IMG/VR virus record: IMGVR_UViG_3300023174_000050
Location: 64,001 to 128,000 of that record
DNA length: 64,000 nt
Strand: one strand, 5' to 3'
Source of the DNA: a virus
Below the pieces are notes generated by a model, which saw nothing but the letters and a program-made list of their open reading frames with translations, did not search any database and was not told the origin of the DNA. Each line of letters begins with the position of its first letter. Within the stretch, counting starts at the first letter, position 1. Shown piece after piece: positions 1 through 64,000 of the stretch. The translations under genes and the position numbers were made by a program.

Positions 1-263
1 CTGCAACTATTAATATTTCTAATGATGAGGAACCATGGGATATCTGGTTTGATAATCTTAAAGGTAATAGATTTCCTATTAAGTTATATCCAGGGGATCT
101 CATTGTATATAAAGGCGATATATTACCCCATTGGAGAGATGCTTACGAAGGCCAACGACAAACGCAGGCTTTTTTACACTATGTAGATAAAAAAGGTAAA
201 CATAGAGATTATAAATGGGATCATAGACAATATATAGGATTGCCAGCTAACACAAAAAGGTGA
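1..263 (+). CDS. 2OG-Fe(II) oxygenase-like protein, 5'-truncated by the window edge
   Basis: Manual translation from nt 3: ...WDIWFDNLKGNRFPIKLYPGDLIVYKGDILPHWRDAYEGQRQTQAFLHYVD..., TGA at 261-263. The PGD..Y.G...HWR...Q.FLHY pattern is typical of small phage 2OG-Fe(II) oxygenases. Confidence 0.6.
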   Translation, partial: ATINISNDEEPWDIWFDNLKGNRFPIKLYPGDLIVYKGDILPHWRDAYEGQRQTQAFLHYVDKKGKHRDYKWDHRQYIGLPANTKR

Positions 264-267
264 TAAC

Positions 268-801
268 ATGAGTACATTAAAAGAATTAACTGCAGAAAAA
301 CATACAGAAGCAGAAACACAACCTTTTCTAAAATCTATTTTTGAAGGCAATGTCGATAAAGATAAGTATACCTCATATCTTTATCAATTACTTTATGTAT
401 ATCAAGTATTAGAATTTTATGGCGACAATCATAAATTATTTGCAGGTATAGAAGATATAAAACGATCAAAACAAATGGAATTAGATTGGATATCTTTGAA
501 AGGCGAAAAGGGCGAACCTGAACATATATTTCATTCTACTCAAAAGTATGTTAATTATATACATAGCATAAAAGATGATAAAAATAAACTAATGGCCCAT
601 ATCTATGTTAGACATATGGGGGATTTATTTGGGGGACAAATGCTAGCGAAATTGTTACCTGGACCAAATAATATGTTTAAGTTTAATGATATTCCTAAAT
701 TAGTAAAAGGTGTAAGAGAAAAGATTGATGTATCTCTTGCAGAAGAAGCTAACATAGCATTTGGTCATAATATTAATATGATAAAGGATTTTAATGATTG
801 A
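268..801 (+). CDS. Heme oxygenase (Ho1/HemO-like)
   Basis: Proximal His motif HTEAE near the N-terminus; distal helix YVRHMGDLFGGQ; 177 aa. Confidence 0.9.
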   Translation: MSTLKELTAEKHTEAETQPFLKSIFEGNVDKDKYTSYLYQLLYVYQVLEFYGDNHKLFAGIEDIKRSKQMELDWISLKGEKGEPEHIFHSTQKYVNYIHSIKDDKNKLMAHIYVRHMGDLFGGQMLAKLLPGPNNMFKFNDIPKLVKGVREKIDVSLAEEANIAFGHNINMIKDFND

Positions 802-1465
802 CGTATTTCCTCAGGCAAATAAACTTGCACAAAGTATAATTGATAAATTTGGACTTTATAAAGTAGAACAAATCGATCCAAGGTATACGCATAACGATGT
901 AGACTTTACTTGGGATAATTATATTTGGTCAGATAAAAAATTCCGAAGAGCTCACATAGAAATAGTGGATGCATCTGAGACAAAAAAGATGTGGGTTATG
1001 CATATGTGTATTTTCCCTCACTATAATTGCCCAGATCCTATATTTGGGTTTGATATAGTATGCGGCAAAAACAAAATTACTGGGGCATTCCACGATTTTT
1101 CTAAAGTCGGAGATTCTCAAATGTATACATGGTATAATAGAAAAATGGAAACATTGAAGTGGTCCAAAGGCAGAGAATTGCCAGATTGGGCAAAAAGAAT
1201 CTTTAGTCCGCAGATGTTAGCTGCTGGCAATATTCAAACACAAGAAGAATTTGATCAACTTAAGAATACGGTTATTGACAATCTTAACTATTACCTATAT
1301 AATGTAGGAGTACCTTATGCCTCAGCCGACTATTCGGAACAGCATGATTACTATTGTAGGAATCAAAAATTGAATCCCCATACCCCGGCAATGATGGTTA
1401 ACTTTGGAGTAGAAAAACAAACATTTATGGACTTTATGGATGATGTGTTGTTTCAGGAAAAATGA
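794..1465 (+). CDS. Ferredoxin-dependent bilin reductase (PcyA/PcyX-like)
   Basis: RRAHIEIVD, MHMCIFP..DPIFGFDIV and GAFHDFS, RELPDWAKRIFS and a C-terminal Q..NPHT motif; overlaps the heme oxygenase stop. Confidence 0.85.
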   Translation: MIDVFPQANKLAQSIIDKFGLYKVEQIDPRYTHNDVDFTWDNYIWSDKKFRRAHIEIVDASETKKMWVMHMCIFPHYNCPDPIFGFDIVCGKNKITGAFHDFSKVGDSQMYTWYNRKMETLKWSKGRELPDWAKRIFSPQMLAAGNIQTQEEFDQLKNTVIDNLNYYLYNVGVPYASADYSEQHDYYCRNQKLNPHTPAMMVNFGVEKQTFMDFMDDVLFQEK

Positions 1466-1728
1466 ACGAAGAATTAGAATACATATTAACAGATAGTTTG
1501 ATTATAACTAAAAAATTTAGATCTCCCAATGAATTTTCCTTATATATTGAGGAACGAGTTATGCGAGAAAGTATTGGATATATGGATGCAATTATACAAT
1601 ATTGCGGAGAGGTCGATATAGATGTGGAATCCATATCTAAATTAATTAATCAGTCTTTAAAAGACAAAGTACAAATAGAAGCAGAAGACGGTAACTATTT
1701 TAAAAAGAGAGGGAAATTACCCCTGTGA
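1462..1728 (+). CDS. gp33: Late transcription coactivator, gp33-like
   Basis: FSLYIEERV..IGYMDAIIQYC..IDVESISKLINQSLKDKVQIEA pattern; 88 aa; directly upstream of gp59. Confidence 0.8.
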   Translation: MNEELEYILTDSLIITKKFRSPNEFSLYIEERVMRESIGYMDAIIQYCGEVDIDVESISKLINQSLKDKVQIEAEDGNYFKKRGKLPL

Positions 1729-2354
1729 TTATGACCGAATACTCAGTGTATAAAATGTACCTAGCATTGAAACTACATTTTACTACCGAAAATTATGATG
1801 TTATAGCTCAACGAGGAAAAGTTAGAGCAAGCAAACAGGCATTTGCCAAACGTAAAGATTTATTCTCAATTAAAAAAGTAGCCAAAACATACTCAGATGA
1901 AGAGGTAGCGAATTTCCTAGTTGCTAATTTTACATCAGGAGATCGTTGGGGTGGCCTATTTGATTCTGAAGCAAGCGAAAGATATGCAGAGTGGAAAAAA
2001 CGCATAGAAAGTTTGACTTATATTTTTACTAATGATTTGAATAATCTAGTTGAAGATTTAGAACAAGATAACAAAATTTTTGAAGATGCTTTTAAAATCA
2101 CAAAAGCACAACACCCATATATAATTAAAGCATTTCTTAGAAAAACGATAACACTGGAAACTTTAGTTATTCTGGAAAAGATAAATCCTTTTTTAGAAAA
2201 ATTTGATCAAGAACTTAATAATGACATTATGTGGCCAGATATATCAAGACTGATGAGAAAATATAAACCGTTTTTACAGTTTGATAAGGAAAAGTATAAT
2301 GCAATACTTAGACGAAGAGTTGGACATGACAAATCAAAAGATACAAAATCTTGA
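1725..2354 (+). CDS. gp59: Helicase loader, gp59-like
   Basis: YKMYLALKLHFTTENYD N-terminus, FLVANF and ITLETLVIL motifs; position between gp33 and gp32. Confidence 0.85.
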   Translation: MIMTEYSVYKMYLALKLHFTTENYDVIAQRGKVRASKQAFAKRKDLFSIKKVAKTYSDEEVANFLVANFTSGDRWGGLFDSEASERYAEWKKRIESLTYIFTNDLNNLVEDLEQDNKIFEDAFKITKAQHPYIIKAFLRKTITLETLVILEKINPFLEKFDQELNNDIMWPDISRLMRKYKPFLQFDKEKYNAILRRRVGHDKSKDTKS

Positions 2355-2511
2355 AAAAGAGATTGCGTATACTAGAGAATTATTAGGGCAAACAATAGAA
2401 TCATTAAAGGAAACTCAAAGGTACCTTATGAAGCTAGCATATAATCAAGCGGATGTTACGAAAAAGGTCTCTCATTGGCCGTTTATTGTAGTATCTGAAA
2501 AAGACGAATAA
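2326..2511 (+). CDS. Small coiled-coil hypothetical protein
   Basis: ORF track 2281..2511; ATG at 2326 is the more likely start because it shortens the overlap with gp59; heptad-like sequence. Confidence 0.5.
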   Translation: MTNQKIQNLEKEIAYTRELLGQTIESLKETQRYLMKLAYNQADVTKKVSHWPFIVVSEKDE

Positions 2512-2535
2512 TATAGGAGTTTATTAAAATTTAAA

Positions 2536-2721
2536 ATGAGTAATAAGAAAAGAAACGATGACTTTGATAGAGAAAAAAAGTTTCGGGCAATTAAGAAGAA
2601 AAATGCTGTTGACAAGCATCGAAATCTTATATATAATATAGCATCATCTAAAAAAACAGATGATGACAATGGCGAGTTAGATTATGATTATGCGACAGTA
2701 CTCAAAATCAAACGACGTTAA
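2536..2721 (+). CDS. Small basic hypothetical protein
   Basis: 61-aa ORF preceded by AGGAG; no recognisable motif. Confidence 0.5.
   Translation: MSNKKRNDDFDREKKFRAIKKKNAVDKHRNLIYNIASSKKTDDDNGELDYDYATVLKIKRR
2609..2637 (+). promoter_or_regulatory. Sigma70-type promoter upstream of gp32
   Basis: TTGACA (2609-2614), 17-nt spacer, TATAAT (2632-2637); perfect consensus inside ORF 2536..2721. Confidence 0.75.
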
Positions 2722-2764
2722 TACAAACATACTTTTTATACACCGCTAATACGAAAGGCACATT

Positions 2765-3703
2765 ATGGCATTCACATCACTATCAGATCTTAGAAAATCC
2801 CGCGGAGGATTTGACTCTTTAATGAAAGAGGTCGAAAAGATCGCAAATCCCCAAGCAGAATCTCGAGGCGCTGATGATCGCTTCTGGTCTCCAGAAGTAG
2901 ATAAAGCAGGCAACGGTTATGCTGTTATTCGATTTTTACCTGCACCTAAAGGCGAAGACTTGCCTTGGGTTAGAGTTTGGAATCATGGATTTCAAGGTCC
3001 AGGCGGTAAATGGTACATCGAAAATTCTTTAACTTCTATAGGTAAAGCAGATCCAGTTTCTGAACACAACACAGAACTATGGAACTCTGGCTCGGAAGCA
3101 AATAAGGAAATTGCTCGTAAACAAAAGCGCAAGCTAAGTTATACAACTAATATTTTAATTGTTAAAGACCCAGCTCATCCAGAGAATGAAGGTAAAGTAT
3201 TTCTTTATAAATTTGGTAAGAAGATCTTCGATAAAATTAAAGACATGGCTGAGCCACAATTCCAAGATGAAAAACCAATTAATGTGTTTGATTTTTGGGA
3301 AGGCGCAAACTTCAAGCTAAAGATTCGTCAGGTTGAAGGTTATCGTAATTATGACAAATCTGAATTTGAGGCTGCTAGCTCCATTTCAGAAAAAGATGAA
3401 GATATTGAAGCTATCTGGAGCAAGCAACATTCTTTGACACAGTTCTTGGATGAGAAACATTTTAAATCTTATGACGAATTGAAGAAAAAATTCGAAATGG
3501 TTATGGGTTTAAGTGGCAATTCTGTACCAGGTAAGCGCGCGGAAGAAATTGATCTAGATAATCAATTACCTACATTAAAAGCAGTTAATTCTACGCCTAT
3601 GCCAAATACAGAAAAGGCGCCTGTTAAAGCGCCAGCTAAAGAAGTAGATTTTGATGATGACGATGAGTCTTTATCCTACTTTGCCAAATTAGCTGAAGAT
3701 TAA
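2765..3703 (+). CDS. gp32: Single-stranded DNA-binding protein
   Basis: DDRFWSPEVDKAGNGYAVIRFLPAP, HGFQGPGGKWYIENSLT, GKKIFDKI, GANFKLKIR, NYDKSEF; acidic C-terminal tail. Confidence 0.97.
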   Translation: MAFTSLSDLRKSRGGFDSLMKEVEKIANPQAESRGADDRFWSPEVDKAGNGYAVIRFLPAPKGEDLPWVRVWNHGFQGPGGKWYIENSLTSIGKADPVSEHNTELWNSGSEANKEIARKQKRKLSYTTNILIVKDPAHPENEGKVFLYKFGKKIFDKIKDMAEPQFQDEKPINVFDFWEGANFKLKIRQVEGYRNYDKSEFEAASSISEKDEDIEAIWSKQHSLTQFLDEKHFKSYDELKKKFEMVMGLSGNSVPGKRAEEIDLDNQLPTLKAVNSTPMPNTEKAPVKAPAKEVDFDDDDESLSYFAKLAED

Positions 3704-3722
3704 AAATCTTTAGCTCAATTAG

Positions 3723-3746
3723 ACCCCGCCTAGTGCGGGGTTTTTT
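3723..3746 (+). terminator. Rho-independent terminator after gp32
   Basis: ACCCCGC-ctagt-GCGGGGT followed by a T run, between convergent genes. Confidence 0.85.
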
Positions 3747-3750
3747 AATG

Positions 3751-5661
3751 TTATGCAAATATCCTACCGTTATATCTAAAGAAATCATTTATAGCAGTAT
3801 TGGTATTAACAGGCGAACCTGATACAAAAGACATTCCCGAACCAGACCCGGAACTTGCCACAGTAGTATTATTATTTACTATAATCGGTGCAGCTGAAAT
3901 AGCAGTATTTTCTGTTAAAGCAGCATTTTCATTATCAGCAGTTTTTAGAATAGATGCCATTGGCATTGTATTTAAATTTTGAGAAACTTTTTCAGATTTT
4001 GGTTTTATATTTTCTGATTTTGATTCTTCTTTTTTATTTAAATTATAGTTTGGATTTCTTTTAATAAAATCTTGATTTTTTTCCAACCAATCTAATATTT
4101 TACTATTTTTAGATTCTCCTAAATAATTAGGGTCCTTAATATTAATGTCCTTATAACGTTGTTCTGCCCAGTCAGTTATTTCTTTTGGTAGTTTTTCTGC
4201 TCTTTGTACTCTTTGTACTCTTTTATACTCTTCTTCTTCGCCTGCAGCTGCCCCACCTCGACCTCCGCGCGGTTTTTGATTATCTAATTTTTCTTTATTT
4301 GGGACTTCTGTATTAATAGGTTTTCCGGAATTATTCAACGCATCAAGTTTAGTTGTCATTTCTTTTTCGAAAGACACAGAAGATTGTCCTTTTTTATTCA
4401 AGTAATCTAGATATACTGCTTCTACATTCTTTTGCACATTAGGTGTTAATACATTGCCCTTATCATCAGCAAGCGAACCATCGGCTTGTTTTTTATAATC
4501 TTTTCCGTTATAAGGAACAACCTCACCCTCAGGAACTTCTGCATATTTTTGTTTATTAGTTTCTAATCTACCTTCCGCTTGTCTACTGCCCTTTTGTTTT
4601 GCTGCTGCTTCTTTTTCAGCTTTTTCTTTTTTACGCATTCTATCTAAATCTTCTGGATCATCCATTGTAGACAATAATACAGGGGCAGCTAGTAATCCCA
4701 ATGAAGCACCTAATACTCTAGATGCAGCACCCGCTAAAGGTAAAGCGCCCGCCGCAGGAGCTGTACTTGATGGTACACGTTTTGGTGTTGGTTGATTTTT
4801 ATTGCCAGGGAGTTGTACTGGCGAAGTTCCAGGTACTCCTACGGGCATACGAGAATTTGCTTGATTATTATTTAATATTTCTGATAAAGTTTCAACCGCA
4901 TATTCTATATTATCTGTAAATGTTTTTCCTAATTTATCTAGCGGAGGGATTAATCTAGAACTTACTTCTAACCCAATAGATTTTGAGAATTTTACTATAT
5001 CCAAAGGCTCATTATTGTTAACTGTCTTTGTATTTAAAGGAGTTCTTTTATTTGGATTCTCAGAAGCAGGTTTTTCATTTGTTTTAACATCATTATCAGA
5101 ATCATTTGATGTTTTAATTATATTAATATCATCTTGTATTAAAGAAACACTAGTTAATGTTTTATCAGATAATGTTTTTAGGGATTTAAGATTTTCTGTT
5201 AGTTGTTCCTGATACTTATTTGTAACAACCATAGACTCCAGTATATTTTTTATTATATCCCTGTCATCGGTATTTTTAGATTTTTTATCTTTAGCTTTAT
5301 CATTCTTTGTATCGACCGGTTTAGTCGCTTCAGACATTTTTACTGTGTTTGGTTTTTCATTGCTTGTTTGGCTTGCAAAATATTCTCGAATATCACCCAT
5401 CGCTTTGCCAAATACTTCTGCGGAGTAATCTTTAAATTTTTCCAGATAATCATCAGAACTTTTTTTATTCCGTTCGACTCTAGGACTTGGAGTTTGTTTT
5501 TTACTTACCTTCTCATCATTTCTTCGTTGTCTGGTTATTTGATTGGTTAGACTCTGTAAAACTTTAGTTTGATATGATAACGTTTCGCCCTGTTGGTGCA
5601 AGGTTTCGAGTATCAGTCTTTCACTAGCTGACATAGCTTGAGGATTTGTCGGTAAGCTCAT
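3751..5661 (-). CDS. Tape-measure / baseplate hub (gp29-like) protein
   Basis: 636 aa, low-complexity and helical with one hydrophobic stretch (LPLAGAASRVLGASLGLLAAPVLL); C-terminal APIIVNNNTTV motif; lies downstream of gp26/gp51-like genes. Confidence 0.55.
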   Translation of the reverse strand: MSLPTNPQAMSASERLILETLHQQGETLSYQTKVLQSLTNQITRQRRNDEKVSKKQTPSPRVERNKKSSDDYLEKFKDYSAEVFGKAMGDIREYFASQTSNEKPNTVKMSEATKPVDTKNDKAKDKKSKNTDDRDIIKNILESMVVTNKYQEQLTENLKSLKTLSDKTLTSVSLIQDDINIIKTSNDSDNDVKTNEKPASENPNKRTPLNTKTVNNNEPLDIVKFSKSIGLEVSSRLIPPLDKLGKTFTDNIEYAVETLSEILNNNQANSRMPVGVPGTSPVQLPGNKNQPTPKRVPSSTAPAAGALPLAGAASRVLGASLGLLAAPVLLSTMDDPEDLDRMRKKEKAEKEAAAKQKGSRQAEGRLETNKQKYAEVPEGEVVPYNGKDYKKQADGSLADDKGNVLTPNVQKNVEAVYLDYLNKKGQSSVSFEKEMTTKLDALNNSGKPINTEVPNKEKLDNQKPRGGRGGAAAGEEEEYKRVQRVQRAEKLPKEITDWAEQRYKDINIKDPNYLGESKNSKILDWLEKNQDFIKRNPNYNLNKKEESKSENIKPKSEKVSQNLNTMPMASILKTADNENAALTENTAISAAPIIVNNNTTVASSGSGSGMSFVSGSPVNTNTAINDFFRYNGRIFA

Positions 5662-5861
5662 TCCTGGTTATTCCTTATTTGTCTTTGTTTCTTTCTTTCA
5701 TTTTCTTCATTTATATGATTAATAAGCATTGCCACATAAACATCTCTTTCCCATGGAATCATATTTTCTATTTCTGATAAAGAATAATTATGATTTTTTA
5801 CTAATGAAAAATTTAATTTAAAAAAATTATGAAGCCCCTCATGGGAAAGGGTTATACGAAA
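5658..5861 (-). CDS. gp51-like baseplate hub assembly ORF without its own start codon (candidate -1 frameshift extension of the gp26-like ORF)
   Basis: Manual translation: FRITLSHEGLHNFFKLNFSLVKNHNYSLSEIENMIPWERDVYVAMLINHINEENERKKQRQIRNNQE*. The HxYSLxEIENMIPWERxxY motif is the gp51-like signature; TGA overlaps the ATG at 5661. Missing from the ORF track. Confidence 0.75.
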   Translation of the reverse strand, partial: FRITLSHEGLHNFFKLNFSLVKNHNYSLSEIENMIPWERDVYVAMLINHINEENERKKQRQIRNNQE

Positions 5862-5864
5862 AAA
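5835..5864 (-). other. Candidate programmed -1 ribosomal frameshift site
   Basis: T TTT TTC heptamer (5864-5858) in the gp26-like frame, 6-nt spacer, then hairpin CCCUU-UCCCAUG-AGGGG (5851-5835). Confidence 0.65.
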
Positions 5865-6544
5865 TTTTGTAGACCTTCCAAATGCATTTCATTATGTTCT
5901 CCGCATACTTCGCAATCTTTTTCTATATGCTGAACTAATTTTGGCATTGTTAAAAAGAAATTTTCTATAAGTTCAAATTGACTTTTAGAAAAAGAATTTA
6001 CAAATTCCGACAATTCTTCTTTAGTATATTCTTCATATATAGCATCTTCAGTATAAATAGATTTTATACAAGAACTTAAAAGATCTACAATTTTATCAGA
6101 TTTAAAATTTTGGTAAATATTAATCATTTCTTCAAATTTTGGATATCTCATTTCGACAATAATTTTATCAGTAATACTAATTTTTGTACTGTGTGCTGGA
6201 TCTTTTTCTACAGCAGCCTTTGTCAAATCTAATTCAAAAGGAATCTTATTATCACAACTATTGCAATCCAATGTTAATTCTACTACTTCAGAAATAGATC
6301 TAGCTCGCAAATTTAAGAATATATATTCTATATCAAAATTGGATAATGTATTCATTTTTAATTTATTGAATGTGCATGCATCAACTAACTCTGTTACAAT
6401 ACGATTAACCTCATCTGCACCTGATTCTAAAGTAGTTAATAATACTTTATATTCTTTAACCAAAAAAGGCCTAAATGTTATTTTTTCGTCGGTTGATGGT
6501 AAAATCAATTCATAAGTCGGTGTTTCTAATATAGGTAAAGTCAT
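5852..6544 (-). CDS. gp26: Baseplate hub subunit / tail assembly chaperone-like protein (gp26-like)
   Basis: LPILETPTYELILPS..ITFRPFLVKEYKVLL, DIEYIFLNLRARSISE, two CxxC pairs, FFLTMPKL, C-terminal EGLQNFF. Confidence 0.75.
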   Translation of the reverse strand: MTLPILETPTYELILPSTDEKITFRPFLVKEYKVLLTTLESGADEVNRIVTELVDACTFNKLKMNTLSNFDIEYIFLNLRARSISEVVELTLDCNSCDNKIPFELDLTKAAVEKDPAHSTKISITDKIIVEMRYPKFEEMINIYQNFKSDKIVDLLSSCIKSIYTEDAIYEEYTKEELSEFVNSFSKSQFELIENFFLTMPKLVQHIEKDCEVCGEHNEMHLEGLQNFFV

Positions 6545-6555
6545 TTTCTAATTCC

Positions 6556-7272
6556 TTAGTTTGGAGTAAATATAAAACCATCAGTTTCAGGATCATATTT
6601 TGATTTAAGTGATGTATTATACCAATCATCTAAATATGATCCTTGAGATTTTCCTGATTTGATACCGAATTCTCCCCGAGGGACAATTTTAGGTTTTGGA
6701 TCAACTGGTGCATGAGGTATACGGTTTGTCAGATCGTGTATTGGAATCCAACGTCTATATGCAAACGTTACGCTTAATTTATGTACTTGATTTTGAGAAC
6801 TTTGATTTAAATCTAATAAAGATGTACTTCTTGGAAATGCATCTTCTAAAAATATTCCATATGTAAAATTATTTCTTTCATCAAGTTGTTCTATCAAAAT
6901 TCTATTGGAGATATATTCCTCTTGTCGATACGCAAAATATTGTATTGGATCAATAATTTTTCCCATCCATGCATCAAAAAATGCTTTTACCTTCATTTCT
7001 CTATCTAGGTTAAAAGTCATTGTCATGCCTTCTCCGCCATAATCGACATTGAATGGTCTTTGATAGTTTGGACCTGTTATCCTTTGTTGTCTAACACCTA
7101 TAATTCGTGCGGGAAAATTTGCAGATTCACAATAAAGACTTAGTCGTTGTCCATGTGTTCTAAAATCCATATATGGTGCAAGGCTAAGAGGAGGCGAAAT
7201 AGTTACCTTAAATCTATTTGGTTTAGCTACACCTTCTTTTTTTACTGTTGCAATAAATTCTTTTAGTGACAT
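6556..7272 (-). CDS. gp54: Baseplate-tail tube initiator (gp54/gp19-like fold)
   Basis: AKPNRFKVTI, LSLYCESANFP, FDAWM..I, IEQLD, DAFPRS, VTFAYRRW: tail-tube fold motifs. Confidence 0.65.
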   Translation of the reverse strand: MSLKEFIATVKKEGVAKPNRFKVTISPPLSLAPYMDFRTHGQRLSLYCESANFPARIIGVRQQRITGPNYQRPFNVDYGGEGMTMTFNLDREMKVKAFFDAWMGKIIDPIQYFAYRQEEYISNRILIEQLDERNNFTYGIFLEDAFPRSTSLLDLNQSSQNQVHKLSVTFAYRRWIPIHDLTNRIPHAPVDPKPKIVPRGEFGIKSGKSQGSYLDDWYNTSLKSKYDPETDGFIFTPN

Positions 7273-7278
7273 TTGTTA

Positions 7279-7863
7279 TTACCTGTACTTTAGTTTGGTG
7301 TCTCGCCAAATTTTTTCTTTTGTCGGTTGACTATTACCTGCGGATTTAAATCTTTCAACGGGTAACATTGCTGCGGTTACCCAATCATTAAAATTTATTT
7401 TTAAAAATCTAGATTGTAAATGATGATTTAAATAATGTTTAACACATGCAGTTGCGGGTGCATATCTAGATGAACTATTTAATATTTGCCATGATATTTG
7501 TATTCTCGATTCTTCAGTTATTCTTTTATCTAAAGTTAATTTACTTAATTCACCCAATAATTTAAACCTGGCTAGGTATGGCAAATAATGTAGGTTAATA
7601 CCTAAAAACCCATCCGGTACTGTATTAAACGGCAATACTAAGGGCACAGTATCATAATAGGGCAAAGTCTTTTTATGTTTCGGATCATACATAAAAAGAT
7701 ACATTTCTCCAGGATTTATCCTAGACGTTAATTTTTCATTTCTAAGTAATTGAGTACCTGTTACATTTTTCCCTAGATTTTTCACCTGTTCTCTATACCA
7801 CTGGTATGATTTTTGCGTATCTCCCGCTTTCATATCAATGGTTTGAAATATACTATCCGCCAT
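7279..7863 (-). CDS. gp2: DNA end protector protein
   Basis: PGEMYLFMYDPKHKKTLPYYDTVPLV and GFLGINLHYLPY motifs. Confidence 0.9.
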   Translation of the reverse strand: MADSIFQTIDMKAGDTQKSYQWYREQVKNLGKNVTGTQLLRNEKLTSRINPGEMYLFMYDPKHKKTLPYYDTVPLVLPFNTVPDGFLGINLHYLPYLARFKLLGELSKLTLDKRITEESRIQISWQILNSSSRYAPATACVKHYLNHHLQSRFLKINFNDWVTAAMLPVERFKSAGNSQPTKEKIWRDTKLKYR

Positions 7864-8311
7864 TTATAAGTCCTAAATCTTTTTCTGTCAATACCATAAA
7901 TTTCATGTTCCTATCCTGACAAAATTCAAATGCTGCTTTCCATTTGGCTTCATTTACTCCATACTGAAATACCTCATCTATAAATTTTTTAGTTTTTCGT
8001 TCAGGTATGGATGGAGGTTTTGTAAATCTTTCAGGTTTTATTTCTACTAAGTATTTTTGAATTCCGCCGTTTTTATCTTTTATCTTAATATAAAAATCTA
8101 CAAAATATCTATGAACTTTTTTATCCAAAGGTGAGATATAGGGAACAATAACGGTCTCAGATCCCCATTCTTGCACCGAAATATTTTGATCGCACCATTT
8201 CATAAATCGCAATTCCCACAAGGAACGATATACAATATTTCCCACGTCTCCTTTATATTTTGAAGGATTCTTGGTTCTAAACTTGCCCTTATAGGTTTTG
8301 GTATACAACAT
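7853..8311 (-). CDS. gp4: Head completion nuclease
   Basis: YKGKF..KNPSKYKGD..IVYRSLWELRFMKWCD; HRYFVDF and EIKP (PD-(D/E)xK-like). Confidence 0.92.
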   Translation of the reverse strand: MLYTKTYKGKFRTKNPSKYKGDVGNIVYRSLWELRFMKWCDQNISVQEWGSETVIVPYISPLDKKVHRYFVDFYIKIKDKNGGIQKYLVEIKPERFTKPPSIPERKTKKFIDEVFQYGVNEAKWKAAFEFCQDRNMKFMVLTEKDLGLINGG

Positions 8312-8315
8312 CTAT

Positions 8316-8323
8316 TATAAATA
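8316..8323 (+). promoter_or_regulatory. T4-type late promoter for gp48
   Basis: TATAAATA 31 nt before the gp48 ATG. Confidence 0.8.
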
Positions 8324-8338
8324 ATTATGTTCCAACAA

Positions 8339-8346
8339 TATTTATA
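8339..8346 (-). promoter_or_regulatory. T4-type late promoter for the gp4-gp2-gp54-gp26 block
   Basis: TATTTATA on + strand equals TATAAATA on - strand, 27 nt before the gp4 ATG. Confidence 0.8.
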
Positions 8347-8354
8347 AAGAAAAT

Positions 8355-9515
8355 ATGTCAACTACAAGTAAACCGCTGGGTCTTCCTGAGCAATTAAATA
8401 GAGCATCTGTTGAATATAGAAATCAGGATCAAGATAGAGGTTATAGAATTGGCACGTATGAATATCCTGAGGATTTAAGAAACCGCCCGGATTTACAGCA
8501 TTATGTTGCATTTTATATAAATGTGCGAGATAAATCCACACGGGGAAAAAATAAGAATCGTAATGACTATTTTTCTGGAGATGAGGAAGCAGGAAGAATA
8601 GACACCTTGAGAAATAAAGGGGCTCCGTTATCAATAAACAAATTAGAGTCTGGATTAGCAGATGTACTATCGGTAGCAAAAACAGGGGCAGTTGCTGCAG
8701 CATCGTATAACGTTTTCAAAGGATTAAATACGAGATTAAAAAATCCAAGAGATGCAATAATAGGCGGACTCGGCGCAGGAGCATTAACTTTAGGGGCAAT
8801 AGAAGGAGGAGAATCTTTATTAGAATTTATGAGAGGTGGCGGTCCGCTTCCGGCATTTACCCCAGGCAATACTTCAAGACTAAAAGATGTAATAACACTA
8901 CATATATCAGAAAAACCTGTAGTTAAATATCAAACAAATTATACTGATAGAGAACTAGGGACGCTTGCAGGATTACTTGTTCAAGGGTCTGCACAAAATA
9001 CTTATGCGCAAGCGTCAAAAAATCCAGAGTATCAAGCAGCATTACTTGCAAGCCTTGCAAAGATACCCACATTAAAATCTAAAGGAGGATTGATTTCAGA
9101 TTTACTTGAATTAAAATCTCGAACAAAAACAAATCCTTTTAGAGAAGTTTTATTTGAATCTGTAGATTATAGAAGTTTTAATTTTAGTTATAGATTTTTT
9201 CCAAAGAATGAACGCGAAACTAATAAAGTAAAAAACATTATAGAGTTGTTTAAAATCAATATGCTTCCTGAAATAACCTCAGAAAAATTATTTTATATCT
9301 ATCCATCAGAATTTGACATTGAATATTTTTATAAAGATTCGCCAAACCCATATTTACATAAATTTGCAAGATGTGCTTTAGTTAATATGGAAGTGGATTA
9401 TGGCGGAGACCAATTTGTCACTTTTCAAGATGGTTCCCCTGTAGAAATAGGATTAACGCTAACCTTTAGAGAATTAGAACAACTAACATCTGAAAGGGCG
9501 AAGAATGGCTACTAA
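8355..9515 (+). CDS. gp48: Baseplate tail tube cap
   Basis: NPFREVLFESVDYRSFNFSYRFFPKN, YPSEFDIEY, CALVNMEVDY, LTLTFRELE motifs. Confidence 0.85.
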   Translation: MSTTSKPLGLPEQLNRASVEYRNQDQDRGYRIGTYEYPEDLRNRPDLQHYVAFYINVRDKSTRGKNKNRNDYFSGDEEAGRIDTLRNKGAPLSINKLESGLADVLSVAKTGAVAAASYNVFKGLNTRLKNPRDAIIGGLGAGALTLGAIEGGESLLEFMRGGGPLPAFTPGNTSRLKDVITLHISEKPVVKYQTNYTDRELGTLAGLLVQGSAQNTYAQASKNPEYQAALLASLAKIPTLKSKGGLISDLLELKSRTKTNPFREVLFESVDYRSFNFSYRFFPKNERETNKVKNIIELFKINMLPEITSEKLFYIYPSEFDIEYFYKDSPNPYLHKFARCALVNMEVDYGGDQFVTFQDGSPVEIGLTLTFRELEQLTSERAKNGY

Positions 9516-10113
9516 TCTTTTTGAATCTTTTCCAAGAATAAACTATACATTAGATGATGGGGAAACAATACAAGTTGTTGTAGATATTTTTAAACGCGCA
9601 GTTTTATCTAAAGAGTTTCAAGAAAACAATTCATATTTTGAAAAGTATGAGATATTAGATGGAGAAACTCCTGAGAATGTAGCATTTAGATTTTACGGGA
9701 CACAAGATTTATATTGGTTAATATTATTGACGAATAATATAGTTGATCCTAGATATGAATGGCCATTATCAGAACAAAATTTAATAAAATTTGTTGAAAG
9801 TAAATATGGTACAGCTAAAGATATATTTACAACTAACAGGGCAATTAATCCAAAAGGATATCAAATAGAAACTTTTTTTATACTATTGGAAGATTCAACA
9901 CATAAAAAACCAATACGATTACTTGTGGAAGATGATGTTAATACGGGAATTAATACACCGTTGGCATATAGAGAATCTGAAATAACTACAGATTTTCAAA
10001 GTAATTATGAAGTAGAACAAAACAAAAATGAATCCCGCAGAACAATAAAAGTGCTAAAATCCAATATTGTGCAAGACGTAGTCGCTAATTATCTTTCAAG
10101 TATAAGTCAATAA
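9505..10113 (+). CDS. gp53: Baseplate wedge subunit
   Basis: FESFPRINY; YEILDGETPENVAFRFYG..LYWLILLTNNIVDPRYEWP (LysM-like); YEVEQNKNE..RTIKVLK. Confidence 0.88.
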   Translation: MATNLFESFPRINYTLDDGETIQVVVDIFKRAVLSKEFQENNSYFEKYEILDGETPENVAFRFYGTQDLYWLILLTNNIVDPRYEWPLSEQNLIKFVESKYGTAKDIFTTNRAINPKGYQIETFFILLEDSTHKKPIRLLVEDDVNTGINTPLAYRESEITTDFQSNYEVEQNKNESRRTIKVLKSNIVQDVVANYLSSISQ

Positions 10114-11456
10114 TGTCCGAAGAATTATTACAAATACCTGGACAGGTAATTATAAATGAAATTATTTTAATTTCAGGAAAGGGTGTTGCTTTAGGTATAA
10201 CAGATTATCTTGTGGAATTAAATTTATATGAAAGTATATTTAATCCTGTTGTAACAGGATCTATACTATTGTCCGATAGTACAAATTTGATATCTTTATT
10301 TCCTTTAATTGGAGAAGAATTTTTAAAGGTAGATATTAAAACTCCTAGTTTGGATGACTCACAAAGCATTTATAAAACTTTTAGAATTAATTCTATTCTA
10401 AATAAAACTTATGCGAAAGACGGTAGTACTTTAATATATGAGTTAGGATTAACTTCAGTAGAAGCATTTCAAGATTCTATTAATCCAATATTTAAATCCT
10501 TTGAAGGTACTCCTGGGGAAATAATACAAAAAATATATACAGACTATTTACAGGTTGATAGAAATATTTCTGTTAACACTATTAATAATCAAAATAAAAC
10601 TCCTTTAACTATTTTAGAATATCCAACAAACTTTATAAAATTTGTTAGTCCCGGTTGGACCCCGATACAATGTATAAATTGGATTGCTAGCAAATCTTTA
10701 CCATCTAATAAAAAAGCAGCAAATTACTTATTTTGGGAAACAACCAAAGGATTCTTTTTTGGAAGTACAGAAAAAATATTTTCAAGAATAAATTCTGCAT
10801 TTGCAGGAACATATGTTTATTCTGAAACATATATTAATACTCTTGGTATAGATGAAAAATCTTTAGGTATGTATGCTATTAGATCTTTAAAAATAGATCA
10901 AACAATGGATCAATTGGACAATACTAGAATGGGATATCTTGCAAGTACATTGTATGATATAGACTTATATAATAAAAACTATAACATGGTTAAATATGAT
11001 CACGCATTAGAATTTTCAAACTATTCCCATTTAAATGGGGATACTCCCATGTTCGATAAAACTACATTAAGAAATCCATTGTCATATATAGAATTTAATT
11101 ATAGCAGCCCAAAACTACATAATTCTGCAGAAAATAATTTTGATCAAATGCCTAAATTTATGTTTGGGAATAGAAGATCCAATATGTTAGAATTAAACAA
11201 TTTTAAAATGGAAATAACTATTCCGGGAAGAACAGATTTAGAAGTTGGTAATATTGTAGGAATAACTTTTCCAAAATCTCCAGGTGCTCCATTGACCAAA
11301 GAATCTAAAAGTGATAGTAAACACGATGAGTTATATTCTGGAAATTATTTAGTAACAAATCTTGCGCATAAAATTAATCCAAAAACACATTATATTACTA
11401 TGAATGTTCTAAAAGACTCCTTTAATACTAAATCATATAATAAGGCCGGTAAATGA
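10113..11456 (+). CDS. Baseplate hub protein (gp27-like)
   Basis: ELNLYESIF..VTGSILLSD..PLIGEE N-terminus, YLFWET..GFFF, IPGRTDLEVG, YSGNYLVTNLAH; directly upstream of gp5. Confidence 0.65.
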   Translation: MSEELLQIPGQVIINEIILISGKGVALGITDYLVELNLYESIFNPVVTGSILLSDSTNLISLFPLIGEEFLKVDIKTPSLDDSQSIYKTFRINSILNKTYAKDGSTLIYELGLTSVEAFQDSINPIFKSFEGTPGEIIQKIYTDYLQVDRNISVNTINNQNKTPLTILEYPTNFIKFVSPGWTPIQCINWIASKSLPSNKKAANYLFWETTKGFFFGSTEKIFSRINSAFAGTYVYSETYINTLGIDEKSLGMYAIRSLKIDQTMDQLDNTRMGYLASTLYDIDLYNKNYNMVKYDHALEFSNYSHLNGDTPMFDKTTLRNPLSYIEFNYSSPKLHNSAENNFDQMPKFMFGNRRSNMLELNNFKMEITIPGRTDLEVGNIVGITFPKSPGAPLTKESKSDSKHDELYSGNYLVTNLAHKINPKTHYITMNVLKDSFNTKSYNKAGK

Positions 11457-14023
11457 TATTAGGAAATAAATTTGTATGGTGGACCGGGGTTGTAGAAGAT
11501 AGGGAAGACCCGGAAAAACTAGGTCGGTGTCGAGTAAGAATATTTGGATATCATACCGATGATACCTCATTATTACCGACCTCAGATTTACCATGGGCAA
11601 TACCAATTCAATCAACTACATCTGCAGCAACATCTGGAGTTGGCCATACCCCTGTTGGTATTGTTCCTGGTGCATGGGTAGTTGGATGGTTTTTAGATGG
11701 AGAGGAAGCCCAACGACCATTGATAATAGGAACGATTGCAGGAAAACCTGATCCATCCGTTTCTGCAATATCTAAACAAAATCAAGATAAAAAACTTTCG
11801 GGAGTAGTAAAGGCCCCCGACGGATCGTATTTGGTAAATCAAAATAACGAATATGTTTTAACAAAAAATCAAAACTTAGATTTAAAAGATAGATTAGGTC
11901 CGTTAAAACCCTCAGACATAGATACTATGTTATCAGTAATATCCTCAGCAACATCTGGAGGTAGTTATACTAAGGAAAGTTCTGATGGCAATCTTGGCAA
12001 ATATCAATTTAGTATTAATACCTTAGTTGATCTAGGATATGTTAAAAGATGTCCAGAGGATATAGTAACAACTGCTTGGACCAGTGATAATACTAATTGG
12101 ACCGGTAAGGATGGTATAACTAGTAAAGCAAAATTTTTAGAAAATACAGGCGTACAGGAAAACGCGGCATTGATATTTACTGAAAATAACTACAAGTCTT
12201 TACTCGCAATGGGAAAAATAACTGAGACAGATGATCCTAAAAATATAGCTAGTCTTTTGGGTACAGCTTTAGTTATGGGTACCAATAATGCAGACAAATT
12301 AAATAAAAAAGATAATGACGGAAAACTTGCAAAAGATTATTTTGTAGCTGTAAATTCTGCATTAGGCGGAAATAATGAAAATTTTAATTATAATTTGGAT
12401 GATGCTGGTAATTACTTATCCAGCACACTAAATACAAATACAAGCGGCGGTGCTTTAAATAATTCAGAATTAAAGTTACAGTCTGGATTCAAAGATCCCA
12501 ATAAACAATATCCAAAAGCAGAATATACCGGATTAAGCGATATCAATAAGTTAGCAATTGGAGACACCTCTCATAAAATATTTAAAGTTAAGAAAAATAA
12601 AAAAATAGACAATATACCTTTAGCTAGTAGCAAACAAACATGGAATGAACCTTCTCCCGCGTATGGCGCAGGATATCCATATAATCAGGTAATTGAAACT
12701 GAAGCAGGGCATGTGATTGAATTAGATAATACACCCGGAGCAGAAAGAATACAAGTATTTCATAAATCTGGTTCATATATTGAAATAGATGTAAATGGCT
12801 CAATGGTTAGAAAAACGGTGGGTGAAAATTATGAGATTACTGATAGAAATAACTTTGTATATGTCAAAGGTGCGCATAGCTTAACTGTAGAGGGACAAAC
12901 AAATATACTGGTTAAAAGTGACGCAAAAATACAGGTTGATGGAGATCTATCGGTTACCAGCCATGGCAGTACTATGGTACAAACTGCTCGTACTGCAACT
13001 ATAATTGCAGAAGATTTAGTTGTAACAGCTGCAAAAAGTCTTACATTAACCTCAGAAGGCTCCGTTAATATACAAGGTAAAAACATAAATTTATATGCTA
13101 AGGATGGCTCCATTACCGAAGTTGCAACCAAAGATATTTCATTAGAAACAGGAAGAGCTAGTACTTTGAGTTTGAATGGAGGATCGGCCACCCTTATAGA
13201 AGGTGCAGTTGTAAAAACAAAAATGGGGGCAAATGATGTTGTACCAATTAATCGCCCGCTATTAGATAGACCAGCAGCAAAATCTCCAGACAAAACAGGT
13301 ATACCGGTATTACCTAGAGAAGTTATTTCTAAAGCAAATTATTATTTTGACGCAGGAGAATCTGGGGCAGATACCTATATTAATACTCTGCAATCGCAAG
13401 GAATTATAAATCCAAATATAGTATCAAAAATAGATAATGCTGCAGGAGCACCAATAGTAAGATATACTAAGGTTACTGCAGTTGATGATGAGGAAATTAA
13501 AAGTTTTAATTACTTTCCAAGATCTTTTATTTTATCAAACAAGGAAAATCGAATTTTTACGTTAGGTGATTTATTACAGGATGGAGGATTGGTTGCTCAA
13601 CGGGGATTAACTGAGCAACAAATTGTGTATAATTTAAAACAATTAGTTATTAATTGTTTGGATCCAATAAAAGCAAAATATCCTGATATGAAAATTAACA
13701 GCGGATTTAGACCAATATCTGCAACGGTGACCGGCAGTAATCCCGAAAAGAGTGACCATGGATTGGGAGCGGCGGTAGATATTAAATTTACAAATACTAA
13801 ATTTAAAGATTATAAAGATGTTGCGGAATGGATAGTTAAAAATGTCCCACACAAACAAGTTATACTTGAATATTATTTTGAATCAGGTAGTAATAAACTA
13901 GTATCTTCTTGGATACACATTGCTCTATTAGTTTCTAATAACACAGTAGCAAATTCCGCCGCACCAGTACAAACTTTTGCAAATCATCAATCTGTTTCTA
14001 AAACTTTGGTAAATTTAGCATAA
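11453..14023 (+). CDS. gp5: Baseplate central spike with a lysozyme-like insert and a C-terminal M15-type peptidase
   Basis: OB-fold N-terminus (WWTGVVEDREDPEKLGRCRVRIFGYH..LPWA); YPYNQVIETEAGH..ELDNTPGAERI; beta-helix repeats; C-terminal INSGFR..SDHGLGAAVDI..WIH. Confidence 0.9.
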   Translation: MILGNKFVWWTGVVEDREDPEKLGRCRVRIFGYHTDDTSLLPTSDLPWAIPIQSTTSAATSGVGHTPVGIVPGAWVVGWFLDGEEAQRPLIIGTIAGKPDPSVSAISKQNQDKKLSGVVKAPDGSYLVNQNNEYVLTKNQNLDLKDRLGPLKPSDIDTMLSVISSATSGGSYTKESSDGNLGKYQFSINTLVDLGYVKRCPEDIVTTAWTSDNTNWTGKDGITSKAKFLENTGVQENAALIFTENNYKSLLAMGKITETDDPKNIASLLGTALVMGTNNADKLNKKDNDGKLAKDYFVAVNSALGGNNENFNYNLDDAGNYLSSTLNTNTSGGALNNSELKLQSGFKDPNKQYPKAEYTGLSDINKLAIGDTSHKIFKVKKNKKIDNIPLASSKQTWNEPSPAYGAGYPYNQVIETEAGHVIELDNTPGAERIQVFHKSGSYIEIDVNGSMVRKTVGENYEITDRNNFVYVKGAHSLTVEGQTNILVKSDAKIQVDGDLSVTSHGSTMVQTARTATIIAEDLVVTAAKSLTLTSEGSVNIQGKNINLYAKDGSITEVATKDISLETGRASTLSLNGGSATLIEGAVVKTKMGANDVVPINRPLLDRPAAKSPDKTGIPVLPREVISKANYYFDAGESGADTYINTLQSQGIINPNIVSKIDNAAGAPIVRYTKVTAVDDEEIKSFNYFPRSFILSNKENRIFTLGDLLQDGGLVAQRGLTEQQIVYNLKQLVINCLDPIKAKYPDMKINSGFRPISATVTGSNPEKSDHGLGAAVDIKFTNTKFKDYKDVAEWIVKNVPHKQVILEYYFESGSNKLVSSWIHIALLVSNNTVANSAAPVQTFANHQSVSKTLVNLA

Positions 14024-14029
14024 TAAATA
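14023..14029 (+). promoter_or_regulatory. Relaxed late promoter (ATAAATA)
   Basis: ATAAATA 6 nt before the gp25 ATG; possibly a leaderless or short-leader transcript. Confidence 0.5.
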
Positions 14030-14035
14030 TCTAAT

Positions 14036-14434
14036 ATGGCAACCAGCAAAACTCTCAAACAATATGTAGATTTAGATCTTTCATTTAAGGTAAATCCCTT
14101 TACCAGAGATCTGTATCTAAAAACAGATGAAGATGCAGTAAAAACTGCACTAAGGAATTTATTAAAGACTAAAAATTTTGAAAGACCTTTTCATCCAGAA
14201 ATAGGAACACAAATTCATTCTTTAATGTTTGAAAATTTTACATCTGCTGTAAAAATTGCAATGGAAAGAACAATAAAAGAATCCATAGAAAAATTTGAAC
14301 CTAGAGTTAGACTAATAAATCTAGTTGTAGATGAAACAGAAGATGCAAATGAATTAGTAGTCAATATTATTTTTGCCTTAAAGAATACTAACAACCCTAT
14401 AACAATAACAACATTCATAAGTAGAGTACGATAA
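14036..14434 (+). CDS. gp25: Baseplate wedge subunit
   Basis: YVDLDLSF..NP..DEDAVKTALRNLL.T..FERPFHPEIG; IEKFEPRV. Confidence 0.92.
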   Translation: MATSKTLKQYVDLDLSFKVNPFTRDLYLKTDEDAVKTALRNLLKTKNFERPFHPEIGTQIHSLMFENFTSAVKIAMERTIKESIEKFEPRVRLINLVVDETEDANELVVNIIFALKNTNNPITITTFISRVR

Positions 14435-16287
14435 TGGCAAACTACCGAATAGCAGAATTGGATTTTGATGCAATTAAAATCAATTTAAAATCTTTTCTAA
14501 CAAACTATAGAGATAAAGACAACAATTTAATCTTTAAAGATTATGATTTTGATGCGTCTAGTTTATCGATTCTTTTAGATTTGCTTTCATACAATACACA
14601 TTATAACGCATATTTGGCAAACATGGTTGCTAACGAAATGTTTTTAGATTCTGCGGTTAAAAGAGAATCTGCAGTATCTATTGCAAAACATATGGGGTAT
14701 ACTCCATTATCTTTTAGAAGCGCAAAAGCTAAAGTGACATTTACTGTGTTGAACCCTATTGATTTGCCAACGTCATTAACATTAAGAAGATATTCCCCTT
14801 TTACAACTAATATTAATGGTACCGAATATACATTTGTGAATTTAGATCCGGTAATAATATCTCCGATTGATGGTTCCTATACATTTACAAATGTAGAAAT
14901 AGTTGAAGGAGAACCATTAACATATTCCTATAGAGTAGATTTGTCTGGGCCATCCGAAAAATATACAATACCAAATAATAATATAGATACATCTACGATA
15001 CGAGTAACAGTTCAAAATTCGTATACAGATTTAACAACAGAACAATATACACTTTCAGAAAATTTAAGTGCCGTATTGCCTACCTCTAAAGTATTTTTTC
15101 TCGAACAAAATCCAAGCGGACTGTATGAAATATTTTTTGGTGATGGCATTTTAGGAAAAAAATTAACATCCGGAAATATTGTAAGAATAGAATATTTAGT
15201 AAGCCATGGCGATGAGTGTAATGTTTCATCAGGAATAACGCAGAATTTTTCTTTAGGTACAACAATAGGCGGAGTAAGTTTAGACTCCAGTATAGTAGCT
15301 TCTTCAAATTCAACCGGCGGAGGCGCAGGTGACACTATAGATGAAATAAAATTTAAGGCCCCTAGATTTTTATCATCTTTCAATAGAGCAGTCACTGCAA
15401 ATGATTATAAAGCATTAATAGAAGCAAATTTCCCATTAGTCGAATCCATTTCGGTATGGGGAGGTGAAGAAAATAATCCACCAATGTATGGTAAAGTTAT
15501 TATATCTTTAAAACCGTATGAAGGTTATTCTATTAGTGATACTGTAAAAACTAGTATAATAAAAGACATTTTATCTAGTAAAAAAGTTATGTCTATTATA
15601 CCCGAATTTGTAGATCCAAATTATTTGTATATATCAATAGATGCCAGAATAAAATTCTCCTCAAAAAATTCGAAGTATAATTCTCAAGATATAGAATTAT
15701 TAGTTGTAAATACTATTGAAAATTACTTTAGAAAAGAATTACAAAAATTTAATAAGAATTTTATTTATTCTAAATTATCTAAGTCTATAGATTCAATAGA
15801 TTCTTCTATTATAGGTAACGTAATTAGTTTAAAAATTCAAAAAAGAATTTCTCCAGTTGTAGGCGCAGAAAATGGTTTTTCTGGAAATAATGTTATAAAA
15901 TTTGAAAATAAATTAGTTTCAGGAAGTATTAAATCTACAGCATTTTATTATAATACGAATACAGCAAATACAAATATAAATTCAGTTTATATACAAGATA
16001 ATTTGACTACTGCATCTACTAGTTCTTTAGATTTAATAGATTTTTACTCTGGCACGAAATTGGTTAGCGGCATTGGTACTGTAAATTATACTACAGGGGA
16101 AGTATCATTTCCAAGTTTAATTCCTGCAGGATATATAGAAAATTCTCCAGATATAAGGATATCTGCAAAAATAGAAGAGATGGATATTCAATCTACAAAT
16201 AATCTAATTCTGATAATTGATGATACTAAATTGGATACACTTTCTAAAAGAACTTCGGGATTAACTGTAACAGTAATATCGGAATAA
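14434..16287 (+). CDS. gp6: Baseplate wedge subunit
   Basis: ELDFDAIK, DYDFDASSLSILLDLLSYNTHYNAY..NEMFLDSA, YEIFFGDG, IKFKAP..NRAVTANDY, YGKVIISLKP. Confidence 0.95.
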   Translation: MANYRIAELDFDAIKINLKSFLTNYRDKDNNLIFKDYDFDASSLSILLDLLSYNTHYNAYLANMVANEMFLDSAVKRESAVSIAKHMGYTPLSFRSAKAKVTFTVLNPIDLPTSLTLRRYSPFTTNINGTEYTFVNLDPVIISPIDGSYTFTNVEIVEGEPLTYSYRVDLSGPSEKYTIPNNNIDTSTIRVTVQNSYTDLTTEQYTLSENLSAVLPTSKVFFLEQNPSGLYEIFFGDGILGKKLTSGNIVRIEYLVSHGDECNVSSGITQNFSLGTTIGGVSLDSSIVASSNSTGGGAGDTIDEIKFKAPRFLSSFNRAVTANDYKALIEANFPLVESISVWGGEENNPPMYGKVIISLKPYEGYSISDTVKTSIIKDILSSKKVMSIIPEFVDPNYLYISIDARIKFSSKNSKYNSQDIELLVVNTIENYFRKELQKFNKNFIYSKLSKSIDSIDSSIIGNVISLKIQKRISPVVGAENGFSGNNVIKFENKLVSGSIKSTAFYYNTNTANTNINSVYIQDNLTTASTSSLDLIDFYSGTKLVSGIGTVNYTTGEVSFPSLIPAGYIENSPDIRISAKIEEMDIQSTNNLILIIDDTKLDTLSKRTSGLTVTVISE

Positions 16288-16291
16288 ACTA

Positions 16292-17683
16292 ATGTATAAT
16301 ACTTTAACCGATGATTTAGCACTACTTGGGCCATTAAAAATATATGGAGAATCCAAACCCGGACAAGTAAATGGAAACTTACGAGGTTGGTTCTATCCTT
16401 TGTATGTAACAAGAAAAGAAGCCATAGAAGCAGATTTAGAAAAAGGTGGCCTAGGTATTTACAATGTAATTACTTTTTATGACATAGCCGGAGAGTTCTA
16501 TGTTGCAAATAGTTATGGAAAATATGGCGAATTAAAGGATCCTTTAATTTATACTTTGCATACGGGTGACGGTGCAGAAAATCCTTTTGAAAAAATACAA
16601 AACAGACTTTCTATATTAATAGAAAATCAATTACCAGAATTTGTACAAACTGAATATGGAATGTTTATTACTTTTATAAAAGCATACTATGAATTCTTAG
16701 AACAAACTACGCAGGCGCAGGAATTATTGCAAAACATATCCAAGTATGCAGATATAGATGAGACTTCAGAATTGCTAATAAACAAATTCTTTTTAAACTA
16801 TGCAACAGATGTAACAAAAACTTCAATATCAGATAATAAGTTTTTAATTAAAAAAATTAGAGAGATATATAGCAGAAAAGGTACCGAAGAATCTTTTAGA
16901 ATATTATTTAATATTTTATATAAAGAAACTATAGAATTCTTTTATCCTTATAATATTGTATTAAAACCATCATCTGGTAAATGGTATTTACCAAAGACAT
17001 TAAAGGTCAAACAAACTGATAATTTGCAGAATGTATTTGAATTTGAGAATACTGAAATTCAGGGAGCGGTTTCTAAAGCAACAGCTGTAGTAAATAAAGT
17101 ACAAAAAATTAATCTTGGAAATAATGATGTTTATGAATTTATTTTGGATCCGCATAGTATAAAAAATTATTTTCTAAAAAATGAAAAAATAATTGCAACA
17201 AAATCTGTACTTTTAAATAACGTTGTTGATAAATCAAACTTGTCAGTAATAACATATCCAGTGTTATCTAAAATTGATATAATCGATGGTAAATTGGGAT
17301 ATGAAAAAGGAACACCAATAAAATCTATTATAGATAACAGCGGTGTAGGATTATATGCTGCAGCAAAAATTACTGGTGTAAATCAGTATGGTACTATAAC
17401 AAATATAGAAATAGAAAATTCGGGAATAGGGTATAGTAGCAATACTATTATAGTAATTGACCCACCTACACAAATTTTACGAGGAAAATATAGTATAACA
17501 AATGGTATTGTTACAATAGAGTTTCCAACCAATCACGCTATAAAGAAAAATACAATTTTAAAGATAGAATATTTGTCATCGGGTATTTCCGACCCAAGCC
17601 CAATAAAGGGAACATCGCATAAAACCAAAGTTTTATCTGTGCCAAATGTTAGATCTATAAGATTTAAGTATCCGGGATATTAA
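16292..17683 (+). CDS. Baseplate wedge initiator, N-terminal part (gp7-like)
   Basis: QLPEFV..FITFIKAYYEFLE, DIDET, IREIYSRKGTEESFRILFNILY motifs; follows gp6. Confidence 0.7.
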   Translation: MYNTLTDDLALLGPLKIYGESKPGQVNGNLRGWFYPLYVTRKEAIEADLEKGGLGIYNVITFYDIAGEFYVANSYGKYGELKDPLIYTLHTGDGAENPFEKIQNRLSILIENQLPEFVQTEYGMFITFIKAYYEFLEQTTQAQELLQNISKYADIDETSELLINKFFLNYATDVTKTSISDNKFLIKKIREIYSRKGTEESFRILFNILYKETIEFFYPYNIVLKPSSGKWYLPKTLKVKQTDNLQNVFEFENTEIQGAVSKATAVVNKVQKINLGNNDVYEFILDPHSIKNYFLKNEKIIATKSVLLNNVVDKSNLSVITYPVLSKIDIIDGKLGYEKGTPIKSIIDNSGVGLYAAAKITGVNQYGTITNIEIENSGIGYSSNTIIVIDPPTQILRGKYSITNGIVTIEFPTNHAIKKNTILKIEYLSSGISDPSPIKGTSHKTKVLSVPNVRSIRFKYPGY

Positions 17684-19207
17684 ATGGCATATACACTAAG
17701 TTATAATAGATCTTCAGTATCAGAAGGTTCCTCAGTAATAATTACTTTGAGTAATACAGGTTTGCCTGACGGAACATTAGTACCATTTATTGTTAGTGGT
17801 ACTAATATAACACCTTATGATTTTATTGGATTAAATTCTCTATCTGGTAATTTTTTAATAAAAAAGAATACTGGTAGTGTTGTCCTATATCCTTCAAACG
17901 ATTTAACTACCGAAGGATTGGAAACAATTATATTAAGATTATCCGGAACAGGGAGATCCGAAAATATAGCAATTAATCTTGTAGACACCTCCCCCCAAAC
18001 TAATAACATTGCAGAATTTAGTATAGTACCAAATCGCCCTTTTATTTTGGAGGGAGAAACTTTTGTATTTACTATTACTGGGCTAAATGTCCCAATAGGA
18101 ACCGTGGTACCCTATCAAATTTTTGGAATTCAAAATACAGACGTGTATAATGTACCAATGTCGGGGGAATTAATTTTTGCTGCAAATAGTACATATGATA
18201 CTACTGCAAATATTACTCTAACCGCAATACAAGATTTTTTAACAGACGGTACTGAAAATATAGCACTTTTATTGTATCCAACTATAGCATATACTTTAGC
18301 AGTTAATGGTACAACCTATTTAATAGATAGTTCTACAGAATTATCCGGATATTATTCTATAGAAACAAATAAACTTAAAGTAATAGAAAATGACACTATA
18401 ACTTTTTTCGTAATTGGTAAAAATATTCAGGCAGGAGCAAATGTAAAGTATGCATTAAAGTCATGGACTAATCCAAATATAGATTCGGAATTTGAGATTC
18501 CCTCAGAATTAACTTTGGATGATTTTGAAAATTTAACTTCACTTGAAGGAAACTTTCCTCCATTGCATGCAAATGATGCCACAAGTAATATTGCAAGTGT
18601 TACTTTTAAAATAAAAGATGATTTTATTTTTGAACCAAGCGAATATTTTTACATGGAAATTACCACACCCGAAGGATATAAAACTAGTTCTGCCGTAGTT
18701 GAAATTGTTGATTCTGGTAATAGTTATTTAAGAACTAGTAATACGTTTACTGGTAACGTAAATGTGTCTTTTGTGGACAAAGCAATATTGTCAGCAAACA
18801 TAGGAGCAATATCCAATAAACCTGGATTTTGGATAGATTCAACTGGACAAGTGTCCGAAACCATGGTTTTACAGGGTAAAACATTTGATGACACCATAAC
18901 ATCTCCAGTTTTTTATCAACCATTTTCTTATGTTATTCGTTCAAAATTATCAATAGATACCTGGGAAAATACTGTAAAAAGTATTTTACATCCTGCAGGG
19001 TTTGTGTTATTTAGCGAAATAAATAATGAGACAGATCCGAATTCTCCCAATTATGCAAATGTGAACGTGTATGTTGAGGACACCGAAATTTATACGTATT
19101 CTACAGTTACAATAGATTCATTGTCATTAAATATATCCAACGTATTTTTAAGTAATGCTGTAGAAAGATTATCCGCAGATGCTACATTCTTCCCTTTTAA
19201 TATTTGA
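17684..19207 (+). CDS. Ig/Calx-beta-like repeat protein ending in a gp7-like C-terminal domain
   Basis: About three repeats of the type V.EG...T..G...GT.V.Y...D...G.....D..TEG.E; C-terminal FYQPFSYVIRS..TWENTVKSILHPAGF motif. Confidence 0.6.
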   Translation: MAYTLSYNRSSVSEGSSVIITLSNTGLPDGTLVPFIVSGTNITPYDFIGLNSLSGNFLIKKNTGSVVLYPSNDLTTEGLETIILRLSGTGRSENIAINLVDTSPQTNNIAEFSIVPNRPFILEGETFVFTITGLNVPIGTVVPYQIFGIQNTDVYNVPMSGELIFAANSTYDTTANITLTAIQDFLTDGTENIALLLYPTIAYTLAVNGTTYLIDSSTELSGYYSIETNKLKVIENDTITFFVIGKNIQAGANVKYALKSWTNPNIDSEFEIPSELTLDDFENLTSLEGNFPPLHANDATSNIASVTFKIKDDFIFEPSEYFYMEITTPEGYKTSSAVVEIVDSGNSYLRTSNTFTGNVNVSFVDKAILSANIGAISNKPGFWIDSTGQVSETMVLQGKTFDDTITSPVFYQPFSYVIRSKLSIDTWENTVKSILHPAGFVLFSEINNETDPNSPNYANVNVYVEDTEIYTYSTVTIDSLSLNISNVFLSNAVERLSADATFFPFNI

Positions 19208-19227
19208 AATTTTTAAACCATTCATCA

Positions 19228-19234
19228 ATAAATA
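19228..19234 (+). promoter_or_regulatory. Relaxed late promoter (ATAAATA)
   Basis: ATAAATA just upstream of the gp8 ATG at 19239. Confidence 0.45.
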
Positions 19235-19238
19235 AAAA

Positions 19239-20531
19239 ATGCCGAAAATAATAACTAGTAAATTAAAAATAGATAATGCAAAAAATTTCATTGATAGATT
19301 CAATGATACTAATAATACTTTGTATTTCTTTTTAGGCAAACCTAGTGCATGGCCCGACGAAACCGCCCCGTTAACTTTAAACGATTATTCCCACGATATT
19401 AATAAAGTTTGGGATGAAATGATTAGTTTGAAACGAGTACTTCCTACTAGTATAGCAAATGTGGTAAGAAGAATAAATTGGGAAAAAAATACAATTTATG
19501 TTCCATATGATGATCAAGATATTGATTTATTTTCAAAAGAATTCTATGTATTAAATTCAGAAAATAATGTATATAAATGTATATCAAATGCTAATGGTTT
19601 GGTGTCGTTAGTTGAGCCCACAGGAACAAGTACAGATATTACCACATTTTCGGATGGATATCGTTGGAAGTATTTATATTCTATTGGCATAGGAGATTCA
19701 TTAAAATTTTTAACAAGTAAATGGATGCCTGTATTTAAAAATACTATTGTGGCAAATGCTGCTATAGGCGGTGCAATAGAACACGTAAAAATAATAAATT
19801 CTGGCGCAAATTATCCCAGAACAACTATAATTAATATATTAGGCGACGGAATAAATGCATCGTTGGTTCCTAAACTAAATTTGGGAGTTATATATGATTT
19901 CTTTTATATTAATGTGGGCAATGATTATCGATATGCAACCGCAAGCGTAGATGATACTAGCAATGTGGGAAGTTACGCAAATATTAGACCTATAGTAAGT
20001 CCATATAAAGGACATGGGTTTGATCCAATTGAAGAATTGAATGCCAATAAAATTATGATAAATGTTAAAACTGATTATAATGAAGGGTTTGGAGATTTTC
20101 CGGGACAGTTCTCATATAGGACATTTGGAATTTTAAATAATCCAAAAAGATTAGATGGCAGTTTTGCAAGTAATACCACACTAAGTGCATTACCAGGAAT
20201 ATATGTAAGATCCTGCTCCAACGTATTTTCACAGTATGAGTATATAGAAGGCAGTGTTAGTTCAGCAAATGCGTTTGTAATTACATCCAACATTAATAGT
20301 GGCAATGGATATGCAAAATTTATTCAAACATTTGATAAAACAAATTTTAATAATTTTATACCCGGTGAAGTTGTTATTGGAAAAACTTCAGGAACGACTG
20401 CGATAGTATCAAATTTATTATATCCCGAAGTATTAAAAAATGAAGGATCTATTTTTTATATAGAAAATAGAACTCCAATAACAAGATCAAAAGATCAAAC
20501 AGACAATTTACATTTAGTAATAGAGTTTTAA
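19239..20531 (+). CDS. gp8: Baseplate wedge subunit
   Basis: LYFFLGKPSAW, RRINW..YVPYDD, FYVLNSENNVYKCISN, DGYRWKYLY, YIENRTPITRS..DNLHLVIEF. Confidence 0.88.
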   Translation: MPKIITSKLKIDNAKNFIDRFNDTNNTLYFFLGKPSAWPDETAPLTLNDYSHDINKVWDEMISLKRVLPTSIANVVRRINWEKNTIYVPYDDQDIDLFSKEFYVLNSENNVYKCISNANGLVSLVEPTGTSTDITTFSDGYRWKYLYSIGIGDSLKFLTSKWMPVFKNTIVANAAIGGAIEHVKIINSGANYPRTTIINILGDGINASLVPKLNLGVIYDFFYINVGNDYRYATASVDDTSNVGSYANIRPIVSPYKGHGFDPIEELNANKIMINVKTDYNEGFGDFPGQFSYRTFGILNNPKRLDGSFASNTTLSALPGIYVRSCSNVFSQYEYIEGSVSSANAFVITSNINSGNGYAKFIQTFDKTNFNNFIPGEVVIGKTSGTTAIVSNLLYPEVLKNEGSIFYIENRTPITRSKDQTDNLHLVIEF

Positions 20532-20540
20532 GGAAAAAAA

Positions 20541-23500
20541 ATGGCAACATCAACAAGTGTTTCTCCGTATTTTGATGATTATTCTGAGGATAAGAATTTT
20601 TATCGAGTATTATATAAACCCGGAGTTGCAATACAATCAAGAGAACTTAATCAATCTCAAACAATATTACAAAATCAAATTAAACGCGTAGGTGATTATC
20701 TATTTAATAACGGACAACGTATTAAAGGTTCAAATCCAAGTGTAAATCTTGATGCGAGAACGGTTCGCCTAACTGGTAAAAATACAAATGGACAAAATAT
20801 AGTCCTTGATAATTTTTTAGGAAAATATGTTACTAGTTTAAATACTGATATCATAGGGTATGTGGAATTTGTTTTTGAAAGAGATGATCCTCAAATTGGA
20901 GATTTGCCTTGTATAGTTATTAGTTTGAAAAAATTTAATGATACCAATAACGGATTCTTTTTTGAATTAGATACATTATATTTTCACGATACTCTAACTC
21001 AGGCATTAAACAAAACCACAACATTATTAACCGCAGTTACAGAACAAAATATTATTAAAAATATTACTTCTACTGCAACACAATATTCCAAAACTATAAT
21101 TTTTTCATCCGCAACTACTCTGGTTGAAGTTGGAGATTTATTAGTTCACCCTACACTAAATAAAGCAATATATGTAACTAAAATTATAAATGCAACTACT
21201 GTAAATATTAATGAGGCCCCTGGGGTAAATATAACTGCAGAAAATATTCAGTTTATTAAAAAATCATCTTGTCCAACATCTATTGTTACTCAACCAAATA
21301 CGTATTTTTACAATGATGGATTTTTACTAAGGTCAGATACACAAAGTGTTGTTCCTGATAAAAATACTGCATTTCCAAGTAAAGTAATTGGTTTCTATGT
21401 AACAGAACAAATAATTACCAGCGAAGATGATCCTTCATTATTAGATCCTGCAATAGGAAGTTCTAATTATTTTGCAACAGGTGCAGATAGATTAAAAATA
21501 AGTTTATCATTAACATCTTTTGATGTCAATGAAGATTACAAAGCAACGACAACTGATACTATAATTCCTTTATTAACATTTAATAGAGGGGATATAGAAA
21601 TTGTATCTGAAAATAATATTTCGGGCGAACTAAGAAAAGAACTTGAAGATAGAACTTATGATCAATCTGGCAACTATGTAGTTAATCCTTTTATAGTAAC
21701 TCCATCCGCAGATATGACTGATGATGAATATCTTCGTTTTAATGTTTCTTCAGGAAAAGCATATATTGGCGGAAAAGAAGTAGCAACAATATCAACCACA
21801 CAATTACTTGTACTTAGACCAACAACTACGGATACCAGACTAGGATACAATATTACAACTACGCAAGGTAACTATATTCAAGTTACAGATGTAAATGACT
21901 ATGGTAATAGCACAGTTATTCCTTTACCAGAAACAATAACACAAGGTGAAATGTTTTTAGAAATGCACAATGTTACAAATCCTACTTCTAATACAACACA
22001 AGTGGGAACCCTTGCATTTAAATCTTTGGAGTATGATAGTTCTTTGGGTGCCAATTCCAAAACACAATTTAAATTATTATATCACTATTATTCTCAGATT
22101 GTGGATGCACCTGCAAGTTGGGCAGCATGGTCTACAAAATATGGAATTTCGGAAGCGGATGGTCGATTTATTGCAGATACATTCTATAGTTCTCCCAGTG
22201 CAAATACTCTATTAGGAAATTATGGTCCAGCGGCTACACCATGTTACGCATTGTATAGAGAGCCAGATACCGGAGGAGTAGCCTTTTGGTATAACACGTG
22301 GAATACTTTGGATGGTCGAGATATTGCATTAACAAAGAAAAGATTTGCTGAAGGTGTATTAGCATTTGATACTACAAATTCTGATCGTGCAAGAATGCTA
22401 TCGAGTACAAAATCTTTCTTATCGGTATCTAACGGCAGTCCATTTATAGATGGTTTAACCAATGCCAAAAAGGTTAAAAGTTTAATTGGAGTACGAAACT
22501 CTTTAACAAATCATTATACTGCTGCAACATATACTGCTCCGTTCTTTTATGCAAATGTTGCCGAACAAAGTATATCTTCAACCGGAGATTTACTAATTAA
22601 AGATCCTAGACCATCGGATCTTTTAGTTTTTCCTATATCAAAAGATAATATAAAAAATCTTGATAAAATTAATACTACTTACTATAGGTCAATAAGAAAT
22701 GCAGTCTTTTCTGGGGGCGTATATACTAAATCATTATCCTCTCCAGAGACTTTCGCATTAGGCGATGGAACTGTTGTTGCAAGTACTGCAAGAAAAAATT
22801 TTACAGTAATTATAAAATCTGGTGCAACAGCAAATACAAAACTCGGAGTAGCAAATTTGGAAAGAGGTTCTGTTACGATCTCATCGGATTCATCCACAGC
22901 ATCTATAAATTTAAACGATGCAGGTTATTCTGGCGTTGCAGATATATTATATCTTGTAGAAAGTAATAATGTACCACCAAGAACTAAAACTTTAGTAAAA
23001 GATGCTTCAACATTTGTAAATATAACTCAACCAGATTTGGCATATAGTTTATATATTTCCGATATTGCTCGGTTTGGGGGCATTTACAAACGAGGTGATG
23101 TTTTAAATTTAACGGGTGTTTGGAATGCAAATACTTATTACACATATAATCAACAAGTTATTAAAAACGGAGCAGTATATACTGCAATAGCCCCTGCGCA
23201 GGGAATTGATGTTAGTTTTGCCAATGTTTGGTCACGGGTTAGTCAATTATCAGGAAATATACTTATTCTTAATGATGGCCAAAAGGACAGTTGGTATGAC
23301 CATGGATATGTAAAATACGCCGGACCCACTTCGGGAGTGCCAGGAAATGTATTAGTTATTTTTGATTATTTTAATCATTCGGGTGAGGGCCCTATTACTG
23401 TAAATTCATATCCTGCAAACTACTATAGAAGTATAGGCCAATATAAATCAGTGGTTGATGCAAAAGAATATACATTAAGAGATTGCTTAGATTTTAGACC

Positions 23501-25022
23501 AAAAAGAACTAATGGGTCTGTTTACTTAAATTTTGATACTGCAATATTTCCATCCACAGATGTAAACACTGAAGCAGATGTAACATATTATTTGCCTAGA
23601 ATAGATAAATTATATCTTTCCAAAGACTCGGTAAATTTTGAAACTCCTTATGATAAATTTTTTATTACAAATGGGAGTGAATCCAACGCCCCAGGTACAT
23701 CACCGTTAGTTGCGGATAAAACTAAATTGGCAATAGCTACTATACAATTACCTCCATTTGCAGAAAGTGCATTTAGTTGTTCGATTGTATACGAAAATAA
23801 TACTAGATTTACTATGGCAGACATAGGCAAAATCCAGCAAACAACATTAAGATTGGATAAAGCAGTAAAAGTCCATAGTATAGAAATTGCAAATCTCAAG
23901 GCAATCATTCAAAATGATGCCGGGGATACGTTATTAAAATCTGGTATACTTGTAGATAATTTTCAAGATTTTTCCAAAACAGATATTTTATCTGGAGGAT
24001 TTTTCTGCGCAATAAACACAAAACAAGGAATATGCTATCCAATGTTTTCGGCATATAATGTAGATTTAAATATAACATCTCAAACAAATGTCAATATTGC
24101 AAATGATATAATTACTGCAAAATATGTTGAGGAAGTTCTAGTGTCCCAAGTGGAAGCAAATGGGACTGTCAATCCCAATCCTGGCGGAATTAATGATCGT
24201 AGAGGAAGAGCAGAATTATCTCAACAAAATTCATACAAGGTCAACTTATTACAAACTGGGTTGCAGCTTTATGGTACTTATCTATTGGGGCAGGGAATAG
24301 TTGCAGCAGGTACTGCGTTAATTGGGGGTGCCTCCGTAAGCGAGGCTTGGTCACTAGCGGTTAATGCAGTAACCGGATCGGCTTTGAGCCCTGCATCTTT
24401 AGTTGGATATGCGGTTGATGCATATAATTTTGCAACATCTGGCACAGTTGGTGCCACAATTTCCGCAGGTTTTGATACTGTAGTGAGTTGGATATCAGGC
24501 ACCTCTACATCCACCGCGTTAAGCGGATCTACAACGTGGGCTACCGCCGAGGGGGTAGCAGTTGCAGAAGGTGGTAGTTATTTTGCCACCTTTGCCGCCA
24601 ATAACCCCACCCTCTATGCCGCTGTACCATATATTGCAGCAATTATAGCAATTGATACAATTACTGGAGGACATATAGTTCATGATGTGGTTAGAGAAGT
24701 TGGCAATGCAGTAGATAGTGTTGGTAAGGTAGTAAGTAATGTAGCAGGTGCAGTTGGCGATTTTGTGAATAATCCAATCGGGTCAGTTAAGAAATTATTT
24801 TCTGATATTAGAACAAAAGAAAAAATTAAATTTATAAAACAAATAAAAACCGGATTGAATCTATATTCATTTGAATACAAATCAGAATTTAAAAATCATC
24901 CATTGGCAGGTCATGGTAGATATGAGGGCTTTATGGCACACGAAGTTGAACAATTATATCCAAATGCTGTAGAAATAAACGATGGGTATAAAACAATTAA
25001 TTATTCACTAATAGGAATTTAA
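20541..25022 (+). CDS. Large virion structural protein (DUF4815-like) with a hydrophobic segment and a C-terminal S74-type chaperone domain
   Basis: SPYFDDYSEDKNFYRVLYKPG..QSRELNQSQTILQNQI, GADRLKI, RTYDQSGNYVV, LRDCLDFRP, YYLPRIDKL, KSGILVDNF; C-terminal SDIRTKEKI..YSFEYK..GFMAHEV..P.AV...GYKTINY. Confidence 0.75.
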   Translation: MATSTSVSPYFDDYSEDKNFYRVLYKPGVAIQSRELNQSQTILQNQIKRVGDYLFNNGQRIKGSNPSVNLDARTVRLTGKNTNGQNIVLDNFLGKYVTSLNTDIIGYVEFVFERDDPQIGDLPCIVISLKKFNDTNNGFFFELDTLYFHDTLTQALNKTTTLLTAVTEQNIIKNITSTATQYSKTIIFSSATTLVEVGDLLVHPTLNKAIYVTKIINATTVNINEAPGVNITAENIQFIKKSSCPTSIVTQPNTYFYNDGFLLRSDTQSVVPDKNTAFPSKVIGFYVTEQIITSEDDPSLLDPAIGSSNYFATGADRLKISLSLTSFDVNEDYKATTTDTIIPLLTFNRGDIEIVSENNISGELRKELEDRTYDQSGNYVVNPFIVTPSADMTDDEYLRFNVSSGKAYIGGKEVATISTTQLLVLRPTTTDTRLGYNITTTQGNYIQVTDVNDYGNSTVIPLPETITQGEMFLEMHNVTNPTSNTTQVGTLAFKSLEYDSSLGANSKTQFKLLYHYYSQIVDAPASWAAWSTKYGISEADGRFIADTFYSSPSANTLLGNYGPAATPCYALYREPDTGGVAFWYNTWNTLDGRDIALTKKRFAEGVLAFDTTNSDRARMLSSTKSFLSVSNGSPFIDGLTNAKKVKSLIGVRNSLTNHYTAATYTAPFFYANVAEQSISSTGDLLIKDPRPSDLLVFPISKDNIKNLDKINTTYYRSIRNAVFSGGVYTKSLSSPETFALGDGTVVASTARKNFTVIIKSGATANTKLGVANLERGSVTISSDSSTASINLNDAGYSGVADILYLVESNNVPPRTKTLVKDASTFVNITQPDLAYSLYISDIARFGGIYKRGDVLNLTGVWNANTYYTYNQQVIKNGAVYTAIAPAQGIDVSFANVWSRVSQLSGNILILNDGQKDSWYDHGYVKYAGPTSGVPGNVLVIFDYFNHSGEGPITVNSYPANYYRSIGQYKSVVDAKEYTLRDCLDFRPKRTNGSVYLNFDTAIFPSTDVNTEADVTYYLPRIDKLYLSKDSVNFETPYDKFFITNGSESNAPGTSPLVADKTKLAIATIQLPPFAESAFSCSIVYENNTRFTMADIGKIQQTTLRLDKAVKVHSIEIANLKAIIQNDAGDTLLKSGILVDNFQDFSKTDILSGGFFCAINTKQGICYPMFSAYNVDLNITSQTNVNIANDIITAKYVEEVLVSQVEANGTVNPNPGGINDRRGRAELSQQNSYKVNLLQTGLQLYGTYLLGQGIVAAGTALIGGASVSEAWSLAVNAVTGSALSPASLVGYAVDAYNFATSGTVGATISAGFDTVVSWISGTSTSTALSGSTTWATAEGVAVAEGGSYFATFAANNPTLYAAVPYIAAIIAIDTITGGHIVHDVVREVGNAVDSVGKVVSNVAGAVGDFVNNPIGSVKKLFSDIRTKEKIKFIKQIKTGLNLYSFEYKSEFKNHPLAGHGRYEGFMAHEVEQLYPNAVEINDGYKTINYSLIGI

Positions 25023-25024
25023 AA

Positions 25025-26746
25025 ATGGCAACAGCAGATACAGGCAATTCACAAGCATCAACTACAGATAATGCAATCTATGCAGGAGATCAATTACTAC
25101 AATTCCAAGTATCAGAAATGCCCGCTGGCACTAGAATATATGTGTATTGTAATGGGTTAGATATAACTTCTTTGTGTGCACCTATAACGTCGGGCGCTGC
25201 AATAGGAGACCCAATAGTAACAAATCAATTGGGGCAAACGGGAGGATATTTGTATATACCAAGTAACGATGGTAAATATAAATTTTTAACAGGTGAAATA
25301 TTATTGACATTTTCGGATAGCTCTACAGGAGTACAAAATTCAAAATATATTTCTGAAGCTATATTATATAATCATGGGATGAATTTAGTTAATACTGAAG
25401 AAGGTGGCACCGTTTCTTTAAGAAAAACAATAAAATTTAGAACAAATCCTTTGGGAAATGCGTTAGATATTAATACTTCTCAGTTAAGATTGGACCCATG
25501 TTCTCAAACATTTTTTGTAGAATCAACTAAATACCCTTTAGGCGTATACGTGACCGGTATTACATTATACGTTTTTGCAAAAGATCCATTATATCCTTTG
25601 GCAATAGAATTAAGACCAATGGACGGCGGCAAACCTTCGACTAAGGAATATATGGAAGGTAGCTATGTACTAAAAAATCCTTCAGATATACAAGTATATG
25701 ATACTGCGACAAATAATGCTGCACCCACAGATTTTACATTTAGACATCCAATATATTTGAAGCCCGGAGAATATGCTTTTTGCGTATTAACAAAATCTGG
25801 AAAATATCAGCTATTGGCAGCCTCAACGGATGCCGGCAAAACAGTAAAACAACCGTTTGCCGGAAGACTATTCAAGCCACAAAACACTGGAGAATGGGTT
25901 GAATCTTCTACTGAAGATTTGGCATTTGTTGTTAGAAAAGCAGCGTTTGAAACTGGGACTGTGACAATGGAGGCAAAAAATATAGCTATAAATGGCGGAT
26001 TAGAATATAATAGGTTTAGATTGTTATCTACTGCTATAGATTTTTCAGATACTGCCAGTGTCACTTATAATATAAAAACTAAAGATACCGGATCTAATTT
26101 GGTGAATGATCCTGTACAAATTTTACCAGGACTAAATGCAGATCTAGCAGGTAGACAAACTGTACAAAATGCAGGAGATATTGCTCTTCAAATTCAACTG
26201 ACAACAAAGGATAGAAATATTACTCCTATGTTGGATAAACAACTCATTCAAGCTCAAATATTTAGAACTGCAATAGATGAGTATAGCAAAACCATTTCTG
26301 ATAGTGAATTAAAATCAACAAATGGAAATGCGTTATCTAGATATATTAGCAAACCAGTCTCTCTTGCGGACGGGTTTGATTCTACGGGATTAGAAGTTAA
26401 ATTAAGTATTAGCAGACAAATAGGTACAGATGTAGATGTATTTTGTCGTGTATTATCGAGAAATGATAACAGTGTAACTAATGGTATATATGATAGACCA
26501 TGGTTACTTATGCCTCTTGTTTTACCAAAAGCAAAAACTTATTCAGGAACCGAAGAAATATATCAAGAAGAAACTTATAGAATAATTGAACCATTGTTGT
26601 CATATACTGCAACCTCACCAACCGGAACAGCAATTACTGGAACTTTTGACGATTTTGCATTTTATCAAATTAAGGTAGTATTCTATTCTAGTAATCCAGT
26701 CTATTTACCAAGACTCAGATCCATATCTGCAATATCAGTAATTTAA
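25025..26746 (+). CDS. Virion structural protein resembling the C-terminal half of DUF4815-type proteins
   Basis: DPCSQTFFV..GVYVTGITLYVF.KD..P..IELRP..G.P, F.HPIYL.PGEYAF, LFKPQN..W..EDLAF, RYISK.V.L, C-terminal YQIKVVF..P.LRSI. Confidence 0.65.
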   Translation: MATADTGNSQASTTDNAIYAGDQLLQFQVSEMPAGTRIYVYCNGLDITSLCAPITSGAAIGDPIVTNQLGQTGGYLYIPSNDGKYKFLTGEILLTFSDSSTGVQNSKYISEAILYNHGMNLVNTEEGGTVSLRKTIKFRTNPLGNALDINTSQLRLDPCSQTFFVESTKYPLGVYVTGITLYVFAKDPLYPLAIELRPMDGGKPSTKEYMEGSYVLKNPSDIQVYDTATNNAAPTDFTFRHPIYLKPGEYAFCVLTKSGKYQLLAASTDAGKTVKQPFAGRLFKPQNTGEWVESSTEDLAFVVRKAAFETGTVTMEAKNIAINGGLEYNRFRLLSTAIDFSDTASVTYNIKTKDTGSNLVNDPVQILPGLNADLAGRQTVQNAGDIALQIQLTTKDRNITPMLDKQLIQAQIFRTAIDEYSKTISDSELKSTNGNALSRYISKPVSLADGFDSTGLEVKLSISRQIGTDVDVFCRVLSRNDNSVTNGIYDRPWLLMPLVLPKAKTYSGTEEIYQEETYRIIEPLLSYTATSPTGTAITGTFDDFAFYQIKVVFYSSNPVYLPRLRSISAISVI

Positions 26747-26747
26747 T

Positions 26748-26954
26748 ATGGAACAATTTTATGCACCCATTAAGGAAGATCCCGGATATGTTAAGGATAT
26801 AAGATCCAACGCATTATTGAATACAGATCTATCTGCATTACATGAATATAAACAAAAAAGAAAACAAGCAAAACTTATAACCTCTATGCAAGAAGAAATA
26901 AATATGTTAAAAGAAGAGCTTGAAAAAATTAAAACCCATCTTAAGATAAGTTAA
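26748..26954 (+). CDS. Small coiled-coil virion-associated hypothetical protein
   Basis: YVKDIRSNALLNTD..Y plus coiled coil, a pattern I recall next to DUF4815-type genes. Confidence 0.6.
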   Translation: MEQFYAPIKEDPGYVKDIRSNALLNTDLSALHEYKQKRKQAKLITSMQEEINMLKEELEKIKTHLKIS

Positions 26955-26958
26955 CGCC

Positions 26959-28578
26959 ATGCCAAATATTAGAAATCTAGCCAATATAAATGTCGGATCA
27001 TCTCCAAATGCAGGGGACGGTGATGTATTACGAGAAGCATTTGTTAAGGTTAATAACAATATAAATGCAATATACAACAATGGTCAGTATAAGGCATTTA
27101 TTCCCGATAATAAAGATTTTCCGGGATACACTTGGGATGGAGATAATGATACTGGGATATATAGACCAGGTACAGGGCAAATAGGAGTAACATTAAATGG
27201 CACTCCTCATTTATTAATGAATGAAAGTGGATCCATACAATGGTTAGGTAACGAACTATCTACTCAAGATTATGTCAATCAACAAATTGCTCAATATACC
27301 GGCGGAGTTTATGGAGCAAATATTGTAGTCACAACAGGATCTGGTAATATTGCAGTTACCGTAAATGGTATACCTGTAGTTGCTACATTACCTACAGTAG
27401 GAAACTATGAAGGCAGAATTGCATATTATACCGGAGACATTTGGACATATTCTAGGTATCCTGTTGGTAATGGTGCAGGACTTAATGCAGATGCTGCCAT
27501 AGCAAGGGCTGCGGGATCAGACAGCAGGTGGGTTAGATTTAGAGGTGACCAAGCAATAACTATAGGATTGGTTCGTCCAGCAGCTGCGGCAGAGGGCACT
27601 ACATTTTATGAAACTGCTAATGCAAAAATATATGTTTACTTGGCTGGCCAATGGCAAACTCTATCAGGATTGATATCATCGAATTCACCTAAAGGACTAG
27701 ATGTTGCAATTAGTTTACCCTCAGTAGGTGATCCAAATAATTATACAGGTAGAACAATAGTAGTCGGCACATCTACATATATCTTTATATCTGGTGCATG
27801 GCAACTATTAGGTAACTATATTGGAGCTACCAGTAGCGCAAACACAGGATCCGGTATAAGTTTCGGAGCAACTTTACCGTTAACTGCAAATGTGGGTGAG
27901 CTATTTAGAAAAACAGGAAATAGTTCAGGATTATACATTTACGATACTGGTAATTGGTTTACATTACCTCAATATACTGCAAATGCTGGAACTGCAAGCA
28001 TAAGAACTTTAGCTGCTTTGCCCGCAGACGTTACTTATTATAATGCTGGAGATTTAATTATTGTAGGTGGTAAAACTTATATTTTAAATACCACTAAAAC
28101 TTCATGGGGATTATTTTCACCCGGGGCAAATACTACAGTACAAAATATAGTTTTAAATGCAGCACAAGTGGGGACTAGAGAATTAGCAAATTCTTCACTA
28201 ACACTAAATAAATTTATTGCCAATACTATTGCAGGTAGTATTTTAGTATCAAATACTATCACCACACGAGAATTATCAAATAACTCTGTCACCGCAATAA
28301 AACTTGCAGATAATGTTATTACATCCAATAAAATTCAAGCAGGTGTTATTACAGACAGAGAAATCGCAGGAAATTCCATAAGCGGTAGTAAAATAATTGC
28401 AGGATCCATTACATCCAGAGAGTTAGGAACTAGCAGTATATCTGCAAGTTCTATTTCCGCAAATTCTCTTTCTCAAATATCTCAAAATGCAGGAACTATT
28501 ACATCTGGGATTTTTAGATCTGCAGATGGCAAAATGATTATAGATTTGAATAGTAAATTTATTAGAATTGAAATATAA
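26959..28578 (+). CDS. Tail fiber / baseplate appendage protein with a gp9/gp10-like N-terminal anchor
   Basis: INVGSSPNAGDGDVLREAFVKVNNN anchor; GYTWDGDNDTGIYRPG; repeated LP...G.....Y...W modules; C-terminal 10-residue (I/V)TxxxI repeats. Confidence 0.7.
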   Translation: MPNIRNLANINVGSSPNAGDGDVLREAFVKVNNNINAIYNNGQYKAFIPDNKDFPGYTWDGDNDTGIYRPGTGQIGVTLNGTPHLLMNESGSIQWLGNELSTQDYVNQQIAQYTGGVYGANIVVTTGSGNIAVTVNGIPVVATLPTVGNYEGRIAYYTGDIWTYSRYPVGNGAGLNADAAIARAAGSDSRWVRFRGDQAITIGLVRPAAAAEGTTFYETANAKIYVYLAGQWQTLSGLISSNSPKGLDVAISLPSVGDPNNYTGRTIVVGTSTYIFISGAWQLLGNYIGATSSANTGSGISFGATLPLTANVGELFRKTGNSSGLYIYDTGNWFTLPQYTANAGTASIRTLAALPADVTYYNAGDLIIVGGKTYILNTTKTSWGLFSPGANTTVQNIVLNAAQVGTRELANSSLTLNKFIANTIAGSILVSNTITTRELSNNSVTAIKLADNVITSNKIQAGVITDREIAGNSISGSKIIAGSITSRELGTSSISASSISANSLSQISQNAGTITSGIFRSADGKMIIDLNSKFIRIEI

Positions 28579-28581
28579 TTT

Positions 28582-29052
28582 ATGACTACAAATGTTTTAT
28601 GGGCAGGTAATATTGCAGGTGCACCTGTTGTAACTATTTTCAATAATCCTCCTGAAGAAAAAGGAAATAATAAACCGGTATATAATAGATTTGATAATTT
28701 AGATAAAATTTATTTTGATTCCAGATTTAATTATATTAATTTGGTTTGGCAGTCGGATTTAACTTTTGCCTTTAGTAATGTCACAATAGGAAATTCGGGA
28801 CAGAAAACAACAACTATAGGATATCATAATTTGGGGTACACACCCGCAGGAATTTTGATAGATAGCGACACCAGGGAAATAGTAACAAACAACTATATAC
28901 AAATAGTGAATTTGGATTCTTCTAGAAAAATATCTTTACTAATAGATTCTGTAAGATTTTATCTCAAAGAAGATTACGAAAGTCCCAGTGCAGATTTACC
29001 AGCACTAACCAAACGATATACAATACTTGGGTTTAATACCCCCGCAAATTAA
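28582..29052 (+). CDS. Tail-fiber-associated hypothetical protein
   Basis: 156-aa ORF, co-oriented and tightly packed; HNLGYTP motif. Confidence 0.55.
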   Translation: MTTNVLWAGNIAGAPVVTIFNNPPEEKGNNKPVYNRFDNLDKIYFDSRFNYINLVWQSDLTFAFSNVTIGNSGQKTTTIGYHNLGYTPAGILIDSDTREIVTNNYIQIVNLDSSRKISLLIDSVRFYLKEDYESPSADLPALTKRYTILGFNTPAN

Positions 29053-29060
29053 TTAAAACC

Positions 29061-30203
29061 ATGGCAAACGTATATCTTTTAAATCTTTCAGAAAATTTAG
29101 TAACGTTAGGTAACGTATTCACTTCTGCACGATCTCATTTAATAAAAGATGAGATACAACCATCTAGTACTTCGGTTTTTGTTACAAAAATTTTAGCTTC
29201 GCCATCATTAAGAGTATATCAAGAAACTGATGAGGGGTTGTTATATAGTTCATATAATGATATAAACATTAGACAAGCATTAGGATCCGATGCGCCAGTC
29301 AATGGACCGTTTATTGAAAATTATTCATATGCTGGAGATTTAAATTTAGATAATTTTGTAAATTTATTACTAATAAACAAGCCTCCACTAAGAACAGGAT
29401 TTTTTAAATTCTCAGTTATTGGTATAACTTTTACTGGAATAATACGACAATTAACGCAGTATGATCATTATGATTGGACCAAAAATGCAGGCAAATATTC
29501 ATATACATTAATGCCTAATACTTTAGGATATGCAATAGAAATAAGTAAAAATTCACTATATACTGCAATTACAAATTCTGATGGCACATTTACATATAAT
29601 CCTACTGCCCTAAATTTGGCATTACGAAATTTAAAAGGTGACGAAGAAATAACTTCTACTGCATCTTCAGATGATCCAAATACGTATCTACAGAGTATAC
29701 CTGGAGCAAATGCTAAAATATCAGGTTCTTTGCCTATAAATTTATTTTATATTCCGCCAGAATATGCATTACGTTATATTGCTAGTTATGGTGATTTAAT
29801 TGACGCGTATGGTACAGATTATGCCAAAGGACAAGACCATTATGCAAGATATGGAGCACTTGAAGGTAGAATAATTTCTTTTAATCCGTTGGCATATCTA
29901 AACAAATATTCCGATTTGAGACGACAATTTGGTTATGACACTTATTCTGCAACAATACATTATATCACAACAGGATACTACGAGGGAAGAACAACAGATA
30001 ATTCAAGTGCATCAAATCCTTTATTGGGAGGATTAACTGATTCTAGAACTTCTACAGTTTTAACGGGAAACACTATTATTTGGCCATCCGGACCTACCAT
30101 GAGGGGAGAAGGCAGTTCTTTTGTATATAACTATAATGGCACAACATATTTTAAAAATAGTATACTAGAATTTACTAGTAATTTAATTTACCTAAGAGTT
30201 TAA
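29061..30203 (+). CDS. Tail-associated protein with two YxxxYxDL...HY...G..EGR repeats
   Basis: ALRYIASYGDLIDAYGTDYAKGQDHYARYGALEGR and FNPLAYLNKYSDLRRQFGYDTYSATIHYITTGYYEGR. Confidence 0.6.
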   Translation: MANVYLLNLSENLVTLGNVFTSARSHLIKDEIQPSSTSVFVTKILASPSLRVYQETDEGLLYSSYNDINIRQALGSDAPVNGPFIENYSYAGDLNLDNFVNLLLINKPPLRTGFFKFSVIGITFTGIIRQLTQYDHYDWTKNAGKYSYTLMPNTLGYAIEISKNSLYTAITNSDGTFTYNPTALNLALRNLKGDEEITSTASSDDPNTYLQSIPGANAKISGSLPINLFYIPPEYALRYIASYGDLIDAYGTDYAKGQDHYARYGALEGRIISFNPLAYLNKYSDLRRQFGYDTYSATIHYITTGYYEGRTTDNSSASNPLLGGLTDSRTSTVLTGNTIIWPSGPTMRGEGSSFVYNYNGTTYFKNSILEFTSNLIYLRV

Positions 30204-30205
30204 TA

Positions 30206-30700
30206 ATGGGAATATCCTTAACTAAAACAGATCCTTTTACAATAAAAGATGACAAAGGAAATACTAGATTTTCCCTAAACGGAAGAATGCCGCATATTAT
30301 ACATAATTTATCTGGCAATGTTACAATACCCACAGTTTTAATAAATCAATTTACAGGTGAAGAAATTGTTAATAGAACTGACGTATTGGCAATAATTGCA
30401 AATACTTATATATCATCGGATTCTGCCAATAATTTTATTTTACCTTTAGTATCCATAACCGGGGGTATAGCAAATACGAATAGTAAAATTATGCCAGCAA
30501 TCGGTTCTACTTTACTTAGAAAAATACAGGGAGAGTTTTCCTCAGAATTTTTAGGTGGAACAATATTAGATTTTATTGCAGATAATGGAAATTTAAAAAT
30601 AGTATGTAATCACTTTTTTAACAGGACAAACAATCCAACAGTTGTTGGAGACGACATTATAAGTATATCTTATAGGGTTTACTACGGAAGATTTAATTAA
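30206..30700 (+). CDS. Tail-associated hypothetical protein
   Basis: 164-aa beta-rich ORF in the tail appendage block. Confidence 0.55.
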   Translation: MGISLTKTDPFTIKDDKGNTRFSLNGRMPHIIHNLSGNVTIPTVLINQFTGEEIVNRTDVLAIIANTYISSDSANNFILPLVSITGGIANTNSKIMPAIGSTLLRKIQGEFSSEFLGGTILDFIADNGNLKIVCNHFFNRTNNPTVVGDDIISISYRVYYGRFN

Positions 30701-30706
30701 TAAATA
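30700..30706 (+). promoter_or_regulatory. Relaxed late promoter (ATAAATA)
   Basis: ATAAATA 6 nt before the ATG at 30713. Confidence 0.45.
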
Positions 30707-30712
30707 ACAAAT

Positions 30713-31042
30713 ATGGCAACCTATAAAAACTTATCTTTAGATCAAGGATCCTCTTTTACTGAATCTATTCAGTATTTAGATAGTTCTAAAACCCCTATAT
30801 CTTTGGTTGGATATACTGTAAAAAGTCAAATGAGAAAATCTTATTATTCTGCAAATGCCATAACTTTTGATACCATTTTAACTAACGGCGCGACAGGAAA
30901 TATAACTATATCTTTAAACTTTAATGCGACTGCAAACATTATACCGGGTAGATATGTGTACGATGTGAAAGCAAATACTGCAAATACTGCAATCAAAATA
31001 CAAGAAGGTATAATCACGGTTAATCCAGGAGTAACCAAATAA
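30713..31042 (+). CDS. Small Ig-like virion protein (BppU N-terminal-like) upstream of gp13
   Basis: LDQGSSF..LVGYTVKSQMRKSY..GNITISL..TA...PGRYVYDV..EG.ITVNPGVT pattern. Confidence 0.6.
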   Translation: MATYKNLSLDQGSSFTESIQYLDSSKTPISLVGYTVKSQMRKSYYSANAITFDTILTNGATGNITISLNFNATANIIPGRYVYDVKANTANTAIKIQEGIITVNPGVTK

Positions 31043-31785
31043 TGGCACAAGTAACAACCAGAGAACAATTAAAAGATTATTGCTTACGCAGATTAGGTTC
31101 ACCTGTCATTGAAATTAATGTGGACGACGATCAAGTTGAAGATCGTATAGATGATGCTTTTCAATTCTATAGAGAATATCATTATGATGCAGTAGAAATG
31201 GTTTATTTGAAGTACCAATTCACTCAACAAGATATAACAAACCAATATATACCTGTTCCTGATACTGTAGTAGGTGTAAATCGAATCCTACCGTTTAGTA
31301 ATAAATCTGATGGTACTAATATTTTCAGTATTAGATATCAAATTCTATTAAATGATCTATATAGTTTGATGTCGACTCAAATCATTTATTACTACCAAGT
31401 TAAACAAGAATTAGAATTAATTAATCAAGTACTTGTAGGGGTTAAACCGATAAGATTCAATAGACACATGAATCGTCTATACATAGATATGGACTGGACT
31501 GCTGATGCTGCAGTCGGCGATTACATTATTGTAGAATGTTATAGAATATTAGATCCCGAAACATATAGAGACGTATACAACGATATGTTTCTAAAGAGAT
31601 ATTGCACATCATTAATTAAGCGTCAATGGGGTGAGAACTTAAAGAAGTTTAACGGCGTTCAATTACCCGGCGGAGTAACAATTAATGCAGATCAGATATA
31701 TCAAGATGCATTAACTGAGATAACACAAATTGAATCTGAGATGCAATCAAGATTTGAATTACCAGTAGATTTCTTTACAGGATAA
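31042..31785 (+). CDS. gp13: Neck protein
   Basis: LKDYCLRRLGSPVIEINVDDDQVEDRIDDA, QWGENLKKF.GVQLPGGVT. Confidence 0.95.
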   Translation: MAQVTTREQLKDYCLRRLGSPVIEINVDDDQVEDRIDDAFQFYREYHYDAVEMVYLKYQFTQQDITNQYIPVPDTVVGVNRILPFSNKSDGTNIFSIRYQILLNDLYSLMSTQIIYYYQVKQELELINQVLVGVKPIRFNRHMNRLYIDMDWTADAAVGDYIIVECYRILDPETYRDVYNDMFLKRYCTSLIKRQWGENLKKFNGVQLPGGVTINADQIYQDALTEITQIESEMQSRFELPVDFFTG

Positions 31786-31820
31786 AACTTAAGTACTTTA
31801 TTAACCGGGGTACATAGACA

Positions 31821-31849
31821 ATGATAACATCGTGTCAATAGAAAGTCAA
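31821..31849 (-). promoter_or_regulatory. Antisense sigma70-type promoter between gp13 and gp14
   Basis: Minus strand TTGACT (31849-31844), 17 nt, TATCAT (31826-31821) preceded by TGT (extended -10). Confidence 0.5.
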
Positions 31850-31856
31850 TACAATT

Positions 31857-32612
31857 ATGGTTACTGTTAACCCTTATTTTCAATCTGGTAAGTCGATAGG
31901 TAGATCTTCTGAGCAGAGCTTATATGAGGATTTGATTATCGAATCCATGAAGATTTATGGCTTTGAAGTCTATTACTTGCCACGTAAATCTAACAGTTTG
32001 GATTCTATTTTAACTGAGGATCCGCTAAACACTTTTGATTACGCTTTTTCAATTGAAATGTATATGGAAAATACTATGGGGTTTTTAGGTGACGGGGAAT
32101 TAATGTCCAAATTTGGTTTAGAAATACGAGACTCTGCAAATTTTATAGTAGCAAGAAAACGATGGACAGAGGATATTGGTTCCCAAAATGTAACCATATT
32201 GCCGAGACCAGCAGAAGGCGATATAATATACTTTCCAAAAACTAAATCATTTTTTGAAATACGAAAAGTAGAAGGGCATGATCCTTTCTACCAAGTTGGT
32301 AAATTATATGTTTACAAAATGATGTGTGAACTTTATCAGTTTGCCAATGAAAGATTTAACACTGGGGTAGATGAAATTGATAGTATAACTGCAGAAGCTA
32401 CATTAGATATAGATGCTCATCAGTTATTGCAAGAAACAGGGGAGGCACTATTGTCAGAATCTAACGCATTGACTCCGATTGTATTGGAAGATTATAATTT
32501 AAGTTTGGATGGTCATTATCAAATTGGTGCAGATAATGAAGCTTTTGAAGCAGAAGTAAATGACGTATTAGATTTTTCTGAAAGAAACCCGTTTGGTGAG
32601 GTATTTCAATAA
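31857..32612 (+). CDS. gp14: Neck protein
   Basis: EQSLYEDLIIESMKIYGFEVYYLPR, MSKFGLEIRD, RPAEGDIIYFP, FSERNPFGE. Confidence 0.95.
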   Translation: MVTVNPYFQSGKSIGRSSEQSLYEDLIIESMKIYGFEVYYLPRKSNSLDSILTEDPLNTFDYAFSIEMYMENTMGFLGDGELMSKFGLEIRDSANFIVARKRWTEDIGSQNVTILPRPAEGDIIYFPKTKSFFEIRKVEGHDPFYQVGKLYVYKMMCELYQFANERFNTGVDEIDSITAEATLDIDAHQLLQETGEALLSESNALTPIVLEDYNLSLDGHYQIGADNEAFEAEVNDVLDFSERNPFGEVFQ

Positions 32613-33367
32613 TGTTGGATAACAGATTTTATTGGGGCACTATAAGGAAATCTATTGTAGCTTTTGGTAATATGTTTAATAATATTACCATACAAAGAAC
32701 AAATGCAGATGGAGAAGTAGTTCAACTACAAAGAGTACCTTTATCATATTCACCTAAACAAAAATTCTTAGCAAAAATAAGACAACAGCCTAGTGTAGAT
32801 TCTACAAATTTTCAAGTCATTCTTCCTAGAATGGGATTTGAAATGGTAGCGTTAGATTATGATGCCAATAGAAAAATTAGTCCAATGCAACAAAGCAGGA
32901 CAATTAATAGTACTATATCTGCCTCTGCTCAATATGCGCCAACTCCGTATAATGTAAGTATATTACTTTACATCTATGCGAAAAATCAAGATGATGGATT
33001 ACAAATAATAGAACAGATATTGCCCTATTTTAATCCCGATTATAATTTATCAATGAAAGCCATTCCTGAATTAGATATTAAAAACGATCTTCCTATTCTT
33101 TTAAATTCTATTGGGTTTCAGGATGATTACGAAGGCGACATGACAACCCGTCGTGCTATTATATGGACTCTTAGTTTTGTTATGAAACTTAATTTTTATG
33201 GTCCAATTAATAAACAGGGAATTGTTAATAAAGTTATTACTAATACATTCAGAGATTCCGCATTAACCAATCAGCTACAAAAAATATCTGTCCAAGGAAC
33301 TGGAGATTTGGCAAATACTATACCTACCGGGAATGTGCAATATGTTGATTCTTTTGAAGATTTTTAA
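32612..33367 (+). CDS. gp15: Tail terminator / sheath stabiliser
   Basis: FYWGTIRKSIVAFGNMFNNI, VPLSYSPKQKFL, LPRMGFE, EQILPYFNP, DDYEGD..RRAIIWTLSF. Confidence 0.95.
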   Translation: MLDNRFYWGTIRKSIVAFGNMFNNITIQRTNADGEVVQLQRVPLSYSPKQKFLAKIRQQPSVDSTNFQVILPRMGFEMVALDYDANRKISPMQQSRTINSTISASAQYAPTPYNVSILLYIYAKNQDDGLQIIEQILPYFNPDYNLSMKAIPELDIKNDLPILLNSIGFQDDYEGDMTTRRAIIWTLSFVMKLNFYGPINKQGIVNKVITNTFRDSALTNQLQKISVQGTGDLANTIPTGNVQYVDSFEDF

Positions 33368-33368
33368 A

Positions 33369-33806
33369 ATGAAAAATATGGAAAAATTGGATGAGTTGTT
33401 TAATATAGATCCTATGAAGGTTGATCCTACCACGGGCGAAATACTTGCCATTTCTGAAGCAATAAACAAAACTAAAGAAATGGATCAAGAAGACGACTAT
33501 CAATTGGCTCGTTCTACTATGAGAAAACTTTTAATGAAGGGTGAATCGACTTTGGACGAATTAATAAATTTATCTAAAAGTTCTGAACATCCAAGAACTT
33601 ATGAAGTTGCTGGGCAGTTTATGAAAACTATGTCTGACGTGTCCAAAGACCTTCTTGGATTACAAAAACAAGTTAAAGATTTAAAAGCAGATGATGCAGT
33701 AAAAATTGGTACACAAAATAATGTAGTGTTTAATGGCACAACTGCCGAGCTTTTTAAGATGTTAAAAAACGGCCCTGTTGAAGATGGAAAAATAATTGAG
33801 CAGTAA
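33369..33806 (+). CDS. gp16: Terminase small subunit
   Basis: DDYQLARSTM..SEHPRTYEVAGQFMK..QNNVVFNGTTAELFKML. Start placed at ATG 33369. Confidence 0.9.
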   Translation: MKNMEKLDELFNIDPMKVDPTTGEILAISEAINKTKEMDQEDDYQLARSTMRKLLMKGESTLDELINLSKSSEHPRTYEVAGQFMKTMSDVSKDLLGLQKQVKDLKADDAVKIGTQNNVVFNGTTAELFKMLKNGPVEDGKIIEQ

Positions 33807-35469
33807 ACAAATATCCTATAACGGTAACCCCAATCTAAAACAGATTGGCACTCCTGTATCTTATACTTTAGATCAGATGAGAGAAATACAAAAATGTATT
33901 CTCAATCCTATCTATTTTATTGAAGAATATTGTCAGATTGTTTCTTTGGATAAAGGTTTAGTTCCGTTTAAATTATACGATTGTCAAAAAGAAAAAGTTC
34001 AAACCATTCTAAATAATCGTAAAGTTATTTTGATGGAAGGTAGACAACAAGGTAAAACAATTACTGCTGCTGCTTGTATACTTTGGTACACCCTGTTTCA
34101 AGAAAATAAAACAGTTGCTATTCTAGCAAATAAATCTTCAGCTGCTCGCGAAGTTCTTTCTAGATATGAATTGATGTACGAAATGCTTCCCATGTGGATG
34201 CAACAAGGTGTTAAGACATTCAACAAGGGCGACATCGAACTTGAAAATGGATCTAAAGTATTTACTGCGGCAACAAGTACTTCCGGTATTCGAGGTAAAT
34301 CTGTAAACTGGTTATATATTGACGAGGCAGCAATTATCCCCAATAATGTTGCAGAGCAATTCTTTACATCTGTTTATCCTACAATTTCTGCAGGTACCAC
34401 CACAAAGATTTTACTTACATCCACTCCACTGGGTTATAACCATTTTTGGAAATTTTGGAATGAAGCAGAACAGGGACTAAACGGATTTGTTCCAATGTTT
34501 ATTCCGTATGATAAAATTCCCGGCAGAGATCAAAAATGGGCGGACGAACAACAAGCCATGTTGGGCGAACTTAAATTTAACCAAGAGGTTTTATGTAGGT
34601 TCCTGGGATCATCTAACACACTTATCAATCCTGATACTATTGGTAGAATGTCTGTTAAACCGTATATCTATAGTAACGAAGGATTGGACATATTTGTAGA
34701 ACCTGAAGAAGATCACGTATATATGCTAGTTGCTGATACGTCTAGGGGTGTTGGGGGAGATTATTCGGCATTTACAGTCATAGATATAACCGCATACCCG
34801 TATTCTATTGTTGCAAAATACAGAAGTAATAAAATTAGCCCCCTTCTTTTTCCGAATATAATATATAAGGTAGCGAAAGATTACCACAGAGCCTATTGTT
34901 TGGTGGAGATCAACGATAATGGTCAGCAAGTAGCAGATACACTATATATGGATTTAGAATACGAAAACGTATTCTTTGTGGGAAGTAACAGTAAAAGTGG
35001 GCAATATTTGTCCGGAGGATTTTCGCCAGGGGCAACATTGGGCGTTAGAACTACCAAGCAAGTAAAACGCTTAGGATGTACATCTTTTAAAAGTTTAGTC
35101 GAGGGCACTAAACTACTAATTCACGATCCAGATATAATTAATGAAATTTCTACATTTATTGAAGTTCGCGGTACCCATAAAGCAGATGAGGGATACTTTG
35201 ACGATTTGGTAATGACTCTGGTGCTATTTTCTTGGGCAACGAACGAACCCTTCTTTAAAGATTTAACAGATTCGAATTTACGAAAAGCTCTATATGAGGA
35301 GCAATTTAAACAGATTGAAGAAAATCTCACTCCGTTTGGTATAATTGATAACGGCATTCCTGAAGAAGAAAGACCTCAAATTATGACCGATGCTATTTGG
35401 TTTAATGCATATTCTAAATCCCCTGGGGAAATTGATGATGCTCAAAGAAAATTTCTTGAAAATGTCTAA
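33796..35469 (+). CDS. gp17: Terminase large subunit
   Basis: YNGNPNLK, GRQQGKT (Walker A), YIDEAA (Walker B), STPLGYNHFW, ADTSRGVGGDYSAF, DDLVM. Confidence 0.98.
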   Translation: MSSKQISYNGNPNLKQIGTPVSYTLDQMREIQKCILNPIYFIEEYCQIVSLDKGLVPFKLYDCQKEKVQTILNNRKVILMEGRQQGKTITAAACILWYTLFQENKTVAILANKSSAAREVLSRYELMYEMLPMWMQQGVKTFNKGDIELENGSKVFTAATSTSGIRGKSVNWLYIDEAAIIPNNVAEQFFTSVYPTISAGTTTKILLTSTPLGYNHFWKFWNEAEQGLNGFVPMFIPYDKIPGRDQKWADEQQAMLGELKFNQEVLCRFLGSSNTLINPDTIGRMSVKPYIYSNEGLDIFVEPEEDHVYMLVADTSRGVGGDYSAFTVIDITAYPYSIVAKYRSNKISPLLFPNIIYKVAKDYHRAYCLVEINDNGQQVADTLYMDLEYENVFFVGSNSKSGQYLSGGFSPGATLGVRTTKQVKRLGCTSFKSLVEGTKLLIHDPDIINEISTFIEVRGTHKADEGYFDDLVMTLVLFSWATNEPFFKDLTDSNLRKALYEEQFKQIEENLTPFGIIDNGIPEEERPQIMTDAIWFNAYSKSPGEIDDAQRKFLENV

Positions 35470-35480
35470 AAGATGAGAAT

Positions 35481-35488
35481 TATAAATA
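35481..35488 (+). promoter_or_regulatory. T4-type late promoter for gp18
   Basis: TATAAATA in the gp17-gp18 gap. Confidence 0.85.
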
Positions 35489-35540
35489 AATAGAAATCAT
35501 AATATAGAACAACATCTATAAAATTATCAAGGAGAAGAAG

Positions 35541-38237
35541 ATGGCATTTCAGCTTTCACCTGGGGTTGCAGTAACCGAAGAAGATAGAACAACGATAATT
35601 CCTTCGGTGGCAACTACTTCTGGCGGGTTTGCCGGGGCATTTCAATGGGGACCTGTTGAAGAAGTAACAACCGTAGATACAGAAATTAATTTGGTTAGTT
35701 TGTTTGGAAAACCAAATGATACTACAGCGGGTTATTTCTTTACTGCAGCAAACTTTTTATCATATGGCAATAATTTAAAATTAGTCCGTACTGTGGATGC
35801 AGCAACAGCTAAAAATGCAGTTTCCATTCCATCTGGAAGAGTTGCATCAATTCAAGTTGGTACTCAGGCAAATCTTTATGTAGGTAATGTAGGAGCCCAT
35901 CGTATAGATGTTAGTATTTCTGCACCTCAAATACCTGGCGGAACGCAAGCAGTTGCTAACGTATATCTATCAAGATTTGGCAATGTGCGACAATTAAATT
36001 TACTTACTGCTGGTTATGGATACAACACTGCACCTACTGTTTCTATAAACAATGGAGATTATATTGTACAAGCAACAGCAACTGCGATATTAGGTTCGGG
36101 CGAAGTATCCAATATTTATGTAATAAATGCAGGTAATAATTATACAACTTCATCAAATATAGAAATACAAAATCAATTTTCTACAGGCGCAAGAGCAAAT
36201 CTAAATGTACATTTTAAACTATTAGATCTTTACACTATTGTAAATGGTGGCAATAATTATAGTAGTCTTTCAAATGTTGAATTCTCAGGAAATATTGTTC
36301 CTGGAGGAAATCATGCTCAGGCAAACTTGGTATTGACAGGGAACGTAATAACAGGATTTGTAATTACAAATAGTGGCAATGGTTATATCGGTGCTCCCAA
36401 TGTTATTATTAATAGAAATACTGCAAATGCAAATGCAGGAAACGCAATTGTCACTGCAAATATTGGTTATGGGTATATAAATAGGGTATCCATAATTAAT
36501 CCCGGTTTAGGTGGTTACGCATTTGTACCAAATGTTATTATTAATAGAAATAATACTTTGCCGGTTTTAGATACAACTTCTGCTACATTCCAGGCTCGTA
36601 TTAAAGCAGGTGTTGGTAGTTTAACACTTACAAATCCCGGCGCATCATATCTTGTAGGTGATACACCTATAGTCTTGTTTACTCCAGCAACTGACGATGT
36701 CCAATTTGTTTCAAATACATCAGCAACTGCTAATGTAATTCTTGGATTCCCAATTAACAATGTTGTTGTTGAACAATCTGGTTCTGGATATACTTCAACA
36801 CCAAATGTATTAATTTCTGATAATTTTTCCTCTACACCTGCAACTGCGACATTGCTATTGACACCTCCCTTAATTAAAAATCGAGATAACTATGATACTA
36901 ATTATAGTTCGGGTGGATTCCAATTCGGAGAATTTGCAGCAAAATATCCCGGCGTATTAGGCAACTCAATTAGAGTGTCTATGGCAGATAGTAATACTTT
37001 TGCTACATGGCAATATAGATCTCAATTTGATTCTGCTCCATCAACTTCTTCGTATGTTTCTACTAGAGGCGGTTCTAATGATGAAATACACGTTATAGTT
37101 CTCGATGCAACTGGAGAGTTAACTGGAGTTTTAGGTTCTGTATTAGAAAAATACTCATATTTGTCTAAAGCATCTGACGCAAAGAATACTGATGGTTCTA
37201 CAAATTACTATAAAAATGTAATTAATAATCAATCCAATTATCTTTGGGTAATTGACCATCCGTCGGTTGGCACAGATTGGGGAACTGATTCTAAAAATAA
37301 TACTTTTGTATCATTAAGTTCAAATGTTACTTCCACATTAAGTGGCGGGGCATCTGGAGATAGTATTTCTACAGCAAACGTTTTGTCTGGATATAGTTTA
37401 TTCTCCAATGATGAATTATACGATGTAAGTTTAATCCCAATGGGTCCAACAACAGCAGTTTCTGCAGTTAATACTGTAATAGGTATTGCCGAGTCCAGAA
37501 GAGATGCTGTTGTATTTGCATCGCCCCAATATACAGATGTTGTAAACACTACAGGGCAGGCAGATAAAATTGTTTCATATAGAAATAATTTAACAGCTTC
37601 TTCATACGCAGTTTTAGATTCTGGTTGGAAATATCAATATGATCGTTACAATGATAAGTATAGATATGTTCCTTTAAATGGAGATATTGCTGGGCTTGCT
37701 GCAAGAACAGATTATGTGGCAGATCCTTGGTTCTCTCCTGCAGGATATAATAGAGGTGTAATTAAGAATTTAGTTAAACTTGCATATTCACCTACTAAGA
37801 CAGATAGAGATACTTTATACAAAAATGGTATTAATCCTGTAGTAACATTCCCAGGACAGGGAACTTTACTGTTTGGAGATAAGACATTATTGGCAAGACC
37901 AAGCGCATTTGATCGTATCAATGTTCGTAGATTGTTTATTGTTCTTGAAAAATCTATTGCAACAGCATCCAAATTCCAATTATTTGAATTTAACGATGCC
38001 TTCACGCGAGGACAATTTAAAAATATTGTTGAACCATTCTTGAGAGATGTTCAAGGTCGTCGTGGTATTACAGACTTTAGAGTAATTTGCGATGAAACAA
38101 ATAATACGCCCGGGGTAATAGATCGCAATGAGTTTGTTGCAGATATATACATCAAACCATCGAGAGCTATCAACTTTATTCAGCTAAACTTCATAGCTAC
38201 AAGAAGTGGTATAGCTTTTGAAGAAGTTGGCGCCTAA
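35541..38237 (+). CDS. gp18: Tail sheath protein with a large repeat insertion
   Basis: MAFQLSPGV, FQWGPVEE, FTAANFLSYGN, WFSPAGYNRG, AFDRINVRRLF, FEFNDAFTR; 898 aa. Confidence 0.97.
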   Translation: MAFQLSPGVAVTEEDRTTIIPSVATTSGGFAGAFQWGPVEEVTTVDTEINLVSLFGKPNDTTAGYFFTAANFLSYGNNLKLVRTVDAATAKNAVSIPSGRVASIQVGTQANLYVGNVGAHRIDVSISAPQIPGGTQAVANVYLSRFGNVRQLNLLTAGYGYNTAPTVSINNGDYIVQATATAILGSGEVSNIYVINAGNNYTTSSNIEIQNQFSTGARANLNVHFKLLDLYTIVNGGNNYSSLSNVEFSGNIVPGGNHAQANLVLTGNVITGFVITNSGNGYIGAPNVIINRNTANANAGNAIVTANIGYGYINRVSIINPGLGGYAFVPNVIINRNNTLPVLDTTSATFQARIKAGVGSLTLTNPGASYLVGDTPIVLFTPATDDVQFVSNTSATANVILGFPINNVVVEQSGSGYTSTPNVLISDNFSSTPATATLLLTPPLIKNRDNYDTNYSSGGFQFGEFAAKYPGVLGNSIRVSMADSNTFATWQYRSQFDSAPSTSSYVSTRGGSNDEIHVIVLDATGELTGVLGSVLEKYSYLSKASDAKNTDGSTNYYKNVINNQSNYLWVIDHPSVGTDWGTDSKNNTFVSLSSNVTSTLSGGASGDSISTANVLSGYSLFSNDELYDVSLIPMGPTTAVSAVNTVIGIAESRRDAVVFASPQYTDVVNTTGQADKIVSYRNNLTASSYAVLDSGWKYQYDRYNDKYRYVPLNGDIAGLAARTDYVADPWFSPAGYNRGVIKNLVKLAYSPTKTDRDTLYKNGINPVVTFPGQGTLLFGDKTLLARPSAFDRINVRRLFIVLEKSIATASKFQLFEFNDAFTRGQFKNIVEPFLRDVQGRRGITDFRVICDETNNTPGVIDRNEFVADIYIKPSRAINFIQLNFIATRSGIAFEEVGA

Positions 38238-38250
38238 TAGGAGAAAATAG

Positions 38251-38856
38251 ATGGCAACAGAAACTCAAAAATTTAATATTAATAATTTTAAGGCTGCAAT
38301 AGGTGCGGGCGGGGCCCGCCCTAATCAGTTTGAAGTTACTATAACTTATCCTAGTGTTTTGCCCACCACTGGTAATCCAGGATTGCAGGGATCGTTTTTA
38401 ATTACTACTGCAGAATTACCGGGATCGACACAAGGAGTTACTCCGGTATATTACAGAGGAAGATTAATTAAGTTGGCGGGAGATAAAGAATTTGCTCCAT
38501 TCAACATGACTGTAATAAATGATTCTGCATTTACAATTAGAAAAGCTTTAGAAGATTGGATGGCAGCAATAGAAGGTCGAGGTACTAAATCTGGATTAAC
38601 AGTACCGTCAACTTATATGGGAACTATAACCATTAAGCAGTTGGAACGTAATGGCGGTGTATTACGACAATATAAAATTGTAGACGCATTTCCCGTGGAA
38701 GTAGGTCCAGTACAACTAGACTTTGGCTCCAATGATCAAATATCCACATTTGGTGCAACATTTCAATATCAAACTTTTGAAATACTTAATGAGCCAGCTA
38801 ATATAGTAGCACCTATTTTATCAGACGTGATTAACAACAACAGCATAACTAGATAA
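38251..38856 (+). CDS. gp19: Tail tube protein
   Basis: GGARPNQFEV, YRGRLIKLAGDKEF, IRKALEDW, DAFPVEVGPVQLD..F.YQ. Confidence 0.93.
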   Translation: MATETQKFNINNFKAAIGAGGARPNQFEVTITYPSVLPTTGNPGLQGSFLITTAELPGSTQGVTPVYYRGRLIKLAGDKEFAPFNMTVINDSAFTIRKALEDWMAAIEGRGTKSGLTVPSTYMGTITIKQLERNGGVLRQYKIVDAFPVEVGPVQLDFGSNDQISTFGATFQYQTFEILNEPANIVAPILSDVINNNSITR

Positions 38857-38883
38857 TTAGTTATTATTGAAGAGGTTTAAATT

Positions 38884-40449
38884 ATGGCAGCAGTCAAATT
38901 ATTTGGCTTTACTTTTGGTCGTGATGACGAAGATGATCAACCGATTACTAAGAATAAGCAGGGATTTGCCACACCAATACTAGATGATGGCGCATCTACT
39001 GTTCAGGCAGGTGGTTACTTTGGCACGTATGTTGATTTAGATGCAACTACTAAATCTGAATATGAATTAATTACTCGTTATAGAGAAGCGGCATTATATC
39101 CTGATACCACTTCTGCTATAGATGAAATACTTACTGAGGCAATTGCTGCAGTAGACGATGAACCTGTTGTAAGAATAAATTTGGATATGTTAGATATACC
39201 TGATGATATTAAAGATACTATAGAAAATGAATTTGAGAATATACTTAAACTATTAGATTTTGATAGTAAAGGATATGATATTTTTAGAAGATGGTATGTT
39301 GATGGAAGATTATATTTTCAAAAGATAATTGATACTAAAAATCCAAGAAGAGGAATTTTAGAACTTATACAAATAGATCCTAGAAAAATTAAGAAATTAC
39401 GTGAAGTTAAGAAGGAAAAGGATAAGGAAACAGGCGTTGACCTTATTAAATCCGTAGAAGAATTTTTTGTATATAATGATAAAGGATTAACTTATAATCC
39501 AACATATTCTACTACTGCTCATCAGGGCATTAGAATAAACACAGATGCAATTTGCTTCGTTCCATCTGGTCTATTGGATTATGATAAGAATATAGTAATT
39601 GGTCATTTACACAGGGCAATTAAACCTGTTAACCAATTAAAGATGATGGAAGATGCTTTAGTTATTTACAGAATAGCAAGAGCACCCGAAAGACGAATAT
39701 TTTATATTGATGTTGGCAATTTGCCTAAATTGAAAGCTGAGCAATATCTAAAAGATATTATGGCTCGCTATAGAAATAAAATAGTTTATGATTCTAATAC
39801 TGGCGAAATTAGAGATGATAGAAAAATGATGTCAACTCTAGAAGATTTTTGGTTGCCAAGAAGAGAAGGTGGTCGAGGTACAGAAATTACTACATTACCT
39901 GGCGGTGAAAATTTAGGTCAGATAGAGGATATTAATTATTTTCAGACAAAGTTATATCAAGCATTAAATGTTCCTTTGTCAAGAATGCAACCTCAAACTG
40001 GTATCTCATTTGGTAGGGCGACGGAGATAACTAGAGATGAATTAAAATTTGCTAAGTTTGTTAGTAGATTACGAAAGAAATTTAATGAAATATTTAGTGA
40101 TTTATTAAAAACACAGTTAGTATTAAAAGGTGTTTTAACCGAAAAAGATTGGGATGAGATCTATAGTAAAATACAGTATAGATATACCCAAGATCAGTAT
40201 TTTGAAGAAATGAAAAATGCTGAAAATATGCGAAACAGAATTGATTTGTTAATGCAGATACAACCGTTTGTGGGTGCATACTATAGTCAAGATTATGTTA
40301 TGAAAAATGTATTAAGAATGTCTGAAAAAGAAATTACGGATATGAAGGCTCAAATAGAATCTGAACCTTCACCTCCACAGATAGGAATGCCGGGTATGCC
40401 CCCAGGTCAGTTGCCCCCTGATCAAAATATAAATAATAATGCTCAATAG
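38884..40449 (+). CDS. gp20: Portal protein
   Basis: FRRWYVDGR, IKPVNQLKMMEDALVIYRIARAPERRIFYIDVGNLPK, EDFWLPRREGGRGTEITTLPGG. Confidence 0.98.
   Translation: MAAVKLFGFTFGRDDEDDQPITKNKQGFATPILDDGASTVQAGGYFGTYVDLDATTKSEYELITRYREAALYPDTTSAIDEILTEAIAAVDDEPVVRINLDMLDIPDDIKDTIENEFENILKLLDFDSKGYDIFRRWYVDGRLYFQKIIDTKNPRRGILELIQIDPRKIKKLREVKKEKDKETGVDLIKSVEEFFVYNDKGLTYNPTYSTTAHQGIRINTDAICFVPSGLLDYDKNIVIGHLHRAIKPVNQLKMMEDALVIYRIARAPERRIFYIDVGNLPKLKAEQYLKDIMARYRNKIVYDSNTGEIRDDRKMMSTLEDFWLPRREGGRGTEITTLPGGENLGQIEDINYFQTKLYQALNVPLSRMQPQTGISFGRATEITRDELKFAKFVSRLRKKFNEIFSDLLKTQLVLKGVLTEKDWDEIYSKIQYRYTQDQYFEEMKNAENMRNRIDLLMQIQPFVGAYYSQDYVMKNVLRMSEKEITDMKAQIESEPSPPQIGMPGMPPGQLPPDQNINNNAQ
40428..40435 (+). 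promoter_or_regulatory. T4-type late promoter in the 3' end of gp20
   Basis: TATAAATA 19 nt before the ATG at 40455. Confidence 0.65.
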
Positions 40450-40454
40450 GAGAA

Positions 40455-40628
40455 ATGATGGAATCAACAGTTATACACCATATGGTAGATAGTATTATCA
40501 ATAATCAACAGAATGATGCTTTGGCAACATTTAATGAGATTATGGCAAATAAAATAACTGATGCTTTAGATGCAAAGAAAACAGAAATAGCTTCAACAAT
40601 AGGCAGAGAAGAACATGAAGAAATTTAA
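40455..40628 (+). CDS. Small prohead core protein (gp67-like)
   Basis: Manual translation MMESTVIHHMVDSIINNQQNDALATFNEIMANKITDALDAKKTEIASTIGREEHEEI*; AGGAG RBS; position after the portal. Not in the ORF track. Confidence 0.7.
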   Translation: MMESTVIHHMVDSIINNQQNDALATFNEIMANKITDALDAKKTEIASTIGREEHEEI

Positions 40629-41211
40629 AGAACTCAGAGAGAGTTATTTAGAAGAAAAGCTAAAGGCATCCGATCCTGCAGGAACATACATACACGATTT
40701 TGTACATTCCGACAATCCTAAATTTGCAGGTAAATCAAAAGTTAAACGCATTCAAATGGCGCTTGCTGCATCTTATGCTGCCAAAGGCAAATCAAGAAAT
40801 GAAGAAGTTGATGAAGCAGCAAATGCTGCACAACAGGCTGCTATTGCCATTGCCATGAAAAAAGCTGGTAAGAAACCAAAAAATGAAGAAGTTGAAAATG
40901 TGGAAGAAGGCATGATGGCCACAGCTAAGAAGGTTGTTAAAACTGTTGGCAAAGCTCTTACTGGTGGTTCAGATACAGATCAATTAAAGAATTTGCAAAA
41001 GAAAATGGGTATGCCCCAAACAGGCAAGAAACCTCAAATGAAGGAAGACTTAGAAATTTTAGATGAAGAGAAACCTGGACTATATGCAAATATTCACGCA
41101 AAACAAAGACGTATTGCTGCAGGTAGCGGAGAACATATGAGAAAACCTGGTAGCAAAGGTGCACCCACTGCAAGCGCATTCAAAGATGCAGCAAAGACAG
41201 CAAAGAAATAA
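40615..41211 (+). CDS. Prohead core / internal head protein (gp68-position)
   Basis: MKKFKELRE start typical of T4-like core proteins; Lys/Ala-rich modules separated by EE motifs. Confidence 0.6.
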   Translation: MKKFKELRESYLEEKLKASDPAGTYIHDFVHSDNPKFAGKSKVKRIQMALAASYAAKGKSRNEEVDEAANAAQQAAIAIAMKKAGKKPKNEEVENVEEGMMATAKKVVKTVGKALTGGSDTDQLKNLQKKMGMPQTGKKPQMKEDLEILDEEKPGLYANIHAKQRRIAAGSGEHMRKPGSKGAPTASAFKDAAKTAKK

Positions 41212-41220
41212 GAGACCAAC

Positions 41221-41652
41221 ATGGCAGCAACACAGTCAATATTACAAAACGTAAGACAACAAACTGTTGTTAAAGTTATTTCGGATGGTTCACCTGGACA
41301 ATCTAATGTTAATTTATTAGACTTAAAACGACCAGATGAAACATTTTTAGGTTATCCATTGTGCAATGTTAATATACAAACAGTAATATTTTCTTCATCT
41401 GATTCCTCATCGTCACCGATTGTTATTTCGAGAGGTATATCTGCATACAGTGCATCAAATGTAATGTATTTACATGGTTCGGGTAGTATGAATTTTGCGC
41501 AAGAAACAGGATTTCATGATAAAACATTAAATGCATCTAATGTAACGGTTAATATGCCTGCATTGTCAGTATTGTATCTTATTTTAGGAAAATCATCAGG
41601 ATATTTAGAACCAGATTTCCAGGGCAATATATTCGTACAAAGGATGAATTAA
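41221..41652 (+). CDS. Hypothetical head-cluster protein
   Basis: 143-aa ORF between the core genes and gp21. Confidence 0.55.
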   Translation: MAATQSILQNVRQQTVVKVISDGSPGQSNVNLLDLKRPDETFLGYPLCNVNIQTVIFSSSDSSSSPIVISRGISAYSASNVMYLHGSGSMNFAQETGFHDKTLNASNVTVNMPALSVLYLILGKSSGYLEPDFQGNIFVQRMN

Positions 41653-41653
41653 T

Positions 41654-42304
41654 ATGAGATTAATAAAAGAAGTAGCACAGGATATAAATTACCTTGTAGA
41701 AGCAAAGGAAGGCGGTGGTAAAAATATTTTTATTGAAGGCATATTTGCTCAATCTGATACTGCAAACAAAAACAATCGTTCGTATGGTAAAAGCATCATG
41801 GAGCGGGAAGTTAATAAGTATCAAGATCTAATAGGACAAAAACGCTCATTAGGTGAGCTTGGTCACCCGGAGAATCCTTCTATCAACCTACATCAGGTTT
41901 CCCACCTAATCACAAATCTTCGTATGGAAGGTAAAGATGTTTATGGTAAAGCAAAAATACTAGAAACCCCTATGGGTAATATTGCAAGAAATTTAATAGA
42001 AAATGAAATTCGTTTGGGCGTATCGACCAGAGGTCTAGGATCGTTAAAAATGAATTCAAATGGAATTAACGAAGTGCAAGATGACTTTCATTTGGCTACC
42101 GTTGATATTGTTGCTGACCCATCCGCCCCGGATGCCTTTGTGCAAGGTATTATGGAATCGGCGGAGTGGATATTAGAGAATGGTATGTGGAAAGCAATAC
42201 AGGTTGAAACTGCACAGAAACAAATTCGCAAAACTTCTGCTAAAAACTTAGACGAAGTTAAGTTAAAAATATTTGAACAATTTGTTAATCAATTGTCTAG
42301 ATAA
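41654..42304 (+). CDS. gp21: Prohead protease
   Basis: FIEGIFAQ..NKNNRSY, GELGHP, GVSTRGLGS, DIVADPSAPDAFV.GIME. Confidence 0.97.
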   Translation: MRLIKEVAQDINYLVEAKEGGGKNIFIEGIFAQSDTANKNNRSYGKSIMEREVNKYQDLIGQKRSLGELGHPENPSINLHQVSHLITNLRMEGKDVYGKAKILETPMGNIARNLIENEIRLGVSTRGLGSLKMNSNGINEVQDDFHLATVDIVADPSAPDAFVQGIMESAEWILENGMWKAIQVETAQKQIRKTSAKNLDEVKLKIFEQFVNQLSR

Positions 42305-42311
42305 CTAAACT

Positions 42312-42319
42312 TATAAATA
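42312..42319 (+). promoter_or_regulatory. T4-type late promoter for gp22
   Basis: TATAAATA upstream of the AGGAG RBS. Confidence 0.85.
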
Positions 42320-42352
42320 TCAATTGAGAACATTCATTTAGGAGACACTATA

Positions 42353-43534
42353 ATGTCAGTAGAAAGTAAAGTTAAGGAATTGCTAGAACGCGTAACTGCA
42401 AAGGCCTCTTCTTTAGATGAGGCCATGGATCAACCAAAACAAGGCGATTCAAAAGAATCATCTGGCGCTGGTCCAATGGTTCCAACTAAGGCTAAAGATT
42501 CCACAATTAAAGCTGCCAACTCTGGCGATAGTAGTCAGCCAAGACAAGGCGATTCAGAAGATGCTAGCTTTGATACACGTCAACAAAATGACGTTAATCA
42601 AGGAGCAATCACGGCCAAGGGTATATCTAAAAATGATATTCATATGAAAGGCCCTGTAGGTGCGGCACCTAATTTCACAACAACTAAAGATCTAAGTCAG
42701 ATTCCTCACAATACAGGTGTTGTATTCCAAGAAGAAGCTGAAGAAGACGAGAATCTAGAAGTTGTTGCTGAAGAAGAAATCGAAGACGAAACAACAGAAA
42801 CAGTTGTTGAACCTATTGATCTATCACCTATATTTGGTGAAGATTTATCTGAAGATTTTAGAGGTAAAGCTACTGCTATTTTTGAAGCAGCAGTTATTGC
42901 CCGTGTAAATAACGAAATGGAAAAAGTTTCTGTAGCATTGGAAGAAAAATATGCTGAGGAATTTGTAGGATATAAAGAAAGCATTGTAGAAAAGATTGAT
43001 GCTTATCTCAATTATGTGGTTGAGAATTATTTGGAAGAAAATAAATTGGCTGTCGAAAATGGTCTTCGCTCAGAAATTGCTGAAGACTTTATGTCAGGTT
43101 TAAAAGCTCTATTCAAGGAACACTACATTGATGTGCCTGAAGAAAAATATGATGTAGTAGGTGAATTACAAACTAAAGTATCAGAGTTAGAAGACGGTTT
43201 AAATACTCAGTTGGAAAACAATATTAGTTTAAATACTGAAGTAACAGATCTAAGAAAACGCCTTATTATTAAGGAAATGTCTAAAGATCTAGCGGATACT
43301 GAAGCTAACAAATTAGCAAAACTTCTAGAAGGTGTAGAATTCGATAGTACAGATCTTTATAAAGAAAAAGTATCTGTTATTAAAGAAAATTACTTTCCTC
43401 GCAACGCTGTAGTATCAAAAGAAAAAGCAAAGCAGGCTCTAGTAGAAGAGGTATCACCGACTGAAACTTATTCAGGCAATGATGTTGTTTCATCTTATGC
43501 ACAGGCATTATCGAGAACAATCAAAAGACAATAA
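42353..43534 (+). CDS. gp22: Prohead scaffolding protein
   Basis: LSEDFRGKATAIFEAAV, IDAYLNYVVE..ENKLAVENGLRSEIAEDF..LFKEHYIDVPEEK. Confidence 0.95.
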   Translation: MSVESKVKELLERVTAKASSLDEAMDQPKQGDSKESSGAGPMVPTKAKDSTIKAANSGDSSQPRQGDSEDASFDTRQQNDVNQGAITAKGISKNDIHMKGPVGAAPNFTTTKDLSQIPHNTGVVFQEEAEEDENLEVVAEEEIEDETTETVVEPIDLSPIFGEDLSEDFRGKATAIFEAAVIARVNNEMEKVSVALEEKYAEEFVGYKESIVEKIDAYLNYVVENYLEENKLAVENGLRSEIAEDFMSGLKALFKEHYIDVPEEKYDVVGELQTKVSELEDGLNTQLENNISLNTEVTDLRKRLIIKEMSKDLADTEANKLAKLLEGVEFDSTDLYKEKVSVIKENYFPRNAVVSKEKAKQALVEEVSPTETYSGNDVVSSYAQALSRTIKRQ

Positions 43535-43536
43535 CT

Positions 43537-43544
43537 TATAAATA
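43537..43544 (+). promoter_or_regulatory. T4-type late promoter for gp23
   Basis: TATAAATA upstream of the AAGGAG RBS. Confidence 0.85.
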
Positions 43545-43584
43545 CTTATAAGTTATTCAAATAGTTAACACAAGGAGAAACTAA

Positions 43585-44862
43585 ATGTTTTTATCAGAAA
43601 ATATCCAAAAGAAATGGGAAGCAATTCTTGACCACCCAGATCTTCCACAAATCAAAGACAACTATAAGCGTCAAGTTACAGCTGTATTGTTAGAGAATCA
43701 AGAAAAATCTTTACGTGAAGAACGTCAAGCATTGTTCGAGACTCCAGCAAACAACATTATGGCTACAAGCGGTATCGACAAGTATGACCCAATTCTTATT
43801 GGTCTAGTACGTCGTGCTATGCCTAACCTAATGGCATATGACATTTGCGGTGTTCAACCAATGACAGGACCAACAGGCTTGATTTTTGCAATGAAATCAA
43901 ACTACGGTTCAGACAGAACTCTTGCAGGTCGTACAGAAGCATTATACAATGAAGCAAATACTTCATTCTCAAGCTCAGGCCAAGACGCAACAGGTAACAA
44001 CCCAGTATTTGGTACATACAACACTGGCAATGCTACAATGACAGCTTCAATGGAAGCTCAAAGCGACTTTGCAGAAATGTCCTTCTCTATCGACAAGACA
44101 ACAGTTACTGCTAAGTCAAGAGCATTGAAAGCAGAATATACTGTTGAATTAGCACAGGATTTGAAAGCAATTCATGGTCTTGACGCAGAAGCAGAATTGT
44201 CCAACATTCTATCACAAGAATTCATGTTTGAAATCAATCGTGAAGTTGTTAGAACAATTTATAAAGTTGCAAAAGCAGGTTCACCAGCAACAGCAACAGC
44301 AGGTACATTTGACCTAGACGTTGACTCCAATGGTCGTTGGTCTGTAGAACGCTTCAAGGGTCTTCTATTCAATATCGAACGCGATGCTAATCACATTGCA
44401 CAAGATACTCGTAGAGGCAAAGGTAACTTCATCGTTTGCTCTGCAGACGTTGCAAGTGCATTAGCTATGTCTGGTGTTCTAGACTATACTCCAGCTCTTT
44501 CTACAAACTTAAATGTGGACGACACAGGCAATACATTCGCAGGTGTTCTAAATGGTCGCTTCCGTGTTTATATTGATCCATATTCTGCAAACCTAGGAGC
44601 TGCTAATCAGTTCTACATGGTTGGTTATAAGGGTTCTAGCCCATATGACGCAGGTATGTTCTATTGCCCATATGTTCCTCTACAAATGGTTCGCGCAATC
44701 GATCCTAACAGCTTCCAGCCAAAGATTGGCTTTAAGACACGTTACGGTTTGATTGCTAACCCATATGTAACAGGTAGCAACGGTTATACACCAGATGCAG
44801 ATTCATTCACAGCATCACGTAACCAATACTATCGTAAGACTAAGGTTATTAACCTAATGTAA
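43585..44862 (+). CDS. gp23: Major capsid protein
   Basis: GVQPMTGPTGLIFAM, KSRALKAEYTVELAQDLKAIHGLDAEAEL, YCPYVPLQM, FQPKIGFKTRYG. Confidence 0.98.
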   Translation: MFLSENIQKKWEAILDHPDLPQIKDNYKRQVTAVLLENQEKSLREERQALFETPANNIMATSGIDKYDPILIGLVRRAMPNLMAYDICGVQPMTGPTGLIFAMKSNYGSDRTLAGRTEALYNEANTSFSSSGQDATGNNPVFGTYNTGNATMTASMEAQSDFAEMSFSIDKTTVTAKSRALKAEYTVELAQDLKAIHGLDAEAELSNILSQEFMFEINREVVRTIYKVAKAGSPATATAGTFDLDVDSNGRWSVERFKGLLFNIERDANHIAQDTRRGKGNFIVCSADVASALAMSGVLDYTPALSTNLNVDDTGNTFAGVLNGRFRVYIDPYSANLGAANQFYMVGYKGSSPYDAGMFYCPYVPLQMVRAIDPNSFQPKIGFKTRYGLIANPYVTGSNGYTPDADSFTASRNQYYRKTKVINLM

Positions 44863-44887
44863 TCAACCGACAATAAGATCGGACTTT

Positions 44888-44913
44888 AAGGGGGAAGAAA
44901 TTCCCCCTTTTTT
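44888..44913 (+). terminator. Rho-independent terminator after gp23
   Basis: AAGGGGGAA-gaaa-TTCCCCCTT followed by a T run. Confidence 0.9.
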
Positions 44914-44927
44914 GTCTTTGCACAGGC

Positions 44928-44935
44928 TATAAATA
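44928..44935 (+). promoter_or_regulatory. T4-type late promoter for gp3
   Basis: TATAAATA 20 nt before the ATG at 44956. Confidence 0.8.
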
Positions 44936-44955
44936 TATAAGAGAAAGGGAACATT

Positions 44956-45543
44956 ATGGCATATACGGCAAACATCAATACTATACAAAACAATTTTTAT
45001 AATTCGTTACCTAAAACGTATGACTATCTAAGACCTAACGCATTTAGGTTTAGTATAAAAGATATGCCCAATGTTTCCTTTACTTGTCAATCCGCAAATA
45101 TTCCTGATTTACAATTAGGATATGCAGTTCAACCTACTCCCTTTGTGGACATTCCCACTATTGGTGACAAATTAAACTTTGGAGAATTAAGTCTTAGATT
45201 TTTAATTTCCGAAGATATGTCAAATTATATGGAAATGTATAGATGGTTGGTGGCTCTAGGATTCCCTAAAGACTATAACCAATTCTCAACATTCACAAAA
45301 AGTAGGCCGAGTAGGTTTCCATTTGTCACACGAACCGATGGAAAAGAAGAAATTTTGGCATACTCGGATGCAACTTTAACGATTTTAGACTCGACAAATA
45401 CAGCTAAAGTAAATATAATATTTAAAAATCTGTTCCCTATATCATTGCAAGCTCTTGATTTTGATATAGCGTCAGCCAGTGTAGAATATTTCACAGCGAT
45501 CGCATCGTTCAAATATACTATTTTCGAAGTAGAACCCTTATAA
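44956..45543 (+). CDS. gp3: Tail completion / sheath stabiliser
   Basis: YLRPNAFRF..PNVSFTCQSANIP..GDKLNFGEL..FLISEDMSNY..W; SDATLTIL; LFPISL. Confidence 0.88.
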   Translation: MAYTANINTIQNNFYNSLPKTYDYLRPNAFRFSIKDMPNVSFTCQSANIPDLQLGYAVQPTPFVDIPTIGDKLNFGELSLRFLISEDMSNYMEMYRWLVALGFPKDYNQFSTFTKSRPSRFPFVTRTDGKEEILAYSDATLTILDSTNTAKVNIIFKNLFPISLQALDFDIASASVEYFTAIASFKYTIFEVEPL

Positions 45544-45560
45544 TATAACTTGGAGTTATT

Positions 45561-46460
45561 ATGAATCAACCAAAAAAGAAAATTACCCCTATGGCTTTGC
45601 CTAAGGTTCCTTCATTACCAAAGGTACCTAATGCAGGCGGCACCCCTCCTGCAGATCCAAATCAAAATAAATTGGAAGTTAGATTAGAGGATTTGCGTAA
45701 AGAAAGAATCTTTATTGCAACTCCTTGCTATGGTGGACAATTAACTGAAGCATATTTCAGATCAACAATTAGATTACTTACATTCTGCAATCAACATCAA
45801 ATCCCAGTTGCATTTGGTACGATTGCAAATGAATCTTTGGTAACACGAGCACGTAATGTTCTTGTTGCTTATTTCCTACAGAGCGATTTTACACGGTTAA
45901 TGTTTATTGATGCAGACATTGAATTTCAAGTAGAAGATGTTATTAAACTAATTGCACATAATAAAGATGTTGCAGTTGGTGCATACCCTAAGAAGGGTGT
46001 AAATTGGCAACGTATTCGTGAAAGTGTTAGATTAAAAGATGATGCATATAACGATCAGCAAATTGCATCCTTTGGTAGCGATTATGCGATTAATTTTAAA
46101 TTTATCAATCGTGATGCAAAACAAATTGCCATTGAAAATGGTTTAATTCGACTTCATGATGGAGCTACAGGTTTTATGATGATTAAGCGTGAAGTAATTG
46201 ATAAGATGATTACTGCATATCCTGATCTAAAATATAACAACGATTTAAATACTCCGCCAGAATTGAATCCGCATTTCTATGCGTTCTTTGATACAATGAT
46301 TGATCCCAAGGATCGACGTTATTTGTCTGAGGACTATACCTTTAGTCGTAGATGGCAAGATATTGGTGGAGAAATTTGGCTTGACCCTTCAATCTCTTTA
46401 AACCATTATGGTTCGTTTAATTTCCAAGGTAATCCTCAACAAATTATTCAAGTCGGTTAA
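45561..46460 (+). CDS. GT-A-fold glycosyltransferase-like protein
   Basis: IFIATPCYGG, NESLVTRARN, LMFIDADI (DxD), GAYPKK, GATGFMMIKR, YLSEDYTF..W..IGG..W.DP..L.H.G. Confidence 0.7.
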   Translation: MNQPKKKITPMALPKVPSLPKVPNAGGTPPADPNQNKLEVRLEDLRKERIFIATPCYGGQLTEAYFRSTIRLLTFCNQHQIPVAFGTIANESLVTRARNVLVAYFLQSDFTRLMFIDADIEFQVEDVIKLIAHNKDVAVGAYPKKGVNWQRIRESVRLKDDAYNDQQIASFGSDYAINFKFINRDAKQIAIENGLIRLHDGATGFMMIKREVIDKMITAYPDLKYNNDLNTPPELNPHFYAFFDTMIDPKDRRYLSEDYTFSRRWQDIGGEIWLDPSISLNHYGSFNFQGNPQQIIQVG

Positions 46461-46476
46461 TTAAAGGTTTTATATT

Positions 46477-46917
46477 ATGAAATTGACTGAGTTACAAGAT
46501 ACTTGGCAAGAAGATTGTAAGATCAATGAATTAAATTTGGGACAGGAGTCTTTAAAAACTCCTAACCTTCATGCTAAATATTTGACCATGCTATCCTCAG
46601 CTAGACTCAATCTTCGTAAAGCCGAATCAAGTTATCTTAATTGTCGTCGCTTAAAGTATCGATATTACAGGGGTGAGATGACTCAAACAGAACTTGAGCA
46701 AGAGGGTTGGGATCAGTGGCAGGGAAATAAACCATTAAAAAATGAAATGGATGAATTCTTAACTGTTGATTCTGATCTTGTATCTTATCAGGATAAAGTT
46801 GAATATTTTAAAACAGTACTATATCATTTAGAACAAATTATCCGTTCAATTAATAGTAGAGGCTGGGATATAAAAAATGCTATTGAATGGCAAAAATTTA
46901 CCAACGGTATGATGTAA
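46477..46917 (+). CDS. uvsY: Recombination mediator
   Basis: W..D..I....L..ES...P.LHAKY, YY.G, RGWDIKNAIEW..F..G. Confidence 0.9.
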   Translation: MKLTELQDTWQEDCKINELNLGQESLKTPNLHAKYLTMLSSARLNLRKAESSYLNCRRLKYRYYRGEMTQTELEQEGWDQWQGNKPLKNEMDEFLTVDSDLVSYQDKVEYFKTVLYHLEQIIRSINSRGWDIKNAIEWQKFTNGMM

Positions 46918-48398
46918 TGTCAGATATACAATTATCTAAAAAAGATGAAGTTTACCTTAAGGTAAAGTGTGAACCTTCATTGGGGCAAGAATTAAATGAT
47001 CATTTTTCGTTTGATGTTCCCGGTGCCAAGTTTCATCCTTTATACAAGTCTCGTATGTGGGATGGTAAAGTTCGTCTGTATTCTTTGTTTACGCAGGAAT
47101 TATACGTTGGATTAAAAAGTTATCTCGAAAGATTCTGCGAGGAAAGAGATTATACTATAGATTATTCTAATTATGTGGAAGAGGCAGATGCTGCAACTTA
47201 TGATATAGTTAGAAAATTTTGCGAAGATCTTAATATTGGTTCAAATGGTAAACCTCTTGCGATTCGAGATTATCAGATTGATGCAGTATTTCAATCTATA
47301 AAAGATTCAAGAAGATTATTATTATCTCCTACTGGTTCAGGAAAATCTCTTATCATTTATTGTCTAATTCGTTGGCATGAAAGATACGATAGACGACAAT
47401 TAATCTTAGTACCAACCACTTCCCTTGTAGAACAAATGTATTCCGATTTTCAAGATTATTCTTGTTTAAATGGTTGGAAGGCATCGGAACATTGTCATCG
47501 CATTTACGGTGGCCATGAAAAATCAAATGAGTATGATGTTATTATTAGTACATGGCAATCATTATATAAATTACCGAAAACTTTTTTTGCAAATTTTAAA
47601 ACCATATATGGCGATGAGGCACATAATTTTAAAGCAAAATCGTTAACAAGTATTTTAAATAAGTGCACATCTTCTCCTTTTAGGATCGGAACTACAGGTA
47701 CATTGGATGGAACTAAAACTCATAAATTAGTATTGGAAGGTTTGTTTGGTTCAGTATATAAAGTTACTACAACAAAGAAACTTATTTCGGATAACACATT
47801 GGCAGATCTTGAAATTTATAATATAATATTAGAATACAATGATGAGATGCGAAAAGGGTTAAAGGGCAAAACATATCAAGATGAAATGGATTTTATAGTT
47901 CAGTATGAACCACGAAATAAATTTATAAGAAATTTGGCAATCAAACAAGAAGGTAATACTTTAGTGTTATTTCAGTATGTGGAAAAACACGGAAAAATAT
48001 TGTTTGATCTAATACAAGAAAAAGCGAAAAATAGAAAAGTATTTTTTGTGTTTGGAGGTACAGATACAGATCAACGAGAAGATATTCGTCGCATTACTGA
48101 GTTAGAAAAAGATGCAATTATTGTTGCTAGTTATGGAACCTTCTCCACAGGAATAAATATTAAAAATCTGCATAATATTATTTTTGCATCCCCTTCAAAG
48201 TCTAGAATTAGAAATTTACAATCCATTGGTAGAGGATTGAGAACCAGTGAAACTAAAAAAAGTTGCAATTTATATGATATCGCAGATGATTTAACATGGA
48301 AAAGTAAAAAGAACTATACGTTACTTCATATGATTGAAAGAATTAAAATTTATAACGATGAGCATTTCAACTATAAATTAGTAAAGGTACAAATATGA
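46917..48398 (+). CDS. uvsW: DNA helicase
   Basis: WDGKVRL, RDYQ, SPTGSGKS, GDEAH, GTTGT, SYGTFSTGINIKNLH, LQSIGRGLR. Start placed at ATG 46917, overlapping the uvsY stop. Confidence 0.97.
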   Translation: MSDIQLSKKDEVYLKVKCEPSLGQELNDHFSFDVPGAKFHPLYKSRMWDGKVRLYSLFTQELYVGLKSYLERFCEERDYTIDYSNYVEEADAATYDIVRKFCEDLNIGSNGKPLAIRDYQIDAVFQSIKDSRRLLLSPTGSGKSLIIYCLIRWHERYDRRQLILVPTTSLVEQMYSDFQDYSCLNGWKASEHCHRIYGGHEKSNEYDVIISTWQSLYKLPKTFFANFKTIYGDEAHNFKAKSLTSILNKCTSSPFRIGTTGTLDGTKTHKLVLEGLFGSVYKVTTTKKLISDNTLADLEIYNIILEYNDEMRKGLKGKTYQDEMDFIVQYEPRNKFIRNLAIKQEGNTLVLFQYVEKHGKILFDLIQEKAKNRKVFFVFGGTDTDQREDIRRITELEKDAIIVASYGTFSTGINIKNLHNIIFASPSKSRIRNLQSIGRGLRTSETKKSCNLYDIADDLTWKSKKNYTLLHMIERIKIYNDEHFNYKLVKVQI

Positions 48399-48871
48399 TG
48401 GACAATCTTTACTACAAATATATAAAACTAGTATCAGGGGATGGTATAATTTGTACTACCTTTGATAACTATGAAAATTTATATGATTTAAAAACCATAA
48501 AGGTATCAACCCCTGTGGTATTAAATCCTATTCGCATCCCTAGGGGAGATGTTTTAGTAGAATCTTACATAATGTATCCTTGGTTTAGTTTTTCAGAAGA
48601 AACAGAATATACATTACCCACAACGCAAATTTTATTTGCAGTGAATATTAAAGAAACTTTAAAGAAAAATTATTTAACTTATCTTTCTAATAGAGAAGAT
48701 GAGGGTGAAGATGAACTTATAGACGATGATGAATTTGAAGAAGATGAAGAACTTTTTAATGCACTTTTAAATACCCTAGGAGATGAAATACATGAAGACA
48801 AAGAAAACCAAGAATCCGGAGACGGATCTAATATTGAAAGAGTTGGAAGAACTACAAGAAGACTCCACTAA
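48395..48871 (+). CDS. Hypothetical protein (IKLVSGD..I N-terminus, acidic tail)
   Basis: 158-aa ORF between uvsW and gp55. Confidence 0.6.
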   Translation: MMDNLYYKYIKLVSGDGIICTTFDNYENLYDLKTIKVSTPVVLNPIRIPRGDVLVESYIMYPWFSFSEETEYTLPTTQILFAVNIKETLKKNYLTYLSNREDEGEDELIDDDEFEEDEELFNALLNTLGDEIHEDKENQESGDGSNIERVGRTTRRLH

Positions 48872-49421
48872 AACTAAACAACCCGCGCATTACGTAGATA
48901 ACAAAAAATTCTTAGCTGCTCTTATAGATTATAAAGCAAGTATAGATGCGGCTCGCGCAGAAGAAAAACCTACCCCACAGGTACCCAAATATATCGGCGA
49001 ATGCTTTATAAAAATTGCTACTCATTTATCGTATAAATCTAATTTTATAAATTATACTTTTAAAGATGATATGATTTCAGATGGAATTGAAAATTGTCTA
49101 ACTGCAGCTACAAAATTTGATCCAGCCAAATCATCAAATCCATTTGCATACTACACTCAAATTATTTACTTTGCCTTTATTCGCAGAATACAAAAAGAGA
49201 AAAAACATCAGGCAACCAAATACAAAATTATTGAGAATTTAGATTTAGATTCCATTATTCAAAATAGTGATGATTCGGATGCAAGTAGACAACTTGTAGA
49301 CTATTTGAAAAAACAATTGGACAATATTGATCCTGAGAAACGGGAAACTCCCTCAGAAACCAAAACAAGAAAAAGAAAATTAACAGAAAAAGATCAAACT
49401 ATTGTTGACTTCATGAACTAA
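48783..49421 (+). CDS. gp55: Late sigma factor
   Basis: HYVDNKKFL, YIGECFIKIATHLS..NFINYTFKDDMISDGIENC, SNPFAYYTQIIYFAFIRRIQKEKK. Exact start uncertain. Confidence 0.95.
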   Translation: MKYMKTKKTKNPETDLILKELEELQEDSTKTKQPAHYVDNKKFLAALIDYKASIDAARAEEKPTPQVPKYIGECFIKIATHLSYKSNFINYTFKDDMISDGIENCLTAATKFDPAKSSNPFAYYTQIIYFAFIRRIQKEKKHQATKYKIIENLDLDSIIQNSDDSDASRQLVDYLKKQLDNIDPEKRETPSETKTRKRKLTEKDQTIVDFMN

Positions 49422-49433
49422 AGACTATATAAT
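49405..49433 (+). promoter_or_regulatory. Sigma70-type promoter heading the deazaguanine operon
   Basis: TTGACT (49405-49410), 17 nt, TATAAT (49428-49433). Confidence 0.75.
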
Positions 49434-49464
49434 AGACCATATTAACAACTAAATACTTTATATT

Positions 49465-49743
49465 ATGAATGATTCTAAAAAAGAAGTCATGCTTATTCTT
49501 CAAGAAGAATGCGCAGAAGTGACACAGGCAATCTCAAAATGTTTACGTTTTGGAATAGATGGTGAATATAATGGTGCTACTAATCGAGAAAGATTGACTG
49601 AGGAAATCGGTGATCTTATAGCAATGATTGAACTATGCTACGATAACGACATTGTAGATTACTTACAAGTCAAAGAAGCACAGCATAGAAAATTTGATAA
49701 ATTAAAAAAATGGTCTACAATATATGAAACTGAAAATATCTGA
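49465..49743 (+). CDS. MazG-like nucleotide pyrophosphohydrolase
   Basis: LQEECAEV..AISK..RFG..LTEEIGDL: EExxE...ExxD metal-binding pattern; 92 aa. Confidence 0.75.
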   Translation: MNDSKKEVMLILQEECAEVTQAISKCLRFGIDGEYNGATNRERLTEEIGDLIAMIELCYDNDIVDYLQVKEAQHRKFDKLKKWSTIYETENI

Positions 49744-50569
49744 ATTATTTTATAGTATACAAGGTGAGGGTCGCTTTATGGGCGTCCCTTCTATCTTTTT
49801 AAGAACCTTTGGTTGCAATTTTACTTGCGGTGGTTTTGGAATGCCAAAGGGACAAATGAGTGAAGAAAGGTCAAAAATAAATGCAACATCTTTTAAGAAT
49901 TATCGGGATCTTCCTTTGGTCGATACTGGGTGCGATAGCTACGCTAGTTGGGATGTCAATTTTAAGCATCTTAGTCCCGTTATGGACATTCAAAGTATCG
50001 TTACAAGAATATTAGCAGAGTTACCGCACAAAGAATGGAAAGATGAGCATCTAGTAATTACTGGGGGCGAACCTTTATTAGGATGGCAAAAAGCATATCC
50101 CGATTTATTGGAATATAAAGGAATGCGAGATCTTGCCGAGCTTACTTTTGAAACTAATGGTACTCAAATGTTAAGTGCAGATTTTGAGGAATATTTATTT
50201 CAAGATTGGACTAGATTTGGTCGCAGATATAGTAATCTAACATTTTCGGTTTCTCCTAAATTATCTGTATCTGGGGAGAAATGGGAAGACGCAATTAAAC
50301 CAGATGTTGTGTCTCAATATCAAAGTGTAGGATATACCTATTTGAAATTTGTAGTAGCAACAAAAGAAGATGCAGAAGAAGCAGAGCAAGCAGTAAATGA
50401 ATATCGTAAAAAAGGTTTTGGCGGTCCTGTTTATCTTATGCCTCTTGGTGGCACCGAGCAGTTGTACTCTCTTAATAATCGGGCGGTGGCAGAATTGGCA
50501 TTGCGAAAAGGTTGGAGGTATTCCGATAGATTACAGATCCCATTGTTTAAGAATGCCTGGGGAACATAA
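49724..50569 (+). CDS. queE: 7-carboxy-7-deazaguanine synthase (radical SAM)
   Basis: ISELFYSIQGEG..GVPSIFLRTFGCNFTC, VITGGEPLL, FETNGT, SVSPK, YLKFVV, VYLMP, RLQI. Confidence 0.92.
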   Translation: MKLKISELFYSIQGEGRFMGVPSIFLRTFGCNFTCGGFGMPKGQMSEERSKINATSFKNYRDLPLVDTGCDSYASWDVNFKHLSPVMDIQSIVTRILAELPHKEWKDEHLVITGGEPLLGWQKAYPDLLEYKGMRDLAELTFETNGTQMLSADFEEYLFQDWTRFGRRYSNLTFSVSPKLSVSGEKWEDAIKPDVVSQYQSVGYTYLKFVVATKEDAEEAEQAVNEYRKKGFGGPVYLMPLGGTEQLYSLNNRAVAELALRKGWRYSDRLQIPLFKNAWGT

Positions 50570-50633
50570 ATACTAATGCTACACAAAGGTAGCGAATTTC
50601 AATCATCACATCCGCGTAAGGAAGGATTCAAAA

Positions 50634-51314
50634 ATGTCATACAACAAAACAAAAACTGACCCTGAACTTGGTCTAAAGGTTCACGAACATCTTGTCAAAA
50701 TGGGTGTTGAAACGCCATATGAAGATAATGATATAGATCGCAAAATTAAAATTGAACTTATAGAAAAAGCTTTTAGTACAATTATGCGAACACTCGGATT
50801 GAATTTATCTGATGATAGTTTAATGGAAACTCCTAATCGTGTTGCTAAGATGTATGTTAACGAAATCTTTTGGGGTTTAGATTACGATGCTTTTCCAAAA
50901 TGTACAACCGTCGATAACAAGATGAAGTATAATGAAATGGTATGCGAGCGTAATATTAATGTACAATCCAATTGCGAGCATCACTTCGTAGTTATTGATG
51001 GGCTTGCTACTGTGGCATATGTTCCTAAAGATAAAGTTTTAGGTCTTTCTAAAATTAATCGTATTGTAGAATATTTTAGTAAGCGTCCTCAGATTCAGGA
51101 AAGATTGACTGAACAAGTATTTCATACATTACAATATATTCTTGATACAGAGGATGTTGCTGTTATGATTGATGCACAACACTATTGCGTTAAGAGCCGA
51201 GGAGTTGAAGATACTGGTAGTTCTACAGTTACAGTAAGATTAGGCGGTGGATTTAAAAATGATCCTGCTGCTAGAAATGAATTTTTAAGTATTGCAAGAA
51301 TGGGTAAAAAATGA
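50634..51314 (+). CDS. folE: GTP cyclohydrolase I
   Basis: ETPNRVAKMY, CEHH, GLSKINRIVEYFSKRPQIQERLT, HYCVKSRGV. Confidence 0.97.
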   Translation: MSYNKTKTDPELGLKVHEHLVKMGVETPYEDNDIDRKIKIELIEKAFSTIMRTLGLNLSDDSLMETPNRVAKMYVNEIFWGLDYDAFPKCTTVDNKMKYNEMVCERNINVQSNCEHHFVVIDGLATVAYVPKDKVLGLSKINRIVEYFSKRPQIQERLTEQVFHTLQYILDTEDVAVMIDAQHYCVKSRGVEDTGSSTVTVRLGGGFKNDPAARNEFLSIARMGKK

Positions 51315-51820
51315 CAGTTAATATAATGGTTGACTTAGAGACAATGTCAACAAGATCACATGCAGCCATTTGTTCAATTGGTGCAGTAAAATTTGAAGGT
51401 AAAGAAATACTTGATACTTTTTATTGCACTGTGGATATTAAAACTTGTAAAGATGCAGGAATGCATATTTCAAAAGATACCGTTAAGTGGTGGTCAGAAC
51501 AAAATAAAGAAGCACTACGAGAACTTACTCGTAACAATATTCCTTTGGATGAGGCATTAACAAGTTTTGAGGAATGGTTCGGTCCTAAGAGTTTGCCTGT
51601 ATGGGGCAATGGTGCAGTGTTTGATAATACTATTTTAGCCAATGCATATTTTAACACTGATAGAGAACCACCTTGGAAATGTTGGGATGATCGTTGCTAT
51701 AGAACAGTTAAGGCATTATTCCATTGGGTGCCTGCAGATGCAAGAGAAGGTGTTTATCATAATGCCTTAGATGATGCAATGCACCAAACTAAACATCTAA
51801 TTAAAATATTAGGTGAATAA
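51311..51820 (+). CDS. DEDD-family 3'-5' exo(ribo)nuclease
   Basis: IMVDLETM (ExoI), WGNGAVFDNTIL (ExoII), RCYRT, HNALDDA (ExoIII). Confidence 0.85.
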   Translation: MTVNIMVDLETMSTRSHAAICSIGAVKFEGKEILDTFYCTVDIKTCKDAGMHISKDTVKWWSEQNKEALRELTRNNIPLDEALTSFEEWFGPKSLPVWGNGAVFDNTILANAYFNTDREPPWKCWDDRCYRTVKALFHWVPADAREGVYHNALDDAMHQTKHLIKILGE

Positions 51821-53187
51821 TGAAAACTTATCATAAGCGTATTGCCTTTTGTTTAAGTGATCAACATACTATTCCTCATGGTGGTCTAGGGCAATTTGCC
51901 AAATCCTTTATTGAGAATTTTGTTCCGCTTGGATATAAAGTAGATATTATATCTGATAAACCTACATCCAATATTGACTTCAAAGCGTATCTAGAAAGTC
52001 AAGGTGCAAATTTTGTTTATCCTTCGGATGTTCGACCATATAGTACACATACCAAAACATTCATGTTTGAGGATTCCTATAACTTTGAAAAGATGAGTAA
52101 TTTTAGAGATGCTATGATGAAAGCTCTAAACACAAATCTATATGATATTATTATTTGTAATACATTAGAATCCTTTCCGGGGATTTATGCTTTAAACATT
52201 CACAAATCAATTCAAGTTATTTACTATACTCACAATGAAAGTATGGTGTTCTTAGATGATAGAACATGGAAGAATGAATTTACAGAATCATTTAATGAAT
52301 TGTTCAATGCATTAATGAAGGTCAAAGGTATAACCATTGGTACACAAACTCTAAGAAATAATTACGAACTTCAAGCACATGGTATTACTAACTCATATGA
52401 ACTTCCTATTCCAATGACTGAAAAAAGTTTATTGGTCGAACATAATAAACCAAGAGAGGGTGTTTTATGGATTGGTCGTTGGGAACCAAGAAAGAATCCC
52501 GAGGAGTTTATTCGTGTAATTAAAGAAACAGGATTGCCTGCAAAAGTAATTACTAATACTAATGGTGCCAAAAAATTTGAAGAAGCCCTAAAAGCAATAG
52601 GTGCTAAATATGAAATAAGGATAGGTGTATATGGTCAGGAAAAAGTTGACTTTATAACAAGTGCTCGAGTTGCATATAATCCTGCAATTAGAGAAAGTTT
52701 TGGATTAGCATTTTATGAATGTATGGGTCATTTACCTACTGTTGCTATAACAGGTATGTCCTGGTTAGATAACTTTGGCAGACACTGGTATTTTTGTGAG
52801 GATAAGAAAAATATCCCATCTTTAATAACTAAACTATATGAAGATTTTGAAAAGTCTGAAGTTTGGTATAGTAAAAATCCATTACATAATATTATTACAC
52901 AACATGAAATGGGTATACAAGCATGGATAGATATTTTTAATTCGTTCAAACCGGTCGAATCAAATTCTATCAGAGCAACGATTAATGAATATTCGGAAAT
53001 TGAATATTCCGAGTTTATTAAAATACTAAATAGGAAAGATTTGTCTATAGATGATGTTAAATCTGTATTGACAAATAAGTACAAATATAATATAATTTAT
53101 ACTGATACGAGCACATACCTATCAAAAGATCCAAACTTTGTACCTAAAGAAAAAGAAACAACTAATTTAGAAAGTCTATTCGCATGA
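51820..53187 (+). CDS. GT-B (GT4-like) glycosyltransferase
   Basis: N-terminal PHGGLGQF; LWIGRWEPRKNPE; PAIRESFGLAFYE (ExxGxxxxE). Confidence 0.85.
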   Translation: MKTYHKRIAFCLSDQHTIPHGGLGQFAKSFIENFVPLGYKVDIISDKPTSNIDFKAYLESQGANFVYPSDVRPYSTHTKTFMFEDSYNFEKMSNFRDAMMKALNTNLYDIIICNTLESFPGIYALNIHKSIQVIYYTHNESMVFLDDRTWKNEFTESFNELFNALMKVKGITIGTQTLRNNYELQAHGITNSYELPIPMTEKSLLVEHNKPREGVLWIGRWEPRKNPEEFIRVIKETGLPAKVITNTNGAKKFEEALKAIGAKYEIRIGVYGQEKVDFITSARVAYNPAIRESFGLAFYECMGHLPTVAITGMSWLDNFGRHWYFCEDKKNIPSLITKLYEDFEKSEVWYSKNPLHNIITQHEMGIQAWIDIFNSFKPVESNSIRATINEYSEIEYSEFIKILNRKDLSIDDVKSVLTNKYKYNIIYTDTSTYLSKDPNFVPKEKETTNLESLFA

Positions 53188-54473
53188 GCAAAATTTTAGA
53201 ATATGTTATATCTGGTCCTGCATATTTGCGATTAGGTGCAGAACAATGTAATGACCCCGAAACCTTGCAGATGATTCTAGACTTAATTAATAAGACAGTA
53301 CATAAAAAGAACAACCATGAATTTTCTTTATTATATAATGGTTTTACAGAAAAGAATTTCGGTAAAAAATTACAAAAATTTAGACCTGCTATTAAAAATA
53401 TTCATGCTGACTCTGGTGGTTTGCAGATTATTACGCGCGGTCTCCAAAATACGCCTGAGACTCGTAATAAGGTTTATGAGAATCAAGGTGGTTTTGCTGA
53501 TATAGGAATGGCATTTGATGAGATTCCCGTTAAGTCTACTTCTGCAAGTGGCACATCTGCAAAGATTGATACCAAGCGTAGATATGTTGATACGGAAAAT
53601 TTTGAGTCGTATGCGAGAGCAACAGGCAAGAATGTTAAAGATCAAATTTTAAAATTTGATTCTATGAAAAGTAATTGTAGACCCTTTGCTATTTTACAGG
53701 GTTCAGGTGCAGACACTTATGCCAAATGGGCAGAATGTATGTTGGATGAGATTCCAAAAGAACTACATTCTCGCATTGGCGGTGTGGCTATGGGATCAGC
53801 TGCGTTAGGTATGGGGCCACTTGAAGATGTTAAACGAGCATTTTATGTTAATGCTGTTCCATTTGAGAGACCATTTCATTTGCACGTATTGGGAGTTGGG
53901 GCACTTAAACGTATTTTACCTTATCTATTATTTAGTCAAACTGGTCTATATGAAGGCGTAGATATTTCGTATGACTCTACTACACATTCTATGTCATTAG
54001 ATAATGGATTATTTTATTTCTCACACTGCAAGAAAAATAGTCCAAGTGATTATGGCGGTTCTTCTGTTAAGATGGGAAGAGAATATTCTAACATCTATAG
54101 AACAGTAACTGAAGAAATTAATAACGTATGCGGAACAGACTATACTCCAGAACAATATCATAAACTAATGAATATTGCAGTAGGCGAGTATATTGAAAAG
54201 GGTGGAAAATTTATAGATGTGATGAAAGCGCGTCTATCTTTTATTCTAACTAATGTTCATAATTTTACAATGGATGTTTCTGAACTAATGAATTCTAAGG
54301 AAAACTTCTTAAGATTCTGCAGAGATAAAAATTGTGAGAATGAATATTCTACATTATTTGACGTAAAAACCACAGAGGATTTTCTATACTGGGAAAAGCA
54401 TGTTGGTAAATTTATGGATTCGGAGCCAGTCAATTCTGTAGCTCCATCATCACTAGAGGACTTATTTGCATGA
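53184..54473 (+). CDS. TGT-fold base-exchange enzyme (DpdA-like)
   Basis: HADSGGLQ (TGT DSGGFQ-like), MAFDEIP, AILQG, GVAMG, HLHVLGVG, ISYDSTT; lies in a que/folE cluster. Confidence 0.8.
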   Translation: MSKILEYVISGPAYLRLGAEQCNDPETLQMILDLINKTVHKKNNHEFSLLYNGFTEKNFGKKLQKFRPAIKNIHADSGGLQIITRGLQNTPETRNKVYENQGGFADIGMAFDEIPVKSTSASGTSAKIDTKRRYVDTENFESYARATGKNVKDQILKFDSMKSNCRPFAILQGSGADTYAKWAECMLDEIPKELHSRIGGVAMGSAALGMGPLEDVKRAFYVNAVPFERPFHLHVLGVGALKRILPYLLFSQTGLYEGVDISYDSTTHSMSLDNGLFYFSHCKKNSPSDYGGSSVKMGREYSNIYRTVTEEINNVCGTDYTPEQYHKLMNIAVGEYIEKGGKFIDVMKARLSFILTNVHNFTMDVSELMNSKENFLRFCRDKNCENEYSTLFDVKTTEDFLYWEKHVGKFMDSEPVNSVAPSSLEDLFA

Positions 54474-54862
54474 GTATGTTTACATTAAATAAAAGTTATA
54501 TCTGGGTAACCTTTCGTAAAGAAGGTATCCATAAGTATCCTGCTGCCGCAACTGATCCAAAGTTGGCTACAGGCGATTGGTTGGATGTTTCCTTTTTAGG
54601 TACGCCTCATAGGCATATTTTTCATTTTAAAGTTGAAATGCAAGTGTTTCATGATAACAGAGATGTGGAATTTATTCAGGCAAAGCGTATTATGGAACGA
54701 TGGTATTCTGATGGCACATTACAATTAGATCATAAATCATGCGAAATGATGGCAAGAGAATTGTATGCCAAATGTCTTGAGCAATGGCCCTCAAGATGTT
54801 ATACTATAGAAGTATCAGAAGATGGTGAGAATGGTTGTAGACTTGTTTTTGAGGAAAGATAA
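54470..54862 (+). CDS. T-fold QueD paralog (DpdL-like)
   Basis: LGTPHRHIF (54596-54622) matches LxxxHRHxF; HDNRDVEFI; SCEMMA..L; IEVSEDGENG C-terminus. Confidence 0.65.
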   Translation: MSMFTLNKSYIWVTFRKEGIHKYPAAATDPKLATGDWLDVSFLGTPHRHIFHFKVEMQVFHDNRDVEFIQAKRIMERWYSDGTLQLDHKSCEMMARELYAKCLEQWPSRCYTIEVSEDGENGCRLVFEER

Positions 54863-56043
54863 TGGGTAAATTATATTATATGGGTTTAGAGCCCTATGAA
54901 GGTAGATACACACTACAGTTGCAGCAATGGAACGAGGCAGCATTTAAGCGTCGTGGTATTGATTATGAAATTATTCATGGTGATACTTTAGATGATACTA
55001 AAGCTATTGTTACAGGACAAGTTCTTGATGCACATGGTCGCAGTTATTATTCTTTAACACAGATGGCGAATCTTGTTAAGAAAATGAAGGCAGGAGAAAT
55101 TACTTGGGAGGATAAAATTTTCTTTGAAGATATGTTTACTCCCGGTATTGAGGCATTGCCATATATTATGGATCAGGTTGAATGGCAATATAAACCTCAG
55201 GTATATGTTAGATGCCTTGCACAATCTATTGATCCCGACGATTTTCTCCATGTACATGGAATGAATAGATGGATGTCTTTATATGAGAAGATGACTATTG
55301 AGTTTGCAACTGTTCTTGCTTCCAATGAAGAAATGGTTGCCCATATGAAAATAGCAGGATGGGAAGTTCCAATTTATAATATTTCAGGATTGGCATTTGA
55401 CAAAAATGAAGTTCAAAGTCGTGTTGCAGAAATTAAACCATTCATTAATCGTAAAAAGCGAGTGGTGTTTGCTGCAAGATTTGATCAAGAAAAACAACCC
55501 GGTTTCTTTATGGATTTGGTAGAAGAATATGGTCAAGAACATAGAGATGTGGAATTTGCTGTTTTATCGGGTGGACCTTTACGTAGCAATGCGGAGCATT
55601 ATTTGGAAAGAGCAAGAGAATTAGAAAAGACTGCTAATTTTAAAATATACGAAAATCTTAAAAAGAATGAATACTATGAATTGCTTGCCGATTCTAGAGT
55701 ATTATTTAATTGTGCTTTGCAGGATTGGGTAAGTAATACAGCATCGGAAGCAGATTCACTGGGTACAAATTGTTTATATCCTGCGTATCGTTCTTTCCCC
55801 GAGACATTTGCTAATGATAATGAATGTTTATATATTCCTTGGTCTATGGAAGATGCTAAAGAAAAATTAGATAAACTATTAGTTACTCCTAGAAAAAATA
55901 TGGGTAAGTTATCAGACTGGACATCTGGTACTATTGATAGATGTCTAGATATTATGTTTCCGGATGCAGAGTTTGATTTAAGCTATCAGTGGTATAGAGG
56001 TGCAAATGATTATAGAAACTACACAAAAGAATCCAAATACTAA
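54862..56043 (+). CDS. GT-B glycosyltransferase
   Basis: VVFAARFDQEKQP, YYELLADSRVLFNCALQDWVSNTASEA..LYPAYRSFPE: C-terminal sugar-nucleotide-binding Rossmann domain. Confidence 0.75.
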   Translation: MGKLYYMGLEPYEGRYTLQLQQWNEAAFKRRGIDYEIIHGDTLDDTKAIVTGQVLDAHGRSYYSLTQMANLVKKMKAGEITWEDKIFFEDMFTPGIEALPYIMDQVEWQYKPQVYVRCLAQSIDPDDFLHVHGMNRWMSLYEKMTIEFATVLASNEEMVAHMKIAGWEVPIYNISGLAFDKNEVQSRVAEIKPFINRKKRVVFAARFDQEKQPGFFMDLVEEYGQEHRDVEFAVLSGGPLRSNAEHYLERARELEKTANFKIYENLKKNEYYELLADSRVLFNCALQDWVSNTASEADSLGTNCLYPAYRSFPETFANDNECLYIPWSMEDAKEKLDKLLVTPRKNMGKLSDWTSGTIDRCLDIMFPDAEFDLSYQWYRGANDYRNYTKESKY

Positions 56044-57046
56044 AGTTATCGTAACAGGTGCCGCCGGTTATATCGGTGGCGCTATTTGTATCGAACTTAA
56101 AAAACAGGGTTATACTGTTATTGGAGTTGATCGAAGAAAGCTACCAAAGCATCTTGAAAAGTATGTAGATACTTTTGTCAATGAATGTTTTACTCACCCG
56201 TTTTCCTTAGAACATCTTGAGAGTAATCCCATTGCAGTTATACATTGCGCAGGAACAAGTTTAGTTGGTCCAAGTATAGAAAATCCTTCGGAATATTATG
56301 ATAACAATGTAGCTAAAACTCTAAAGTATTTAGATTATATTCGTCGTTGGTCATCTATTACCAAATTTATTTTTAGTAGTAGCGCATCTGTTTATGGATC
56401 ACCTGATACCGCAGTTATATTTGAAGGAACAAGAACAGAACCCATTTCTCCATATGGTGAATCTAAATTAATGACAGAGAAAATGTTACATTGGTTTGAA
56501 AAGGCATATGGATTAAATTATGTGTCGTTTAGATACTTCAATGCCTGTGGTGCAGTTGAAGGTGGGCTACATGGACAAGAACCAGGGGCAACGCATATCC
56601 TTGCTAGATTATTTGAAGCTGCAATGTCAAAAGAAGATTTTACTCTGAATGGTGTAAATTTTCCTACACCTGATGGAACGTGTGTCAGAGATTATATTCA
56701 TGTTACTGATATTGCCAAAGCACATATCTTGGCTATTGAGGAAAATATCAAAGGGATATATAATATAGGATCAATAAAAGGTTATTCTAATTTAGAAATT
56801 TTTACGAAGGTTGAAAATTATCTAATAGATGAAGAGTTATTACATGATGGTATTATAATGCATGTCGAAAAAGCACGCGAAGGTGATCCCGCAATGTTAG
56901 TTGCAAATTCTGATAGATTACAAAAAGAATCTTCGTGGAAACCTGAAAGAAATATTGATACAATTATAGATGATCTACATGCATGGTATCTTTCGCCTGC
57001 ATATGAGAAACTACAAAAGAGGTCTCCGGCATTCACCCCTCTCTAA
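56000..57046 (+). CDS. NAD-dependent NDP-sugar epimerase (GalE-like)
   Basis: VTGAAGYIG, FSSSASVYG, YGESK (YxxxK), RYFNACGA, DGTCVRDYIHVTD, REGDP. Exact start uncertain. Confidence 0.9.
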   Translation: MQMIIETTQKNPNTKVIVTGAAGYIGGAICIELKKQGYTVIGVDRRKLPKHLEKYVDTFVNECFTHPFSLEHLESNPIAVIHCAGTSLVGPSIENPSEYYDNNVAKTLKYLDYIRRWSSITKFIFSSSASVYGSPDTAVIFEGTRTEPISPYGESKLMTEKMLHWFEKAYGLNYVSFRYFNACGAVEGGLHGQEPGATHILARLFEAAMSKEDFTLNGVNFPTPDGTCVRDYIHVTDIAKAHILAIEENIKGIYNIGSIKGYSNLEIFTKVENYLIDEELLHDGIIMHVEKAREGDPAMLVANSDRLQKESSWKPERNIDTIIDDLHAWYLSPAYEKLQKRSPAFTPL

Positions 57047-57060
57047 ATATTCTGCATGTC
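57018..57060 (+). promoter_or_regulatory. Candidate preQ1-I-like riboswitch pseudoknot upstream of queD
   Basis: P1 AGAGG/CCUCU enclosing the loop UCUCCGGCAUUCACC; loop GGCAU can pair with downstream AUGUC; AAGGAGG RBS 13 nt further on. Confidence 0.4.
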
Positions 57061-57086
57061 ATCAAACTTACTCAAGGAGGCAAGAG

Positions 57087-57563
57087 ATGACAAAATTTAT
57101 CTCAACAAAAACTTATAAACAAATAGGACCCGTAGCATATAGACAATGGAGAGCAGATAGTCACTGCAATCTAATTCATGGTTATGCTTTATCTTTTCAT
57201 TTCGAATTCGAATGTGATACTTTAGATGCTCGCAACTGGTGTATGGACTTTGGAGGATTAAAAGATCTAAAACATAATCTAGAAGATTGGTTCGACCATA
57301 CATTACTTGTAGCAGAAGATGATCCTAAACGTGAAGAATTACTACACTTAGGTAAAATTGGTCTTGCTAAAATTACAGAAGTTGAAAAGACAGGATGTGA
57401 AGGCATTGCAGATTTTTTATATGAATATGTAAATACAATTTATTTACCAATGTATGGTAAAACAGAAGCTGAAAGAATCTGGTGCTGCAAGGTTGAAGTA
57501 CGAGAAACAGATTCTAATATGGCAATGCGCGTAGGTCACAGGGAAGATAATGAATTCCAATGA
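57087..57563 (+). CDS. queD: 6-carboxy-5,6,7,8-tetrahydropterin synthase
   Basis: HCNLIHGY, W.MDFGGLK, FDHTLLV, EGIA, VEVRET; AAGGAGG RBS before ATG 57087. Confidence 0.92.
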   Translation: MTKFISTKTYKQIGPVAYRQWRADSHCNLIHGYALSFHFEFECDTLDARNWCMDFGGLKDLKHNLEDWFDHTLLVAEDDPKREELLHLGKIGLAKITEVEKTGCEGIADFLYEYVNTIYLPMYGKTEAERIWCCKVEVRETDSNMAMRVGHREDNEFQ

Positions 57564-58038
57564 TAAATCTAATTTACTAAAAGGTCGCAATAGTGTCGAT
57601 GCTAATCTTAGCGGAACCGTTGTTGCATTTTTTAATCGTAATATAAGTGAATATCCTACAGAACAGGGTGCATTTTTTGCACCCGTTGTTGTAGAAAAAG
57701 AAAAAGATATTTCACTCAATATTGCTAAACAACACGCCAAGCAAGAATATGATAGAATCATGGAAATGGTTCGTGTTCTAGAAGAACAGGCAAAACAATT
57801 AGTTAGTAGATTAGACGCAACTGAAGTAGTCCATAAAACAACTTTTTCCTTTACTCCTGTGCACGGCAGGGTATATCATATTTACCACAATGACCACAAT
57901 CAAACAAATCAAATGAGTTTAATTGGTCCGACCGAATGGTGTGCCGGTCCAGGAGAACATTTAAAATTTGTAGTATCTGTTCGTAAAAAAGGTGATTCAA
58001 CTTGGGAATATATAGATGAAGATAGCGTTAGTAACTGA
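57550..58038 (+). CDS. Hypothetical protein, DUF2452-like
   Basis: YPTEQGA..A..EYDRI..L..QA..L..R..VH...F.FTPV.G..YH.Y..SLIGPTEW..DSTW pattern, recognised from memory. Confidence 0.5.
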   Translation: MNSNDKSNLLKGRNSVDANLSGTVVAFFNRNISEYPTEQGAFFAPVVVEKEKDISLNIAKQHAKQEYDRIMEMVRVLEEQAKQLVSRLDATEVVHKTTFSFTPVHGRVYHIYHNDHNQTNQMSLIGPTEWCAGPGEHLKFVVSVRKKGDSTWEYIDEDSVSN

Positions 58039-59080
58039 CACCCACTTTGGGGCAAGGTCGGATTCTTTACAATTTGATTTATATTTTAAAAAATTTTATA
58101 ATGATATATTTTTCCCCGAATTAGATAAACGGGGAATTAAAGATGTAATACATTTGGGTGATTGTTTTGATCGCAGAAAATATATCAATTTTAATTCTTT
58201 AAAATCTTGCAAAGAATATTTCTTTGAACAATTAAATGTTCGCGGAATTCATATGGACATGATTGTTGGCAATCATGATACATTCTATAAAAATACAAAT
58301 GATGTAAATTCTCCAGAATTATTGCTAGGGGAATATCCCAACTTAACCACATATGATAAAGCTGAAATTGTTAGTTATGACGGATTAAAGATTTTATTAA
58401 TGCCATGGATATGCGCTGATAATTGGGAGCACTCATCTAAACTAATACAAAGCAATATATCAGAAGTTTGCTTTGGGCATTTAGAACTTGCGGGTTTTGT
58501 GATGTTCAAAGGTCAAGATACCCATATAGATCATTCTGGGTTAGATCCTACAATCTTTAAAAATTATAAACTAGTATGCTCAGGACATTTTCATCATAAA
58601 CATGGCAAAGGTAATGTAGAATATTTAGGCAATCCATATCAATTATTCTGGAATGATTTTGAGGATGATCGAGGATTTCATATATTTGATACTAATACAT
58701 TGCAGTTGGAGTTTATAAAAAATCCTTATACTATATTTGAAAAATATTATTACGATGATGAAAAAGAAGATCCATTAACAGTTGATCCTTCTAGATTCAA
58801 TTCAAAACTAATCAAAATTATTGTAGTAAATAAAAAGGACTTTTATAAATTCGACAAATTTATAGAGGCAATTTACAAGGAAAATCCTATTGAAGTAAAA
58901 ATCATTGAGGACTTTTCCGAATTTGAAACTGAGGCATTAGATGAAACTATTGACTTAGAAGATACTATGACATTATTATCAAACTATGTCGATGGTATAG
59001 AAACTGATGCGGATAAAGAAAGACTAAAGAGTATATTAAAAACTCTTTATGTCGAAGCACAACACTATGAGGAAGTATGA
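58016..59080 (+). CDS. gp47: Recombination endonuclease subunit (Mre11/SbcD-like)
   Basis: TDTHFGAR, HLGDCFDRRK, VGNHD, GHLEL, SGHFHH, YLGNPYQ..W.D. Confidence 0.96.
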   Translation: MKIALVTDTHFGARSDSLQFDLYFKKFYNDIFFPELDKRGIKDVIHLGDCFDRRKYINFNSLKSCKEYFFEQLNVRGIHMDMIVGNHDTFYKNTNDVNSPELLLGEYPNLTTYDKAEIVSYDGLKILLMPWICADNWEHSSKLIQSNISEVCFGHLELAGFVMFKGQDTHIDHSGLDPTIFKNYKLVCSGHFHHKHGKGNVEYLGNPYQLFWNDFEDDRGFHIFDTNTLQLEFIKNPYTIFEKYYYDDEKEDPLTVDPSRFNSKLIKIIVVNKKDFYKFDKFIEAIYKENPIEVKIIEDFSEFETEALDETIDLEDTMTLLSNYVDGIETDADKERLKSILKTLYVEAQHYEEV

Positions 59081-60795
59081 TAAGATTTACGAATGTTAGA
59101 TGGAAAAATTTCTTATCCACTGGTGCGCAATTCACAGAAGTAAAATTAGATAAAACAACTACTACACTTATCGTAGGTGAAAATGGTGCAGGTAAAAGTA
59201 CCATTCTTGATGCTATTTGTTTTTGTTTATTCAATAAACCTTTTAGGAATATTAATAAACCTCAGTTGATGAATAGTATCAATGGTAAAAATTTACAGGT
59301 GGAATTAGAGTTTTCCATTGGACCAAAGGATTATAAAATTGTTCGAGGCATTAAGCCTGGTATATTTGAAATCTATGTAAACGGCTCGTTATTAAATCAA
59401 GATGCTGCATCAAAAGATTACCAAAAATATCTTGAGGATGCTATTCTAAAATTAAACTATAAATCATTTACTCAGATTGTTATTCTTGGCAGTGCATCTT
59501 TTACACCGTTTATGCAGTTGCCGTTAAGTCACAGAAGAGAAATTATTGAAGACATTTTAGATATCCAAATTTTTACTGTGATGAATTCTGTTCTTAAAGA
59601 TAAAAATATTGAAATCAAAACTAAAATAACAGACATTGATACTAAAATTGAACTTGGCAAAAACAAAGTTAAATTGCAACAGCAATACATTACAACATTA
59701 GAGAATGACAAACAAAGGAAGGTAGAGGATGTCCAAAAGCGAATACTTGAATCGACTGAAGAAATATCACAGCTTACATTGTTGGTCGACGCTGAAAAAG
59801 AATCGGAAGGAAATCTTAAATCCTCGATACAAGACTCCCCTGAGAAACGTAACCGATATACGGAAATGGGAACTTTACTTAGAAAACTTACCGAGCGAAT
59901 TAAGACACAGGAAAGCAGTATTCAATTTTACCACGAACATGACCTTTGTCCGACATGCAACCAAGATTTGGATGCAAATCTCAAACACTCAGCAATCTCA
60001 CTTCATACACATAAACTCGAGGAAGTACAAGCAGCAATACAAGCCCTTACCGTTCAACTTAATGATACCGAAACTAGACTTAATGAGATTGCTGATATCG
60101 AATCGAAAATCTCTGAACATCAGGGCAATATCATACAACTCAATTCAAGAATCATTGCCGGGCAAAGTTACATTCATAAACTCCAGAGCGAATTGGCAAG
60201 AGACACTACAGATACAACAAACCTGGAAGATGAAAAGAGGAAGCTCAAAACTCTGGCAAAAGAAGTCGTCGCGCATGCAGATGATAAAACGAAGCTTAAT
60301 GAAGATAAACATTACCTCGATATCGCATCCGTACTTCTTAAGGACACCGGCATTAAGACTAAGATCATCCGTCAGTATCTGCCCGTAATTAATAAACTTG
60401 TAAACAAGTATTTACAGGCAATGGATTTCTTTTGTCACTTTGAATTGGATGAAACATTTAATGAATCAATTAAATCTAGACATCGAGATGAATTCTCATA
60501 CGCATCATTTAGTGAGGGTGAGAAACAACGTATTGATTTAGCATTGTTATTTACATGGAGAACAATTGCCAAGATGAAGAATTGTGCTAGCACAAATCTC
60601 TTGTTACTTGATGAGGTTTTTGATTCTTCTTTAGATGCTAACGGTACAGATTACGTGATGAACTTAATAAATACGTTAGGCGAAGAGACTAATGTATTTG
60701 TTATTAGTCACAAGGGAGATCTTCTTTTTGATAAATTTAGAAGTATTATAAAATTTGAGAAGTATCAAAACTTTTCTAGAATACAAGGAAATTGA
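59077..60795 (+). CDS. gp46: Recombination endonuclease ATPase subunit (Rad50/SbcC-like)
   Basis: GENGAGKST (Walker A), CPTC zinc hook, FSEGEKQRIDLALL signature, LLLLDEVFDSSLD. Confidence 0.97.
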   Translation: MIRFTNVRWKNFLSTGAQFTEVKLDKTTTTLIVGENGAGKSTILDAICFCLFNKPFRNINKPQLMNSINGKNLQVELEFSIGPKDYKIVRGIKPGIFEIYVNGSLLNQDAASKDYQKYLEDAILKLNYKSFTQIVILGSASFTPFMQLPLSHRREIIEDILDIQIFTVMNSVLKDKNIEIKTKITDIDTKIELGKNKVKLQQQYITTLENDKQRKVEDVQKRILESTEEISQLTLLVDAEKESEGNLKSSIQDSPEKRNRYTEMGTLLRKLTERIKTQESSIQFYHEHDLCPTCNQDLDANLKHSAISLHTHKLEEVQAAIQALTVQLNDTETRLNEIADIESKISEHQGNIIQLNSRIIAGQSYIHKLQSELARDTTDTTNLEDEKRKLKTLAKEVVAHADDKTKLNEDKHYLDIASVLLKDTGIKTKIIRQYLPVINKLVNKYLQAMDFFCHFELDETFNESIKSRHRDEFSYASFSEGEKQRIDLALLFTWRTIAKMKNCASTNLLLLDEVFDSSLDANGTDYVMNLINTLGEETNVFVISHKGDLLFDKFRSIIKFEKYQNFSRIQGN

Positions 60796-60796
60796 A

Positions 60797-61390
60797 ATGG
60801 CAAATGAATGGCAATTACAGACGCACCAAGTTAACGCATATTGTTATTACTCGGGCATATTTGACGATGATATGATTAATAGCATTGTAGAACTTGGGGA
60901 CAAACTGGAAAAAGGGCCTGCTCTTGTTGGCGGGGATTTTGAGAAAGCTGGCGGTACAAATGAAAAAATTCGAAAAACAGAAATTGGCTGGATTCCTACC
61001 ACCGAAGAAAACGCTTGGCTATTTAGAAAATTGACAGACGTTATTCTTCAAGCAAATACGCAATGGTTTGGATTTGATCTTAATCATATAGAAAATTTGC
61101 AATACTCAGTATATAACAAGGGCGACTTCTATGAAAAGCATGTTGACCATCACTTTCAAGGTGCAGGTCAATATCCTAGAAAATTAAGTTTTACCTTACA
61201 ATTAACAGATCCTGCAGAATATAAGGGCGGGGAAACAATGCTAATTACTGCACAGGACCCTTTTGCTATTCCTAAAGAAAAGGGAACTTTAACATTCTTT
61301 CCATCTTATACTTTACACGAAGTTAAACCTATTACAAAAGGAACTCGTAAAGCATTAGTAGGATGGATACATGGACCAAGGTGGAAATAA
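60797..61390 (+). CDS. 2OG-Fe(II) oxygenase (prolyl-4-hydroxylase-like)
   Basis: LQYSVY..G.FY..HVD (HxD), RKLSFTLQL..Y.GGE, FFPSYTLHEV.P...R.ALVGW. Start placed at ATG 60797. Confidence 0.88.
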   Translation: MANEWQLQTHQVNAYCYYSGIFDDDMINSIVELGDKLEKGPALVGGDFEKAGGTNEKIRKTEIGWIPTTEENAWLFRKLTDVILQANTQWFGFDLNHIENLQYSVYNKGDFYEKHVDHHFQGAGQYPRKLSFTLQLTDPAEYKGGETMLITAQDPFAIPKEKGTLTFFPSYTLHEVKPITKGTRKALVGWIHGPRWK

Positions 61391-61391
61391 A

Positions 61392-61667
61392 ATGGCAACC
61401 AAAATACCATTAGAGTATTTGGACTTAAGTAATGATTTTGGATTTACAGCAGTACATGAAAATGATGTTTTAGATCCTGTCATTACTGAAGTTTCAGCAA
61501 AAGCAGATACCGAAATCAAACAGAAATTATCTTCTATTGAAAAATTGGTTTTGCCTCTTTTGGTTAACTTAATGAAGAACCCGGAAAAAGACTACATACA
61601 TTGGCCAAATAGAGTTCCGTTGATTGAAAAACAAATTGAAAAGATACTTGCAATCACCCGTAGTTAA
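61392..61667 (+). CDS. Hypothetical protein
   Basis: DFGFTAV..L.PLL.NL.KNP.K.YI.WPNR; start placed at ATG 61392. Confidence 0.55.
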   Translation: MATKIPLEYLDLSNDFGFTAVHENDVLDPVITEVSAKADTEIKQKLSSIEKLVLPLLVNLMKNPEKDYIHWPNRVPLIEKQIEKILAITRS

Positions 61668-61682
61668 TGGCTAAACTGGGGC

Positions 61683-61711
61683 TTGACTTCTGATCCTAAA
61701 GGTGTTATAAT
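61683..61711 (+). promoter_or_regulatory. Sigma70-type early promoter
   Basis: TTGACT, 17 nt, TATAAT with extended -10 (AAGGTGTTATAAT). Confidence 0.85.
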
Positions 61712-61734
61712 AATGAAAACCGAAGGAGAAAAGA

Positions 61735-63864
61735 ATGTTAGCTCAATCCAAATCTATTCTAGCAAAGCTTCTCGCAACTGAGAACATCACAGTCGAGCAT
61801 CGCAAGATCTCGACTGCGTACTTTGATACTGCGAATCGAGTTATGGCACTTCCTATTTGGAAGGATATGTCATCCGAATTATATGACCTTCTACTAGGTC
61901 ATGAAACAGGGCATGCGCTGTTCACACCAAATGAAGGCTGGCATGACAACCTTAAAGACAAAACACAAAAAGGCTTCAAAACATTTTTGAACGTAATTGA
62001 AGACGTTCGAATTGAAAAACGTATACAAGAAAAATATCCCGGATTAAAAATTAGTTTTAAAAAGGGCTATTCTGAACTAATGGCCAAAGACTTCTTTGGT
62101 GTTGTAAAGCACGAACTTGCGATTCCAACGCTTCCTTTAATTGATAGAATCAATCTTCACTATAAAGTTGGATCATATCTAAATATTCAGTTTAATTGTG
62201 AAGAACAATATTATATTGATCAAATTGATGCAATCAAAACTTGGGAAGATGTTGTTCATATTTCCAAAGAATTATATCAATATGCAAAAGATGACGCAAG
62301 CAAATTAGCAGATATGGGCGATCTAATGGTGCGTACTGGATCTTCGGATGGACATAACGATGAAGACTTCGATGACTTCGATGACTTTGAAGAAATAGAT
62401 GTTGAAGATCCTGAATCTATCACTGATAGAAACTTTAGAGAGCGTGAACATGAATTAGTAGATGATTCTGTTAAACCGTACATATATGTAAATTGCCCTA
62501 CTCCTAATTTGAGTAAGATAATTGTACCATATAAGAACATTAAAAAGTTTTACAACCAATTCAATCAACGTCATTTCACTGAAATGACACATGACGAATT
62601 TGATGCAGTAGTGCTGGAATCCAAAACAAAACTATTTAATAAATTTAATAATACGAATAAAAAATATATTTCTTATTTGATTAAAGAATTTGAAATGCGT
62701 CGTAATGCAAGGCAATTTGCAAGAACATCTGTATCTAAAACTGGCGAATTAGATATGAAGAAAATTCATCAGTATAAATTAAATGATGATTTGTTCAAAC
62801 GTATGGCGGTTGTGCCTAAAGGTAAATCGCATGGTTTAGTTATGTTCATAGATTATTCCGGATCAATGACAGACAATATTAAAGCAACAATTGAACAGAC
62901 TTTGGTTCTTGCAACATTCTGCAGAAAGGTAAATGTTCCTTTTAGGGTATATGCTTTTACTAATTCATCTTTATCCATTGAAGATGAGATTAAGGAATTT
63001 GGTCACATAGTAAGAAAAGACTTTACTAATTTCGAGGATTATACTCAATCCTTTAAGTTTTCCCAAAATAATAATGAACTAAGTTTTAGGGGAAATAGTT
63101 TTAGATTGCGAGAATATTTGTCTAGTGAAATGTCGAGTTTGGATTTTAAAGAAGCAACAAAATATTGGTTGCTTGTAGGCGAACTTTTTAGCGGCAAATC
63201 CTGGAGAAATAATACTACTAGCGATATACATCCCGAAATCCTAGTTTCGGGATTTGAGGATTTGTCTGGTACACCCCTAAATGAAGCAATTATTTCATCT
63301 ATGGAAATTGTCAAAGAATTTAGAAAACAATATAAATTAGATGTTGTTAATACTGTATTCTTAACAGATGGCGATAGTGACGAAAATAGATATGTGAATG
63401 GGGGAACAAATATTCCAAATCCTAAGTATCAATCGTTTAATTTGATTATTCGAGATACTAAGACAATGAATGAAGGTAAAGCGTTACCGGGAACTGAGAT
63501 GACGGTTGCCTTATTAGAATTGCTAAGAGCAAACACTGGCGTAAATGTACTTGGATTTTTTATTAGCGCAGGTAACCATAAAAGAAACATTCTAGCTCGG
63601 TTAAATAAAACTGGAAAAGTAATTAGTAATATAGATGAAAGTTTGAAAAACTTTAGAAAAGAAAAATTCTTTATGATAAACGATGTTGGATATGATGATT
63701 TTTATATTATACCTGGCGGAGAAGACTTATCCATTGAGGATGAAGAAATGAAGGTGGAATCTGGAGCATCAACTGCGAATTTGAAAAAGGCCTTTATGAA
63801 TATGCAAAAAGGCAAGAGTGTGAATCGAGTTCTTTTGAACAGATTTGTAGGAAAAATTGCTTGA
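61735..63864 (+). CDS. Metallopeptidase-like plus vWA (CobT-like) protein
   Basis: HETGH (HExxH) and NVIEDVRIE near the N-terminus; DYSGSM, GTPLNE and FLTDGDS (MIDAS) in the C-terminal half. Confidence 0.8.
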   Translation: MLAQSKSILAKLLATENITVEHRKISTAYFDTANRVMALPIWKDMSSELYDLLLGHETGHALFTPNEGWHDNLKDKTQKGFKTFLNVIEDVRIEKRIQEKYPGLKISFKKGYSELMAKDFFGVVKHELAIPTLPLIDRINLHYKVGSYLNIQFNCEEQYYIDQIDAIKTWEDVVHISKELYQYAKDDASKLADMGDLMVRTGSSDGHNDEDFDDFDDFEEIDVEDPESITDRNFREREHELVDDSVKPYIYVNCPTPNLSKIIVPYKNIKKFYNQFNQRHFTEMTHDEFDAVVLESKTKLFNKFNNTNKKYISYLIKEFEMRRNARQFARTSVSKTGELDMKKIHQYKLNDDLFKRMAVVPKGKSHGLVMFIDYSGSMTDNIKATIEQTLVLATFCRKVNVPFRVYAFTNSSLSIEDEIKEFGHIVRKDFTNFEDYTQSFKFSQNNNELSFRGNSFRLREYLSSEMSSLDFKEATKYWLLVGELFSGKSWRNNTTSDIHPEILVSGFEDLSGTPLNEAIISSMEIVKEFRKQYKLDVVNTVFLTDGDSDENRYVNGGTNIPNPKYQSFNLIIRDTKTMNEGKALPGTEMTVALLELLRANTGVNVLGFFISAGNHKRNILARLNKTGKVISNIDESLKNFRKEKFFMINDVGYDDFYIIPGGEDLSIEDEEMKVESGASTANLKKAFMNMQKGKSVNRVLLNRFVGKIA

Positions 63865-63889
63865 CAGGAATTCAAAAAGGTGTTATAAT
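63861..63889 (+). promoter_or_regulatory. Sigma70-type early promoter
   Basis: TTGACA, 17 nt, TATAAT; shares AAGGTGTTATAAT with the promoter at 61683. Confidence 0.85.
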
Positions 63890-63919
63890 TAATTATGAAT
63901 TTTGAACAGGAGTTATATT

Positions 63920-64000
63920 ATGTCTAAGTCTCATTTTACCCCAGAACAACGAAAAGAATTAATTGTAAAATTAATTTCTAAGTTTGGTTCTAATGTAACC
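63920..64000 (+). CDS. Start of the next gene, 3'-truncated (possibly the MoxR/CobS-type AAA+ partner of the vWA protein)
   Basis: AGGAG RBS, ATG at 63920, MSKSHFTPEQRKELIVKLISKFGSNV...; the identity is inferred only from synteny. Confidence 0.4.
   Translation, partial: MSKSHFTPEQRKELIVKLISKFGSNVT

Follow-up and report, generated by a model that had tools for sequence, protein, structure and literature searches.

A probable -1 frameshift in the single gp26-like chaperone gene of an uncultured T4-like phage

Background

How a gp51-like reading frame is translated when it overlaps the end of a gp26-like gene is the question raised by a locus in an uncultured T4-like phage with a genome of 190 kb, 33% GC and a completeness rated at 100%. 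In T4 itself, gp26 (208 aa) and gp51 (249 aa) are hub assembly chaperones (Leiman et al. 2010, PMC3004832, Table 2), and gp51 is needed for hub and tail assembly and is not present in the virion (PMC3004832). For lambda G/GT a -1 frameshift has been described that is conserved in tail assembly chaperone genes (Levin et al. 1993; Xu, Hendrix and Duda 2004; both as cited in PMC2147016). According to two articles that cite their work (PMC10885494, PMC12846349), Vladimirov, Gautam and Davidson (Virology 2022;566:9-15) identified gp26 and gp51 as the TAC-N and TAC-NC of T4-like phages. In one of these articles, the paper on phage Adele (PMC12846349, section 3.8.3), the same work is cited for poly-T slip sites in T4-like TAC-N genes, which is the kind of site also seen at the locus described here.

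Results

The window, i.e. the whole 64-kb stretch of phage DNA that was analysed, carries the locus on its minus strand, with the following features:

5852..6544, minus strand: TAC-N or gp26-like ORF, 230 aa, 0 frame, with the C-terminal end ...GLQNFFV before the stop
5874..5879, minus strand: weak Shine-Dalgarno-like GGAAGG (GAA GGT), 9 nt upstream of the heptamer
5858..5864, minus strand: slippery heptamer U_UUU_UUC (X_XXY_YYZ), in phase with the 0 frame
5852..5854, minus strand: 0-frame stop TAA, one codon 3' of the heptamer
5835..5851, minus strand: small 3' hairpin of 5 bp, CCCUU pairing with AGGGG or GAGGG, starting 6 nt after the heptamer
5658..5858, minus strand: -1 frame extension, gp51-like C-terminal tail, 66 sense codons and TGA
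3751..5661, minus strand: 636-aa ORF, putative tape measure (gp29 analogue), named from position and composition only
Predicted junction peptides of the 295-aa product: DCEVCGEHNEMHLEGLQNFFR and ITLSHEGLHNFFK

The gp26-like ORF ends in AAT TTT TTC GTA TAA, so that overlapping ORFs in a -1 relation and an in-phase heptamer near the end of the first are both present. Upstream, the -1 frame is open as far as a TGA at 5891..5889, and from there it contains no ATG, GTG or TTG until the ATG at 5762..5760, which is codon 33 of the extension, lies inside the motif EIENM and has no SD-like sequence before it. The TGA that closes the extension (5660..5658) overlaps the ATG (5661..5659) of the 636-aa ORF. 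A -1 slip on the heptamer would join 229 residues to 66, giving a predicted transframe product of 295 aa. The preliminary description of this DNA, made from its letters alone, had pointed to the heptamer T TTT TTC at 5864-5858, to the open -1 frame with its stop on the next ATG, to a first ATG within EIENM without a usable upstream start or ribosome-binding site, and to a 295-aa product beside the 230-aa one, and all of this can be read from the sequence.

The gp26-like ORF belongs to PF12322 (T4_baseplate; residues 9–229, E 5.9e-58, 196.6 bits at a curated cut-off of 24.5 bits), which is matched by all 38 aligned relatives as well, and it is the only PF12322 gene in the 190-kb genome. It also matches phrog_150, baseplate hub, with E 1.8e-61. 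The -1 extension matches phrog_634, 'baseplate hub assembly catalyst' (E 9.2e-26, with an alignment that starts at residue 2), and in addition positions 236–276 of the 282 positions of phrog_150. When the extension was used as a tblastn query, 567 phage records were matched with alignments beginning at residue 1 or 2. The source phage is absent from the GenBank phage set, in which the closest entry is Pelagibacter phage Mosig with about 40% protein identity; a scan of IMG/VR with the Vibrio D481 protein found no relatives. Genes for gp2, gp4, a gp48/54-like protein, gp53 and gp5 lie near the chaperone locus.

Among 243 related loci, which form three clades with 28–97% protein identity, an in-phase T_TTT_TTY is kept in 242 (TTTTTTC in 226, TTTTTTT in 16), and its invariance over such divergence argues that the heptamer is more than a chance occurrence. 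The -1 extensions that lie wholly inside their contigs all read as gp51-like peptides of 59–73 aa, and the distance from the heptamer to the 0-frame stop ranges from 0 to 42 nt. The one exceptional locus, L071, had been considered as a natural in-frame fusion and was rejected, its contig having a deletion of about 190 nt across the site.

In 84 non-redundant junctions, which are related by descent so that the statistics overstate their independence, heptamer positions 1–6 show zero diversity, compared with 0.34–0.71 at the flanking sites, and the synonymous sites beside the heptamer are saturated. The codon before the two Phe codons is AAT, AGT, GAT, TCT, GCT, ACT or CAT and encodes N, S, D, T, A or H; as it always ends in T despite the differing amino acids, selection acts on the base and not on the residue. 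The first Phe codon is TTT in 84/84 junctions, against a background of 74%.

In the family, the heptamer marks the exact point where codon periodicity passes from the 0 frame to the -1 frame. On its 5' side the site diversity at the three codon positions of the 0 frame is 0.48, 0.36 and 0.61, and on its 3' side that of the -1 frame is 0.38, 0.24 and 0.57. No start codon of the -1 ORF was found to be conserved among the relatives, in which the first ATG, GTG or TTG is scattered from -19 to +32 codons. The 32 codons that precede the first -1 ATG of the window are nevertheless conserved as protein, with synonymous variation among relatives.

The single-frame gp51 of Straboviridae (249 aa) consists of PF12322 (residues 2–198) followed by a tail, and gp26 of PF12322 only. 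Aligned with gp51 of ten Straboviridae (six cultured, four IMG/VR contigs), the predicted 295-aa product is gapless at the junction, and the -1 extension is colinear with the last ~50 residues of T4-type gp51. The heptamer is found at the homologous site in none of eight in-frame T4-type gp51 genes (0/8). A -1 frameshift joining the gp26-like and gp51-like frames, as proposed in the preliminary description, thus gains support from the conserved heptamer and frame relation in 242 of 243 loci, from coding that begins with the first codon after the slip, from the lack of a conserved start and from the colinearity with gp51.

AF2 models were made of the 230-aa ORF (pLDDT 87, pTM 0.81) and of the -1 extension (three helices, pLDDT 82) separately, not of the 295-aa fusion. 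In a VIA-align comparison of residues 1–93 with 48,161 chains, the four best matches were 3fgx (Z 7.8, rmsd 3.8 A, 85 aligned), the HK97 tail assembly chaperone 2ob9 (Z 7.1, 4.2 A, 83 aligned, residues 1–89), B. subtilis YqbN 3klu (Z 6.7, 4.3 A, 85 aligned) and 5ir0 (Z 5.2), with the next row at Z 4.2; fold Z scores of 5–8 are in the middling range of the tool's own scale. This gives the N-terminal ~90 residues of the gp26-like protein a predicted fold similar to that of the HK97 tail assembly chaperone. With the gp26-like protein, a PDB sequence search gave no match, Foldseek against the PDB gave nothing at E <= 0.001, and the matches in BFVD were all baseplate-hub/gp26/gp51-type proteins from many myoviruses, none of them a named chaperone. 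When the 38 members were all scanned against Pfam at E up to 5, no Phage_TAC family was detected, and weak zinc-ribbon matches were the only ones seen.

The 45 nt 3' of the heptamer fold with -7.8 kcal/mol (RNAfold). The hairpin that had been noted six nt after the heptamer is present with 5 bp, but its stability does not exceed that of dinucleotide shuffles of these 45 nt (z -0.9, 37/200 shuffles folding equally well), and only the comparison with synonymous recodings sets it apart (z -3.9). In the family as a whole, the segment that directly follows the heptamer has a mean z of -2.0 against synonymous recodings, compared with -0.33 to +0.12 for four control segments; this structure starts 4–8 nt downstream of the heptamer, and RNAalifold on the 84 junctions found no single conserved structure. 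Upstream, the Glu codon five positions before the heptamer is GAG in 56/70 non-redundant relatives, against a GAG background of 23%, and this codon use creates a GGAGG about 10 nt 5' of the heptamer in most relatives.

The preliminary description had called the gene that follows a tape measure. Position and composition agree with this, the central segment of the 636-aa ORF being hydrophobic and rich in Ala, Gly and Leu, but no homologue could be detected in the libraries searched: there was no match in Pfam, PHROGs, NCBIfam, the PDB or by tblastn in 50,697 phage records, and BLASTP gave none either against the ORFs in the corresponding position of P-SSM2, Mosig and Vibrio D481. Positional counterparts in other phages weakly match tape-measure PHROGs (Cr30 E 3.5e-9, Vibrio D481 1.1e-6, phiM7 1.8e-5).

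Discussion

The reading that we prefer, and to which we give a probability of about 0.8 from the sequence comparisons, is that the locus would be a T4-like tail assembly chaperone gene decoded in two ways, with a 230-aa product and a -1 frameshifted product of 295 aa. Most ribosomes would terminate at the TAA of the gp26-like ORF, which gives a 230-aa TAC-N, the equivalent of T4 gp26. In a minority, the two tRNA-Phe on UUU UUC of U_UUU_UUC would slip back by one base and re-pair with UUU UUU, and these ribosomes would translate 66 more codons in the -1 frame to yield a 295-aa TAC-NC, the equivalent of T4 gp51, in which the added part is modelled as a small three-helix domain. Three features would probably aid the slip, namely the 3' RNA structure, the closeness of the 0-frame stop and the GGAGG that most relatives carry as an SD-like element about 10 nt 5' of the heptamer. 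If the analogy with lambda G/GT and T4 gp26/gp51 holds, the short and the long form may act on the tape-measure or hub complex at tail initiation and would be absent from the virion. That the slip is ribosomal is our inference, as are how efficient it is and what the two products do.

The same 295-aa fusion could also arise by transcriptional slippage, if RNA polymerase added one U on T6 in some of the transcripts, which we consider unlikely. In its favour, the conserved bases form a T homopolymer (T6, with T7 in 16/242 loci), and the T that precedes TTT TTC extends it. However, runs of exactly six T occur 105 times on the two strands of the 64-kb window, and as they are so common in a genome with 33% GC, T6 alone is hardly an efficient slippage site; known sites of transcriptional slippage are mostly longer than T7, and no run longer than T7 exists among the 242 loci. 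Furthermore, nascent-RNA hairpins that promote transcriptional slippage act upstream of the run, whereas the enriched structure lies 3' of it and the SD-like element about 10 nt 5', which are the typical positions of ribosomal -1 stimulators such as those of dnaX.

That the two frames are separate genes, the gp51-like one being translated by itself into a peptide of 34–66 residues that begins at the ATG at 5762 or at a non-canonical start, is implied by current GenBank annotations of relatives and appears very improbable to us. In about 30% of the non-redundant relatives the third codon of the extension is indeed an ATG, which in P-SSM2 is annotated as the gp51 start, and the stop/start overlap with the next gene shows that translation is tightly packed. 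This Met is however aligned with Leu in other relatives, the start positions are as scattered as described above, and the first start in the window, again without an SD, falls within the most conserved motif, behind 32 codons that are themselves conserved as protein. In addition, T4-type gp51 has the tail joined to a gp26-like domain. A sequencing error of one base in the T run that makes a single 295-aa gene look split, or a pseudogene, can be practically dismissed: homopolymer runs are error-prone with some sequencing chemistries, but the same -1 arrangement recurs in 242 independent assemblies, among them finished genomes from phages in culture (P-SSM2, Mosig, phiM7, Cr30, Vibrio D481), and no one-gene phage was seen to have the two parts in one frame.

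If the locus is decoded by a ribosomal frameshift, as we propose, it resembles lambda G/GT in having a short and a predicted long form with a common N-terminal part, an X_XXY_YYZ slip site near the end of the short ORF and a position just 5' of the presumed tape measure. The predicted fold of residues 1–89, which matches that of the HK97 chaperone, adds support to the analogy with G/GT-type chaperones already drawn in the preliminary description. Unlike in lambda, the common part has 230 aa and is thus twice as long as the 140 aa there, the added part has 66 aa instead of ~140, and two CxxC pairs are present in a second domain of the gp26-like protein of the source phage. No sequence similarity to lambda gpG is seen, the profile of 38 sequences giving an hhalign probability of 0.2%. 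The E/E+E' genes of phage P2 are reportedly a further case, said to go back to Christie et al. 2002, with a slip on TTTTTTG.

The -1 signal of E. coli dnaX is composed of an SD-like element, A_AAA_AAG and a 3' stem-loop, and its shifted product is the shorter one. In signals of this type the SD-like element is expected 10–14 nt 5' of the heptamer and a stable stem-loop 5–9 nt 3' of it. Most relatives of our locus are similar to it in their GGAGG about 10 nt upstream, and the 3' structure follows 4–8 nt downstream, whereas the heptamer and the tRNA (Phe, not Lys) differ, the upstream and downstream elements are weak in the window and the frameshifted product is the longer one. The SD-like element may act as a stimulator. 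Our tentative suggestion, which we hold to be possible rather than probable, is that a three-part dnaX-like cassette of GGAGG about 10 nt upstream, U_UUU_UUY and a lineage-specific 3' structure is under synonymous-site selection in Kyanoviridae-like, Vibrio, Sinorhizobium and Caulobacter phages.

With T4 the locus shares the PF12322 domain, the same C-terminal tail in the predicted long form and the same gene module. T4 and the other Straboviridae, however, possess two divergently transcribed paralogous genes without a slippery site, whereas the source phage has one gene and a recoding site; and in T4 genes 27, 28 and 29 come after gene 51, whereas here the long ORF comes directly after the chaperone gene. 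In a maximum-likelihood tree of PF12322, three clean groups meet at one node, namely the gp51 N-domains of Straboviridae (support 100/100), their gp26 (89/80) and the one-gene forms (98/91); the tree has no outgroup and does not give the ancestral state, be it one-gene or two-gene. At the level of sequence, the comparison clearly shows T4 genes 26 and 51 to be the split, two-gene version of a predicted single frameshifted gene in distant relatives, which supports the view that gp26 and gp51 are the missing tail assembly chaperones of T4.

Conclusion

The preliminary description had taken a frameshift to be undescribed for T4-like gp26/gp51 genes. This has to be corrected, as the chaperone pair of T4-like phages had, according to PMC10885494 and PMC12846349, already been identified by Vladimirov et al. 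in 2022; the locus, which very probably makes both proteins, is for this reason a new example and not a new principle. The details of the three-part cassette and the strict rule that one gene goes with a heptamer and two genes with none may go beyond the 2022 paper as it is represented in the articles citing it. The case itself is ordinary, being one more phage that would use the tail-chaperone frameshift. Its practical value lies in annotation. For hundreds of T4-like cyanophage, pelagiphage and vibriophage genomes in GenBank and IMG/VR, the frame that encodes the gp51-like tail is given as a small separate gene with an arbitrary start or, as in several GenBank records, left without annotation, and no joined coding sequence for the chaperone was present among the records examined.

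Anatomy of the junction

The junction lies on the minus strand of the window and comprises the following features.

6544..5852, minus strand: gp26-like ORF of 230 aa, with the 3' end AAT TTT TTC GTA TAA
5891..5889, minus strand: TGA closing the -1 frame upstream of the heptamer
5864..5858, minus strand: heptamer T_TTT_TTC, in X_XXY_YYZ phase relative to the gp26-like ORF
from 5858, minus strand: -1 frame extension of 66 open sense codons, ended by TGA at 5660..5658
5762..5760, minus strand: first ATG of the -1 frame, codon 33 past the slip site, within the conserved EIENM motif
5661..3751, minus strand: ORF of 636 aa, whose ATG (5661..5659) overlaps the TGA of the extension

The preliminary description had proposed that a programmed -1 frameshift fuses the gp26-like and gp51-like frames here, and all its sequence-level statements on the junction are correct: the gp26-like ORF ends in an in-phase slippery heptamer, the -1 frame stays open beyond it, the predicted slip product has 229 + 66 = 295 aa with its stop overlapping the downstream ATG, and a 5-bp hairpin starts 6 nt 3' of the heptamer. 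The first ATG does lie within the gp51-like motif without a usable earlier start or ribosome binding site, as between 5891..5889 and 5762..5760 the -1 frame of the window contains no ATG, GTG or TTG, and no SD-like sequence was found ahead of this ATG.

Identity of the two frames

The gp26-like ORF encodes a PF12322 'T4_baseplate' protein of full length (E 5.9e-58) and also matches phrog_150 'baseplate hub'. From its second codon onwards, the extension aligns with phrog_634 'baseplate hub assembly catalyst' (gp51; E 9.2e-26), and it also matches phrog_150 at profile positions 236-276 of 282. The gp26-like ORF is the single PF12322 gene in the whole 190-kb virus record (rated 100% complete), and T4-type genes are found in its neighbourhood (gp48/54-like tube initiator, gp2, gp4, gp48, gp53, gp5, gp32 and gp59). 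The closest cultured relatives are Kyanoviridae, namely Pelagibacter phage Mosig and Prochlorococcus and Synechococcus phages. A 223-aa ORF at 794-1465 (plus strand) matches phrog_7278 'ferredoxin oxidoreductase', a family classed under auxiliary metabolic genes (E 1.1e-19). This ORF may serve host takeover as a gene of the bilin-reductase type and, if so, would give a clue to the host.

The 230-aa protein was modelled with AlphaFold2 from a 38-sequence alignment (pLDDT 87, pTM 0.81). Foldseek gave no match for it in the PDB and only gp26/gp51-type proteins in BFVD. In a Foldseek-independent comparison with 48,161 PDB chains, the top four matches of residues 1-93 were all phage or phage-like proteins, including the HK97 tail assembly chaperone 2ob9 (Z 7.1, rmsd 4.2 A, 83 residues) and B. 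subtilis YqbN (Z 6.7), whereas the match ranked fifth had Z 4.2; the identities of these matches, at modest Z values, support a chaperone fold for the modelled residues 1-93. The extension is modelled as three predicted helices (pLDDT 82).

The second half of the gp26-like protein contains two CxxC pairs, C94/C97 (CNSC) and C211/C214 (CEVC), the cysteines of which are lost in some lineages, e.g. P-SSM2. Weak zinc-ribbon Pfam matches recur in its relatives, and model residues 85-225 weakly align to the zinc-ribbon proteins ZPR1, NrdR and ZitP (Z 3.3-3.4). We know of no description of a zinc-binding module in any tail chaperone.

The downstream gene had been described as tape-measure-like. Its overlapping ATG is present and its counterparts in Cr30, Vibrio D481 and phiM7 weakly match tape-measure PHROGs, but the 636-aa ORF itself had no detectable homologue in any search made, and it is a putative tape measure by its position. 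Terminator-like hairpins at 3721-3743 (plus strand) and 3616-3633 (minus strand), between this ORF and the convergent gp32-like gene (2765..3703, plus strand), resemble the ends of two convergent transcription units.

Conservation of the heptamer and the frame switch

Three IMG/VR scans and GenBank phages yielded 248 related loci, 246 of them with a usable match; three of the latter run off the contig ahead of the gene end, so that 243 were scored. They comprise the clade of the window itself (53-97% protein identity), the P-SSM2 clade and a varied set sharing 28-40% identity with the Sinorhizobium phiM7 protein. An in-phase T_TTT_TTY at the ...FF end was present in 242 of these 243 loci (226 ending in C, 16 in T) and was always followed by a -1 frame reading as a gp51-like peptide, of 59-73 aa where the contig holds the whole extension. 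The sole exception is contig L071 (IMGVR_UViG_3300008116_002483), in which the heptamer, the gp26-like gene end before it and the first half of the extension after it are missing through a deletion of about 190 nt near position 2090; either the contig is misassembled or the genome is defective.

In a non-redundant set of 84 junctions (<90% DNA identity), heptamer positions 1-6 are invariant, while the diversity of flanking sites is 0.34-0.71. The codon preceding the two Phe codons (AAT, AGT, GAT, TCT, GCT, ACT or CAT) specifies six different residues and yet ends in T in 84/84 junctions (background 77%), and the first Phe codon is always TTT (84/84 versus 74%), which argues for selection on the bases rather than the residues. 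Although the heptamer is fixed, its distance to the 0-frame stop varies stepwise among lineages (0, 3, 6, 9, 24 or 42 nt), which gives the short form a different end from one phage to another.

Upstream of the heptamer, 0-frame site diversity at codon positions 1, 2 and 3 is 0.48, 0.36 and 0.61; over the 25 codons downstream, read in the -1 frame, it is 0.38, 0.24 and 0.57, indicating that it is precisely at the heptamer that protein-coding constraint passes to the -1 frame. From the first post-slip codon, well ahead of the first Met in the window, the peptide R-[IL]-x-L-S-H-[ED]-x-L is kept, third-position changes being synonymous. No conserved start exists for the -1 ORF, its first ATG, GTG or TTG scattering from 19 codons before to 32 after the slip site. 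This is mirrored in GenBank, where annotated gp51 starts are scattered or missing. They differ between P-SSM2 and Mosig, and other records use arbitrary ones; no inspected record joins the two frames into one coding sequence. In GenBank and RefSeq records of three Synechococcus phages, the gp51-like frame is an unannotated gap past the baseplate hub gene (DSL-LC03, 2515-2682 of collected locus L003; S-WAM1, 1508-1697 of L088; ACG-2014d, 1508-1694 of L089).

Putative stimulatory elements and probable mechanism

The 45 nt 3' of the heptamer in the window fold at -7.8 kcal/mol, no better than dinucleotide shuffles (z -0.9); against synonymous recodings, which keep the -1 peptide and the codon usage of the gene, z is -3.9 and 0/150 were as stable. 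Over the 84 junctions the mean z against such recodings is -2.0, versus -0.33 to +0.12 in four control segments of the same genes. At extension position 4, 55/56 Leu codons are CTT, CTC or CTG, even though Leu is TTA or TTG 54% of the time in these genes. A single conserved 3' structure was not found across the junctions, so lineages appear to use different small hairpins. Upstream, a conserved Glu five codons before the heptamer is GAG in 56/70 junctions (background 23%), creating GGAGG about 10 nt ahead of it, at a spacing as in the dnaX signal; the corresponding sequence of the window, GAA GGT, is weaker.

Transcriptional slippage of RNA polymerase at the T run is a less probable alternative that would yield the same protein. 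The 3' structure and the upstream GGAGG suit slipping of the ribosome better. Moreover, the genome has 33% GC and many T6 runs (105 in the window), so polymerase probably does not slip efficiently at T6 by itself.

Comparison with T4-type phages

Straboviridae have genes 26 and 51 as two distinct units with divergent transcription (Aeromonas phage Aes508, Tequatrovirus teqskov, Acj9, JS98, Pm5461, VAC66). Their gp26 (about 201-208 aa) consists of the PF12322 domain only, whereas gp51 (about 249 aa) carries PF12322 at residues 2-198 (E 1.7e-45) and continues in frame with a stretch of ~50 residues that is homologous to the window extension. The predicted transframe products of the window, P-SSM2, Mosig, DSL-LC03, Vibrio D481, phiM7 and Cr30 align gap-free across the junction with ten T4-type gp51 proteins. 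Together with heptamer conservation and the coding frame switch, this supports the -1 frameshift reading of the gp26-like/gp51-like junction.

None of eight T4-type genes has the heptamer at the homologous site, where T runs never exceed five. As judged from these sequences, two-gene phages lack the signal and one-gene phages carry it. In a PF12322-domain tree, which is unrooted and thus gives no direction of change, gp51 N-domains, gp26 and one-gene forms are cleanly apart.

Both gp26 and gp51 are listed as hub assembly chaperones by Leiman et al. 2010 (PMC3004832), who describe gp51 as an essential protein that has no known function and does not form part of the particle. The preliminary description knew of no account of frameshifting in such genes; that view does not hold. 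Where they cite Vladimirov, Gautam and Davidson (Virology 2022;566:9-15), the PRFect paper (PMC10885494) states that some T4-like phages have a short and a longer fused chaperone gene instead of frameshifting, and the phage Adele paper (PMC12846349) mentions poly-T slip sequences in TAC-N genes of T4-like phages. The core idea is thus already published, and the window is a new, well-supported case of a known phenomenon.
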